64,000 bases of DNA. Source: Octopus sinensis (Eukaryota). Positions 1 through 64,000 of the stretch are shown one piece after another. Under the pieces are notes generated by a model. The model was not told the DNA's origin and searched no databases. It was given only the letters and a program-made list of their open reading frames with translations. The stretch lies in the NCBI RefSeq assembly GCF_006345805.1, contig NC_043000.1, positions 93,248,001 to 93,312,000 on the forward strand, written 5' to 3'. The translations under genes were made by a program, and so were the position numbers. Positions within the stretch are counted from its first letter, which is position 1, and each line of letters starts with the position of its first letter.

Positions 1-60
1 CTCACCTCCTTTATAATAATATTAATAATAATAATGATGATAACAACAACAACAATAGTA

Positions 61-94
<34 letters not shown>

Positions 95-95
<1 letters not shown>

Positions 96-310
96 CCTTT
101 CTACTAAAAGCACAAGGCCTGAAATTTGGTGGAAAGGGACTAGTTGATTACATCAACCCCAGTGTTTCACTTGTATTTATTTTATTGGCCCTGGAAGGGT
201 GAAAGGCAAAGTCGACCTTGGTGGAATTTGAACTCAGAATGTAATTATGGGCAAAATGCCACTAAGCACTTCAGCCAGCATGCTAACGATTCTGCCAGCT
301 TACCACCTTA
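95..310 (-). mobile_element. SINE family B (tRNA-derived head, (ATT)n tail)
   Basis: Reverse complement of AAGGTGGTAAGCTGGCAGAATCGTTAGCA...TCTGAGTTCAAATTCC (B-box)...GACTTTGCCTTTCA..., ending in (ATT)n. Further copies at ~3390-3605, 12350-12565, 13185-13400, 17143-17325, 23130-23345(-), 23640-23750, 26260-26460(-), 47440-47880 and 57928-58620. Confidence 0.8.
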
Positions 311-364
311 ATAATAATGATAATAATAATGATGATTATGATGATGATGATGATGACGACGACG

Positions 365-720
365 ATTTCATTTATTTGCCACCAGAGCAGATGAAGGGGA
401 CAATATGATAACAGACTCAAAGCGTAGGGATTTATATATAATGAAATGATATATAAAAAAAAGGAGTGGGGTAAGTATACATGGTATACAATGAAAAGGA
501 AGGGAAATATTCATAGTATACAAAATTCTAAAAAGAGCAGGGGCATGATAGAGATGTAGCTCTCCTGATGCAGGATAACCTCTAGGGATAACTGAGGAAC
601 CTCACTGTCCAAGATCTCCCTGAACACCAAAAGCAATTCTTTCTTCCAGTTCTCTCTTACCAATTTCACAATTTTCTCCAATCTTTCAATAAACTTACTT
701 GAGGACAGCACTTCCCGCTC
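365..720 (-). mobile_element. Probable 3' end of a decayed LINE (L1/Tx1-like)
   Basis: Minus-strand ORF fragment EREVLSSSKFIERLEKIVKLVR is followed by a UTR ending ..GGCAAATAAATGAAAT plus microsatellite. A similar 3' tail lies at ~52580-52750. The clade assignment is weak. Confidence 0.35.
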
Positions 721-785
721 CAAAGTGGTTTCAAGTTTTGGCACAATGCCAGTAATTTTGGAGGAAGGGGTAAGTTAATTATCTA

Positions 786-1170
786 GGTGAAGGTATGGCT
801 GTGTGGGAAGAAGCTTGCTTCCCAACCACATGCTTCCAGGTTCAGTTCCACTGTATGGCACCTTGGGCAAGTATCTTCTACTACAGCCTTGGGCCAACCA
901 AGGCCTTGCGAGTGGATTTGGTAGATGGAAACTGAAAGAAGCCCATGGTGTATATATATATATTTGTGTGCATGTGTGTTTATGTTTGTCCCTTCTCTAT
1001 CATTTGACACCGATGTTGATGTGTGTATGTCCCTGTAACTTAGCAATTTGGCAAAAAAGGCTGACAGAATAAGTACTAGGCTTACAAAGAATAAGTCCTG
1101 AGGTCAATTTGTTCAACTAAAGGCGGTGCTCCAGCATGGCCGCAGTCAAATGACTGACACAAATAAAAGA
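786..1170 (+). mobile_element. SINE family A (tRNA head, CORE-like ACCTTGGGCAAGT block, internal (TA)/(TG) linker)
   Basis: A-box-like TGGCTGTGTGG, B-box GGTTCAGTTCC, MIR/CORE-like CACCTTGGGCAAGT and tail GCAGTCAAATGACTGA..TAAAAGA. About 20 copies occur in the window. Confidence 0.85.
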
Positions 1171-1227
1171 ATATATATATATATATATAAATATGTGTGT
1201 GTGCATATATACACACATACATTTTTT

Positions 1228-1610
1228 TTTTTACTTGTTTCAGTCATTTGACTGTGACCATGCTGGAGCACCGCCTTTAGTCGAGCAAATCGACCCCGGG
1301 ACTTATTCTTTGTAAACCCAGTACTTATTCTATCAGTGTCTTTTGCCAAACCGCTAAGTGACTGGGTCATAAACACACCACCATCGGTTGTCAAGCAATG
1401 CTAGGGGGACAAACACAGACACACAAACACACACATATACATATATATGACAGGCTTCTTTCAGTTTCCGTCTACCAAATCCACTCACAAGGCTTTGGTC
1501 GGCCCGAGGCTATAGCAGAAGACACTTGCCCAAGATCCCACGCAGTGGGACTGAACCCGGAACCATGTGTTGGTTTAGCAGCTACTTACCACACAGCCAC
1601 TCCTGCGCCT
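1228..1610 (-). mobile_element. SINE family A, inverted copy
   Basis: Reverse complement of 786-1170, tail-to-tail with it. Confidence 0.85.
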
Positions 1611-2159
1611 ATATATATATATATATAATATATATATATATATATAAAACTTCAAGTAACATGAAATAAAAAAATCAACATAGAAATAAATAAAAAAAAG
1701 AAAATAAACCAAAGTGTCTCACCACACAGCCCCACCCACTCACCAAATTTTAACTAATGCGTCATACAACAGAGAAATAATAGATAAAAGAGATAATGGA
1801 TTTGATGCACTAGTTGTATCATATACACCCTACTTGTCATTCAATATCTTTCTCTTTTGCTTGTTTTAATACATTGCATTATTCATTTTATATTATGTAT
1901 TATACTCATCATTACTATTATTATTACCATTATCATTATCAAAATTATTATTATTATTATTTTTTAAAAGACAAAACTTACCTTTTTGGACATTTTTGTT
2001 TTATTTTACTTTTTCTTACTGTATTTTTAGTTATATTTCATTATTATTTATATTTTCAAAAATGTTATCAAAAATAAAATTTATAAGCATAAAATTTCCT
2101 TTAAATATGCAAAATTAAACATTACTATCATCATCATCATCCTTATTTTCGCTATTGTT

Positions 2160-2412
2160 ATTATTATCAACTTGCTCCACTTAATTCTGTGAGAAAGGAC
2201 AGCAATCTGTTGTCAAAAGTCTCATTAGGGTCCCACAGAGTCCCTTTGCATGAATTGTAAGACTTGGTGCATAGATGTTAAGCATCATGGAAGATACTGA
2301 ACACCCAGCAGCAATCTCAAAATCTTTGCTGTGCCCAATAGACCAGTTTTTTGAGCTTGCTCTACCCTCATTTCAATTTCAGTTTCTACTACATATTACT
2401 TTAACTTGATCG
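2160..2412 (-). mobile_element. R4/Dong-like non-LTR retrotransposon 3' end remnant
   Basis: Minus strand translates ...EMRVEQAQKTGLLGTAKILRLLL, the typical end of an REL-clade ORF. Flanked by (TAT)n. Confidence 0.6.
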
Positions 2413-2419
2413 TTAGTGC

Positions 2420-2499
<80 letters not shown>

Positions 2500-2505
<6 letters not shown>

Positions 2506-3354
2506 TTTATAACGTGCTTTCACTGCACTACCAAGCACAGCTCTGCATGCCTACGGTATGTACTGTGGTTTGTTGTAGTGCTCTTATTTTCATTGTATTG
2601 AAAGTGTTTTGCGTAGGATGCATGCAGTGCCTAGTAGTGCTATTTTCTGTGTGTTATATACATTTGTAAGTCCTGATGTTTTTGTTATGTATTTGTCTGA
2701 ATATTTTTTTATCACACCTAATGCACCCACTATGATAAGAATTGTTTCTGTTTTTAGATTCCACATTTGAGTTACCTCTATTTCCAGGTCATTATATTTT
2801 GAAAGTTTCTCCATTTCTTTTAGAAGAACGTTGTCATCTGTTGATATTGATACATCAATTAGAATGTATTTTTTCTTCATGATCTCTGACAACTATATCT
2901 GGCCTATTGTCATTAATTTCTCTATCTGTGTGTATTGGCATATCCCAGAGTATGGTTACTTTCTCGTTTTCTGTGACCTTTTCTGGCATGTGCCTATACC
3001 ATCTTTTTTCTGTTGTTATTCCATAATGTTGGCATAGCTTCCAGTGTATGTAGGTCCCAACTCTGTCATGTCTGTGAATATATTCCTTGTTAGCCAAGAC
3101 TGGGCAGCCAGAGACAATTTATTGTTTCTTGTCCATCTCCATATATTCTGCAGTTACTTGTTATGTTTCTTTCCATTATATATTTTTTGTAATTTCTGGT
3201 GGGGAGGCTTTGGTCTTGTGCTGCAATTAAAAATCCTTCACTCTCTGCTTTAAGTCCTGAGCTTCTCAGCCATTGCTGGGATTTTGCTTTGTCTATTTCT
3301 TTTGTGTTTAGGTTAACCCAGTATTTGCCATGAAGGGGCTTTTATTGCCATCAA

Positions 3355-3355
<1 letters not shown>
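2500..3355 (-). pseudogene. R4/Dong-like retrotransposon 3' fragment (frameshifted RHD / REL endonuclease region)
   Basis: ORFs 2855-3097 (HRHDRVGTYIHW...ILWDMPIHTDREINDNRPDIVVRD) and 2590-2892 (LIDVSIS..KEMEKLSKY..VGALG..ALLGTACILRKTL) are homologous to 41284-42240. (TAT)n on both sides. Confidence 0.85.
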
Positions 3356-3389
<34 letters not shown>

Positions 3390-3608
3390 AAAGCTAGTGA
3401 ACTGGCAGAATCATTAGTATGGTGAGCAAAATGCTTAGCAGCATTTTCATCCATCTTCACATTCTGAGTTCAAATTCTGCCAAGGTTGATTTTGCATTTC
3501 ACCTTTTCAGGGGTGATGAAAAAGTATCAGTCAAGCACAAGGGCTAATGTAATTGACTAGCCCACTTCCCCAAAATTTCAAGCTGTTTGGCAAGAGCAGA
3601 AAGAATAA

Positions 3609-3659
<51 letters not shown>

Positions 3660-4399
3660 GTTTTAAGTTTTTTATTTTGTGATTTAATAAGGATTTTACC
3701 TTATTTTCAAATACTAAACAGTCATCAATAATCAAAAGAATAAAGAAAAATACTCAATACAAAACATATTGTTTTTTTCCAATGGTGTTTACTTCTGAGA
3801 TTATTTTTTGCTTGTTTATTTTGCTTTTTATGTTTACCGAGTTTATAAAAAAAAATTGTTTAGGGTATTATAATTTTGAGCAAAAGAATAATAAATAAAC
3901 AGAAAAAATTAAATAAGATTAAAATAAAATTTACATAAAAATTGAAAAAAATATATCTAGATTATCCTCCAATAAATATAATTATAAAGGAATACATAAA
4001 GAAAATAACAAAAATATTGCAATTTTATTTATTTCATCTGTTTTTTTACTTACATCATCGATGTTTTACTAAGGCTTGCAATCATTTTACTTGTTTTCCA
4101 TTTGTACTATTTTCTCTTTCCTGTTTACTGACTCATTCTTCCTTTAAAATTATATTCTATTTTATTGCTTCTACACTTTTCATTCGCACATTTATTCATT
4201 TGTTCATTAGATTTGACATTCATTAGATTTGTTATTTTCAGTCTTGTGTCTTACTCTATCTTTGCTAAAATATGTACATAACTTCACATTGTTGCATAAC
4301 CATGTCATTTCATCAGACAATATCCAACTTTCTGTCAGTGAAATGAAATCAAATGAGAAGCTACATAATGTTTTCTCAATGTTATATATATATATATAA

Positions 4400-4625
4400 A
4401 GTTAATCCAAACAAGAAAACAAAAAAACAACAACGCAAGGATTTGGAACAAATAAAGTATTATTGGACGCTCAGGAAAGAAGGCAAGAGGGAGGGTTTGA
4501 CGTTTCGAGCAGAGCTCTTCGTCGGAAACATTGGAGAAAGAAATCCTGAGACGGGAGGACAGAGGAAAAAAAATAGCAGGTAGTCTACACGAGGTCACAT
4601 ACTAAAAAGACGGAAGTGGTCAAAA
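4400..4625 (-). mobile_element. Penelope-type pLTR fragment with HHR-like motif
   Basis: Minus strand 4495-4530 reads GTTT-CCGACGA-A-GAGC-tct-GCTC-GAAAC-GTC-AAAC. Flanked by (TA)n. A second copy lies at 26850-27052. Confidence 0.65.
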
Positions 4626-4655
4626 GGAAGGAAAAAAAAAAAAATATATATATAG

Positions 4656-4714
<59 letters not shown>

Positions 4715-5018
4715 AAGATGTGTGAGTGTGTGTTACTGCATATATACACATGTACATATGTGTGTACAAAAAGAATGTCAAATCTAAATGAATGTGTGAA
4801 TGGAAATTGTAGAAGCAACAAAGTGGAATATAATTTTAAAAGAGGAATGACTCAGCAAAAAGGAAAGAGAAAGTAGTGTGTGTGTGTGCATGTGTCTATG
4901 TGTGAATACATACACACACACATACATACATACATGCATACATACATACATGCATACATACATACATGCATACATGCATACATACATGCATACATACATA
5001 CATACATACATACATACA

Positions 5019-5054
<36 letters not shown>

Positions 5055-5649
5055 TATATATAAATATATAATTCTATATGCATATATGCATGCATGAATT
5101 ACACTGAAATCAGCATAGTTATAAAATTTTAGAAATACCCTTTAATATATAGGTATATGCTGTAAAAAAGTTGATTACAAATAAAATTTTGTAGTTCACC
5201 CTCAGATATTTCCTACTCAACTCTATAAACATTTTATATTTTCTGATATTATCAGAAGCATCTTTATTTCATTACATTTGCCATAAAGGCATAATACAGA
5301 TAAAGCTTGGCGGGCTGGACGCAGACACAATGATGATGATGATGTGATGATGATGATGGTATGTCCACCATTTTGTTATTTTGTTACATTGGTTATTTCA
5401 AAGGGGAATTACTCCTTCGTCGTTTCTGTTGTTCAAAGCAGATTTTTTTTGTTTTTGTTGCTTCTTTACATGTCTAAAGAACTAAACTTATGATACTCAC
5501 AAACACAAATCACAAATCACAAATATGCTATATCAGGGTATGTGGATCACTACACGTGGAGAATAACAAACATTTCCGTTCAAATATCATTGGATAGTGA
5601 ACCCTTCAGCATTCATATTTCTCTGTCAAATCTAATTTTTATTTACTCA

Positions 5650-6056
5650 TTTACTCTTTTACTTGTTTCAGTAATTTGACTGTGGCCATGCTGGAGTGCC
5701 ACCTTTTATCGAGCACATCGACCCCAGCACTTATTCCTTGTAAGCCTAGTACTTTTTCTATCAGTCTGTTTTGCTGAATCGCTAAGTTACGGGGATGTAA
5801 ACACACAAGCATCAGTTGTCAAGCGATGTTGAGGGGACAAACACAGGCACACAAACATACACACATGCACACACATATATATACACATATACGATGGGCT
5901 TCTTCCAGTTTCTGTCTACCAAATCCACTTATAAGGATTTGGTCAGCCCAATGCTATAGTAGAAGACACTTGCCCAAGGTGCCACACAGTGGGACTGAAC
6001 CCAGAACCATGTGGTTGGTAAGCAAGCTACTTACCACACAGCCACTCCTATGCCTA
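5650..6056 (-). mobile_element. SINE family A
   Basis: Full-length reverse copy. Confidence 0.85.
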
Positions 6057-6334
6057 TTTATTCAGAACATTTGTTCACAATGTTTCGAATTAATCATGCA
6101 ATATCTCGTACAGTTGAGATTTCAATGATGTGATTGTTTATGCTGAGGTTGACATTGAAGGGTAGGTGTGAGAGGCTGAATCTGGCCAGTTTGAATGTAA
6201 AAATAAAGGAAGATTATTTTTGCCAGAAATGGCTGCTTTAAATGCTAAAGTGTTAAACATGGTTATGATAACTGGACACTCACATACATCCCCTGCACAC
6301 ACAGACATCATTGCATACAAACACACACACACCA

Positions 6335-6374
<40 letters not shown>

Positions 6375-6479
6375 ATACATACAGATATGCAACTACAAAC
6401 ACACACACACACACCAGTGGATATGTGTGCTCATGTCTACTGAATGTTGAAGATGGTTTGATCCATAAGAGAAATGGTG

Positions 6480-6842
6480 GACAGGAGGAGGAACAGAAGT
6501 AAAAAATTGAGAGGGTAAGAGGAAGGGAGAAGAAGATGAAGATGAAGAAGAGAAAGAAGAAGGAGGAGGGGAGAAGAAGAATAAAAGGGTTGGAGGACGG
6601 GGAGAAGAAGAAGGAGGAGGAGGGGAGAAGAACAATGACAGGGTAGGAGGAGGGGGAAGAAGAATGGGAGGGTGGGAGGAGTGGGAGAAGAAAAAGAGGG
6701 GAAAAGAAGGAGAAGGAGGAAGAGGAAAAGAAACAACAAAGAAGGAGAAGGAAAAGAAGAAGAAAGAAAGTAGGAGAAGGAAAAGAAGAAGAAAGAAAGG
6801 AGGAGAAGGAAAAGAAGAAGAAACAAAGGAGGTGAAGGAATA

Positions 6843-6873
<31 letters not shown>

Positions 6874-6965
6874 AAGAAGAAGAAGAAGAAGAAGAAGAAG
6901 AAACAAAGAAGGAGGAGAAGGAAAAGAAAAAAGGAAGAGGGATAAGCAGGTGAGAGAGAAGGAAG
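6480..6965. repeat. Purine-rich low-complexity / (AAG)n tract
   Basis: GGA/GAA-rich run ending in a perfect (AAG)n of ~20 units. Similar tracts lie at 19969-20283 and 42633-42713. Confidence 0.9.
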
Positions 6966-7576
6966 ACCAGATCCAAATAGTAAATGATCTATAGAAGTGG
7001 CAAAAATGTAGATCATTTGCAAAGTGCTAACCTCTGCTCTACAATATCGGTTTGGTGTGGAGTTAATATAAAAGAGTCAATGACACAAAGCATCAAATTT
7101 CTATTCAAGTGATTCCATAGTTGCTAACATACTAACAGAATTAATTTAGTTCCTAGTGTAATGAAAGCATTATTCTTCAGAATTTTCCAAAGGAGTTTTA
7201 TAATTCTTCTTCCAAATAATTTCAATGAAGTTTATTTCTAAATCTATTTTCATGTATTATATTAAGTCGCTCTACCTTTTGGTTTCCAGAAAAATCATTC
7301 TAAAATTACATTACCTCACATGAGTTCTTAGTTCAATTCTAGTCCCTACAACCGTTTTTTTTTTTTTAAGAGTTTTATACTGGTAGTTTGACTCATTTGG
7401 CTTTATGCTTTCTTGTATGATTAACCATTTAGTATCAAGATTTCAATGATGGGATTTTTTTTATTATTAGAATAACATTGTAGGTTAGGTGTGAAAGACC
7501 AGATCTAGCTGGTTTGGGCATAAAACATGTGGAATATTCGGATCTGATACAGATGATTTATATGCTTATAGGCTAA

Positions 7577-7786
7577 CCCTTTCATTGCCATATTTATTTT
7601 GAGATGCTCTGTGTTTCTTTGAATTACTTTAAATATAACAAAGAGTTTAGTAAAATAACTTAGTTATCATTCAGCTAGTGTTAGGAACATAAAGGTGTGG
7701 TGGAAGATTTTAATTCAAAACTTATAAAAACAAGACATTTGTACTCAGAGCCAGAGCCGTTTTCAGCCGGGTTGGTAACGAAAGGG
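7577..7786. mobile_element. piggyBac-like MITE
   Basis: (C)TAA|CCCTTTCATTGCCA ... TGGTAACGAAAGGG|TTAA: CCC/GGG termini and a TTAA-type target site. Copies at 32410-32642 and 32997-33216, with a fragment at ~29300-29480. Confidence 0.75.
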
Positions 7787-8369
7787 TTAAGAAGACTGCC
7801 TTGCTGCAACATTCCAGTTTTGACCTATTGCATGGCAACTTAAACAATTGATATCTGTCACAGCCCCCAGTTTATTGAAATTTTGTGAGTAAAATTTGAC
7901 CGAGTATATATCTTTTCTCTTTTGTTTCAGTCATTTGACTGCGACCATGCTGGGGCATCACTTTGAAGGGTTTTACTTGAACAAATCAGTCAAACCCAGG
8001 ACTTATTTTTAAAAGTCTGATAGTTATTCTATTGGTCTCTTTTGCCAAACCACTAGGTTAGAGGGACATAAACACACCAGTACCGATGGTAGGAGACAAA
8101 CACAGACACAAAGACACACACATAAATAGGAACATAAATATATACAGCAATGTAACTACACACATGCTGGTGGCAATTTCTTTTCCTTCTTTCAACTCTT
8201 ATATTTCTCCTTTCCAACAAAGATCTATGCTTGAAACTTCAAAAAAATCTCTCTTTCTTAAGGAACAAAAATTAATACATTCCTTGAGCACATACTCTTC
8301 TTGTCTGTTGATGTTAATAATTGTATTGTTTGTTCATTTGAACCTACTATATATATATATATATATATA

Positions 8370-8872
8370 TGCTTGCAAAGACCTGTTGAGGCAAGTGAAA
8401 TTGAAATCAAATTCGATGACTGGCATCTGTGCTAGTGGAGCACTAAGAACACTATCCGAGCATGATTGTTGCCAGAGCAACAAACTAGCTTCTGTGCTAG
8501 TGGCACGTAAAAAGCAGCCTTTGAGCATGATCATTACTAGTGTTGCCTTACTGGCAGTTGTGCTGGTGGCACATGAAAAACATTTGAGCGAGGTCATTGC
8601 TAGTGCCGCTGGACTGGCTCCTGTGCAGATGACACATAAAAAAACAGCATTTGAGTGTGGCCATTGCCAGTACTGCCTGACTGGCCCTCGTGCTGGCAGC
8701 ACGCAAAAGCACCCACTACATTCTCAGAATGGTTGACGTTAGGAAGGGCATCCAGCTGTAGAAAATCTGCCAGATTAGATTGGAGCCTGGTGCAGCCATC
8801 TGGTTTGCCAGTCCTCAGTCAAATCGTCCAACTCATGCTAGCATGGAAAGTGATGTTAAACAATGATGATAA
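8370..8872 (+). mobile_element. SINE-like family E ((GAT)n tail)
   Basis: GGCACGTAAAAAGCAC...GTTAGGAAGGGCATCCAGCTGTAGAAA...CATGCTAGCATGGAAAG..GTTAAA(C/T)GATGATGAT. Copies at ~14915-15285, 48430-48860, 51763-51952, 58940-59287 and 62688-62878. Confidence 0.7.
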
Positions 8873-8887
8873 CATATATGTGTGTGT

Positions 8888-9020
<133 letters not shown>

Positions 9021-9388
9021 CAATTTCCATCTACCAAATCCACTAACAAAGCTTTGGTTGGCCCAAGACTGTAGCAGAAGACACTTGTCTTAGATACCAC
9101 ACAGTAGGACTGAACCTGGAACCATGTGGTTGGGAGGCAAGCTTTTTAATGCTAGCTACCTACTTTAAGTGTAATAATGTAGATAGTGAAACTTGTGATG
9201 TCATTTCTGTGTGGTTGTTGGCAGAGCCATATGCTGCATTGGAATCTTGTAGGTGAAGATGATAGAACTGTTTTCTGTCTCACTCTGCATGCATTGTATA
9301 AAATGACACCATACAGTGATACTGTGTGAATGGGAGCCTTGCCGACAGGTCACTCTTATGAGTCATCTTAGCTGCTAAAGACGTCATA

Positions 9389-9458
9389 CCACTTTGGTGT
9401 AGTGGTTAGCACAGCCATATGGTATACAGCAGGCACAATGTTCAAATCCTGCAGGGGA
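9389..9458 (+). pseudogene. tRNA-like pseudogene or orphan SINE head
   Basis: A-box TGGTGTAGTGGTTAGCAC and B-box TGTTCAAATCCTG at tRNA spacing. The anticodon and acceptor stems are degenerate. Confidence 0.4.
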
Positions 9459-9485
9459 TGCTGCAGCTGTTTTTGTCTTCCATTA

Positions 9486-9553
<68 letters not shown>

Positions 9554-9729
9554 CTGAAATATATGTACTTGGTGTAATAATGTTGTGTTTTTTTTCTATT
9601 GTTTGATTCAAATAGTGCTGGTGTATAAGTAATATGGATGTATAAATAGATATATAGAAGTACATATACATAATACACATATACACACACACACACACAT
9701 TTATCCATCTATGTATATATGTATATATA

Positions 9730-9915
9730 TGGCTTTATGGTAAAAAGCTTACTTCCCAATCACATGCTTCTAGGTTCAGTCCTACTGTGTTGCAGCTTGG
9801 GCAAATGTCTTCAACTATAGCCTTGGGCCAACCAAAGCCTTGTGAGTGGATTTGGTAGATGGAAACTGAAAGAAGCCCAATGTGTGTATGTATAATATAT
9901 ATACATATATATAAA

Positions 9916-9946
<31 letters not shown>

Positions 9947-10170
9947 CTGTCTGTATGTATGTATGTATTTGTGTGTCTGTGTTTGTCACCCCACCATTGC
10001 TTGACAACCAATGTTGGTACGTTTATGTCCCCGTAACTTAGCGGTTTGGCAAAACAGATCGATAGAATAAGAACTAGGCTTACAAAGAATATGTTCTGGG
10101 ATTGATTTGTTTGACTACAGGCGATGCTCCAACATGGCCACATTCAAATGACAGAAACAAATGAAAAAAT
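9730..10170 (+). mobile_element. SINE family A
   Basis: Same head, CORE block and tail as 786-1170. Confidence 0.8.
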
Positions 10171-10931
10171 AAACAATACACACACACACACACACACACA
10201 CACATATGTATATATTTGTATATACACACACATTCACATATATATATATATTACCTAAGTATTGAGTACGTTCTACTTATTTGGTTCAAGCTCTATACAG
10301 TTACAACTATTTCCAAACTTATAATAATACAACAATTAGCATATACAAATACAAGCATACAGATATATATATATATATTATATATATATATAGCAAAAGA
10401 GAGAGAGAGAGAGGGAAAGAGAGAGAGTGAGAGAGAGAGAGATGTACATTTACATGTATACACACACATATACATATCCATATACACATGTGTATTCCTA
10501 CAGAATTTTGGCTTATTAGTAAAACAAAATAATAAAAAAGCTAAAAGAATCAATAAGTTTTAAGTGAAAACCATGAAACTATGCAAAACTACAAACCTGG
10601 AAAGATGACCGATAATGCTTAAACAGAAATATCCAACATAACCATTACAGATAAAACTGCATGAAAACCATCAGGGTGAGGTATTAGAGGCTAAATTGAA
10701 TCTCTAATGGATACAAACGGCCCGACAGAGTTATTCTTCTTTTGAGACAAACATTTTGTTTGTTTTGTCTGTTTGCTTGTTGCTTTGTATGTTTTGTTTG
10801 CGTGTATATATATATTTTTGTCTTTTGGTTGTTGTTCCTTATCTTATGCCATCGCATGGGTTCCAGTCTGTTACATGTTGTTATGGTCTGTAATAAAATA
10901 TTAAGTTTTTATCTAGGATGAAAAAAAAATC

Positions 10932-10965
<34 letters not shown>

Positions 10966-10970
10966 TGATG

Positions 10971-11029
<59 letters not shown>

Positions 11030-11225
11030 TATAATAATAATGAAACAAATTGAAATTGTGGTGGCTTGTTTCGGTTCGGTTTGCTTGCTGTTGTTAGAGC
11101 CATCATTATTGTCATCATTGATGCTTGTTGATGTTGTTGTTGATACTGTCCAGAAAGTGGGCAGAACTCCTGGATTATGGAGGTGATACCAATGGTGGGA
11201 GTAATGGTTATGGTGGTGGTGGTGC

Positions 11226-11263
<38 letters not shown>

Positions 11264-12563
11264 TGGTGGTGTTGGTAGTGGTGATGGGTGAATGATAGTG
11301 ATGGTGGTAGTTGTAGTGTTGTTGTTGTTGTTGTTGTTGGTAGTGGTGATGATGGTAGTAGCAATAGCAATAGCAATAGTAGCTGTGATAGTGGTGGCTG
11401 TGGTGGTCCTGGTTGTGATTATAGTTGAGGTAGCAACAGTGGTGGCAGTGGTATGATAGTGGTTGTACTTGTGGTGATGATGATGGTGGTGGTGGCAGTG
11501 ACATTCTAGTTGTGTTAACTATGATGGTGGGTAATATTATGCATGGTCGTTTGTACTACTAGAAATAGCAGTTTCAGGCAGTTATAAACAACAAGTGGTG
11601 CTGATGGTTGGAGCTGAAAAAAAAATTAAAGTAGAATCAGTCAGGTATGATAACGAAACAGCTGTAGAAAAGGTTAGTTGAGGGTAGGTATTTATCACCA
11701 ACTTAGAAAAAGCTGTCAGAAAGAACTTTGAAGCCAAAGTAGCAGTGAGGCTAATTCTTGAACACTAAACATGAAGGCCCATTGTCTGAGATAAAGTGTG
11801 TGTGCAAAGGCCCAGGCAAAGTAAAGCAGTGTGAAAGACTTGGTGGCGGGGCACATACTGACAGTTGAGCCATGATATGGTCTTTGACAGATCGTGAAAC
11901 ACGTGTGATATCCAGTCCTTGATGGATGTGTGAAGCAATGTATTTGTGAAGAGTGATGGACTTGGGTAAGTAGTCTTCAAAACCTGTCTCAATGACCTGT
12001 CATAGAATGATAGAGGAAGGTGTGGACAGAGGAAGAATGAGAGAGGAAGGTGCTGCAAAAGTCTGATTTCAGAACCTGAAATAGGGGATGGATATGTTCA
12101 GTTGTACATGAAGTAGGTAACTAAAGATGGACAGTCTTCTCTACAAACTATATTGTAACATACCAGACTTGTTCATCCTTCTTTTTGATAGAGATCTATC
12201 AGAATTGGCAACAAATTGAGAAAATTCCCAGTTATGTAATCTTTTATGTAAACCGCCCTATACAAATTGTAGACCACCCTTATGATTTCCCTCTCATCTA
12301 TGCCACTATGACTATTAAAAGAAATCCCTATTACTGTTAGTATTGTCATTAAGGCGGAGAGCTGGCAGAATCATTAGAATGCTGAGCAAAATGCATAGCA
12401 GTATTTCACCCATCTTTATGTTCTGAGTTCAAATGCCACCAAGGCTGACATTACTTTTTATCCTTTTGGAGGTCAATAAAATAAGTACCAGTTGAGTACT
12501 AGGATCGATGTAATTGACTATCCCCTCCCTCAAATTTTAGGACTTGTATATTTAGTAGAAAGG

Positions 12564-12629
<66 letters not shown>

Positions 12630-12799
12630 GTTCTTGTTGTTGTTGTTGCTGTTGCAAATAATAATAATAAAATCAAAGTTGATTTTGCCTTTCATCCTCT
12701 CAGTGTTGGTAAAATAAAGTACTAGTTGAGTATTTTAGTTGATATAATCAACTAGCCCCACCCACCAACATTTCAGGCCTTTTACCTACAGGAGAAAGG

Positions 12800-12833
<34 letters not shown>

Positions 12834-12846
12834 TATTATTATTATC

Positions 12847-12891
<45 letters not shown>

Positions 12892-13090
12892 CCATCATTA
12901 TCATTATCATGATTATTATTATTATTATTGTTATTGTTATTGTTATTATTATTATTATTGTTATTGTTATTATCATTATTTTTTATCATCATCATCATCA
13001 TCACCATCATTATCATTATCATGATTATTATTATTATTATTGTTATTGTTATTGTTATTATTATTATTATTGTTATTGTTATTGTTATCA

Positions 13091-13130
<40 letters not shown>

Positions 13131-13147
13131 TATTATTATTATTATTA

Positions 13148-13184
<37 letters not shown>

Positions 13185-13185
13185 G
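12800..13185. repeat. Compound (ATT)/(ATC)/(GTT)n microsatellite
   Basis: Direct inspection. Similar compound tracts lie at 10933-11040, 11200-11500, 20506-20800 and 44688-45000. Confidence 0.95.
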
Positions 13186-13442
13186 GTAGCAAGCTGAAAG
13201 AACTATTAGCACATCGGACAACATGCTTAGTGACATTTCACTTGATTTTACTTTCTGAATTCAGATCCTGCCAAAATAGATTTTGCCCTTCATCATTGAG
13301 GTCAATAAAATCTGTACCAGTTGTGCACTGGGGTTGATGTAATCGATTAGTTCACTCCCCTTAAATTTCAGGCCTTGTGTCTATAGCTGAAAAAAATATT
13401 ATTATGATCATGAGCCAAACACCCTAACCACTAAACCACACA

Positions 13443-13474
<32 letters not shown>

Positions 13475-13502
13475 AGCACACACACACACACATATATATA
13501 CA

Positions 13503-13866
13503 CAGCACTTGATGTAGGCCTCCATGTTGAGTGTGAGACAATGTGGGAAGATGAATGGAGGCATAACATCACCATCACTAGTGATCACACCAAACACCAT
13601 GATGTTGACTGGGTACATGTCCTCAGATTGCACTGTCTTCAGATTGACACCCAAACACTCTGAAATATTTGTATTGGATCTTCCAGTGCAAATGCCAAGC
13701 AGTACAGCATGTCGTTTCCAAATTTCTGGTAGAGTGAATAGCGTCATGGTGCTGTTTTTCTTACAGACTGTGCCCATCTAACCCTACTATACAAAATCAA
13801 AAACAAACAATGTGTATGTGCGAAATTAAAAATATAAAAGACAGCAAGTTACCCATTGTGCCCTGT
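13503..13866 (-). mobile_element. Internally deleted Tc1/mariner (maT/DD37-like) element
   Basis: Minus ORF joins an N-terminal HTH-like segment (WKRHAVLLGI..NISECLGVNLKTV) to IMVFGVITSDGDVMPPFIFP..LNMEAYIKC. The terminus is TA|CAGGG. A second copy lies at 37818-38094. Confidence 0.7.
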
Positions 13867-13916
13867 ATGTATGTATTCTCACATATTTTTTTCTCTCCTT
13901 GTTTCTTTCTATGTTC

Positions 13917-13952
13917 CTTTCTGAAGAAGAGTGTAGGCTCGAAACGTAAAAG
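13917..13952 (+). ncRNA. Minimal type I hammerhead ribozyme (Penelope-type)
   Basis: CTTT-CTGAAGA-A-GAGT-gtag-GCTC-GAAAC-GTA-AAAG: intact core, stem I CTTT/AAAG and loopless stem III ACGT. Lies in a ~170-bp element (13875-14042) ending at (TA)n. Confidence 0.7.
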
Positions 13953-14039
13953 ACTTTTCAAATTCCTGAGCATTATACTAATACATCTGTTTGTTTTCTA
14001 CACCACCTGTCTTCGTCTTTTGGTTTTTTCATGAATTCT

Positions 14040-14083
<44 letters not shown>

Positions 14084-14089
<6 letters not shown>

Positions 14090-14349
14090 GAGAAATAATC
14101 TCTATTAAGTAATTCAATTATTAGTGAAAGATATTATGTATAATAAACCATATAGAAAGATTTTAAATATATTATAATAAATATTATTTTTAAAATCTCT
14201 AAATTAGTCAATTTAATGTTTTTTTTAATTAAGTCATTTTTAGAATAATATTTATTATATTATATTCAAAATCTCTCTATATGATTTATTATAGATAATA
14301 TCTTTCACTATTAATTGAATTATTTAATAGAGGTTCTGTCTCTTAATTA
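14084..14349. repeat. AT-rich imperfect palindrome (foldback/MITE-like)
   Basis: AATTAAGAGA..CTCTATTAAGTAATTCAATTATTAGTGAAAGATATTAT.. is mirrored by ..ATAATATCTTTCACTATTAATTGAATTATTTAATAGAG..TCTCTTAATT. Flanked by (TA)n. Confidence 0.75.
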
Positions 14350-14356
14350 TATATAT

Positions 14357-14765
14357 AGGCGCAGGAGTGGCTGTGTGGTAAGTAGCTTGCTAACCAACCA
14401 CATGGTTCCGGGTTCAGTCCCACTGCGTGGCATCTTGGGCGAGTGTCTTCTGCTATAGCCCCGGGCCGACCAATGCCTTGTGAGTGGATTTGGTAGACGG
14501 AAACTGAAAGAAGCCTGTCGTATATATGAATATATATATGTATGTGTGTTTGTGTGTCTGTGTTTGTCCCCCTAGCATTGCTTGACAATCGATGCTGGTG
14601 TGTTTACGTCCCCGTCACAGCGGTTCGGCAAAAGAGACCGATAGAATAAGTACTGGGCTTACAAAGAATAAGTCCTGGGGTTGATTTGCTCGACTAAAGG
14701 CGGTGCTCCAGCATGGCCGCAGTCAAATGACTGAAACAAGTAAAAGAGTAAAAGAGTAAAAGAGT
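14357..14765 (+). mobile_element. SINE family A (near-consensus, CpG-retaining, likely young copy)
   Basis: GGCGCAGGAGTGGCTGTGTGGTAAGTAGC...GACTGAAACAAGTAAAAGAGTAAAAGAGTAAAAGAGT. Confidence 0.9.
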
Positions 14766-14861
14766 ATATTTATTATATATTGTGAAATTTGATTTAGTAT
14801 TGCTAAATTGAATTTTTCCCTGTAAGTTTGGAATTTTATATTCCCTTCTATTAATTATATA

Positions 14862-14894
<33 letters not shown>

Positions 14895-15924
14895 TTCACT
14901 GAGGAAAGCACAAGGAACTGGGTGATGTGGTGATTTGCTGTACTTGATAAGGCATGTCAAGCTAAGTAAAATCACTGTTTTCCAGACATGCAGGCTGGTC
15001 CTTTTAGGTGTCAGTGCCACTTATTAAGAACTGTGTGTTCCAATGCTGCACAAATGCACCCATGCCAGTGGCACGTACATAGTAACCAGCACACTCTGTG
15101 GAGTTGTTGGTGTTAGGTAGAGCATCCAGACATAGAAACCATACCAAAACACACACTGAAATCCGGTGCAATCTTCTACCTAGCCAGCCCTCAGTCAAAC
15201 CGTCCAATCCATGCCAGCATGGAAAGCAGACATTAAATGATGATGATGAGGCGGAGGATGATGATGAGGTGGAGGATGATGATGATACATATAAAAATGT
15301 ACATATGTATGTGTGAATATATATATATATATGTATATATATTGATTTAGTTTTGTATATATATTCCCTTTTAAAATTCTTATCTGCTTTGTTATTGTTT
15401 TTAAGTAAAGTGAATCCCTATTGGCAGTAAGCTTCGAGTATTCTCTGCGATGAGCATTCTTTTTTTTTATTTTTATTATATCTATATATTGTATTTATTT
15501 ATTTGTTATCTCATGCCATCATCACCTTGGTTCTAGTCTGCTACATGTATGTAATTATGGTCTGTGATAAAATACTAAGTTTTTATCTGGGAAAGAATGT
15601 ATATTGTGTAAGCTAGTTTTTCCCTCTGTGTGTTTGGGGACTTTTTACAGTCTGTTGAAAATTTATTACATAGAAAACAAAAACGAAACTGATGCAACAC
15701 AAAGAGTGATTGTTGTTGTTGTTATTGTTGTTGTTGTTGCTGTTGTTGCTGTTACCTTTAATAGAAATCTATTATATTTATAGCATGTACTTTTGTGTAA
15801 ACATTCTGCAACGCAAAATGTAACAAAAAATATAGGACACTACGTTTCCAGGCATATGTCCTTTTAGTGAGAATTGAAATTACGATCTTAAGATTTAAAA
15901 ACAAACTGCATGAAAGATATACAT

Positions 15925-16099
15925 TACGCAGGAGTTGCTGTGTGGTAAGTAGCTTGCTTACCAACCACATGGTTCCAGGTTCATTCCAACTGCGTGGCAC
16001 CGTGGGCAAGTGCCTTCTACGATAGCCTCGAGCCAACCAAAGCCTTGTGAGTGGATTTGGTAAATGGAAACTGAAAGAAGCCTGTCATATATATGTGTG

Positions 16100-16130
<31 letters not shown>

Positions 16131-16340
16131 ATATGTTTGTGTGTCTGTGTTTGTCTCCCCAACATCACTTGATAACCGATGGTGGTGTATTTACATCCCT
16201 GTAACTTAGCAGTTCAGCGAAAGAGAATGATAAAATAAGTATTAGGCTTACAAAGAATAAGTCCTGGGGTCGATTTGCTCGACTAAAGGTGGTGCTCCAG
16301 CATGGTCACAATCAACTGACTGAAACAAGTAAAAGAGTAC
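15925..16340 (+). mobile_element. SINE family A
   Basis: Full-length copy. Confidence 0.85.
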
Positions 16341-16371
16341 TAATGTAAACCTCTACTGTCTTTTGCATCAG

Positions 16372-16700
16372 GACTAAAGGACTCTCTTCGGTCATGAATA
16401 ACTATGGGTTTGCACCTAGAAAGTTACCCACCTACACACAATTCAGGCAAAGTTGTATATGGAAGACAAACAGTCACCTATGCATACCAGCCTCCCCTCT
16501 CCATGCCACTGGTGTTATCCAAAGGAATGGCAAAGGCCAATACAACTTGGCACTAGTGACATCGCAAATCCTTTCTACAGCTGAATGAACTGAAGCAAGA
16601 TGAAATAAAATGTCTTGCTCAAGAACACAACACACAACCCGGTCCAGGAATTGAACTCACTACCTTATGATTGTAAGCCTGACACTGAGCCTATGCATAT
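16372..16700 (-). mobile_element. SINE family D (tRNA head, CORE-like CTTGAGCAAGACA block)
   Basis: Reverse complement of 22750-23090. Another minus copy lies at 19233-19515. Confidence 0.75.
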
Positions 16701-18074
16701 CTGAAACACTAATATTCTTGAAGATAAAAATAGTCCATGTAGCTGTTGGATTATCTTTAGCTTCTATGTTGTTAAATGTATGGAAAGATAAATCCACATT
16801 TAATGAGATAAGACCCACCTGCACAAGCAGAAAGAAAACCTCATCATCTTCACTGTCCAGTTTGGATGGTTTACTCTACAAATTACATATGGTCGTATCA
16901 GACTTTCTCAGTGACCGCTTGGCAGACAATTACTGCAACTTGATGATGAGTTAGAGAATTTCCGTTGCTGTCAACTGAAGAGTGGTAATAATGCAGCTGA
17001 GAAAGGATACTGACAAATGAGACTTAGTGGAAAGCTTTTGGCCGATACCGCTGCTAAATGCAAACTTTACGATGGTTCAGTGTGTGTAAAGCTTAAAATG
17101 CTATTGGTTAACAGTAATACATAAGTAGTTTCATTATAAGATGGTAAGCTGGCAGAACCGTTAGCATGCCAGGTGATATGCTTAGTGGCATTTCATCTGT
17201 CTTTACATTCTGAGTTCTATTACCATTGGGGTCGACTTTGCCTTTCATCCTTTTAGGGGTCAATAAAATAAGTACCAGTTGAGTAACTGGGATTGATGTA
17301 AATGGCTAGCCCCATTCTTCAAAGATTTTTTTTCACAACCAGGCTTCTTTCAGTTTCCATCTACCAAGTCCACTCATAAAGCTTTGGTTAACCTGCAGCA
17401 ATAGTAGAAGTCACTTGCCCAAGGTGCCATGTAATGGGACTAAACCCAGAATCATGTGGTTGAGAAGCAAGCTTCTTACCAAACAGCTACATCTGTGCCT
17501 ATATATAATTTGAAGGAAATTTGGTTGCTATTTCTAGCAAAACAAAATATATAATGTAAAAGCTTTTCATTGGCTTGTGTATGATATAATTAATTGCATA
17601 ACCATTTACTATTTACCTGGTGTTTCCATGAAAGAAATGACTTCTCAAACATTCTTGCTCAATGTTTCTGTGGAACCAGCAATTGACTTGTCACTTGGAA
17701 TTTCTAAGGAACAAACAGATTACTTAAAAGCATCATTCCTGCAATTATATTAAGAAACATTTCATGACACGCATATAGAATGAAATGAAACACGGATGTC
17801 ACAAAATCCAGAACTGAGACTATTGAAGTTTAAAGTAAAAACCTCAATATGAACAAAATAAAAGGTGCCTACCCCACTTTGTCCAGTTTTCATTTTTGTT
17901 ATAGTTTGGTCAAAGGAGAAGCAGAGGCAACTATGATGTTTGCTGATTCTCTGAGACTGGTTGAGAAAAATACAAAGTGACTGAGACCTTTTGCAATATG
18001 TCATGCATGAGAAGACTCATCAAACCAAGTGAAACCGTAGTTGTGTCTGATGCTGGCACCTCTGTAGCTATTCA

Positions 18075-18510
18075 GAAACAGTAAACAGATACCTGTTCAC
18101 TCCTGTGTCCCTTAACAAACAGTAAGAGAACACCAGTTTACTCTTTTATCAATTAACAAGCAGTTAACAGATATCTATCCATTAACAAACAATAAATGGC
18201 CAAGTCCACCAATTAACAAACTGTAAACTGTAAACAGATATCAGTCCACGCCTGTAGTAGTCAACCTGCACCAGATAGCTACTTGTCTACCTTTGTATCT
18301 ATTAACAAACAGTAAGCAGATACCTCTCCACTCCTGTGTCCATTAGTAAGCAGTAAGTAGACACAACACCACTCCTGTACCCAGAAACAAGCAGGAAATG
18401 GACATCTGTCCACTTCTGTGTCTGAAGTCCACTTCTGTGTTAACAAACCATAAATGGATATCAGTCCACATCTGTAGTAATTAACAAATAGCATATGGCT
18501 ACCTGTCCAT
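18075..18510. repeat. Degenerate ~40-bp minisatellite
   Basis: Recurring unit resembling ATTAACAAACAGTAAGCAGATACCTCTCCACTCCTGTGTCC, about 10 diverged copies. Confidence 0.7.
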
Positions 18511-20112
18511 GATAACGGTCACCATTCCTCCCTCAAAGTCCTTTAAGAGACAATAGCCAAGCACAAATCCCAACAATTAGTGTGAACTGAGACGATGCAT
18601 AGAATCATAGCGGAATACCAACTTTGGTCTTGAACACTTGACTTAGTAGGTGGTTGTCCCAGTTCTCTATTCTTTTAACCATTTGGCTATTATCACAGGT
18701 CACAAACTGATAGAATTACTAACATTCCTGGTATTCATTCTCAGTCTGAATGCTATGATTCTGAATTCCTCTAAGGATATCTTTGCTTTCCATTCTTTTG
18801 AAGACAATTAACATTAAATTTCAATGATGAATGGTTCAGACAGAATTGTTTTTGCATTGCTAATGTTGTTATACAGCATTAGGCTCATCTCTTTGCATTC
18901 TGAGTCCAAATTTCACATGTGGTTCAAAGGACAAATGAAGCAAGAATGAGTATTGAGGATGGTAGAAACATCTGGCCCAGAGTTGCAAACATCTATCTCA
19001 ATGAAGCTTGTACTGTTGTATGGGAGTTTTGTCTCCTTTATTAATAGGTGGCCCCCAGGCAACTTGAGTATTATTCTGGAAGGGGTTGAAACATCTACAG
19101 AGCTGCTCTGCCACATGATGAGACAGAGTACAGCAGTGCCCTCTGCACATAAGTGCTTACCCTAAAATCATTGGGTCAAGACTAACCCACCTGCCCTCAG
19201 GAGGAACCTGCAATTGGTCAGGATAGACAGGTAAAGGATAAAGACCCTCTTTGGTGTTGAATGACCATGGGATTATACACAGAAAGTTACCCTTTGAGGC
19301 ACAAGTCCAGGCAAGGTTGCTAATTGAAGACCAGCAGTCACTCATGCATACCAACCTCCCCTCTCCGTGCCACCAATGTTGTCCAAGGGAACAACAAACA
19401 CTGATGCCGCTTGGCACCAGTTATGTCGCAACTCATTTCTACAGGTGAGTGAACTGGAGTAACATAAAATAAAGTGTCTTTCTCAAGAGGACAATACACA
19501 GGCCAGTCTGGGAACTGCATAGACAGGTAGGCCCTACAATATGCATGAACTAACAATCAGTGGTGTGCTGAGGTTTTCATTCAACACCAGATTAACAATG
19601 GTAGACGTGAATAATTTCATCCCCACCACCCCAACACCAAACTAAATATTCCAAGTCATTTATTACAATTTTCAACTATATTTGCTATTTCTCTGCGACC
19701 ATGGCACCGGAGGATCGAAATTGTAAATTTAAGGCTAAATTATTTGTGGCTAAAAGAAAAATAGACAAGACAGAACTATTAAGAAAATTACAAAAGAGAA
19801 AAATAAAAAGTAGAAAAGAGGAATGAATAAGATGGTAACGGTCGCAGACAACATTGTGATTATTCGTTGAGAGAAACATTCAGAATTTAACTTTATATTC
19901 TTGGGTTATACAGAACATATTCGCATTCATTCTTCTTTCATCAGAAAAAGAGTTTTAGCAACTGTATTTCTTCTTCTTCTTCTTCTTCTTCTTCTTCTTC
20001 TTCTTCTTCTTCTTCTTCTTCTTCTTCTTCTTCTTCTTCTTCTTCTTCTTCTTCTTCTTCTTCTTCTTCTTCTTCTTTCTTCTTCTTCTTCTTCTTCTTC
20101 TTCTTTTTTCTT

Positions 20113-20143
<31 letters not shown>

Positions 20144-21058
20144 TTCTTCTTCTTCTTCTTCTTTTTTCTTCTTCTTCTTCTTCTTATTATTATTATATTA
20201 TTATTATTATTTTATTATTATTATTTTTCTCCTTCTTCTTCTTCTTCTTCTTCTTCTTCTTCTTCTTCCTTTTCTTCTTCTTCTCGTATTTCCTATTTAC
20301 ATCTTGTTCTTCAATAGGGTTCTTTCATTTTGGTTGTGGCGGTATTGTGGAAAAAGAATGAAACAAAATGAAAGGACGTGTGGGATAAAACAGCATTGAA
20401 TTGCAGAGTAGTCTTGGAGAATGAGAAAGGAACGGTGGGCAGTGAACAGGGGGGGGTTGGAGTGGGCATCTCTCTCAACACTGCTGTCTCTGCCAAGCCA
20501 GCATCATCACCACCACCACCACCACCACCACCACCACCACCACCACCACCACCACCACCACCACCACCACCACCACCACCACTATCCCCACCACCACCAC
20601 TGTAAGTAATATTAGGACTAATTACCAATCTATCAAGACCACCAAGTTTATTACCCCTACTACCATAACCAGCAAAAACCACCACCATCATCAACACCAT
20701 CATCACCATCATCCTCATCATCATCATCTGCACTACCACCACATCAACAAAATTACTACTACTACAACTACTATTATTACTACTACTACTACTATTACTT
20801 CTTCTCTCATTATTGCTACCATAAATGCTATTACCACTTATGTCAGGCCTTTGCCCTGTCTGGAAAATGAAAATTTGAAATAGGAATCGAATGATAATCT
20901 ACCTATGTGTCTGTGCTTGAGAGTGAAAGAGGGGGAGAGGGGGAAAGAGAGACGGACAGGGACAGAGACAGAGAGAAGAGACAGATAGGGATAGGTAGAT
21001 TGTGTGAATGTGTGTGAAGGGTTGTTTATCTGGCCCTTGATATAATATTCTCATATTC

Positions 21059-21112
<54 letters not shown>

Positions 21113-21153
21113 TTATCTGTATTTTTTTCTCTCTCTCTCTCATTCTCTCCCCA

Positions 21154-21192
<39 letters not shown>

Positions 21193-21596
21193 GACCATTT
21201 TTATCAATATATATATTATATTATATATATATAATGCATAATCCTTCTATTATGTATTATGTATCTAACCACATGCATTTCCCCTTTTAGGCTCTATTTC
21301 TTTCTTTCCTCCCTCCACCCCTCTCTCTCCTCTCTCTCTCTCTCTCTTTTTCTCTCCATCTCTTTATATGTATGCATGTGTGTTCGTTGTGAGAGCATGT
21401 ATTTGTATAATTATTCTAAAGAGGGGACAGACAGTCAGAAGGTAACTACATGAAGCCCAAAAATGTTTATGGGTAATTGTAGATAATAATTGGATAAATA
21501 GAAAGGTAAATACAAAACCATACACACACACACACACATATGGGAAGAGTGATAGAGAAAGAGAGGGAAAGATAGACAAATAGATGTAGATATATA

Positions 21597-21925
21597 GGTG
21601 CAGGAATGTGTGGTAAGAAGCTTGCTTCTCAACAACATGGTTCCAGGTTCAATCCTATTGTGTAGCACCTTGGGCAAGTGTCTTCTGCTATAGCCTCAGG
21701 TTGACCAAAGCCTTGTGAGTGGGTTTGGTAGATGGAAACTGAAAGAAGCCTGTCATATATATATATTTATATGTATATGTATCTACCACCACCACTATCG
21801 CTTGTTGACAACTCGTACTGGTGTGTTTATGTCCCCATAACTTAGTAGTTTGGCAAATAAGACTGACAGAATTTTAAAAAATAAGTTTAAAAAATAAGTA
21901 CTGGGATCGATTCATGTGACTAAAA
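21597..21925 (+). mobile_element. SINE family A (diverged subfamily)
   Basis: Head and CORE block are clear; the tail is truncated. Confidence 0.75.
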
Positions 21926-22064
21926 ATACAAGGCATTTGAAATGGGAAGCGTTGTAGAAGTTCCTCCCACAATAAATGGTGTTAACTTCATTACCAGCAC
22001 AAGTGATACAAATAGGTAGACATGAATAAAGCCTCCCCTGTAAATTTCCACTTTCCCTCAAATA

Positions 22065-22478
22065 CCTATTTCTTTACTACTCACAAGGGGCTAAACACAG
22101 AGAGGACAAACAAGGACAGACAAACGGATTAAGTCAATTATATTGACCCCAGTGCATAACTGGTACTCATTTAATTGACCCCAAAAGGATGAAAGGCAAA
22201 GTCGACCTCGGCAGAATTTGAACTCAGAATGTAGCAGCAGACGAAATACTTATTTCTTTATTACCCACAAAGGGCTGAACACAGAGAGGACAAACAAGGA
22301 CAGACAAATGGATTAAGTCAATTATATTGACCCCAGTGCATAACTGGTACTTATTTAATTGACCCCAAAAGGATGAAAGGCAAAGTCGACCTCAGTGGAA
22401 TTTGAACTCAGAACACAAAGACAGATGAAATACCGCAAAGTATTTCATCCAGCGTGCTAATATTTCTGCCAGCTCGTT
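22065..22478 (-). mobile_element. SINE B variant with a tandemly duplicated ~184-bp 3' part
   Basis: Two direct copies of TTTCTTTA..CACAAGGGGCT.AACACAGAGAGGACAAACAAGGACAGAC...GTCGACCTC.G.GGAATTTGAACTCAGAA. Confidence 0.75.
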
Positions 22479-22749
22479 CGTCTTGTCACTGTAATATGAC
22501 ATGTCCTGTGAAAATCTGAGAGCAATAGCTGAAGTAATGATGGCAATATTTAGTTGTACAAGGAACAAGTTACAGTAGCTTGAATGTTCCGCTGCATGAA
22601 GAGATATATTTACACCAGAATTCTTCTTCACGTCTTGGTAGACATCAATCACATGTGGCAGGAGAATGAGATTTTTAGCACTATGATGGGAATACTCCAG
22701 TTCAACAAATGAAGATGCAAATAAGCAATACATGATTTCCTGATGCATG

Positions 22750-23090
22750 TGAAGGCACATGGCCCAGGGGTTGGAGCATTGGGCTTACAAACCTGAAGTA
22801 GTGAGTTCAATTCCCAGGTCAGGCCGTGTGTGTTGTGTTCTTGAGCAAGGCACTTTATTTCATGTGCTCCAGAACAATCAGCTGTAGAAATGAGTTGTGA
22901 TATCACTGATGCCAAGCTGTATCAGTCATTGCTTTACCCTTGGGTAACATGGTGGCATGGAAAGGGGAGGCTGGTATGCATGGATGACTGCTGGTCTTCC
23001 ATAAACAACATTGCCCGGATTTGTGCCCTGGTGGGTAATGTTCTAGGTGTAATCTCATAGTCATTCATGACCAAAGGGGATCTTTACCCT
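22750..23090 (+). mobile_element. SINE family D
   Basis: GAAGGCACATGGCCCAG.GGTT (A-box), GAGTTCAATTCCC (B-box), TTCTTGAGCAAGGCACTTTATTTCA and tail GGATCTTTACCC. Copies at 30391-30730 and 30812-31111. Confidence 0.8.
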
Positions 23091-23761
23091 AAGATTTGGG
23101 CCAAAGTGTGAGTAAAGGGGCTAACATTTGTCATCAGTAATCCTTTCTTATACATATTTAAGGTTTGAAATTTTAACTAGGGGACCATTTGATTACATGA
23201 ATCCCAGTGATATACTGGTGCTTATTTCATCGACCTCAAAAAGACAAAATGCAAAAAAATGGATCTTGGCAGCATTTAAACTCAGAATATAAAGCCAGAA
23301 TAAATGTTGTCCAGCATTCTGTCCAGCATATTACTAACTCTGCTAACTCACCATGTATTTGTCATCAGTAATGTGATTTGGAAAGCACAGATCCATGCAA
23401 TCCCAAACAGAACTATCTGTGACTCCTAACGTTTCATACAATACGTCATTGATAGGGTAGGTAACAAAATCTGGCTTTGCTGGGTTTCTGATCAACCTGG
23501 ATCGAATGAATGCATTCAATAGGATCATTTGCTAAAGACTTTGCCTTTCATAAAATGCAAGTAACTAAACCCTTCTCTTCAAAAACTGTGGGCCTTGCAC
23601 CAAAACCTGAAACCATCATCATCATTATCATCATCATCATGGTGGCAAGCTGGCAGAATTGTTAGCACGCTTGACAAAGTACTAAACTGCATTTCACCTG
23701 TCTACATTCTGAGTTCAAATTCCACCAAGGTCAGCTTAGCCTTTCATCCTAATTGGATGCT

Positions 23762-23799
<38 letters not shown>

Positions 23800-24084
23800 A
23801 TAATATTTATAATACAAAATTAGAAAATGGAGGAATAGATTTCTTTCAATCATCTACTTCCAGATAATACCAATTCATATAATTTATTAACTAATTATTT
23901 AGATTAAATCGGAACATCCAAATCCAAAAGAATAAGACAGAATAAAACAATATACATCAATAAGTAAGATAATACCATAAGAATAATAGATATAAAATGG
24001 ATCTTACAGCTGTTTCAGCCTATGATATCCTATAGTGGGTTACACTCATAACCCCTATCTCACTTTGTACTTTTATATAATATC

Positions 24085-24135
<51 letters not shown>

Positions 24136-24148
24136 ATGCGTGTGTGGA

Positions 24149-24392
24149 GAAGGGAAAGAAAGGGGAAAATAGGAAGGCTTCTGACAATGCAGAAAGTTTT
24201 ACAAAACCTTTATATTTCAGACATAAGGGCCCATCATCAGAAGGAAACAGTCTAGGAAATGTCCAGTTACACTGGTTCTCTTACCCAGATTATTTTCTTC
24301 TGAGGATGGACCCTTATGTCTGAAATATAAAGGTTTTATAAAACTCTCTCCATTGTCAAAAGCTTTCTTATTTTCCCTTTTCTTTCTTTTCT
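24149..24392. mobile_element. Inverted-repeat element with two opposed HHR motifs
   Basis: Arms of ~95 bp. Plus 24296-24333 reads TCTT-CTGAGGA-T-GGAC-ccttat-GTCT-GAAAT-ATA-AAGG. Minus 24207-24244 reads CCTT-CTGATGA-T-GGGC-ccttat-GTCT-GAAAT-ATA-AAGG. Confidence 0.7.
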
Positions 24393-24756
24393 TGATATAT
24401 CATCATAGGTAGGTCGACTCCAAAAGGGGTCTCAGGGAGTAGCGTTCCTGCCTTCCTCAGCTAGTTTTCCACCACAAATTTTGTGGTAGAAGCCTTAGTC
24501 TCAGGGCCACTCATATCTAGAAATTGAGGTTGGGGTTAAGCAAGGGCATGCTCACCAGCTCCAAAACGCCTCATGATAGCAAAGGAGAATGGGCACCCCA
24601 ACCTTTGGGCTGGGCTGCTCCTGCATACCTCAGTTGCTATGGCATTGAGGTAGATCCAGCCACCCCCATTAACAGGGGCAAAACCCAGACTTAAAACACT
24701 GGATAATGATAAATTTGTTTTGCAAGATTCCTGATGTGAAATCATGTGTTGAAACA

Positions 24757-25149
24757 GATATTGTTATGTTTCAGGTTGGTCATTTGTAGTTTTTCTTGCC
24801 AAATAAACATGCATTATAAATTCATTCTTCGTTTGCTTATTGTTGTTGTTCTTTTATAGTATGTCCATTGTCTGGTAATCCTTCATCACACATCTGTGAC
24901 GTCTTCAGTGACTCATCTGTCCCACATATTTCCTCCTGTCCTGTTTAGTCCATTCTGCCTTGGACTAAATAGACAAAACAGGACAGGAGGAGTCACTGAA
25001 GAGGTCACAGATGTGTGACAAAAGATTTCCAGAAAATGGACATAAGATAAAATAAGAACAATAATAAATGAGTGCTGAATGAATATATAACGTGTGTGCT
25101 TATTTGGCAAGAAAAAAACAAATGACCATCTCGAAATATAACTATGTGT
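24757..25149. mobile_element. Inverted-repeat element with decayed HHR-like motifs
   Basis: Imperfect arms of ~155 bp. CTGAAGA-G-GTCAC-agatgt-GTGAC-(G>A)AAA occurs at 24996-25023, with a mirrored copy at ~24880-24914. Confidence 0.55.
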
Positions 25150-25150
25150 G

Positions 25151-25193
<43 letters not shown>

Positions 25194-26471
25194 TCATACT
25201 TGTATTAGAATAAAATACATTGACCAACACACATAAATGAAGACATATAGCAAGACCTTTCTATACACGTGTCCAGCCAACCATGACCTTACCTCCAGAA
25301 GTCAGATGCTCACTAAAACCGTCTAGACGGAGCAAACAATGTCTTTTTTGGAAAGGACAAGAAAGTTCATTTCTTTTATCACCAAGATCATACACACACA
25401 CACACACTATATATATATATATATATTTATATACACTCGCCATATATATATGTACTTGTATGTATGTACATACATGTATATTTATTTATAAGCAAATATA
25501 TATATATATATATAATATATATATATGCATGCATGTATGTATACATTCATACATACACACATACATATATATATGTGTGTGTATGAGTATGTATGTATGT
25601 ATGTATATATGGGTGAGGTGTTTGTGGTGGTGGAGGGGTGAAACATTACTTTTCATTTGCAATCTTCATTCATTCAACGAAATCTAAGGAAGGAAGAAAG
25701 AAAAAAATAGATGAAAAAATAATAAACAAAAGCAAAATAGAAAATAAAAGACAGAAAGAATCAACGAAAGAAAGAAAGAAAGAAAAAAGAAAGAAGGAAA
25801 GGAAGAACAAATGAAAGGGTGGAGAATATTGAATGGAAATTAAAGAAAATTACCAATATTGAGTGGTAGCGAGACAAGAAAAGTGCAGTGGAAAGCCAAG
25901 GGAACCATGAAGTAACAAAAGAACATTCTTTTAGATTCCACGAAAAGATGATTGAAGCTGAATTATTATGAGATGCAGAATTATTATCTCAGTTTTGTGA
26001 TATGTTTATAAGGACGGGTCACTGTGCAATATTAATTGTTTCACTAGTCACTGATATGGCTTCAGAAAGGATGGCAATGAGGGTCATTCGAAATGCAAGA
26101 AATAGCAGCTAAATTTCTTTCAAATAAAACTGCCCTAATGCCCTATTCCACTTTCCATTTTGATCCCAACCTGTCTGAGACAGGTTATATGATACAAGCT
26201 TCCTATTCTGAAACTGGTATTGTTAGGTCATCGGAAGAAACCTGACATAGTTATATTGGTTTCAATTTTTGGCACTAGGCCAGAAATTTCAGGAGAGCGG
26301 TAAGTCGATTATATAAACCCTAATGCTTAACTATTACTTCTTTTATAAGCACCAAAAAGAAGAAAGGCAAAGTCGACCTTGGAAGAATTTGAACACAGAA
26401 CATACGAAATGCCACTAAGCATTTTGTCTGGCATGCTAACGATTCTGCCAGCTAGCCACCTTGTGATATAT

Positions 26472-26807
26472 TCTTTTACTCTTTTACTTGTTTCAGTCAT
26501 TTGACTGTGGCCATGCTGGAGCACCACCTTTAGTCGAGCAAATCGACCCCAAGACTTATTCTTTGTAAGCCTAGCACTTATTCTATCAGTCTCTTTTGCC
26601 AAACTGCTAAGTTATGGGGATGTAAACACACCAGCATTGGTTGTCAAGTGATGTTGGGGGGGACAAACACAGACACACAAACAGATACACACACATACAT
26701 ACATATATATATATATACAAATATATATATGTATTTAGTAGATGGAAACTGAAAGAAGCCTGTTGTATATATGTATATATACTATATATATATATATATA
26801 TATATGA

Positions 26808-26839
<32 letters not shown>

Positions 26840-27047
26840 GAATGATCTCTTGAGCACCACCAGCAAAAATATTTTTTTCCTCTGTCTTCCCTTCTTGGGA
26901 TCTTTCCTTCTCCTTGTTTCCGACGAAGAGCTCCACTCGAAACGTTAAACCCTCCCTCCCTTCTTTCCTGAGCGTCTAAATAATACTTTAATTGTTTCCA
27001 CGTCCTCGCGTTGCTGTGTTTTTTTCTGTGTTTTCTTGTTTGGATTA

Positions 27048-27078
<31 letters not shown>

Positions 27079-27278
27079 TCATATATATATATACAGTATA
27101 TATACATATATACGACGGGCTTCTTTCAGTTTCCATCTACCAAATACTCTCACAAGGCATTGGTCGGCCTGAGACTATAGTAGAAGGCACTTGCCCAAGG
27201 TGCCGCGCAGTGGGATTGAACCTGGATCCATGTGGTTCGTAAGCAAGCTACTTACCACACACCCACTCCTACGCCTAT
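26472..27278 (-). mobile_element. SINE family A split by inserts in its (TA)n linker
   Basis: Tail 26472-26700 and head 27112-27278. In between lie a plus-strand SINE A fragment and the HHR element at 26850-27052. Confidence 0.75.
26916..26950 (+). ncRNA. HHR-like motif (CCGACGA core variant)
   Basis: GTTT-CCGACGA-A-GAG-ctcca-CTC-GAAAC-GTT-AAAC. Same family as 4495-4530. Confidence 0.55.
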
Positions 27279-28541
27279 GATGATAATAGTGTGAAAAAAC
27301 ATAAAATATTACATTTTGTTGGATTAACCATTCTTTCACATGAAGACAACGGTGGTGCCACTCAGGTTTTAAAAAGGGTAAAGAACCCCCTTTGGTCATG
27401 AATGACCATGAGATTGCACCTAGAAAGTAACCCTTGATGATGATAATGATGATGATAGTTGTGGTGGTGATGGTGGTGGTGAAGGTGATGATGATCTTAC
27501 TCAAGGATGTGGCATGATAGCTCAGGCATAACTGAGATGTGTGGATCATACCTTGCAGTCTTTTATTTCATCAACTATCTCTGTGTTACAGGTTTGCCTC
27601 CAGCACTAAGATCATCCTGTGGTTATACAGAGACAATGATCTCTCAATTATAGACAATAGCAACATCATCATCATCATCATTTTCAACAACAACAGCAAC
27701 TCAAAAGAAATATTCCATATCTGTACCTAATATATTGTGAACTAGAAAACAATAGATTGCTTTTTTTTTTTTAAAAAAAATCCTAATTTTTATTTACAGA
27801 ATGAAATTCCAGCTTTCATTTTCCTCTCTACACAAAGATTTAGACTCATCTGTATATGTGTGTGTGTGTGTGTGTGCATGTATAACTGGCTGACTGGCTG
27901 TATGAATGGTTAAGCATGAGAGTGTATGTATGTGTATGTATGTATATGCATATATATCTATGTATATATATATGTGTGTGTGTGTATGTATGTATGTATG
28001 TATGTATGTATGTATGTATGTATGTATGTATGTATGTATCTATATATATATATATATACACACATACACTCACACAACAAGCGCTATACTGAAACAAACC
28101 AATATTCAACTATACAAATATATTATAGATATTATAGATAATTTTACACACACTGTAAGCATACACATAAACATACAGACAAATGAATATAAACGGTTTT
28201 GTAAACACATACATACACACATTTTTATGTATGTGCAAACGTAATCATTGATATTATCATTTATAGAAGTATAGGTATATACAAAACCGAATAATCATAA
28301 AATATACACAAATAAATGTATACGTTAATATAAATATAAGTGTGGTGTGTGCGTGTGAGTGCATATATGAGTATGTATATATGCATGTATGTATGAATGT
28401 GCGTAAATGTCTACATATGTATATAAACATACGCACGTAAACACACAGAGGTGGAGTCACATGTAGACATACACAAATTTATATCTATGTATACGTGTAT
28501 ATATACTTAAGGTATGTGTATAAATATATATATATGTGCAT

Positions 28542-28582
<41 letters not shown>

Positions 28583-28841
28583 TGTGTGTATATGAATATA
28601 TATATTTATTCATACATGCATACACACATATACATACATATTGATATGCACACACATACATAGATACATAGAAACATACATACATACATAAACTATACAC
28701 ACATACACATACATATATACATACATACATACATACATACATACAGCCATACACATAAAAACACACACATACAAAAATACAGACATACACACATACATAT
28801 ATACATACACGCATATATACATTCATACATACATACATACA

Positions 28842-28874
<33 letters not shown>

Positions 28875-29489
28875 GTGCATACATATATGTGCTACATATC
28901 CCTATCTGAAACAAAGAATAAATACATTTCTCATTGATTTAGAGAGAATAGAAAAGTTCTATTTCACTTGATAATTGTTTAAAAAACATCAATGATTCTG
29001 TGACAAAAAATAATTCGTCTTTGCTCATTGGACTGTCACTGAAGCATTCATGTGGAAAAAAACTTTATCCAGTATAAACAAATGAAATCCACGCTGTTAC
29101 GAACACAATTGTAACTCAACAAGTTTATTGAAAGTTTTGACTTGGAAACCTTGCCTTTGCAGAAAAAGGGGATTTTTTTTTCTTGTTGATTATTATATAC
29201 AATTGCTGTTGTTGTTGTTTTGCTCTTGTATTTGTTGCTTCTGTAGTTGTTTTCTTGTTCCTTTAGTCCAGTCCTGTTTGAACAAAGTAATCATTAATCC
29301 TTTTAACCTGCCTGAGACTGCTCCTGGCTCTACGTTACAAATTCCTTGTTTTAAAAGGATCTGTGTCAAAACCTTCTATCAAAATTTTTATATCAATTTA
29401 TGTTCAAAATACCAACTTAATAATACCAAAAACTTATTTTACTAAATTCTTCATTATTTTCAAAATTAATTGAAACAATAGTTGCAGAT

Positions 29490-29757
29490 ATCGTTATGTA
29501 GCAAGAAGCTTGCTTCCTAACCACATGGTTCCAGGTTCAGTCCTATTGCATGGCACCTTAAGCAAATATCTTCTATTATAGCCTTGTGCAGGAGTGGCTG
29601 TGTGGAAAGTAGCTTGCTTCCCAACCACATGGTTCTGGGTTCAGTCCCACTGCATGGCACCTTGGGCAAGTGTCTTCTACTATAGCCTTGAGCCGACCAA
29701 AGCCTTGTGAGTGGACTTGGTAGATGGAAACTGAAAGAAACTTGTCGTATATATGTT

Positions 29758-29799
<42 letters not shown>

Positions 29800-30275
29800 T
29801 GTGTTTGTCCCCCCAACATCGTTTGACAACTGATGCTGGTGTGTTTGCATCCCCGTAACTTAGCAGTTCAGTAAAAAAGACCGATGGAATAAGTACTAGG
29901 TTTCCAAAGAATAAGTCCTGGGGTCGATTTGCTTCACTGAAGGCAGTGCTCCAGTATGGCCGCAGTCAAATGACTGAAACAAGTAAAAGAGGGCCAACCA
30001 AAACCTTGTGAGTAGATTTGATAGACAGAAACTGAAAGAAGCCTGTTGTATGCATGTGTGTGTGTGTGTGTTTGTCTTTGTTGTCCACCACCACTTGACA
30101 ACCAGTGTTGGTGTGTTTACATCTCTATAAATTAGTTGTTCGGCAAAAGAGACCAAAAGAATTAGTACCAGAATTACAAAAGCAATAAGAACTGGGGTTG
30201 ATTCGTTTGACTACAATTCTTCAAGATGGTACTCCAGCATGGCCACAGTCAAACAACTGCATCAAGTTAAAGATA
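29490..30275 (+). mobile_element. SINE A inserted into an older SINE A
   Basis: Old head 29490-29585, complete copy 29587-29990, and old body resuming at 29991 (GGGCCAACCAAAACCTTGTGAG). Confidence 0.75.
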
Positions 30276-30758
30276 AAAATTAAAAATCTAACCATATATT
30301 TCAACAGAAATATGATAATAAGAAGTCTGAATGTGTTCCGACCATGACCATCTACATTATTTGTATATTCTGTAAGTTGGTACACTATATGAAGGAACAT
30401 GGCTCAGTGGTTAGAGCATCAGGCTTATAATCACAAGGTAGTGAGTTTGATTCACGGACCATGTCGTGTGATGTGTTCTTGAGCAAGAATCTTTATTTCA
30501 CATTGTTCTAGTTCACTCATCTGTAGAAATGAGTTTCAACATCACTGGTGCCAAGCTGTGTCCACTTTAGCTTTTCCCTTGTATAACATCCGTGGTGTAG
30601 AGAGGGGAGGCTGGTATGCATGCGCAACTTCTGGTCTTCCACAAAACAACTTTGGCCAGACTTGTACCTAGGAGGGGAACTTTCTAGGTGCAATCCCGTG
30701 GCCATTCATGAACAAAGGGTTCTTTACCCTATATGTATATAATATATATATATATATA

Positions 30759-30802
<44 letters not shown>

Positions 30803-31185
30803 ATATATTATAAGGCATATTGTTAAGTGGTTAAACACCAGACTTACAACTGAGAGGTTGTGACAACAGTTCCCAGACCGGGCTGTGTTGTGCTCTTATA
30901 GAAATGAGTTGCAATGTCACTGGTGCCAAGCTGTATCAGCCTTTGCTTTTTCCCTTGGATAACATTGGTGGCATGGAGAGGGGAGGATGGTGTGCATGCA
31001 TGACTGCTGGTCTTCCATATGCAACCTTGCCTGGACTTGTGCCTCAGAAGGTAACTTTCTAGGTGCAATCCCACGGCCATTCTTAACCAAAGGGTTTCTT
31101 TAACCTTTACCCAGCTGCCCTATCCAATGTGACTTGATCTCCCACTTGTTTTTTCTTTATTTTTTTTTTTATAAGCAGTAAAATA

Positions 31186-31395
31186 TGTACATTATTTACA
31201 CTATTTACATTTGACAGATATTTATCCTCATCTTGTTTGTTGTTTACACAATGTTTCAGCTTCATCCTAATGAGAACCCAGGTTCGAAATTTCCCCCAAG
31301 CCACTTGATGAAGGCTGGAGGGTATATCAGCTGAAACGTTGTGTTAACAACAAACAAGATGAGGACAAATATCCGTCAAATGTAAATAATGTACA
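31186..31395. mobile_element. Inverted-repeat Penelope-type pLTR with decayed HHR
   Basis: Arms TGTACATTATTTACA..TTTGACAGATATTTATCCTCATCTTGTTTGTTG..TTTCAGCT and AGCTGAAACGTTGTG..CAACAAACAAGATGAGGACAAATATCCGTCAAATGTAAATAATGTACA. HHR at 31302-31343: CAC-TTGATGA-A-GGCTG...CAGCT-GAAAC-GTT-GTG. Confidence 0.7.
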
Positions 31396-31736
31396 TAATT
31401 CCTTATCTCTTAAATATAGAACAGTAAAATATGATTTGAAAGCAGTTTTGGCTGCTATTTCTAGCAGGTCATGTGACAACATAGAAGCATCCTTTACATG
31501 AAGTTGCTTAAGGAATGTTATACTTGAAAGAAGAAACTGAAGACATTTTGTATATTTTTTCAATATTATCTTATTAAAGACAATCCAAAGAATGCAAGAA
31601 AACAAACAGTGAATGATATTACAGTGAGCAAAATCTGTAAAGAAGCCAAATGTGCAATATATTGATGTTTTCCTTGTTGTCAACCCTGATAAAACTGTCA
31701 TATGATCAAAAGCTTTGCAGCCAGCCATGCCACTCT

Positions 31737-32137
31737 CTTTCTTTACTCTTTTACTTGTTTCAGTCATTTGACTGCGGCCATGCTGGAGCACCGTCTTTAG
31801 TCAAGGAAATCGAGCCCAAGACTTATTCTTTGTAAGTCTAGTTCTTATTCTATCAGTCTCTTTTGCTGAACCACTAAGTTACATGGACGTAAACACACCA
31901 GCATCGATTGTCAAGCGATGTTGGGTGGGAAAAACACAGACACACACACAAATATATATATATACATATATACAATGGGCTTCTTTCAGTTTCCATCTAC
32001 CAAATCCACTCAAAAACTTTTGGTCGGCCCATGGCTATAGTAGAAGACACTTGCCCATGGTTCCATGCAGTGGGACTGAACCCAGAACCATGTGGTTGGT
32101 AAGCAAGCTACTTACCACACAGTCACTCCTGTGCCTA
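31737..32137 (-). mobile_element. SINE family A
   Basis: Full-length reverse copy. Confidence 0.85.
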
Positions 32138-32409
32138 ATAGTCTGTACCATTCCAGTCTCCTTTTTAGAAACAGGGTATATCTATGTGTATGTAAGCAGC
32201 ATGACCAAAACGCTAAAGAATTTGCTTTGTAACAAGGTTCTAGATGCTCTGTCACTGCATGGTATCTTTGGGCATGATTAGCTCTAAGCCTCCAGTTGTC
32301 ACAGATCTGGATTTCTGTCAGTTATGATTACAGGTGTTCCAGGTGATTTGATCAAACAGCCTGATTGTGAAATTAACACTGAGCACTCCACAGACATGTG
32401 TACCCTTAA

Positions 32410-32642
32410 CCCTTTTGTTACTGTATTTCTGTTGAGATGCACTGTGTTTCTTTCAATCATTTTAAATATAACAAAGAATTTAGTAAAATAACTTAGTTAT
32501 CATTAAACTTAGTGTTAGGAACATAATTCGTGACTAAGGTTTGGTGGAAGATTTTAATTCAAAACTTAAGAATGAGATATTTGTGGTGAGATATTTGTAC
32601 TCAGAGCCAGAGCTAGTTTCAGCCGGGTTGGTAACGAAAGGG
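32410..32642. mobile_element. piggyBac-like MITE
   Basis: TTAA|CCCTTTTGTTAC...GTAACGAAAGGG|TTAA. Confidence 0.8.
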
Positions 32643-32771
32643 TTAACGTAGCTCTCAAGGAGATTAAGTATGACACAGATTGTGGCAAGGCTGGCCCTTT
32701 GATTTGCAAGTGCAATTCATCTTCAGCATCTGAGTGGACTGGAGCAATGAGAAATAAAACATCTTGCTTAA

Positions 32772-33216
32772 CACCTTGTGAATGGAAAGTGGTACTGACC
32801 ATATCGAAACACTATGTGTGTGAGTAGTATGATGTCTTGCTCTGTGCAGAACTCTGTTTTCAAATATCCCATACTGAGAAGATGTTGTAAATACCCTGCA
32901 AAATCCCTTGCATGAGAAATTATATAGTTACTGAATAGCCTAATATTGGTATGCAGCACAGTCTGTGAGTACTAAATCCGTCTGCAAAGGGGTTAATCCT
33001 TCCGTTACTGTATTTATTTTGAGATGGTCTGTATTTCTTGCCAATATTTTAAATATAAGAAAGAATTTAGTAAAATAACTTAGTTATCATTCAGCTAGTG
33101 TTAGGAACTTAAACTGTGACTGAGGTTTAGTGGAAGATTTTAATTCAAAACTTATGAAAACAGGACGTTTGTACTCAGAGCCAGAGCCAGTTTCAGCCAG
33201 GTTGGTAACAAAAGAG
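32772..33216. mobile_element. Two adjacent TTAA-flanked MITEs sharing a TTAA
   Basis: TTAA|CACCTT..GTACT..AGTACT..AAGGGG|TTAA|TCCTTCCGTTAC...GTAACAAAAGAG|TTAA, nested in a minus-strand CORE-type SINE whose head lies at 33220-33300. Confidence 0.6.
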
Positions 33217-33747
33217 TTAAGGACACTATACACTGCCTGGAATTGAACTTGCAATCTTACAAATTATGTGCTGAATACTCTAACCACTAAGCCACGTGCT
33301 TTGTGATTCAAATTTGGTGCTCGAAAACTGTTGAGAAGCCCTTTGAATAGATTGTATTAATATCTCAAAGGACCTGTTTTGATAATATCTCCTGTTGCTT
33401 TTGAGTCAGCCTGACCGAACCTCTTCCGCTCTTAGATTCTCTCCTCCTTTTCGATGTATTTCTTGGACTTGGGACATAAATATACTTTCTAATTTATATA
33501 GCTACCTATCTATCTGTAATTTTGTTGATTTATCTTTCTACTTATTTGTCTGTCCATCTTTTAATCTTTCCATGTATCTATCTCTATCTACTTATCTATC
33601 TCTCTATTCTGCTGCCTCTCTCTGTTCCCATACATTCATCTCTCTATCCATCTGTCCATCCATTCATCCACCTATCTCTCTATCTATCTATCTATATATC
33701 TACCTATCTATCTATATATCTATCTATATATCTATCTATATATCTAC

Positions 33748-33793
<46 letters not shown>

Positions 33794-34404
33794 CTATCTC
33801 TCTTTTCTTCTCTTTGTTCCCAATGTCTATTAGCCGATCCGTCTATCAATTATCTATCTCCATCAAAAATAGCAAGCCCTACCATCTTCCACCAAGAACA
33901 ATGCCCCTCCAACTCCACCACCACAAACACCACCACAACCCCTACTGCCATCATCACCATTCATCACCACCATCACCACCACCACCACTGTCAGCACCAC
34001 CACCACCACCCCCACCATTGCCATCATCACCACCATTGCCACCATCTTACCACCACTGCCATTATCTCAGTGCCGATACTTGATCATGTCTGCAGTTTCT
34101 AATTAATTGCCGTCTTACCTGCCAAGTGATTTCTCTTCAGGTTACTTCTGCACTAAGCCATCTTAATGGAAGTGAACTTCTGCATGACTGGTTCAAACCT
34201 ACCTTTAACACGTGTTTTTACGTTTTTTTTATTCTTTATTTTTTTAAATTCTTTTAATATTTTATAATTTTTATTTGTATTTGTATTTTATTTTTTGTTT
34301 TGTTTTATTTTACTATGTAACTTCATTTGATTTTGTTGTGTTTTTTTTTTTATCTGCTGTCTCTGATACTGATACAAATGCACTCATACATATGTATGTC
34401 TGTA

Positions 34405-34443
<39 letters not shown>

Positions 34444-34456
34444 CGTACATACATAC

Positions 34457-34493
<37 letters not shown>

Positions 34494-34758
34494 AATGTCT
34501 ATACACACACATCCACATACAAACACACACATATATACATGATATGTAAACAAGATATCTGTCTAAATTTCTACTTATCTGTCTCACTCTCAATCATTTT
34601 TACCCATTTATAATATATACATACATATATATATATATATACACACAGACACACACATACATACCAAACACATATATGTTTTTATATATACATAGTTAGA
34701 GAAATATAGATATAAATCTACATATGCATGTACATATATATGTGCATATATGTTATAT

Positions 34759-34793
<35 letters not shown>

Positions 34794-34880
34794 CATGCAT
34801 ACACTCACATATATATAAATATATCTGCATGTATGTTTCTCTTCCTTGCCCTCTCTCATTTCATATTTAATGTATATATA

Positions 34881-34937
<57 letters not shown>

Positions 34938-35554
34938 TGTGTGTATATATGTATATATATATATGTATGTATGTATGTATGTATATACATACATACATAC
35001 ATATATAATATATGTGGCAATGTCTTTCCGTTTCATTGATGTACAACTTAATTCTAGAAACTGCCTACTTATCTTTCCAATTCATGCACACGCTTACATG
35101 TACAACATGCACACACATCAACACAGAGACACACACACCACACATACAAATATACATAAATACTGTACACACATATTCACACATACACATACAAAATATA
35201 CACACATATAAATACATAATTTCGTCCACACTCTCATAGAAAAATCTGTTTGCTTACATGAAGCAAATAGCAGAGCATATTCTTTTCCACTTTTGTCTCT
35301 ATAATTACGTATGCATTTATTAAAATTAATCATTACCATTATCATCATCGTTTTGACATGGACATCTGCTTTTCTTTGTTTGCATGGGTTGGACAGGAAT
35401 TTGTTCGGGCAAAGTCTTTTTTACAGATGGATGCCCTTCCTGTTATCAATCTTCACCTGTTTCCAAGCAAAGTAATATTTTCCCTAATAACACTGACAAT
35501 CATTTACAAGTATTATATGGTTTTAAAGCAAAAAGACAAGCATGCAATTGTATG

Positions 35555-35604
<50 letters not shown>

Positions 35605-35621
35605 GTTCGTCCTTTTCTATC

Positions 35622-35880
35622 TCATCTCCTTGACAGATGTTTGTGCCAAATGTGACTTTGAAGCCCAAGTCAGTGGTGAATGAGTTGTGGGCAGAATTCA
35701 CACATGATGGTCGGTGCAGGTCAAGGACATTGAAAACACTCCATTCTAATGCATTTTACCTCCTCATTCTGTTGTCTGTTCTGCTTGAAGGAGCTGGTTC
35801 CATTGTGGATGGCATTCCTCCAGGTTGTCCTATCCATGGCAATATGTTCCCATTAGGATGGCTGGATGTTAGTTTGAGCC
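35622..35880 (-). mobile_element. RTE-clade LINE 3' end (decayed)
   Basis: Minus strand translates WEHIAMDRTTWRNAIHNGTSSFKQNR...MCEFCPQLIHH*LGLQSHIWHKH, matching the RTE 'A.DR..WR' motif and terminal C2H2 finger. Contains in-frame stops. Confidence 0.7.
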
Positions 35881-35882
35881 AA

Positions 35883-36279
35883 GGTGCAGGAGTGGCTGTG
35901 TGGTGAGAAGCTTGCTTCCCAACCACATGGTTCCAGGTTCAGTCCCATTGTGTGGCACCTTGGGTAAGTGTAATTCTATTATAGCCTCAAGCCAACCAAA
36001 GCCTTGTGAGTGCATTTGATAATCAGGAACAGAATGAATCCCATCACATATATGTGTGTGTGTGTGTGTGTATGTATGTACGCATGCATGTATCTATGTA
36101 AGCATGTATGTATGTATTTATGTATGTGTGTATCTGTGTTCGGCAAAAAATATCTGATAGAATTAGTACTAGGCTTACAAAGAATCAGTCCTAGGGTCGA
36201 TTTGTTCAACTACAGGCAATGCTCCAGTATGACTGCAGTCAAATGATTGAAACAAGCAAAGGAATGATAGAATAAAAGA

Positions 36280-36338
<59 letters not shown>

Positions 36339-36810
36339 TTTTATTCCTTTACTTGTTTCAGTAATTTGACTGTGGTCATGCTGGAGCACCACCTTGAAGG
36401 CTTTTTAGTCAAACAAATCAACCCCAAGACTTAGTTTTTAAGCCTAGTACTCATCCTAGTACTCTTTTGCCAAACCACCAAATTACAGAGATATAAACAC
36501 ACCAGCACTGATTGTCAAGCCTTGTGAGTGGATTTGGTAGACAGAAACTGAAAGAAGCCTGTTGTGTATATGCATATGTATATATATATGAGTGTGTGTG
36601 TTTGTGTGTCTGTATTTGTCCTCCCAACATTGCTTGACAACAGATGCTGGTGTGTATACATCCCCATAACTTAGTGGTTCGGCAAAAGAGACCGAGAGAA
36701 TAAGTACTAGGCTTACAAAGAATAAGTCGTGAGGTCAATTTGCTCGAGTAAAGGTGGTGCTCCAGCATGGCTGCAGTCAAATGACTGAAACAAGTAAAAG
36801 AGTAAAAGAG
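35883..36810. mobile_element. Cluster of three SINE A pieces (+, -, +)
   Basis: 35883-36275 (+), 36340-36518 (-) and 36517-36810 (+). Confidence 0.75.
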
Positions 36811-37106
36811 TGTGAAGACAGCAGGCTGGCAGAGTTGTCAGCACATTGAATGAAATGCTTTACAGGCAATTATGTCAAACGGCAGAGTCTCTACGATCTC
36901 CATTGCTCATATACTAGTTGCCAAGGGGACCACAGATTTCTAAGCGCATGTTTACAACAATGACTTCCTCCATTTGATGAAAACTGATGTCAAAATAATT
37001 TTGTACAGACAGATTTTATTACAACCACAAAAAACTATATTACTAGACAATAACTATAAAAACAAAAGATAGCATTTTATACATCAACTTTACTTGTAAT
37101 TGTTAA

Positions 37107-37330
37107 TTAATCTTTATTTTGCTGTCCTGATACTTGGCATTGCATTTTGGTAACTAATTTTTGTATATTTGTTTCAAGTGTCCATGCAATTCTAACTTGT
37201 ATCAATGATGACAAATGTGTGTCAGTTAACCTGGTTCCTTCTGAAGTTGCTTTCATTAAAGAAAACAACTTTTCACACACATGGGTTGGACCAAACAACA
37301 TAATTTTGTTAATCATTTTTATTATTAAAA
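37107..37330 (-). pseudogene. hAT (Buster/Charlie/SPIN-like) transposase C-terminal dimerisation fragment
   Basis: LFGPTHVCEKLFSLMK...RLTDTHLSSLIQV...NIQKLVTKMQCQVSG matches the hAT motif FGSTYxCEqLFS..K..RSRLTDxHL..CQVS. Confidence 0.8.
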
Positions 37331-37817
37331 ATTTTTGAGTTCCTCATTTTTAAACCTTGAATTATATCACTTGAGGGATGCATTTGTGTTCAAAAAGTAC
37401 TAGAGTTGGTTTGTTTGATTAAACCCTTCAAAGCATTGCCCCAGCATGGCCACAGTCTAATGACTGAAACAAGTAAAAGAATAAATAAATATATATTGGA
37501 ATGAGAGGAAAAGAGCAAAAGGTGGCTGTGTTTAGGAAGAAAGAAGCAACAGAAAGAACCTCTTGCTGGTTAAGGGGCAAGAGAGAGGAGTTAAGTTGGA
37601 ACCCAAGAGGAAATGATGAACAGTGATTTGGTCACTTCTGTTGACCCACCAATGGGAAGGTCTTTACAGTTCAGGGTTGAAACACTCGATGATCAATGGA
37701 TATCAACTGATGACATTAGTTCAACCTAGCCAAAGTTCCATTCACTTAGGTAAATAGAAAAGAAGCAGCTTTCTCTAGGTGTTCTCAATAACATATGTAC
37801 ATACACACACACACACA

Positions 37818-38094
37818 CACATGTCTCGGTAAATGTCCTCAGATTGCACTGTCCTTAGACAGACACCCAAACACTCTGAAGAGTTCATATTGGAGCTTCC
37901 TGTGCAAATGCCAAGCAGTAAAGTATGTCGTTTCCAAATTTCTGGCAGAGTGAATTGCATCATGGTGCTGTTATTCTCACAGATGGTAGCCAACTGACCC
38001 TACTATACTGTGTAGTCGACAAAATCAAAAACAAACAATATGCATGGGAGAAATAAAAAATATAAAATGGTGAGAACTTACCCATCTCATCCTG
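37818..38094 (-). mobile_element. Tc1/mariner deletion derivative (second copy of 13503-13866)
   Basis: MMQFTLPEIWKRHTLLLGICTG..SECLGVCLRTVQSED. Confidence 0.7.
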
Positions 38095-38359
38095 TATATG
38101 TTTGTGTGTGTATGTTCCTAAATTTAACAGAAAAAATGGATGGGTATGTTGTAATCAGTAGCATACTTATCATGAAAATAAGAGGTATGAGTTCAATCCC
38201 CACATGTACTGAAACCCATTTTTTTCCCCATTGTGGGTTTAAATACCCCAATATTAGATTATTTTCTTTAATCTTTTACTTGACTCAGTAATTAGACTGT
38301 GGCCATGCTGGGGCATTGCCTTGAAAAATTTTAGTTGATTGAATCAACCCCAATACTTA

Positions 38360-38652
38360 GCTCAAATACCAGGAGGGCCAAAAATGGTAAAAATTCAAAA
38401 ATAGTGCTCATGGTGACTGCCCATATCTTACGTAAAATACTGTCTATGTAATCTCAAATTTTAAAGCAAACTTATAATAGTTTTCTAATGTTTTCTTAAA
38501 TATTCTTTAGAACAATATTTTTGTGCAAAACCAAATATATGACACCCTAGGCATAACACCAACTTGAACTTCTAACTTGTTGTCTCTTGAGATCTCTGGG
38601 TGAGACTTGGAATCAACTTGCACAAATACAAAGCAAATCTCAAACATATGAG
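38360..38652 (+). mobile_element. R4/Dong-like 3' end remnant
   Basis: QIPGGPKMVKIQKIVLMVTAHILRKILSM*, then a 3' UTR running into (AAT)n. Confidence 0.7.
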
Positions 38653-38653
38653 G

Positions 38654-38712
<59 letters not shown>

Positions 38713-38719
<7 letters not shown>

Positions 38720-39204
38720 TATGGTATAAAAGATGGGCTACAGCAAATATTCTGCTCAATACCACAGATTTGCTTATTAGTTGTTTGACCTTAACCAGTT
38801 GAGCATGTCTCTTAGTGGCTGACGATTTGTGCATCTCTGATCATGAGCAGAAGTAGTGGAGGAGTATCATAGCCATGTGTTGAGAGGAAATCTTTGGGGC
38901 TTGAATAATTCACCTCTGGAAACGGGTGTTTCGTTCAACATCCTTAAACAACCCTTATTCAGAGACCTTTTGAGTGGGATTGGTTACTCGACCAGAAGAA
39001 AATTCTAACTGGGCTCCACCTCCAAGTCATGTGCTGTTTATCTTGGTATGAGATCACCATGTCGTGCACATATGGTTGTGATGCATGTGCCTGGTGTAAC
39101 CTTATCAGATGGGTAGTCATGATGGGTATACTGGGCTTCGGATATTTTACCCCAGTGTCATTTTGATGGCATGCACTGCTCTCTCACTCAACCACAACAA
39201 CAAG

Positions 39205-39237
<33 letters not shown>

Positions 39238-39759
39238 TAATAATAATAATAATAATAAATAATAATAATAAAAATATGGTATAAAAGATGGGCTACAGCA
39301 AATATTCTGCTCAATACCACAGATTTGCTTATTAGTTGTTTGACCTTAACCAGTTGAGCATGTCTCTTAGTGGCTGACGATTTGTGCATCTCTGATCATG
39401 AGCAGAGTAGTGGAGGAGTATCATAGCCATGTGTTGAGAGGAAATCTTTGGGGCTTGAATAATTCACCTCTGGAAACGGGTGTTTCGTTCAACATCCTTA
39501 AACAACCCTTATTCAGAGACCTTTTGAGTGGGATTGGTTACTCGACCAGAAGAAAATTCTAACTGGGCTCCACCTCCAAAGTCATGTGCTGTTTATCTTG
39601 GTATGAGATCACCATGTCGTGCACATATGGTTGTGATGCATGTGCCTGGTGTAACCTTATCAGATGGGTAGTCATGATGGGTATACTGGGCTTCGGATAT
39701 TTTACCCCAGTGTCATTTTGATGGCATGCACTGCTCTCTCACTCAACCACAACAACAAG

Positions 39760-39792
<33 letters not shown>

Positions 39793-40313
39793 TAATAATA
39801 ATAATAATAATAAATAATAATAATAAAAATATGGTATAAAAGATGGGCTACAGCAAATATTCTGCTCAATACCACAGATTTGCTTATTAGTTGTTTGACC
39901 TTAACCAGTTGAGCATGTCTCTTAGTGGCTGACGATTTGTGCATCTCTGATCATGAGCAGAGTAGTGGAGGAGTATCATAGCCATGTGTTGAGAGGAAAT
40001 CTTTGGGGCTTGAATAATTCACCTCTGGAAACGGGTGTTTCGTTCAACATCCTTAAACAACCCTTATTCAGAGACCTTTTGAGTGGGATTGGTTACTCGA
40101 CCAGAAGAAAATTCTAACTGGGCTCCACCTCCAAAGTCATGTGCTGTTTATCTTGGTATGAGATCACCATGTCGTGCACATATGGTTGTGATGCATGTGC
40201 CTGGTGTAACCTTATCAGATGGGTAGTCATGATGGGTATACTGGGCTTCGGATATTTTACCCCAGTGTCATTTTGATGGCATGCACTGCTCTCTCACTCA
40301 ACCACAACAACAA

Positions 40314-40370
<57 letters not shown>
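38713..40370 (+). repeat. Three near-identical tandem copies (period 555 bp) of a non-coding (AAT)n-embedded element
   Basis: Units start at ~38713, 39268 and 39823 (ATATGGTATAAAAGATGGGCTACAGC...) and end CTCTCTCACTCAACCACAACAACAAG(AAT)n. A longer dispersed copy lies at 44125-44688 (-). Confidence 0.95.
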
Positions 40371-40372
<2 letters not shown>

Positions 40373-41215
40373 TTTATGGTCAGTTTGCCAGAGATATGAG
40401 CGCAAATACAGATACAGAAGGCCAGTGGTTATGAATGTGGAAGTGTGACCTGAAGATAGAAACAGAAGCAGTTATATGCATGGTGCTAAGATAAGCACTG
40501 AGGACAAACTATGTGAAATGCAGAATTGATAACACGACAGAGAACCACAAACATAGAATGTATAGTGAGAGAGGTGAGACAGTGTGACACATTGTTAAGG
40601 AATGCCCAAACTTGGCACAACATAAATACAAAAAAGTGATATGGCAAAGTGGTAAGAGTGATTCTTTGGGAGCTCTGTGGAAATTATGGTATAGAAAGAT
40701 CAAAGATGTGCCATGAATAAATCCCAGAAGGAATTACTGAGAATGATAATTGCAAAATCTTGTGAGATGCAAAGATTCAGTGTAACCATCAGATTAAACA
40801 TCAGAAACCTGAGATTGTTGTGACAAAAAGAAAAAAAAAAACCTTGCTTAATAATCAACATAGCATGGTCCTGGTGACAATAAGAATCAAAGAAAAATAA
40901 GAAAAATTGAAGAACTATGATGATTTGGAGAAGGAAATATGCAGTTTGTGGGCGATGAAAGGAATGGATATGATACCAGTAATAATTGGCGTGCTAGGAA
41001 GCATCAGCACTCAGCTACCAACATGACTCAAGAAGATTGGTACAGATGTAAAGATAGAACACCTACAAAAATCATCATTGCTTAGAACTGCAAAAGTTCT
41101 CGGCAGGGTTCTTGAAGCATGACTAGTTAACAAGTGTGACCTTAGTCTACTGGCTGTAGACAGGTGTCACTTTCCAACATACCCAGTAAAATAAGCTGTG
41201 AGTTTTCATGAAATA
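40371..41215 (+). pseudogene. Decayed R4/Dong-like 3' fragment
   Basis: YGQFARD..LKIETEAVIC..ALRTNYVK..ETV*HIVKEC.. through IPVIIGVLG..LQKSSLLRTAKVLGRVLEA*, with stops and frameshifts. (AAT)n on both sides. Confidence 0.8.
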
Positions 41216-41240
41216 ACAACAACAACAATAATAATGATAG

Positions 41241-41281
<41 letters not shown>

Positions 41282-41283
41282 GG

Positions 41284-42240
41284 ATGCTAAAGCTCGTGGA
41301 AAATCACGAGAGACGAAAGAAGCTTCATTCTATCATAAAGGAAAGCAAAAAATTTGCTATTGATCTCGTGCAGGATACCCAAACTGAACAACCCGATGGA
41401 AGTACGGCAACTATTGTTGCAAAGAAGGTGAAAATGATGGCAATGAAGAAAGCGCATGAGCAATTGGCTGATAGGTGGGAGGAGAAACCTCTGCACGGTA
41501 AATATGTGACCCGCAGCAAACAAGCTGATGTTGACCAGAAGCAAACCCATCAGTGGCTACGGAGCTCAGGGCTAAAAGCAGAGAGCGAAGGTTTCATCCT
41601 GGCTGCTCAAGATCAAAGCCTATTAACCCGGAACTACCAGGCCAATGTGATGAAAAATGGAGCAGACCCAAAATGCCGATTCTGCAACGACATGATTGAA
41701 ACAGTGGACCACCTAATCTCTGGATGTAAAGTCTTAGCACCAGTGGAGTATAAATTAAGACATGACAGAGTTGGCCAATATCTCCACTGGCTAATAAGTC
41801 GGCATTACAATATCAAAACTTCCGACAAGTGGTATAATCACCACCCTGAGGCTGTAACTGAAGGAGAAAATGTAACCATTCTGTGGGACTTTCCAGTACA
41901 TACAGACCGAACCATCAAGGCCAATAAACCAGATATTGTTGTGAAAGACCAAAACAATAAAGTTTGCTTATTGATCGACATGAGCATACCCTGTGATCAT
42001 AATATCTCAGCGAAAGAGTTTGACAAGCTCAGAAAATATAAAGACCTACTCATTGAAATTGAGAAAATGTGGCATCTCAAGGCGGTTACAATACCAGTGA
42101 TCGTAGGAGCACTAGGAATGATCAAGAAGGGAACCGAAAATTATATGAGAATGATCCCTGGCTTACCATCCCTGCAAGAAGTGCAAAAGATTGTCTTAAC
42201 TGGTACATCACACGTATTGAGAAGAGCATTGTCGATGTGA
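41284..42240 (+). CDS. R4/Dong-clade non-LTR retrotransposon ORF, C-terminal part (CCHC zinc knuckle + restriction-like PD-(D/E)xK endonuclease); 5'-truncated, no RT core
   Basis: Open 318-aa frame containing KPLHG, AAQDQSLLTRNY, CRFC-x7-H-x4-C, RHDRV, KPDIVVKD..LIDMSIP..KEFDKLRKY, PVIVGALG and QKIVLTGTSHVLRR. Begins directly after (AAT)n; its 3' UTR ends in an A-run plus (AAT)n at ~42410. Confidence 0.92.
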   Translation: MLKLVENHERRKKLHSIIKESKKFAIDLVQDTQTEQPDGSTATIVAKKVKMMAMKKAHEQLADRWEEKPLHGKYVTRSKQADVDQKQTHQWLRSSGLKAESEGFILAAQDQSLLTRNYQANVMKNGADPKCRFCNDMIETVDHLISGCKVLAPVEYKLRHDRVGQYLHWLISRHYNIKTSDKWYNHHPEAVTEGENVTILWDFPVHTDRTIKANKPDIVVKDQNNKVCLLIDMSIPCDHNISAKEFDKLRKYKDLLIEIEKMWHLKAVTIPVIVGALGMIKKGTENYMRMIPGLPSLQEVQKIVLTGTSHVLRRALSM

Positions 42241-42407
42241 GAACTGTTGCTGCTCATGTATTTTAATTTAACTTTAAAAAAAATTTTAAAAAAAAATGAA
42301 CGAACTACTGAGTTTGGTTTAATGGCCTACCAATGTATACTATGAGTTTCTTTGCCCTAGGAGTCGGGAAGACACTCGGGAAGAAAATTTGAAAGAAGAA
42401 AAAAAAA

Positions 42408-42440
<33 letters not shown>

Positions 42441-43431
42441 GTGGTAGTAGTGGTGGTAGTAGTAGTAATAGTAGTAGTAGTAGTAGTAGTAACTATGTTA
42501 ATGACAACAACAATGAAGACAACGATGATCATGAGGATAAAGGTGGTGGTGGTGGTGATGATGATGATGATACAATAATGGTATTAATATGAATAATGAT
42601 GATGATGATGGCAGTGGTGGTGATAACAGCAACGAGGAGGAGGAGGAGGAGGAGGAGGAGAAGAAGAAGAAGAAGAAGAAGAAGAAGAAGAAGAAGAAGA
42701 AGAAGAAGAAGAAAGGTGCAGACGAAAGTTACTTGAAAAAAAAAGCAACAGCAGCAACAACATAAGGAAGAAAAGTGAGATGGAAAAGGATAAGAGGTAG
42801 GAAAATAAGAAATTGAAGAAGAGCAAATGAAGTGGGAACGAGGTGGGGTAAGAGAAGTCTGCAGAAGAGATGGAGTAATATGAAGACAGATATGTCATTT
42901 ATGAAATTGATAAGCTAATGCTAATTAACGAAAGAACAAAGAAAATTAAGGAAAAAGTGTGGCGAGGTATGTATGCCAATATGTGGGGAGGGGATTATAG
43001 GGTGCTGATGAAGGTTTGGAAAGAAGAGGAATGGAAAGAGATTCGGGGTGGAGTAAGGGTACTGGGGATGATGGAGAAGGCGGTGCCATTGTTGTCGGTG
43101 GTGGTGATTGGAAATCCATTTAGTTGTGCTGTTAATTTACTGCAGACTTTTTTGGGGGGTTGATATGACACCGACAAGATTTGGTTATAAATAGATAAAC
43201 ACAGATGCATGCACACATAAACACACACACACACACATATGCACACAACTATACACACATTTGTATCTTTTTTTAGACATGCATAAATACGTCTAAAAAT
43301 ACATCCATACATATATACACACATATACATATATGTGTGTATGTATATATATATATATGTGTGTGTGTGTGAGTATATTTTGCATGAGTTAAGAAATGGT
43401 GTTAAGTGAAAAATTTTTGTAAATATAATTA

Positions 43432-43873
43432 CAGGTTGTCGTTGATTTACAACCTACCTGACTTACAACCTATCGACTTTACGACAATTGGCGCACCTTC
43501 TACAGGGATCAATAATAGATAGTCCAGTTGAAATCTAATGGGTTTAATTTTTTTAGAAATTAACCCATCTATGGATGATGTCAGCAAACAAACACTTCTC
43601 CTAAGTTTGGTTATCGATTTCCACTGTGTTGGATGACTATCCTGTCGTGGAAACATCAAAGCAACCTCGTATTTGTTTATAAGATGATTGCTTGAATCTC
43701 CAAAATTTTTTACTAACGCCAGTATGATAGTATAATACAGAATGCTGTGTGTGACTTTTGCCTGAGAATGTACTTTAAGAATGTAAAAATATAAAACAAA
43801 CTATAAAGACCTATAGGTCGACTTATGCCCAGTCAGTCTGAACCAATTGTGGTCGTAAGTCAACAATGACCTA
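43432..43873. mobile_element. pogo/Tigger-like MITE
   Basis: TA|CAGGTTGTCGTTGATTTACAACC ... GGTCGTAAGTCAACAATGACCTA|TA: imperfect TIRs with internal GACTTACGAC repeats. Confidence 0.65.
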
Positions 43874-44087
43874 TATTAAATTTACTTCGGGTATACTGAA
43901 AAAGGGTGCTGACATGACTGTGTGGTAAGAAGCTTGCTTCCCAACCACATGGTTCTGGGTTCAGTCCCACTCTGTGGTACTTTGGGTAAATGAATTCTAC
44001 TATAGTTTCCGACCAACCAAAGTCTTATGAGTGGATTTTGTAGTTGGTAACTGAAAGAAACCTATTGTATATATATCTATGTTATCA

Positions 44088-44124
<37 letters not shown>

Positions 44125-44125
<1 letters not shown>

Positions 44126-44688
44126 GAATGAGAGAGCAGTGCATGCCAACAAAGTGACACTGGGGTAAAATATTTGAAGCCCAGTATACACATCATGACT
44201 ACTTGTCTTATAAGGGTACACCAGGCACATGCATCACAACCATATGTGCGCGACATGGTGGTCTCGTATCAAGATAAACATCACATGACCTTGCAGCTGG
44301 GGCCTAGTTAGAATTTTCTTCTGGTTGAGTAGCCCATCCCACTCAAAAGTCCCTGAATAAGGGTTGTTTAAGGATGTTGAATGAAACACCCATGTTTCCA
44401 GAGGTGAGGTGAATTATCCAAACCCCAAAAGAATTCTCCTCAACACATGGCTATGATGCTCCCCGACTACTTCTTCTTGTGATCAGACATTCACATATCG
44501 TCAGCCACCAAGGGACATGCTCAAGTGGTCATGGTCAAACAGCTGACAAGCAAATCTGTGGTATTGAGCAGAATATTTGCTGTAGCCCATCTTTTATACC
44601 AAGACAAAACAATGTACATGATATCACTTCCAATCAGTTAAGATCAGAAGCCACAAGAGCCACTGTCTGGTATTGCATCAGGGCATTT
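44125..44688 (-). mobile_element. Longer (~565 bp) copy of the non-coding microsatellite-embedded element
   Basis: Reverse complement of the 38713-40310 units with an extra ~85 nt at the start (AAATGCCCTGATGCAATACCAG...). Flanked by (ATT)n/(ATC)n and follows a SINE A head at 43905-44070. Confidence 0.85.
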
Positions 44689-44709
44689 ATTATTATTATT
44701 ATCATTATT

Positions 44710-44766
<57 letters not shown>

Positions 44767-45380
44767 GTTATTATAATTGTCATCGTCATCATCATCATAC
44801 TACTTTATCATTATTATTGTCTTCATCATCATCATCATCATCATCATCATTACTATTATTATTATTATTATTATTATATTATTATTATTATTAATATCAT
44901 CATCATCATTGTCTTTGTTGTCGTCGTCATCATCATCATTGTCGTCGTTGTTGTCATCATCATCATCAGCAGCAGCAGTTGTTGTAGTAGTAGCAGCAGC
45001 AGTAACAAGGCAGTAAGCAAACAGAATTATTAGCACACCAGACAAAATGCTGTGTAGCCTTTCAACCTTTCAGTTTAATGAAATAAGTACCAGTTGCACT
45101 ACTGGGGTCAATGTTCCCAATTAATCCATACTCATTAAAATTCCTGGCCTTGAGATGTATTTATGAAATACTTTCATCATTTAATTCCACTGTGTAATGC
45201 TGGAGAAAATAATGAGTGTGTTCTAGTGGCTGTGTGTAAGTAGCTTGCTTACCAACCACATGGTTTGGGGTTCAGTCCCACTGTGTGGCACCTTGGGCAA
45301 GTATCTTCTACTATAGCCTCAGGTCAACCAAAGCCTTGTGAGTGGATTTGGTAGACGGAAACTGAAAGAAGCCCATCGTA

Positions 45381-45449
<69 letters not shown>

Positions 45450-45453
<4 letters not shown>

Positions 45454-45878
45454 AAACAAGTCAAAAATAGAAAATGCTAAAATAATTTTATAGTGAACAT
45501 TTCAGTACCGGTTTCGGTCATTTTGAGACCTTTTCAACTGTAACGATTAAATAATTAAATTTAGAAAAATTAGAAGAAAAGTTTTTTTAAAAGAATATTT
45601 CTATAGTAGTGTTCAGATTTAAGTGGCATTCTGCCTTTCTCTGACTCCCTTGTTTGCACTTGTGCAAAGTGCAAACAAGGGAGTCAGAGAAAGGCAGAAT
45701 GCCACTTAAATCTGAACACTACTATAGAAATATTCTTTTAAAAAAACTTTTCTTCTAATTTTTCTAAATTTAATTATTTAATCGTTACAGTTGAAAAGGT
45801 CTCAAAATGACCGAAACCGGTACTGAAATGTTCACTATAAAATTATTTTAGCATTTTCTATTTTTGACTTGTTTTTTC
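45450..45878. mobile_element. Perfect 429-bp palindrome (212-bp arms, 5-nt loop) carrying two opposed HHRs
   Basis: 45450-45661 is the reverse complement of 45667-45878. HHR CAG-TTGAAAA-GGTC-tcaaaat-GACC-GAAAC-CG-GTA-CTG lies at 45788-45825 (+) and 45503-45540 (-). Confidence 0.9.
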
Positions 45879-45922
45879 ATATATATCAACTCGTGTGTTC
45901 CTTTTCACCCTTATACATATAT

Positions 45923-45983
<61 letters not shown>

Positions 45984-46161
45984 CATATATATATATATAT
46001 CTACTTGTTCCCTACTTATTATTCCTTTAACCCTTCTCTTCCTATTATCTAACTTTGACGTCAATTCTACTAACGTTTTTTTTTAAACACTTATTATCGT
46101 TTTGTTTACCATGTAGGCAGTCATCGCAATTATTGTTTTGTCTTGTTGTTGAGAGAGGCTC

Positions 46162-46254
46162 CCTTTCTTTCCTGATGAGAAGATTGCATCTTGCACCGTT
46201 TATTCCTTTGGAATAAAACCATGTTGTCTTCGAAACATATGTCGAGAGTAAAGG
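46162..46254 (+). ncRNA. Type I hammerhead ribozyme with extended stem II
   Basis: CCTTTCTTTC-CTGATGA-GAAGA-[loop including hairpin TTTATTCC-ttt-GGAATAAA]-TCTTC-GAAAC-ATAT-GTC-GAGAG(T)AAAGG. All core nucleotides are canonical, with a GUC site at 46241-46243. Confidence 0.8.
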
Positions 46255-46455
46255 AATTTTGTTAACATCTTCGTTCAACTCCATTTATTTATTTATTCAT
46301 ATATAACACGCAAATTTCTGCACATGAACCCGGAGTTTCTACCCTTGGACAGGGCGCATCAACCGTGTTTCTGACGGGAATTTGCTACCCTGGTATCGGT
46401 TCATCGAATTTTCCATGTTGATGGTAAACATAGGATAATTCATTCACCTATCGAA

Positions 46456-46510
<55 letters not shown>

Positions 46511-47899
46511 GTGTTTGTGTGTCTGGGTTTCTCCCCCACAACATCGCTTGACAACCGATGTTGGTGTGTTTAAGTCCCCGTAACTTAGCGATTCGGCAAA
46601 AGAGACTGATAGAATAAGTACCAGGCTTACAAAGAATATGTCCTGGGGTCGATTTGCTTGACTAAAGGTGGTGCTCCAGCATGGTCGCAGTCAAATGACT
46701 GAAACAAGTAAAAGAGTAAAAGAGTATCTGTTGTCTGGTGGTAGTTGTTTTGGTTGAGGTAGATGAAAGAGCCATCCTTGATGTACGAAAGGAGAAATTG
46801 GTTGAAGATAGGCACAAAACTCTTGATCTAAATGAATCAATAATGTCTCAGAACTAACCTTGATTTGACTGAGATGCCAAAAGGTACTCGGTTGTGTGTG
46901 ACAGTTGAGAGAAATAAAGGGCCAGGTACTCTATATGTGGTGTCATGAACCCCCTAATGACTTTTCACTAAAAGCAAAGGCTGAAAAAGAGAAGCAGCCA
47001 TCAATGATTCTGATGCTATAACTACAGAAGCAGCACATCTAACAACAGCAGCAAGAACAGAAGCAACTCTAAAAAGAACAGGGACAAAGATACTTTTCAA
47101 AAACTACAGCAGAAATATAGCTCCTCCATTACAAATAAAGGAATCCTTTCCCACAACACCTGTCCACAAAAACACAAGCACACATGCACATACACTCATA
47201 ACACCCACCTTCAAACAGAATCCTAATCTTTTTGTAAGATGTTTTAATGTGTTGCTTCTGTGATTATGACATCAGTAAGAAGAAATTAATAAAGGAGAAT
47301 GCAACATTTCCATAATAGACGTAGAAAGTCTGTTTACTAATGTTCCAATGGCAGAAACAATTACAAATCATATTACTTCAGGTACATGAATAACCAGAAA
47401 TAAACAATTCAAAATTCCAGTTTAATATATTGAAGAAATAAGGCAGTGAGTTGGCAGAAACATTAGCACGCCAGGCAAAATGCTTAGCGCTAGTTCACCT
47501 GTCGCTATGTTCTGAGTTCAAATTCCGCTGAGGTCAACTTTGCCTTTCATCCTTTTGGGGTTGACAAATTAAGTGCTAGTTGCATAATGGGGTCGATCCA
47601 ATTGACTGCCCCCTTCCCCAAAAATTTCGGGCCTTGTGCCTAGAACAGAAAAGAATATATTACATTTCAGCAAGGCAGCGAGCTAGCATACCAGGTAAAA
47701 TGCTCAGCAGTATTTCGTCTGTCTTTATACTCTGAGTTCAAATTCTGCCAAGGTCGACTTTGCTTTTCCTCCTTTTGAGATCAATAAATTAAGTAACTGT
47801 TGCATACTGGGGTTGATCTAATCAACTGACCCCTCCCCACTCCCCCAAAATTTATAGCCTTGTGCTTTGAGTAGAAAAGAATATACTGAAGAAATTATT

Positions 47900-48064
47900 A
47901 TAGGTGTAGGAGTGGCTGTGTGGTAAGTAGTTGCTTATGAACCACATGGTTCCAGGTTCAGTCCCACTGTGTGGCACCTTGGGCAAGTGTCTTCTACTAT
48001 AGCCTCGGGCCAACCAAAGCCATGTGAGTGGATTTGGTAGACGGAAACTGAAAGAAGCCCGTCG

Positions 48065-48152
<88 letters not shown>

Positions 48153-48380
48153 GTGTGTGTGTATACATTTGTGTGTCTGTGTTTGTCCCCACCAACATCA
48201 CTTAACAACCGATGCTGGTGTGTTTACATCCCCGTAACTTAGTGGTTCGGCAAAAGATACCAATAGAATAAGTACTAGGCTTACAAAAAATAAGTCCTGG
48301 GGTCGATTTGCTCAACTAAAGGTGGTACTCCAGCATGGCCACAGTGAAATGACTGAAACAAGTAAAAGAGAAAAAAGAGA
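47900..48380 (+). mobile_element. SINE family A
   Basis: Full-length copy within the Penelope remnant. Confidence 0.85.
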
Positions 48381-49021
48381 GACTAAAGAACATTGAACAA
48401 GAGAATATATTTTTACAACACATTGCGGCTGCTGGCACCAATGTCAGTGGTACTTAAAAAGTACCCTTCAAACACTGGGTGATATGTCATGCTTGAAAAG
48501 ACCCGCCAAGCCAAGTGAAAACCTTAGTTGTGGCCAATGCCAGTGTCATATAAGTGGTACATAAAAAGCACCCATTGAATTTTGGGTCTGATGGAGGCAG
48601 TGACATGTGAACAAGACCTTTGGCAATTTACTACCAAGCTGATGCCGGTGTTTCATAACTGGCACCCATACCAGTGCCACGTAAAAAGCACCAACTGCAC
48701 TCTTGGAGTGGTTGACAATAGGAAGGGTATCCAGCCGCAGAAATCATGCCAGATCAGCCTGGAACCTAGTGCAGTTCCCCAGCTTACTAACTTTCAGTCA
48801 AACTGTCCAACCCATGCTAGCATGAAAAACGGATGTTAAATGATGATGATGAAGATGATGAAGCAAATTATATAAGCAAAAATGTTAATAGTCCAAAGGA
48901 TGCCCCTTAAAGCCCACACTGGTTGCATCCTACATGGCCACAATAGAAAGCAAAAGTGTAACTAACACAAACACAGATTATATAATATCTCAAGTATGTG
49001 GACGATGTAGTCATTCATAAT

Positions 49022-49297
49022 TTTTTTCTATGTACCTTTTTCAAGCCTAGCCAGGCTCATGGGCCCGGTTTCCTGGTTTCTATGGTGTATGTGTTCCCCC
49101 AGCTGGACGGGATGCCAGTCCATTACAGCATTACCCAAGAAACAGGAAGAAAGAGTGAGAGAAAGTTGGGGTGAAAGAGTACAACAGGGGTCGCCACACC
49201 CCCTGCCAGAGCCTTGTAGGGTTTTAGTCTGGGAATCGAACCGCGATCCTCCGACTATGAGTCTGCTGCCCTAACCACTGGGCCATTGCACCTCCAC
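49022..49297 (-). mobile_element. SINE family C with target-site duplication
   Basis: Reverse of 57608-57905 with an A-rich tail. Flanked by the direct repeat AGTCA(T/C)TCATAAT (49009-49021 and 49298-49310). Confidence 0.8.
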
Positions 49298-49640
49298 AGT
49301 CACTCATAATAGATACACCAAAAGACATTGTGAAATTAAGAAAATTTGAAGAAAATAACTATGCATTAAAATTCAACATTCAAAACAATAAAAAGGAATC
49401 TCCTAGCTATATAACGACACCATTTCTAGACATAAACATTTATAAAGAAAATAACAAATATCTTCCCATTCATTGATAGCAAAGACACAAACAAATTCAT
49501 ATACATGAATAGAAATAAAGAATGCTAATATAAATACAAGATGCAACAGCAAAACTTCCTGTATTTTACATAGCCATTGGCATGGTGTTAGTAAAGTTAT
49601 GTGAAAGTATGGGATGTCTTCAGGTTGTTATTTTATTGTT

Positions 49641-49990
49641 TATTACTTCCGCCTTAACGAAGGCAGAAGTATTGTTTTCAGTCATGTTTGTTTGTCTATG
49701 AACAAGATATCTCAAGAACAGTTGGATGGATTCAGATGTTTGACCTCGTGACTGGCATGAACTGATTTTGATTTTGGGATCGATCCAGTACTGGACAAAG
49801 ATTCTGGATTAATTTTTTCTATTTTTTTTACTTAATTTTTGAGAGTGATCAGGTTCAGTTTTAGTATTCTCGTTTGTGAGAGCTGTCAAGTTTATTTCAG
49901 ATATTCTCATTTTAATAATCATCTCCAGCTAATCATTGAACGGACATTGGTGTGGCCTTGGCAGAGGTTTGCGCTCTCTGCGTGCTCTTA
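49641..49990 (+). mobile_element. Helentron-associated non-autonomous element (HINE/DINE-like)
   Basis: 5' ATTACTTCCGCC..GGCAGAAGT hairpin/subTIR, (GTTT/GTCT) run, 3' subTIR GGCAGAGGT and terminal stem-loop GCGCTCTCTGCGTGCT. T-rich flanks. Confidence 0.6.
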
Positions 49991-50273
49991 TTTAATTTTC
50001 TTCTTTTTATTTTTCAGTTACAAAGAGTACTTCAGGGTTTGAACCACTGCATAATGTGCATTTACATTTTTTTTATTGCAGCCATACTGGAGCTCTGCCT
50101 TTAGTAAAAAAAATCGACTCCTAGGGTTTATTCTTTGTAAGCCTAGTACTTAGTCTATCAATCTCTTTTGCTGAATTGCTAACTTACAGGGACTTAAACA
50201 CACAAATATTGGTTGTCAAGTGATGGTCAAACACAGACACACATACATATATATATATATATACACACACACA

Positions 50274-51539
50274 CATGGGTTGGACAAAATAATGGAAACA
50301 ACTAGCATCATAGCATCATAATTTTGAAATATCTATAAAACTGTCAAAAGCTTGTTTATTTTTATGTTTTTTTTATATATTATTAGTGTTGCTTAATATG
50401 TTTTGCTAAAGTTGCTGTTTCTTTTCAGATATCATCAGGAAAAGTTAATTAAAATTCATTAAAATGACAGATAAATCAGACTTTCAAAGAGGTCAAATTG
50501 TTGGTGCTCATATGGCAGGTGCTAGTGTAATGAAAACAGCTGAAATGTTTGGTGTATCAAGAAGTACTGTCTAAAAAGTAATGACAGCCTTTGAGAAAGA
50601 GAAAAAAACTTCCTCATTGAGATAAAACTCCAGAAGAAAACCAAAACTTTCAGATAGGGACTGTCGAAATCTTATGCAAATTGTTAGAAAGGATCATAAA
50701 AGTACTGCTCCCAAAATTACTACAGAGCTTAGTGACCATATCAAGAACATAGTTTCCCAAAAACAGTTCGCCGGGAGCTGCACAAAACCAGATTTTATAG
50801 GAGGGCTGCAATCAGAAAACCACTGCTTTCAAAAACAAATGTTGGAAAGTGTTTAGAGTGGAGTAAAAACCTACAGAATTGGTTCCTAGAGCAGTGAAAG
50901 AATGTTATTTTCTCGAACAAGTCATCCTTTTCCTTATTTCTGATGACCAGCCAAGTATATGTGTGGAGACAGCCAAAAGAAGCATTTGACCTAGACTGCC
51001 TTCTTCCAACTGTTAAACATGGAGGAGGATCTGGGGTGGGGGCTATATCTTGGAAATCTGCTGGCCCAATGGTTTCTCTCCATGGCAGAATTAACAGTCA
51101 AAACTACTTATGCATTTTATCTGATCAAATTCATCCTATGGTTGCAGAACTGTTTCCAGATGGAAATGCAATCTTTCAGGATGATAACACCCCAATTCAC
51201 ACAGATAAAGTTGTTATGGAATGGCATGAGGAACATTCTAATGAAGTTGAACATCTTATTTGGCCACCACAGTCCCCAGATCTCAATATTATTGAACATT
51301 TATGGTGCATTTTACAAGAACAATAAGGAGTCTATATCCTCCACCATCATCACTACAAGAACTGGAGACTGTTTTAGCTGAAGAATGGACAAAAATTCCT
51401 TTGGAAACAATTCAAACTTTGTACGAGTCCAAACCTCGTAGAATTCAAGCTGTAATTACTGCCAAAGGAGGTCCTACCCCATATTAAAACAAATTTGTTT
51501 GAAATTTTAAGGTGTTTCCATTATTTTGTCCAACCCCTG
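50274..51539 (+). mobile_element. Full-length Tc1 (DD34E-type) transposon with decayed transposase, inserted in a SINE A linker
   Basis: TIRs CATGGGTTGGACAAAATAATGGAAACA and TGTTTCCATTATTTTGTCCAACCCCTG|TA. The ORF runs from 50464 (MTDKSDFQRGQIVGA) to 51487 (GGPTPY*) with stops and frameshifts, and contains FQDDNTPIH and WPPQSPDLNIIEHLW. Host SINE A (-) at ~50075-51712. Confidence 0.92.
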
Positions 51540-52427
51540 TATATATATGACAGGCTTCTTTCAGTTTCCATCTACCAAATCCACTTAAAAGGCTTTAGTC
51601 AGCCTGAGGCTATAGCAGAAGATACTTGCCCAAGATGCCATGCAGTGGGACTGAACCCAGAACCATGTGGTTGGGAAGCAAGCTTCTTACCACACTGCCA
51701 GTTCTGCACCTATGAAATTTTTTATCAGAAATGGTAAATCTTAGGGGGTCTTTTTGCTGCAAAGCACCTAACACACTCTATTAAGTGGTTGGCATTAGGA
51801 AGGGCATCCAGCCAAAGAAACCATGCCACAACAGACAATTGGAGACAACTCCCAGCTTGTCAGCCCCACGTCAAACTGTCCAACTCGTGCAAGCATGGAA
51901 AGCTGATGTTAAACGATGATGATGATGATGATGATGACGATGATGATGATGATCCTGTTGAAAATGCCTATGGAAACATCTCTGCTTAAAAGAACCCTTA
52001 GATACTCACCAACAAACAAAGTACTAGATGAAAAATCTACAAAATCAAACAAATTCTAACCGACAATGTGTAATCAAGCAAAAAACAATATAGACACAAC
52101 CGAAACCCAAATATTACACCAGATACTACTAAAATGAAAAATATGTATATTGTATTATATATAACAAATGTACACTTGCCATTGAATAGTTGAACACATT
52201 ATTAAAACCCTGAAAAGCAGAATGCGAAATGCATTATGACAAACCATAAATCTAACAAATAATAAACTATAAACACAAAAATTAGCCTTCACATTGATAA
52301 CAACCTTGAAGCTTGTAAACATGACAACAAATTGCTAACAAATAATGTGATTTATAAACTCAATTGCAAACATAATAGTTGCAAACTTCGCAATTTCAAC
52401 TGTTTTATTGGCCATAAAGAAAGGATG

Positions 52428-52429
52428 GG

Positions 52430-52526
<97 letters not shown>

Positions 52527-52531
52527 GGATG

Positions 52532-52562
<31 letters not shown>

Positions 52563-52582
52563 GGATGGATAGACAGATAGAT
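52428..52582. repeat. (GATA)n microsatellite
   Basis: Direct inspection; followed by (GATG)n/(GACA)n at 52758-52930. Confidence 0.95.
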
Positions 52583-53733
52583 TTCTTTATTGGCCATGCA
52601 GGGCTGAAAACAGAAGGGACAAAATACAAAGTAGAGCTTTTCTTTTTGGGAAGGAAAAAAAGGGTGGGGGTGAATTCCAATCAAAAGGGATCGTGAAAAA
52701 AAAAGTAGGGCCTATCAATAGGGATCGTGTATCACAGAAATGTCAATGTAAAACATTAGATGGATGGATGGATGGATGGATGGATGGATGGATGGATGGC
52801 CAGATGGATGGATGTATGGGTGGCCAGACAGATAGATAGATGGATGGATGGACAGATGGGTGGATGGATAGATAGCCAGACAAACAGACAGATAGACAGA
52901 CAGATAGACAGACAGATAGATAGATAGACCAAAAATAGATTGTTAGATAATCAGATGTAGATGAATGAATATAAGGATGAACAGATACATAAATAGAGAG
53001 ACAGAGAGGGAGAGAGAGATAGTTTGATAGACAAGCAGGCAGACCCATTGATAGACAGAGAGATGACATATTCATTTAGGTACCTAGCTATTCTCATTCC
53101 TTACATGACTCTCCCTCTTTCTTTTCTCATTCTCACACACACACACACACACTCCATTTTTTCTGCTAACTTAACTCCTTCCCCCACCTTCCCCCATTCT
53201 ATCTAATTTCATGGATCATTTGGCACTTTGTGTTGTTTCATTGTTTCAAATGTGAGGTTTAAAACTTCAAAGAGGCGAGGGATTAGATGAACGGTAAAGG
53301 ATTGGAGATGTGATATAGGAAGGAAGAAGACAACCATAATGAGGAGATAGGTAAGTAGAAAGATAGGTAGGTAGGCAAGTAGGTAGGTATAGGTAGGTAG
53401 GTTGATAAGTAGGTAGATAGGTATATAGGAAAGTAGATAGATAAATAGGTAGGCAGATAAATAGATAGCTAGATAGCTAGATAGATAGATATTGAAAAGA
53501 GATTATACAAAATCAGGCGAAATTAAAAACAATTATTTCCTTATAAGTAAATGTAAACGCCACCAAATTACTTGCTCTCTATGTATGTACACTTGCATAT
53601 ATATAATATATATATATATATAAACGTACATATGTACATATACTTGCATACATATTTGTGTGTGAGTATATATATATATATATATATGCATACATATATA
53701 TGCTTATATATATATGCATACATATATATATAT

Positions 53734-53768
<35 letters not shown>

Positions 53769-55113
53769 GCATATACATATATACATATATATGTATATAT
53801 ATATGTATATGTATATGTATGTATATATACATATATATATGTGTGTGTGTGTATGCAGGCACACACATATACTTGGCTATACATAAATGTACATACAAAT
53901 ATATACACATGGAACACTTATATATAAATATATATATATACAAACATATATAGGCATATAAGTAAGTATGTATATGCATAGGTCTATACAATAACACACT
54001 TAACAATAGACAAAACACACTGTAAGAAAAAGAAAAAGAGACAGAAATAGAGAGAGTGAGAAATGAAGATAGAGAAGGAAAGAGAGAGATGGAGAAAGAC
54101 AGAGAGTGAGCGAGAGAGATCGCATGAAGTAGATCACTCACCCTATTAGCAGACTTTTCAACTTTTCATGTCAGATTCTTTCATTACTTGATCTCATTCT
54201 AAAGTGTGCTTCTCTTCAGGTTTCGAAGTCTTTTAGCATCATTGCTAGATAAGTATTGCAGTGGAATGGTTTTTCTCTTATCCAGCTATTATCTTACTAG
54301 TGACTCAAAAACTACTCAAATTCATTGTTATCAATATATATACCAATTATTCAAGAAAAAGAGTTTAAAAGTCAAAAAAAAAAGAAAAAGAAAAGAGAAA
54401 GACTACAGTAGAAAAAGATGAAATATGTGTGCAATTATGTAATATAAAAGGCATAAAAATAAAGAAAAAAAAGAACATGAATTTTGTGTATGTCTGTCCA
54501 CCCTCTCCTCTTCTTTCTCTCTTTCTCATTCTCTCCTTATCTCTTTCTCCCCTTCTCTTTACCCCTCCCTGTGTTATTATTTCATCGCTTCTGACTTGGC
54601 AGTGAACTCCTGTGTTGAATGTGTCTGTATATCCACTGTCTTACTTAAAATATATGTGCATATATGTCTGTGCATATGTGTGTGTGTGTGTCTTGATGTT
54701 TTTTTCTGAATGCAGAGTTGCATTTAGAACTGCAGAAATACTTGGTAAATTATCCTTACATGGCGGAAAAATTTGCCAACAGCCAGCCATGAGACTTGAA
54801 CCCTCAAAGACTCTGCATTCAGAAAAGACATCATCTTCTTATTTATATCATACAATACACATTTTTACGCTTCTATAAAAAACAAGTATTTGTTTGCATT
54901 TATACACACACAGAGCCACACATACACACACACAGAAAGATAGAGAAGGAGAGAAGAAGAAAGAACCACTATGGGAGTGGATCAATGTCTTTGACTAAAA
55001 TAATTGATGGCACTGCCCCAGCATGGCTGCAGTCAAATGACTGAAACAAGTAAAAGATAAAAGATATATCTATCTGTCTATCTGTCTCTCTCTCTCTATA
55101 TATATATATATGC

Positions 55114-55147
<34 letters not shown>

Positions 55148-55456
55148 GTATGTGTGTATATATATATACATACATATGTGTGTGTGTGTGTGTGTGTTGT
55201 GTGTGTGTGTGTGTGTGTGTATAAATATATATAATACACACACATACATATAGAAACATATATATGTATGTATAATGTATATAATGCCCAGGCATGGCTT
55301 CATTCAATCTTATTGTGTGACACCTTCTACAAGACTATATTTACTTTAGCCTTGGGCCAACCAAAGCCATCTCAGTAGATTTAGAAGTTCCCTTGCATGC
55401 ATATGTGAGAGAAAGTGCTTGTACCACCTTTGATGATGATACACTCACATCCACGC

Positions 55457-55690
55457 ACAAGGATGTACCCAAAGTCCTTGGCTTTGAAAAGTTACTGTTT
55501 TTGGGTAAAAGAAAATACAGGAGGAGCAGTCAATTATGATTTCATTCAACATATTCCCCTCTCAGATTCACACACTTATTGCAGCAGTCCTTCAGTTTTT
55601 GTAAGGCCTTTAAAAAGAATTCAAACGGTGGGCCTCCAACCAGGCTTTTCCCAATATCTTTAAAACCATGAACTTTGAGGCACCCCCTCC

Positions 55691-55691
<1 letters not shown>
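55457..55691 (-). mobile_element. mariner-derived MITE
   Basis: Retains the mariner C-terminus [25 protein letters not shown]. Imperfect TIRs ACAAGGATGTACCCAAAGTCCTTGGCTTT and AAACCATGAACTTTGAGGCACCCCCTCCT. Confidence 0.65.
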
Positions 55692-55731
<40 letters not shown>

Positions 55732-55773
55732 ATATATATATATGTGTGTATATATATATATATATGTATGTAT

Positions 55774-55810
<37 letters not shown>

Positions 55811-55839
55811 CTATATATATATATATACATATATATATA

Positions 55840-56174
55840 TCTTCTCTATATATAAAAGGCAAGTTGTCTGTCTGTGTGTCTGTGTGTCTGTCAGGTTGTA
55901 CCCTCACCCTGACCACGGCTTTCAACCGATTCTGATGAAACTTGACACACACATAGCCCAATGTCATAATTCAAATCTAACGCAGCGAAAATTTTGAAAA
56001 GTTCCCCCAGTTCTGAAAAAAATTTATAAATTCCGCCACTTCAAGCAGTCAACGAGAGAAAACATGACCAGACAACATAACCTTAGCATACCTCTGCTAA
56101 TCGCAGCTGCAGCCGCAAGTCATTGCCTACTAGGGGTTCTTACATACCCGGGCAACGCTGGGCTATGCTGCTAG
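55840..56174 (+). mobile_element. Non-autonomous Helitron
   Basis: 5' A|TCTTCTCTATATATAAAAG, (GTCT) run, 3' GC hairpin CCCGGGCAACGCTGGG and terminal CTAG|T. Inserted at A|T with no TSD. Confidence 0.8.
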
Positions 56175-56180
56175 TATATA

Positions 56181-56254
<74 letters not shown>

Positions 56255-56277
56255 TATATGTATGTATATATGTCTAT

Positions 56278-56309
<32 letters not shown>

Positions 56310-57607
56310 TATATATATATATATATTATATATAATCAAAATAAGCAACAAGGATATCCAGAGGTAACACAGTACGATCGTTTCATGCAACTCCTGTTGA
56401 TACCCAGGGGCAATATCCAGTCAGTTATATACCAATTCCTCAGCATTCAAACAGACATGACCAATCACATTTTCCCATTTCCTTCCTGCCTCTTTTAATC
56501 AATCCCTTTCTATTTTGGTAACCTTCATGGAATAATTTATTGCTTTCATCTTGAAAATTACGCTTGTGGTATTGATGAGGGGTGTTGATGGTAGTGGTGC
56601 TGCTGCTGCTTATGCTAGCTGTTGACATTCTCTAGGTCAGAAAATATATCCTTATTGGCTGATTCTGCAAATACCCAAATAAGAAGTTCCATTTATTACA
56701 TGGGTTTACAAGATAAATATATGTTCATTTTTATGTTTCGGACTCCATTTTGATTTTGCTCATTTGCTTCTTCTTTGAAATTCTTTCCTTTGTGAAATTG
56801 TTTGTAATATTTGACTCCATTGCATAATTTTTACTTGATAAACAAAATTGGAATTAATTCAATATGTGATTAGCATTTAAATTGCATAAATTTATAATTC
56901 AATGAAAAATTTATTTTACTTCATTTTCTTTCATTTTCCTCCATTTTAAAAAAATTTTTTTTTTTACTGAATGTAACTACATTCATCTCAGAAATAAATT
57001 TTTCAAATTAGAAAAACATGATAGTTCTGTTTAGTACTTGACTTTGCATGCACCATATAAATATTGTAAAGATTAATTTTTATTTTATGTATATTTTTTC
57101 TCCTGAAGCGATTAGTTAGAACAAGATGAGGAAAGAGTGAGAAATCAGCTAATTAATTAATTTTTCATTAAAATGTAGAAATAATACGTTGTCCAATACA
57201 AAATTTTATTTCAGTAAAACAGAAAATAAAAAGAAATATAAAATTCAGAATTATTTAAAAATATATTCATTTCTGGTTAAATTTTGCATTATATTGGATT
57301 AAAAAATTAGCAAGAATTTGGTATTTTATACCATGTTATTTAATATTAAAAATAACAGTGGTGGTTTAGACAACAGGACACCTCTAACTAGTTTGGTACC
57401 TTGGATCTCTGTGTTGTAATCAATCAAGGGGACTAATTTGTTTTTCCTGCTTCTGGCTGTATGGTTAAGAAGCTTGCTTCCTAAGCATATGGTTTTAAGA
57501 TCAGTCCCACAGCACTTACTCTGGGCAAGTGTCTTCTGCTATAAAAAATCCAGTAGCTACAGAACACTGGAGCTACTAATTTATATCCTATAAGTACTTA
57601 ACACTTT

Positions 57608-57905
57608 GTGGAGGCACAATGGCCCAGTGGTTAGAGCAGTGGACTCACGCTCAGAGGATTGCAGTTTCAATTCCCAGACTGGTCATTCTGTGTTTATTGA
57701 GCGAAAACACCTAAAAGCTCCACGAGGCTCCGGCAGGGGTGGTGGCAACCCCTGTGGTACTCTTTCGCCACAACTTTCTCTCTCTCTTCCTGTTTCTTGA
57801 GTAAAGCTGCGATGGACTGGCGTCCCGTCAAGCTGGGGGGAACACATATGCCACAGAAACCAGGAAACTGGGCCCTTGAGCCTGGCTAGGCTTGAAAAGC
57901 GACAT
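57608..57905 (+). mobile_element. SINE family C (tRNA-derived)
   Basis: GGAGGCACAATGGCCCAGTGGTTAGAGCAG (A-box), GTTTCAATTCCC (B-box) and GCTGCGATGGACTGGCGTCCCGTC. Confidence 0.8.
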
Positions 57906-57927
57906 TTATCGTTTACTTAACACTGTC

Positions 57928-58620
57928 GAAGGCAGTGAGTTGGCAGAATTGTTAGCATGCCAGGCAAAATGCTTAGCAGAAATTTTGTCTGTCTACTTTC
58001 TGAGTTCAAATTCTGCCAAGGTCGACTTTACTTTTCATCCTTTTGGAGTACTCATTGAACACTGGAGTCGATAAATTTGAAGCCAATATTTTAATTTTTA
58101 TAAGAGATAGATGGCAAGCTGTCAGAATTGTTAGCACGCTGGGCAAAATAATTAGTGGCATCTTGTCCATCTTTACATGCTTAGTTCAAATTCTACCAAG
58201 GTCGACTTTGCCTTTCATCCTTTCAAGGGGTCAGTAAAATAAATACCGTTTGAGCACTGGAGTTGATGTAATCAGCTTGCTCCCTCCCACCAAAATTACT
58301 GGCCTTGTGCCAAAATTTGAAACCACTATTTTCATAAGAGATAGACAGTGAGCTGGCAGAGTCATTAGCACATGAGGCAAAATACTTAGTGATATTTTAT
58401 CGGACTTTATGTTCTTGGTTCAAATTCTGCCAAAGTCAACTTTCTCTTTCATCTTTATGGGGTCAATAAAATAAGTACCAGTTGAACACTGGGGTCGATA
58501 AAATAAGTACCAGTTGAACATTGGGATTGATAAAATAAGTACCAATTGAATACTTGGGTTGATATAATCGACATGACCCCTCCCATAAAATTTATGGCCT
58601 TGTGCCAAAATTTGAAACCT
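57928..58620 (+). mobile_element. Three tandem SINE B copies
   Basis: Heads at ~57928, 58110 and 58343. The third has a triplicated ~32-bp unit ATAAAATAAGTACCAGTTGAACACTGGGGTCG (58467-58562). Confidence 0.75.
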
Positions 58621-59289
58621 GTATTAAAGATCTGTCAGTGAGGTGCCAGTCCACAGCATATCATGGTATGATGTATAACATATGTAAACCTACATAGAAG
58701 ACATTACAAAACAGCAAATTTAGTTATTTGTCTAGGAACTGATGAACAGCCTTAATTGGTTTCAAACCGTATTGGGTCCTAATAAGATATAAATACATCA
58801 TTTAACCCAGTGGTTCTCAAATGGGGTCCATATGGCCCCTGAGGGTCTATATGATATTTTTGAGAGTCCACACAACAAAGTAGTAAATTTGGGATCCCCA
58901 ACAGTATTTTAAGGGACCCTGAAAATAATTTTTCTAAGTGAAATCATAGTCATGGCCAATACTGGTGCCACGTAACTGACATGTAAAAAAACACCTTTTA
59001 AATGATGGGCCTCACAGAAGCAATGACAAGTGACCAAGACCTTTGGTGATATGTTGTACTTGAGAAGACCCATCAAGCCAAGTGAAATCCTTGTTATGGC
59101 CAATGCTAATGTCACCTAACTGGCACCCATGCTAGTGTGACGTAAAAAGCACCCATTACACTCTTGGAGCAGTTGGCATTAGAAAGGACATCCAGCCATA
59201 GAAACCATGCCAAGTCAAATTGAAACCTGGTGCAGCCCTCCAGTTTGCCAGCTTCAGTCAAAGAGTCAAACCCATGCCAGTATGAGCAG

Positions 59290-59705
59290 TTGCCCTATCT
59301 TGCTGGAAACATTTGTGAGGTCTACTTTGAATGGCCTTCACATTCCTCAGACTTGACTTGCCCAGATTTCTTCTTGTGGGGATACCTGAAAGAGAGGGTT
59401 TACATCAACAAACCGGAGACCCTGATGCAACTGAAGGAGACCATCAATAGAGAAATCAGAGAAGTGGGGTCTGAAACACTTGAGGGTGTTATGGTGCAAG
59501 TTTTGGAAAGAACACGAGCAAGCAAAGCTGGAATTGGCTGCCATTTAAGCAATGCTATTTTTCATATGTAATGTAGTGGTGTGGCAAAATTTGACTTGTG
59601 CATATTAATTCCCATTATAATCTATCAAAATTTCATGCATCTATTTGTAAAATTAAGGAAGTTATTAAAAACTGAAACCCATCAGGTACTTTTGGGACAC
59701 CCTAT
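59290..59705 (+). pseudogene. Tc1/mariner (DDxD, maT/rosa-like) transposase 3' fragment with right TIR
   Basis: WPSHSSDLTCPDFFLWGYLKERVYINKPETLMQLKETI matches WPPRSPDLTPCDFFLWGYLK. Ends CTTTTGGGACACCCTA|TA. Confidence 0.8.
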
Positions 59706-60584
59706 ATATATACACATATATATTTACTCATATATAAAAATGTATTTTGTTCAATTATATCCCTTTAATAATGTTACTTTTAAATATCTCCATTTTGCTT
59801 TGTGTTGTGTGTGTGTGCATGTGTGTGTGTAAAAGTACATATGCAAGTATGTATCTATGCACATATGCCTACATGTATGTAAGTATGTATGTATGTATGC
59901 CTACCCATCTATCTAGCTTTCATTTTGCCTTATATGACATTTTATGAATCTATCCTTATGCCTTGCATGTATTCTATATTCTATCTTCCTATATATTTAT
60001 CATTACATTGATCTGTGTTTCTATCGATATATCTTTAAATCTATGTATCCTATGAATTTAATTATCTTCTACTCACCGTGCATATTATCTACCTATGTCC
60101 TCACACACTTAAAAATATATCAGTATATCTATCTTTCTGTAAATCTATATATATTGTAGTAATCTGCCTTTTTGGCCACTATCCTACCTACCAACTTACA
60201 TATCTACCAACCAACCACTTTCTCTGTCTCACTATATATCTACTCCATATTTCACACTCACACATACACGCACACACATATACATGCATGCACATGTACA
60301 TGCACGCACAGACACAGACACACACAGATATATATACAATCACGTAGATGTGCATATACAAGCATATATATATGTGTACACATGCAGATGTGAGGACATA
60401 TATACACATATATAGACTTGTGTGTCTGTGTATTGATATATATTTATTTAAATGTAGACACATATATACATATATATATTCATATGTATATATGTATGTG
60501 TGTGTGTATGTGTGTGTGTGTGTGTATATATATATATAGAGAGATAAATAGATAAACATAGATATATATATATATATGTATATA

Positions 60585-60979
60585 TATTCTTTTACTTTTA
60601 CTTGTTTCAGTCATTTGACTGTGGCCATGTTGGAGCACCACCTTTAGTCTAGCAAATCTACCCCAGGACTTATTCTTTGTAAAACCAGTACTTATTCTAT
60701 CAGTCTCTATTGTCAAACCGCTAAGTTACAGGGATGTAAACATACCAGCATCGGTTGTCAAGCGATGCTGGGAAGACAAACACAGACACACACACACACA
60801 CACATATATACGTATATACAACAGACTTCTTTCAGTTTCCGCCTACCAAATCCACTCACAAGGCTTTGGTCGGCCTGAGGCTATAGTAGAAGACATTTGC
60901 TCAAGTTGCCACGCCATGGGACTATACCCGGCACCATGTAGTTGGTAAGCAAGCTACTTGCCACACAGCCACACCTACA

Positions 60980-60983
<4 letters not shown>
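60585..60983 (-). mobile_element. SINE family A
   Basis: Full-length reverse copy. Confidence 0.85.
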
Positions 60984-61023
<40 letters not shown>

Positions 61024-61148
61024 AAGCTATATGCTCACATACACACGACTGCATAGAGAATACACGCACACACACACACGCACACACACACACGCACATA
61101 TATATTTATACAGATACATACATATATACATATATATGTTTGTATGTG

Positions 61149-61188
<40 letters not shown>

Positions 61189-62082
61189 TATTTAGAGTGT
61201 TTTGGAAATTCATTGATATAGTTATAATATTTGGAGAGAAAATGTTTTCTCAAAGAGTTAAGATTGGGAAAAGAACCATTCTAGGAAGTCAAAATGTGTG
61301 TAGGCTTTGCTTTTATAAATTCATATATAGATATAAACATATAAAAGAAATTATCTATTTATCTAAGTATATAATTCATCTAATAAGATTTTCTCAAACT
61401 TATCAATGGGAAACAAAGGAAAATTTCATTATCATAACTTTTTAAGAAAAATGATAAAAGTATAAAACATAAAAAATGAAATTGAATCAAAGAAATAGAT
61501 AAAAAAAAAGATTTTTTTCCTAGAATTTTCTAAATGATATAGACAGAAATAAAAATAATTTTTAATTTTCCTTTCGGTTGTTTTTAATTAATAATTTTGC
61601 GGGCTGTTTTTTTTCTTCTTTATTTTGTTGTTTTTGTTTTTTATATATATAGTACTGTAGTGTATTTCGCTGTTAAAAGTACTTTCCAATCCCAGCCAAG
61701 CGGAAATGTGAATATTCTAACATCACTACTACTACTACTACTACTTAAACTGCTGCGGTATACTGAACACATTGCAAATGATTCAGTGAGTAAAATAATG
61801 TAAATAATGTGTGTGTATGTGTGTGTTTGTGAATAGTTTTATTGGCAGAGGTTACAAACGTACCACAAGCGCCAAGAGTTTTGTACATGGGACTTGGTAA
61901 ATGCCGTACATGGAACTCTCAGTTCTTGAGACAGTTTTGAAACTTCTGGTGGTTAAAAATTAAAAAATATATATATAATACTGTGTAAATTACACACACA
62001 TTTACACACACACATAAACATATACGCATACACATACACACACACACACATATATGTATATGCATATAAGTACATATACTGT

Positions 62083-62490
62083 TATTTGTTTCAGTCATTT
62101 GACTGTGGCCATGCTGGAGCACCGCCTTTAGTCAAGCAAATCGACTCCAGGACTTATTCTTCATAAACCTAGTACTTACTCTATCAGCTTATTTTGTCAA
62201 ACTGCTAAGTTACGGGGATGTAAACACACCAGCATCGGTTGTCAAGTGATGGTTGGGGACAAACACAGACACACAAACATATACACACACACACACATAC
62301 ACACACATACACACACACATATACAACCGGCTTCTTTCAGTTTCCCTCTACCAAATCCACTCACAAGGCTTTGGTTGGCCCGAGGCTATAGTAGAACACA
62401 TTTACCCAAGTTGCTACACAATGGGACTGAACCCAGAACCATGTGGTTGGTAAGCAAGCTACTTATCACACAGCCACTCTTGCACCTATA
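62083..62490 (-). mobile_element. SINE family A
   Basis: Full-length reverse copy. Confidence 0.85.
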
Positions 62491-62899
62491 TATATATATA
62501 TTCATGTTTGTATTTATATTCATGTATAATAAAAACTATTTGCTGAAACTTTCAAGTCACTATCAACATTCTTGTATAAGAATAATAAATATAAAATGTT
62601 CTCTTATGGTAAAAAGGTATAAAAACACCATATCTATCCAGCACTGCCATCTATCAGGATTCCCACATACATATATATTTTTTTACATGCCACCGGCACA
62701 TGAAAAGCACTCACTACACCCTCAGAGTTGTTGACTTTCGGAAGGGCATCCAGCTGTAGAAACCTTTCCAGATTAGATTGGAACCTGGTGCAGCCTACTG
62801 GCTTGCCATCCTCAGTCAAACTATCCAATGCATGCTTCCATGGAAAGTGGATGTTATACAATGATGATGATGATGATATATGTATATATATATAAATAT

Positions 62900-62932
<33 letters not shown>

Positions 62933-63137
62933 TAAACACACACATATATATATATTGGAACATCCCATAAATAATGTCGTTTTTGAATTGCGTGAACTAA
63001 AAGATGAAGGAAATAGAAGATAGATTTGTTACTATACCCCAACCATGGATGACACCAGGTAGCCCAAACTGTGAACGGGCTTTACTCAACACACTAATTG
63101 ACATATTGACATTTACTCATGAGTCAGTCCAAAAGAC

Positions 63138-63227
<90 letters not shown>

Positions 63228-63323
63228 TTAAATTTTGGAAGTGTTGGTTGGATATCTGTTGCGTGATGACACTTGATCATGTACATATTTAATCCTTGCA
63301 CTTTCAAATTTTATATTCGGAAT

Positions 63324-63380
63324 GCTACACTGATGATGAAAAGTAAGTAAATATACTTAATCTCGAAACACATATGTGGC
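63324..63380 (+). ncRNA. Decayed type I hammerhead ribozyme
   Basis: GCTACA-CTGATGA-T-GA..TAAGTA-aata-TACTTA..TC-GAAAC-AC-ATA-TGTGGC, with a 6-bp stem I. Lies in a ~330-bp unique segment between (TA)n tracts. Confidence 0.55.
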
Positions 63381-63662
63381 TAATCGGAGTCATGTGGATT
63401 CATTATTTTTCTTCTTGCCTGCGTAAAAAGTGTGTTACTCTCTGGCAGATTCTTACTGTAGTAGAAAAGGAATTTTTAACTCTTATTTCTAAATTCAGTA
63501 TGTGGTGAAGCAATTGGCTGACCCCTAATTATGATTATGTTTATAATCATAGAATATTTATATATATATATGTATATATGTTTTCTATATACTCACCAAA
63601 ATTTCTTTAATGCTTCATTATTATCTAGCTCATTCCGAGCTATCCTAAGAGCCCTTTTGCGA

Positions 63663-63721
<59 letters not shown>

Positions 63722-64000
63722 TATATAAATAATTGCAGCATGCACTTGTTTTTTTGCTTCAGCATACCATCTCAAATCACGTCACTTGCTATGCAAGTAT
63801 ATCTCCATAATATATAAATAATATATTCAATATATTAACTAATGTATGAGTACCCCATGCACATGTATATATATGTATGTATATGTACTTGTATAAATGT
63901 GTGTGTGTGTGTGTGTGTATGACTGTTTGTATTTGCACATGTGACCTCACAACTGGACAACTAGCATTGTTTTTTTTTCCATCAATGTAACTTAGCAGTT

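Follow-up and report, generated by a model that had tools for sequence, protein, structure and literature searches.

The perfect palindrome described here is a single insertion of a Penelope-like retroelement (PLE) into a (TA)n microsatellite, in which two short copies of the terminal repeat lie head to head. Both arms represent the 3′ terminal repeat (pLTR) of a young element that encodes a reverse transcriptase (RT) and a GIY-YIG endonuclease (EN). The tails, lengths and 5′ ends of related copies suggest that the hairpin was probably formed by twin priming, i.e. by cDNA synthesis from both target strands on one RNA.

The initial annotation of the window (the whole 64,000-nt stretch of DNA that was analysed) had reported a perfect palindrome with 212-bp arms and a 5-nt loop. 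This structure was found, and its exact reverse-complement arms (45442-45661 and 45667-45886) reach 220 bp each when the TA edge (8 nt, ATATATAT) is counted. The mini-hairpin noted at the palindrome centre was also seen as described. The annotation had overlooked the 33-nt tail of the right arm, the presence of a single sense hammerhead per strand and the identity of the sequence as a Penelope-like element end. The palindrome sits between two (TA)n runs (Table 1), and it is the sole non-microsatellite inverted repeat in the window with arms of ≥18 bp and a spacer of ≤30 nt, the runners-up (≤29 bp) being (TA)n runs.

Table 1. Features of the insertion (window positions; ref, element positions in the natural copy L032:3618-8022)
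Feature	Position	Strand	Remarks
(TA)n target microsatellite, left flank	45379..45449	.	
Left arm, 5′-truncated tail-less pLTR copy	45442..45664	-	ref 4372 back to 4150; blastn 100% over 223 nt
Mirror hammerhead motif	45503-45540	-	U3 45537, A8 45532, predicted cut 45506
Head-to-head junction, loop GTGCA (5 nt)	45662..45666	.	GTG belongs to the element copy in the left arm; CA is additional
Right arm, 5′-truncated pLTR copy	45667..45886	+	ref 4153-4372; tail continues to ref 4405
Minimal type I hammerhead motif	45788-45825	+	U3 45791, A8 45796, predicted cut after GUA at 45822
33-nt "tail", right arm only	45887..45919	+	absent from left arm
(TA)n target microsatellite, right flank	45912..46000	.	

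Perfect palindromes are a known artefact of long-read sequencing, and the assembly contains many 1-nt homopolymer indels. A fold-back chimera would, however, mirror the flanks, whereas here the flanks differ, the symmetry stops at the end of the element and the tail is one-sided. The same one-sidedness was seen in 30 of 32 sister hairpins, whose centres differ, and an origin in the assembly is therefore very unlikely. A check of about 3% of one raw-read run gave two reads on the stretch and none in the arms, and the contig pieces obtained from DNA runs did not include one across the whole stretch (the Logan contigs are family-level fragments). A "skip" of 45351-46256 observed in three DNA runs was considered as an empty allele and rejected, because it joins two other repeats.

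SINE-like dispersed repeats flank the insertion (45197-45430, 46480-46721 and 47883-48375); one of them ends in a tail that forms the left (TA)n target.

Sister copies extend the arm sequence into a 4.4-kb unit. In the parent element (L032, L048) we identified an RVT_1 domain (E 3.5e-8) and a GIY-YIG domain (E 3.8e-4; 21.1 bits, just below the Pfam cut-off of 22.6), and PF01541 is present in many homologues. The translation of L032 contains a CCHH motif (LIY..C..C...YIG, then H and H) and a Zn-finger-like CX4CX2C linker (CGRPNCGIC) between RT and EN. In the part of Craig et al. 2021 available to us (PMC8557442) the CCHH motif is given as a feature of EN+ PLEs, while a CX2-5CxxC linker in this position, together with (TA)n targeting, is given for the Neptune and Nematis clades; the linker and the TA flanks of the octopus family fit either clade. 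Further hallmarks of EN+ PLEs were found in the family: partial tandems of pLTRs, inverted 5′-truncated copies, a tail of 30-40 bp at one end and a hammerhead motif in the pLTR. The canonical single ORF was not, since an ORF1 (411 aa) precedes the RT-EN frame; according to the legend to Fig. 1 of PMC8557442, some PLE types may have an ORF1 set apart by a frameshift, and we therefore did not take this departure as excluding membership. A PDB sequence search with the RT-EN protein gave no matches, and a protein search of the octopus genome for divergent families returned near-identical copies only. The insertion in the window is without any ORF and consists of two pLTR stubs. Penelope-like RT-EN elements were also present in contigs filed as bacterial genomes in GTDB (L306-L312), where they most likely represent contamination by DNA of animal hosts.

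The host genome (2.7 Gb) is microsatellite-rich, and the copies of the family share a common sequence upstream and end downstream in (TA)n, with or without the 33-nt extension, which in full elements is the sequence leading on towards the ORF1 start. A search with the arm gave 834 first-look candidates, of which 40 were scored, and a full exact-match score was recorded for 41 of the 46 listed matches (the two arms of the window included). The identity of the arms had been read as a sign of very recent insertion; with at least 41 matches at full exact-match score, it reveals the youth of the family and dates the locus itself weakly.

Hairpin centres of the head-to-head type were detected by pattern at 40 loci genome-wide (control 0). 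These centres mostly differ from one another, so that the mirror structure must arise anew with every insertion; it does not spread as a unit. A MITE, a non-autonomous DNA transposon or another mobile palindromic unit was rejected on these grounds and because the tail is on one arm only. A non-LTR retrozyme was rejected as well. Such retrozymes are described in the accessible part of bioRxiv 10.64898/2026.07.22.740005 as short units without coding capacity that derive from PLEs and carry type I hammerheads, and they form head-to-tail tandem arrays; the window, in contrast, holds no tandem array at the locus but a head-to-head pair, whose centre varies by copy. At one site (L034/L092, G000:C1:20693686-20694634) two near-identical pLTR hairpins with different centres adjoin each other.

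In order to obtain unbiased counts, we sorted the 1,880 motif copies by coordinate and took the first 100, which gave 74 loci (arms truncated inside the motif are left out of this sample, except as partners). Exactly one tail was present in 31 of the 34 inverted pairs, two tails in 2 and no tail in 1 (p 4e-7 vs 0.5). Of the 31 one-tail pairs, 12 had a longer tailed arm and 10 a longer tail-less arm, and in 9 the lengths agreed to within 20 nt; where the tail-less arm was longer, it was so by >20 nt and often by kilobases. The hairpin centres behaved similarly: among the 32 examined of the 40, one tail occurred in 30, with the tailed arm longer in 14, the tail-less arm longer in 12 and equal arms in 4. 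Unpaired arms were mostly tail-less (38/45), which indicates that both 3′ ends arise on their own. In full-length pairs (n=24, full over the scored segment) the exact common-variant haplotype was shared by the two arms in 17, compared with 1.9 expected (maximum 9 in 5,000 draws).

The 5′ ends of the arms are clustered. Those falling in ref 4131-4160 account for 26 of 113 (0.87 per nt, vs 0.06 and 0.08 on either side), and the pile-up has an edge at ref 4132-4134. When one arm of a pair ended in ref 4131-4160, so did its partner in 6 of 7 cases (p 3e-4). As judged from these DNA ends, the edge likely marks the start of the RNA (ref ~4134). An extra, cap-derived G was looked for at solo 5′ ends and none was seen. 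RNA-guess contigs from four runs cover the pLTR and the ORFs of the family as a whole; such contigs show no starts, strand or single locus.

Twin priming is known from LINE-1 elements: both nicked strands prime cDNA on one RNA, and the inverted 5′ part is joined by microhomology. The two LINE-1 cDNAs copy different parts of the RNA, whereas those of the octopus element would copy the identical part, with a palindrome as the result. The GIY-YIG endonuclease would nick both (TA)n target strands, and each nick would prime reverse transcription at an internal position of the RNA, namely the ATATATAT site (ref 4372) or a site 33 nt further 3′ (ref 4405), to give one tail-less and one tailed arm. 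Both cDNAs would then run off near the 5′ end of the RNA (ref ~4133-4156), which would make the arms nearly equal in length, and their 3′ ends would be joined by microhomology; in the window, this may have involved a 4-nt snap-back of the left cDNA followed by a 2-nt join. Snap-back inserts like that of the window are also present in L056 and L469. Twin priming with run-off at the RNA 5′ end would thus explain the counts for single tails, arm lengths, haplotypes and 5′ ends, and we consider it the probable origin of the hairpin, although 3 of the 34 pairs break the one-tail rule.

The main competing explanation is that the second arm is a fold-back product, in which the cDNA started at the tail primes itself, is copied back to the ATATATAT site and joins (TA)n, with central deletions blurring the junction. 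We regard this as possible, with a probability well below that of twin priming. The central mini-hairpin and the snap-back inserts at several centres agree with it, as do breakpoints lying within 20 nt of each other in 10 of 34 pairs (including L120 and L130, far from the hotspot), and it too predicts one tail per pair. The sharing of haplotypes by both arms is expected just as much under fold-back or gene conversion, and template slippage, combined with a fold-back of the tailed arm that needs no homology, is a second way to interpret the junction in the window. A fold-back copy, however, should never be longer than the tailed cDNA, nor should it gain a tail when made from a tail-less one, and the tail-less arm was the longer in 10 of the 31 one-tail pairs and in 12 of the 30 one-tail hairpins; a later asymmetric deletion in the centre could have scrambled which arm is longer and would bring these lengths back into line with fold-back. 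The excess of tail-less copies among the unpaired arms also shows that tail-less priming occurs alone. Taken together, these counts favour twin priming. The initial annotation had proposed fold-back or self-primed synthesis for the palindrome, and this part-way holds: a local snap-back explains the centre, while the one-sided tail and the fact that either arm may be longer speak against such an origin of the whole arms. Self-priming on an antisense transcript, the published hypothesis for head-to-head palindromic junctions of rotifer Penelope elements (Arkhipova et al. 2013, PMC3846280, in the part available), appears improbable. It leaves the strict one-tail rule and the sharp 5′-end edge unexplained, and an in vitro template spanning the pLTR-ORF junction gave internal initiation at the tail sites, according to the accessible text of Frangieh et al. 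2024 (PMC11167929).

The locus might instead be maintained as a functional host module under selection, for example a source of siRNA or a ribozyme switch. Its transcript would form a perfect 212-bp duplex (-343 kcal/mol for the whole-palindrome fold, with 212 pairs), and the RNA-guess contigs do cover the family pLTR. The arm is, however, letter-identical to dozens of copies, and there are 39 other hairpin centres. No host exon was identified in the vicinity, and the ORFs of the window with clear retroelement or transposon Pfam hits are remnants. Moreover, each strand of the locus carries one sense hammerhead only, which in a read-through transcript would be tied up by pairing with its antisense arm. 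A selected module is thus very unlikely, and with its sense hammerhead locked in duplex the locus is likely a dead passenger, i.e. ordinary retroelement debris.

Each arm contains the hammerhead motif CAG-TTGAAAA-GGTC/GACC-GAAA-CCGG-TA-CTG with a U3-A8 core, as originally annotated. We found all parts of a minimal type I hammerhead: core boxes with a 3-8 pair, helices I and II (the latter of 4 bp), an NUH cut site and a palindromic helix III (ACCGGT, the dimer type). The prediction that a canonical search would miss this motif was borne out by Rfam, which gave no hits in the window at gathering thresholds.

Exact matching in the genome gave 1,880 copies with U3-A8, 6 with C3-A8, 2 with U3-G8 and none with C3-G8 (reversed-pattern controls 0), which indicates that the core is an inherited trait of the family. 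The double change had been attributed to selection; its compensatory nature is supported, while selection at the locus is not, given that the same core was inherited across 1,880 copies. Independent variation of positions 3 and 8, suggested earlier as a test, is uninformative within the family, in which the few single mutants are what normal decay would give. U3-A8 is also retained by two older copies with 78-82% identity, one of which has the outer pair of helix II changed on both sides from G-C to A-U. Three of the closest relatives (L314, L315 and L316, RT 45-46% identical) have C3-G8 with an identical GAAA-CCGG-U helix III. These comparisons support a U3-A8 compensation dating to the origin of the family. 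Among 87 related public loci, a descriptor with palindromic helix III detected 18 C3-G8 and 3 U3-A8 motifs in sense, 3 C3-G8 motifs in antisense and no mixed cores; the control gave 0 in three shuffles, some of the matches repeat one family and one U3-A8 match is AT-rich and doubtful.

An older subfamily (hundreds among 775 matches; G000 C1-C2, L037:5265-5463, L039:4783-5064) has kept U3-A8; its loop II is shorter, and most of the listed rows show A-U as the outer pair of helix II. Three further minimal hammerhead-like motifs occur on the plus strand of the window (13915-13955, 24294-24335 and 31299-31345), two with C3-G8 and one with U3-G8, and are likely pLTR remnants of other Penelope families.

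Folding of the monomer placed the active-like structure at +0.9 kcal/mol, vs an MFE of -6.6 kcal/mol, and the MFE structure of a 254-nt arm contained no hammerhead fold. Two copies co-folded through ACCGGU, with both helices II formed, at -21.1 kcal/mol. The hammerhead would thus be an inherited cargo of the terminal repeat that needs a second copy to complete helix III.

Nearly all copies run through the predicted cut site, which suggests that uncut RNA is the main template. In a 3-nt window at this site we found 14 matches, of which 10 were junctions and the rest point or indel variants; the 10 junctions represent 9 events (two belong to one mirrored locus), one of the 9 being an internal deletion. 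Two upstream control windows gave junctions in 0 of 22 and 2 of 30 examined matches (2 further rows lie outside this count), a difference with p 0.001, or 0.009 when the 2 further rows are counted. A downstream control window gave 4 of 30 (8 further rows outside the count), and relative to this window the enrichment was not significant (9 vs 4, p 0.13). A second sample comprised the first 100 of the 775 matches (contigs C1-C2), with truncations classified by script and by eye; 81 rows were set aside because they continued upstream (mostly copies belonging to the older subfamily), showed internal deletions or an insertion, or ended upstream of 4286. The remaining 19 truncations fell in ref 4286-4306 (4), 4307-4311 (7) and 4312-4322 (8), with p 0.002 for the step.

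This 5′-end step at the cut site is a weak hint of ribozyme cleavage in vivo; the tests involve small numbers and were chosen post hoc, and the AT-rich sequence downstream favours (TA)n microhomology. Stalling of the RT at the foot of helix I would give an identical step. Internal deletions that rejoin at 4307-4309 were observed in L277 and in both arms of L425, and in L151 one rejoins likewise within 2 nt of the cut site; such deletions may reflect template jumps that started at the end of a cleaved RNA. Read jointly, the approximately 1,900 copies might record integration by an RT-endonuclease dimer with two priming sites 33 nt apart and run-off, as well as the first in vivo footprint of U3-A8 hammerhead cleavage, a combination that we put forward tentatively.

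Upstream of helix I, the window has features resembling a 3′ splice site (45745-45790), namely a pyrimidine tract, a CTAA(A)T-like site and a TTACAG that ends exactly at the helix I 5′ strand. The accessible part of Cervera & de la Pena 2014 (PMC4209133) describes an intron of D. virilis Penelope that ends at helix I. An older octopus copy (L039) has a donor-like GTGAGT where the young family has GGGAGT. An intron ending at helix I was not supported, since the contigs of four RNA-guess runs, which could miss such a joint, contained no splice joint.

The ORF1 of the parent element (L032:3683-4918) overlaps the RT-EN frame (L032:4855-7209) by 61 nt in the -1 register, and the overlap contains an in-phase slippery site, T TTT TTA (L032:4879-4885). 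This heptamer is kept in 13 of 15 distinct copies that cover the site (1 variant, 1 unread), and RNA-guess contigs pass it gap-free. In related public loci an in-phase heptamer was present in 9 of 13 examined (T TTT TTA in 6, T TTT TTG in 3); the relatives concerned are L306, L313-L316, L321-L323 and L352, with RT identities of 33-46% where listed. ORF1 gave no match in a Pfam search, and homologues of it were detected in 8 related loci (E < 1e-6). No stable structure was predicted downstream of the slippery site in the family of the window element. We consider T TTT TTA a candidate for a conserved programmed -1 ribosomal frameshift site; a frameshift-separated ORF1 has probably already been described for some clade, judging from the legend cited above.

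Much of what the locus displays has been published, to judge from the parts of the sources that were available: U3-A8 minimal hammerheads, head-to-head pLTRs, one-sided tails and (TA)n targets. In PMC4209133, U3-A8 replaces C3-G8 in the hammerheads of the Cercyon PLE of Schistosoma mansoni (approximately 1,300 hits). Motifs are also found there in pairs, 100-700 bp from each other and in opposite orientation; a dimer is required, and activity in vitro is low. The portion at hand reports no U3-A8 cleavage assay. As described there, the Cercyon motif resembles that of the octopus family in being a type I hammerhead in the pLTR with short helix I, palindromic dimer helix III and U3-A8. The octopus motif differs in being nearly invariant, as a consequence of the youth of the family, and in having a helix II of 4 bp, no extra base after A9 and U3-A8 fixed family-wide.

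Insertions of EN+ PLEs similar to that in the window, with inverted pLTRs, a palindromic junction, a one-sided tail, a microsatellite target and a CX4CX2C linker, are on record in the consulted parts of PMC8557442 (inverted 5′-truncated copies, frequently with a tail of 30-40 bp at one end, and a (TA)n bias) and PMC3846280 (palindromic junctions). The one-tail rule, the arm symmetry and the 5′ hotspot, qualitative in those parts, are counted here in the octopus.

The closest biochemical parallel is PAc, the Poseidon element of Anolis, which according to the available text of PMC11167929 cuts and extends both target strands in vitro, is predicted to act as a dimer and starts reverse transcription at two internal sites that bracket the tail, all of which speaks for twin priming. 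The same text describes hammerhead cleavage that is assisted by the protein, and reports that RNA-seq ends were not seen at the cut site. PAc and the octopus family have in common two RT starts at the tail, an AT-rich target and the predominant use of uncleaved RNA as template, whereas PAc has a C3-G8 core and one ORF, and the octopus element U3-A8 and a separate ORF1. Head-to-head palindromes are not derived from the two start sites in that text. The formation of inverted repeats and tails, and cutting in vivo by minimal hammerheads, are named as open questions in the accessible parts of PMC8557442, PMC4209133 and PMC11167929.

A literature search, which covered few subscription journals, found the U3-A8 variant in PMC4209133 only. 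Among the papers listed, none combined "twin priming" with "pLTR", and two combined "twin priming" with "Penelope"; octopus and Neptune occurred together in PMC8557442 only. Supplementary figures of the published work may already hold these points. What is new is thus the family statistics relevant to the mechanism, and not the locus or the core.

With its young age, many intact RT-EN frames, one-tail rule and sharp 5′ edge, the family makes the choice between twin priming and fold-back directly testable, and it supplies a natural U3-A8 ribozyme candidate for assay. The dozens of perfect hairpins of ~430-470 bp are potential sources of dsRNA for silencing of the family. The dsRNA (ADAR or Dicer substrate) and the cruciform suggested in the initial annotation would apply to dozens of sister loci just as well.

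Remnants of other transposable elements were also observed in the window. A 342-aa open frame on the plus strand (41212-42240) resembles the C-terminal part of a non-LTR retrotransposon, with a weak zf-RVT match (E 5e-4) and what we take to be a restriction-like endonuclease motif, and a remnant of a Tc1/mariner-type DDE_3 transposase (E 1.7e-11) lies at 50898-51323 on the same strand.
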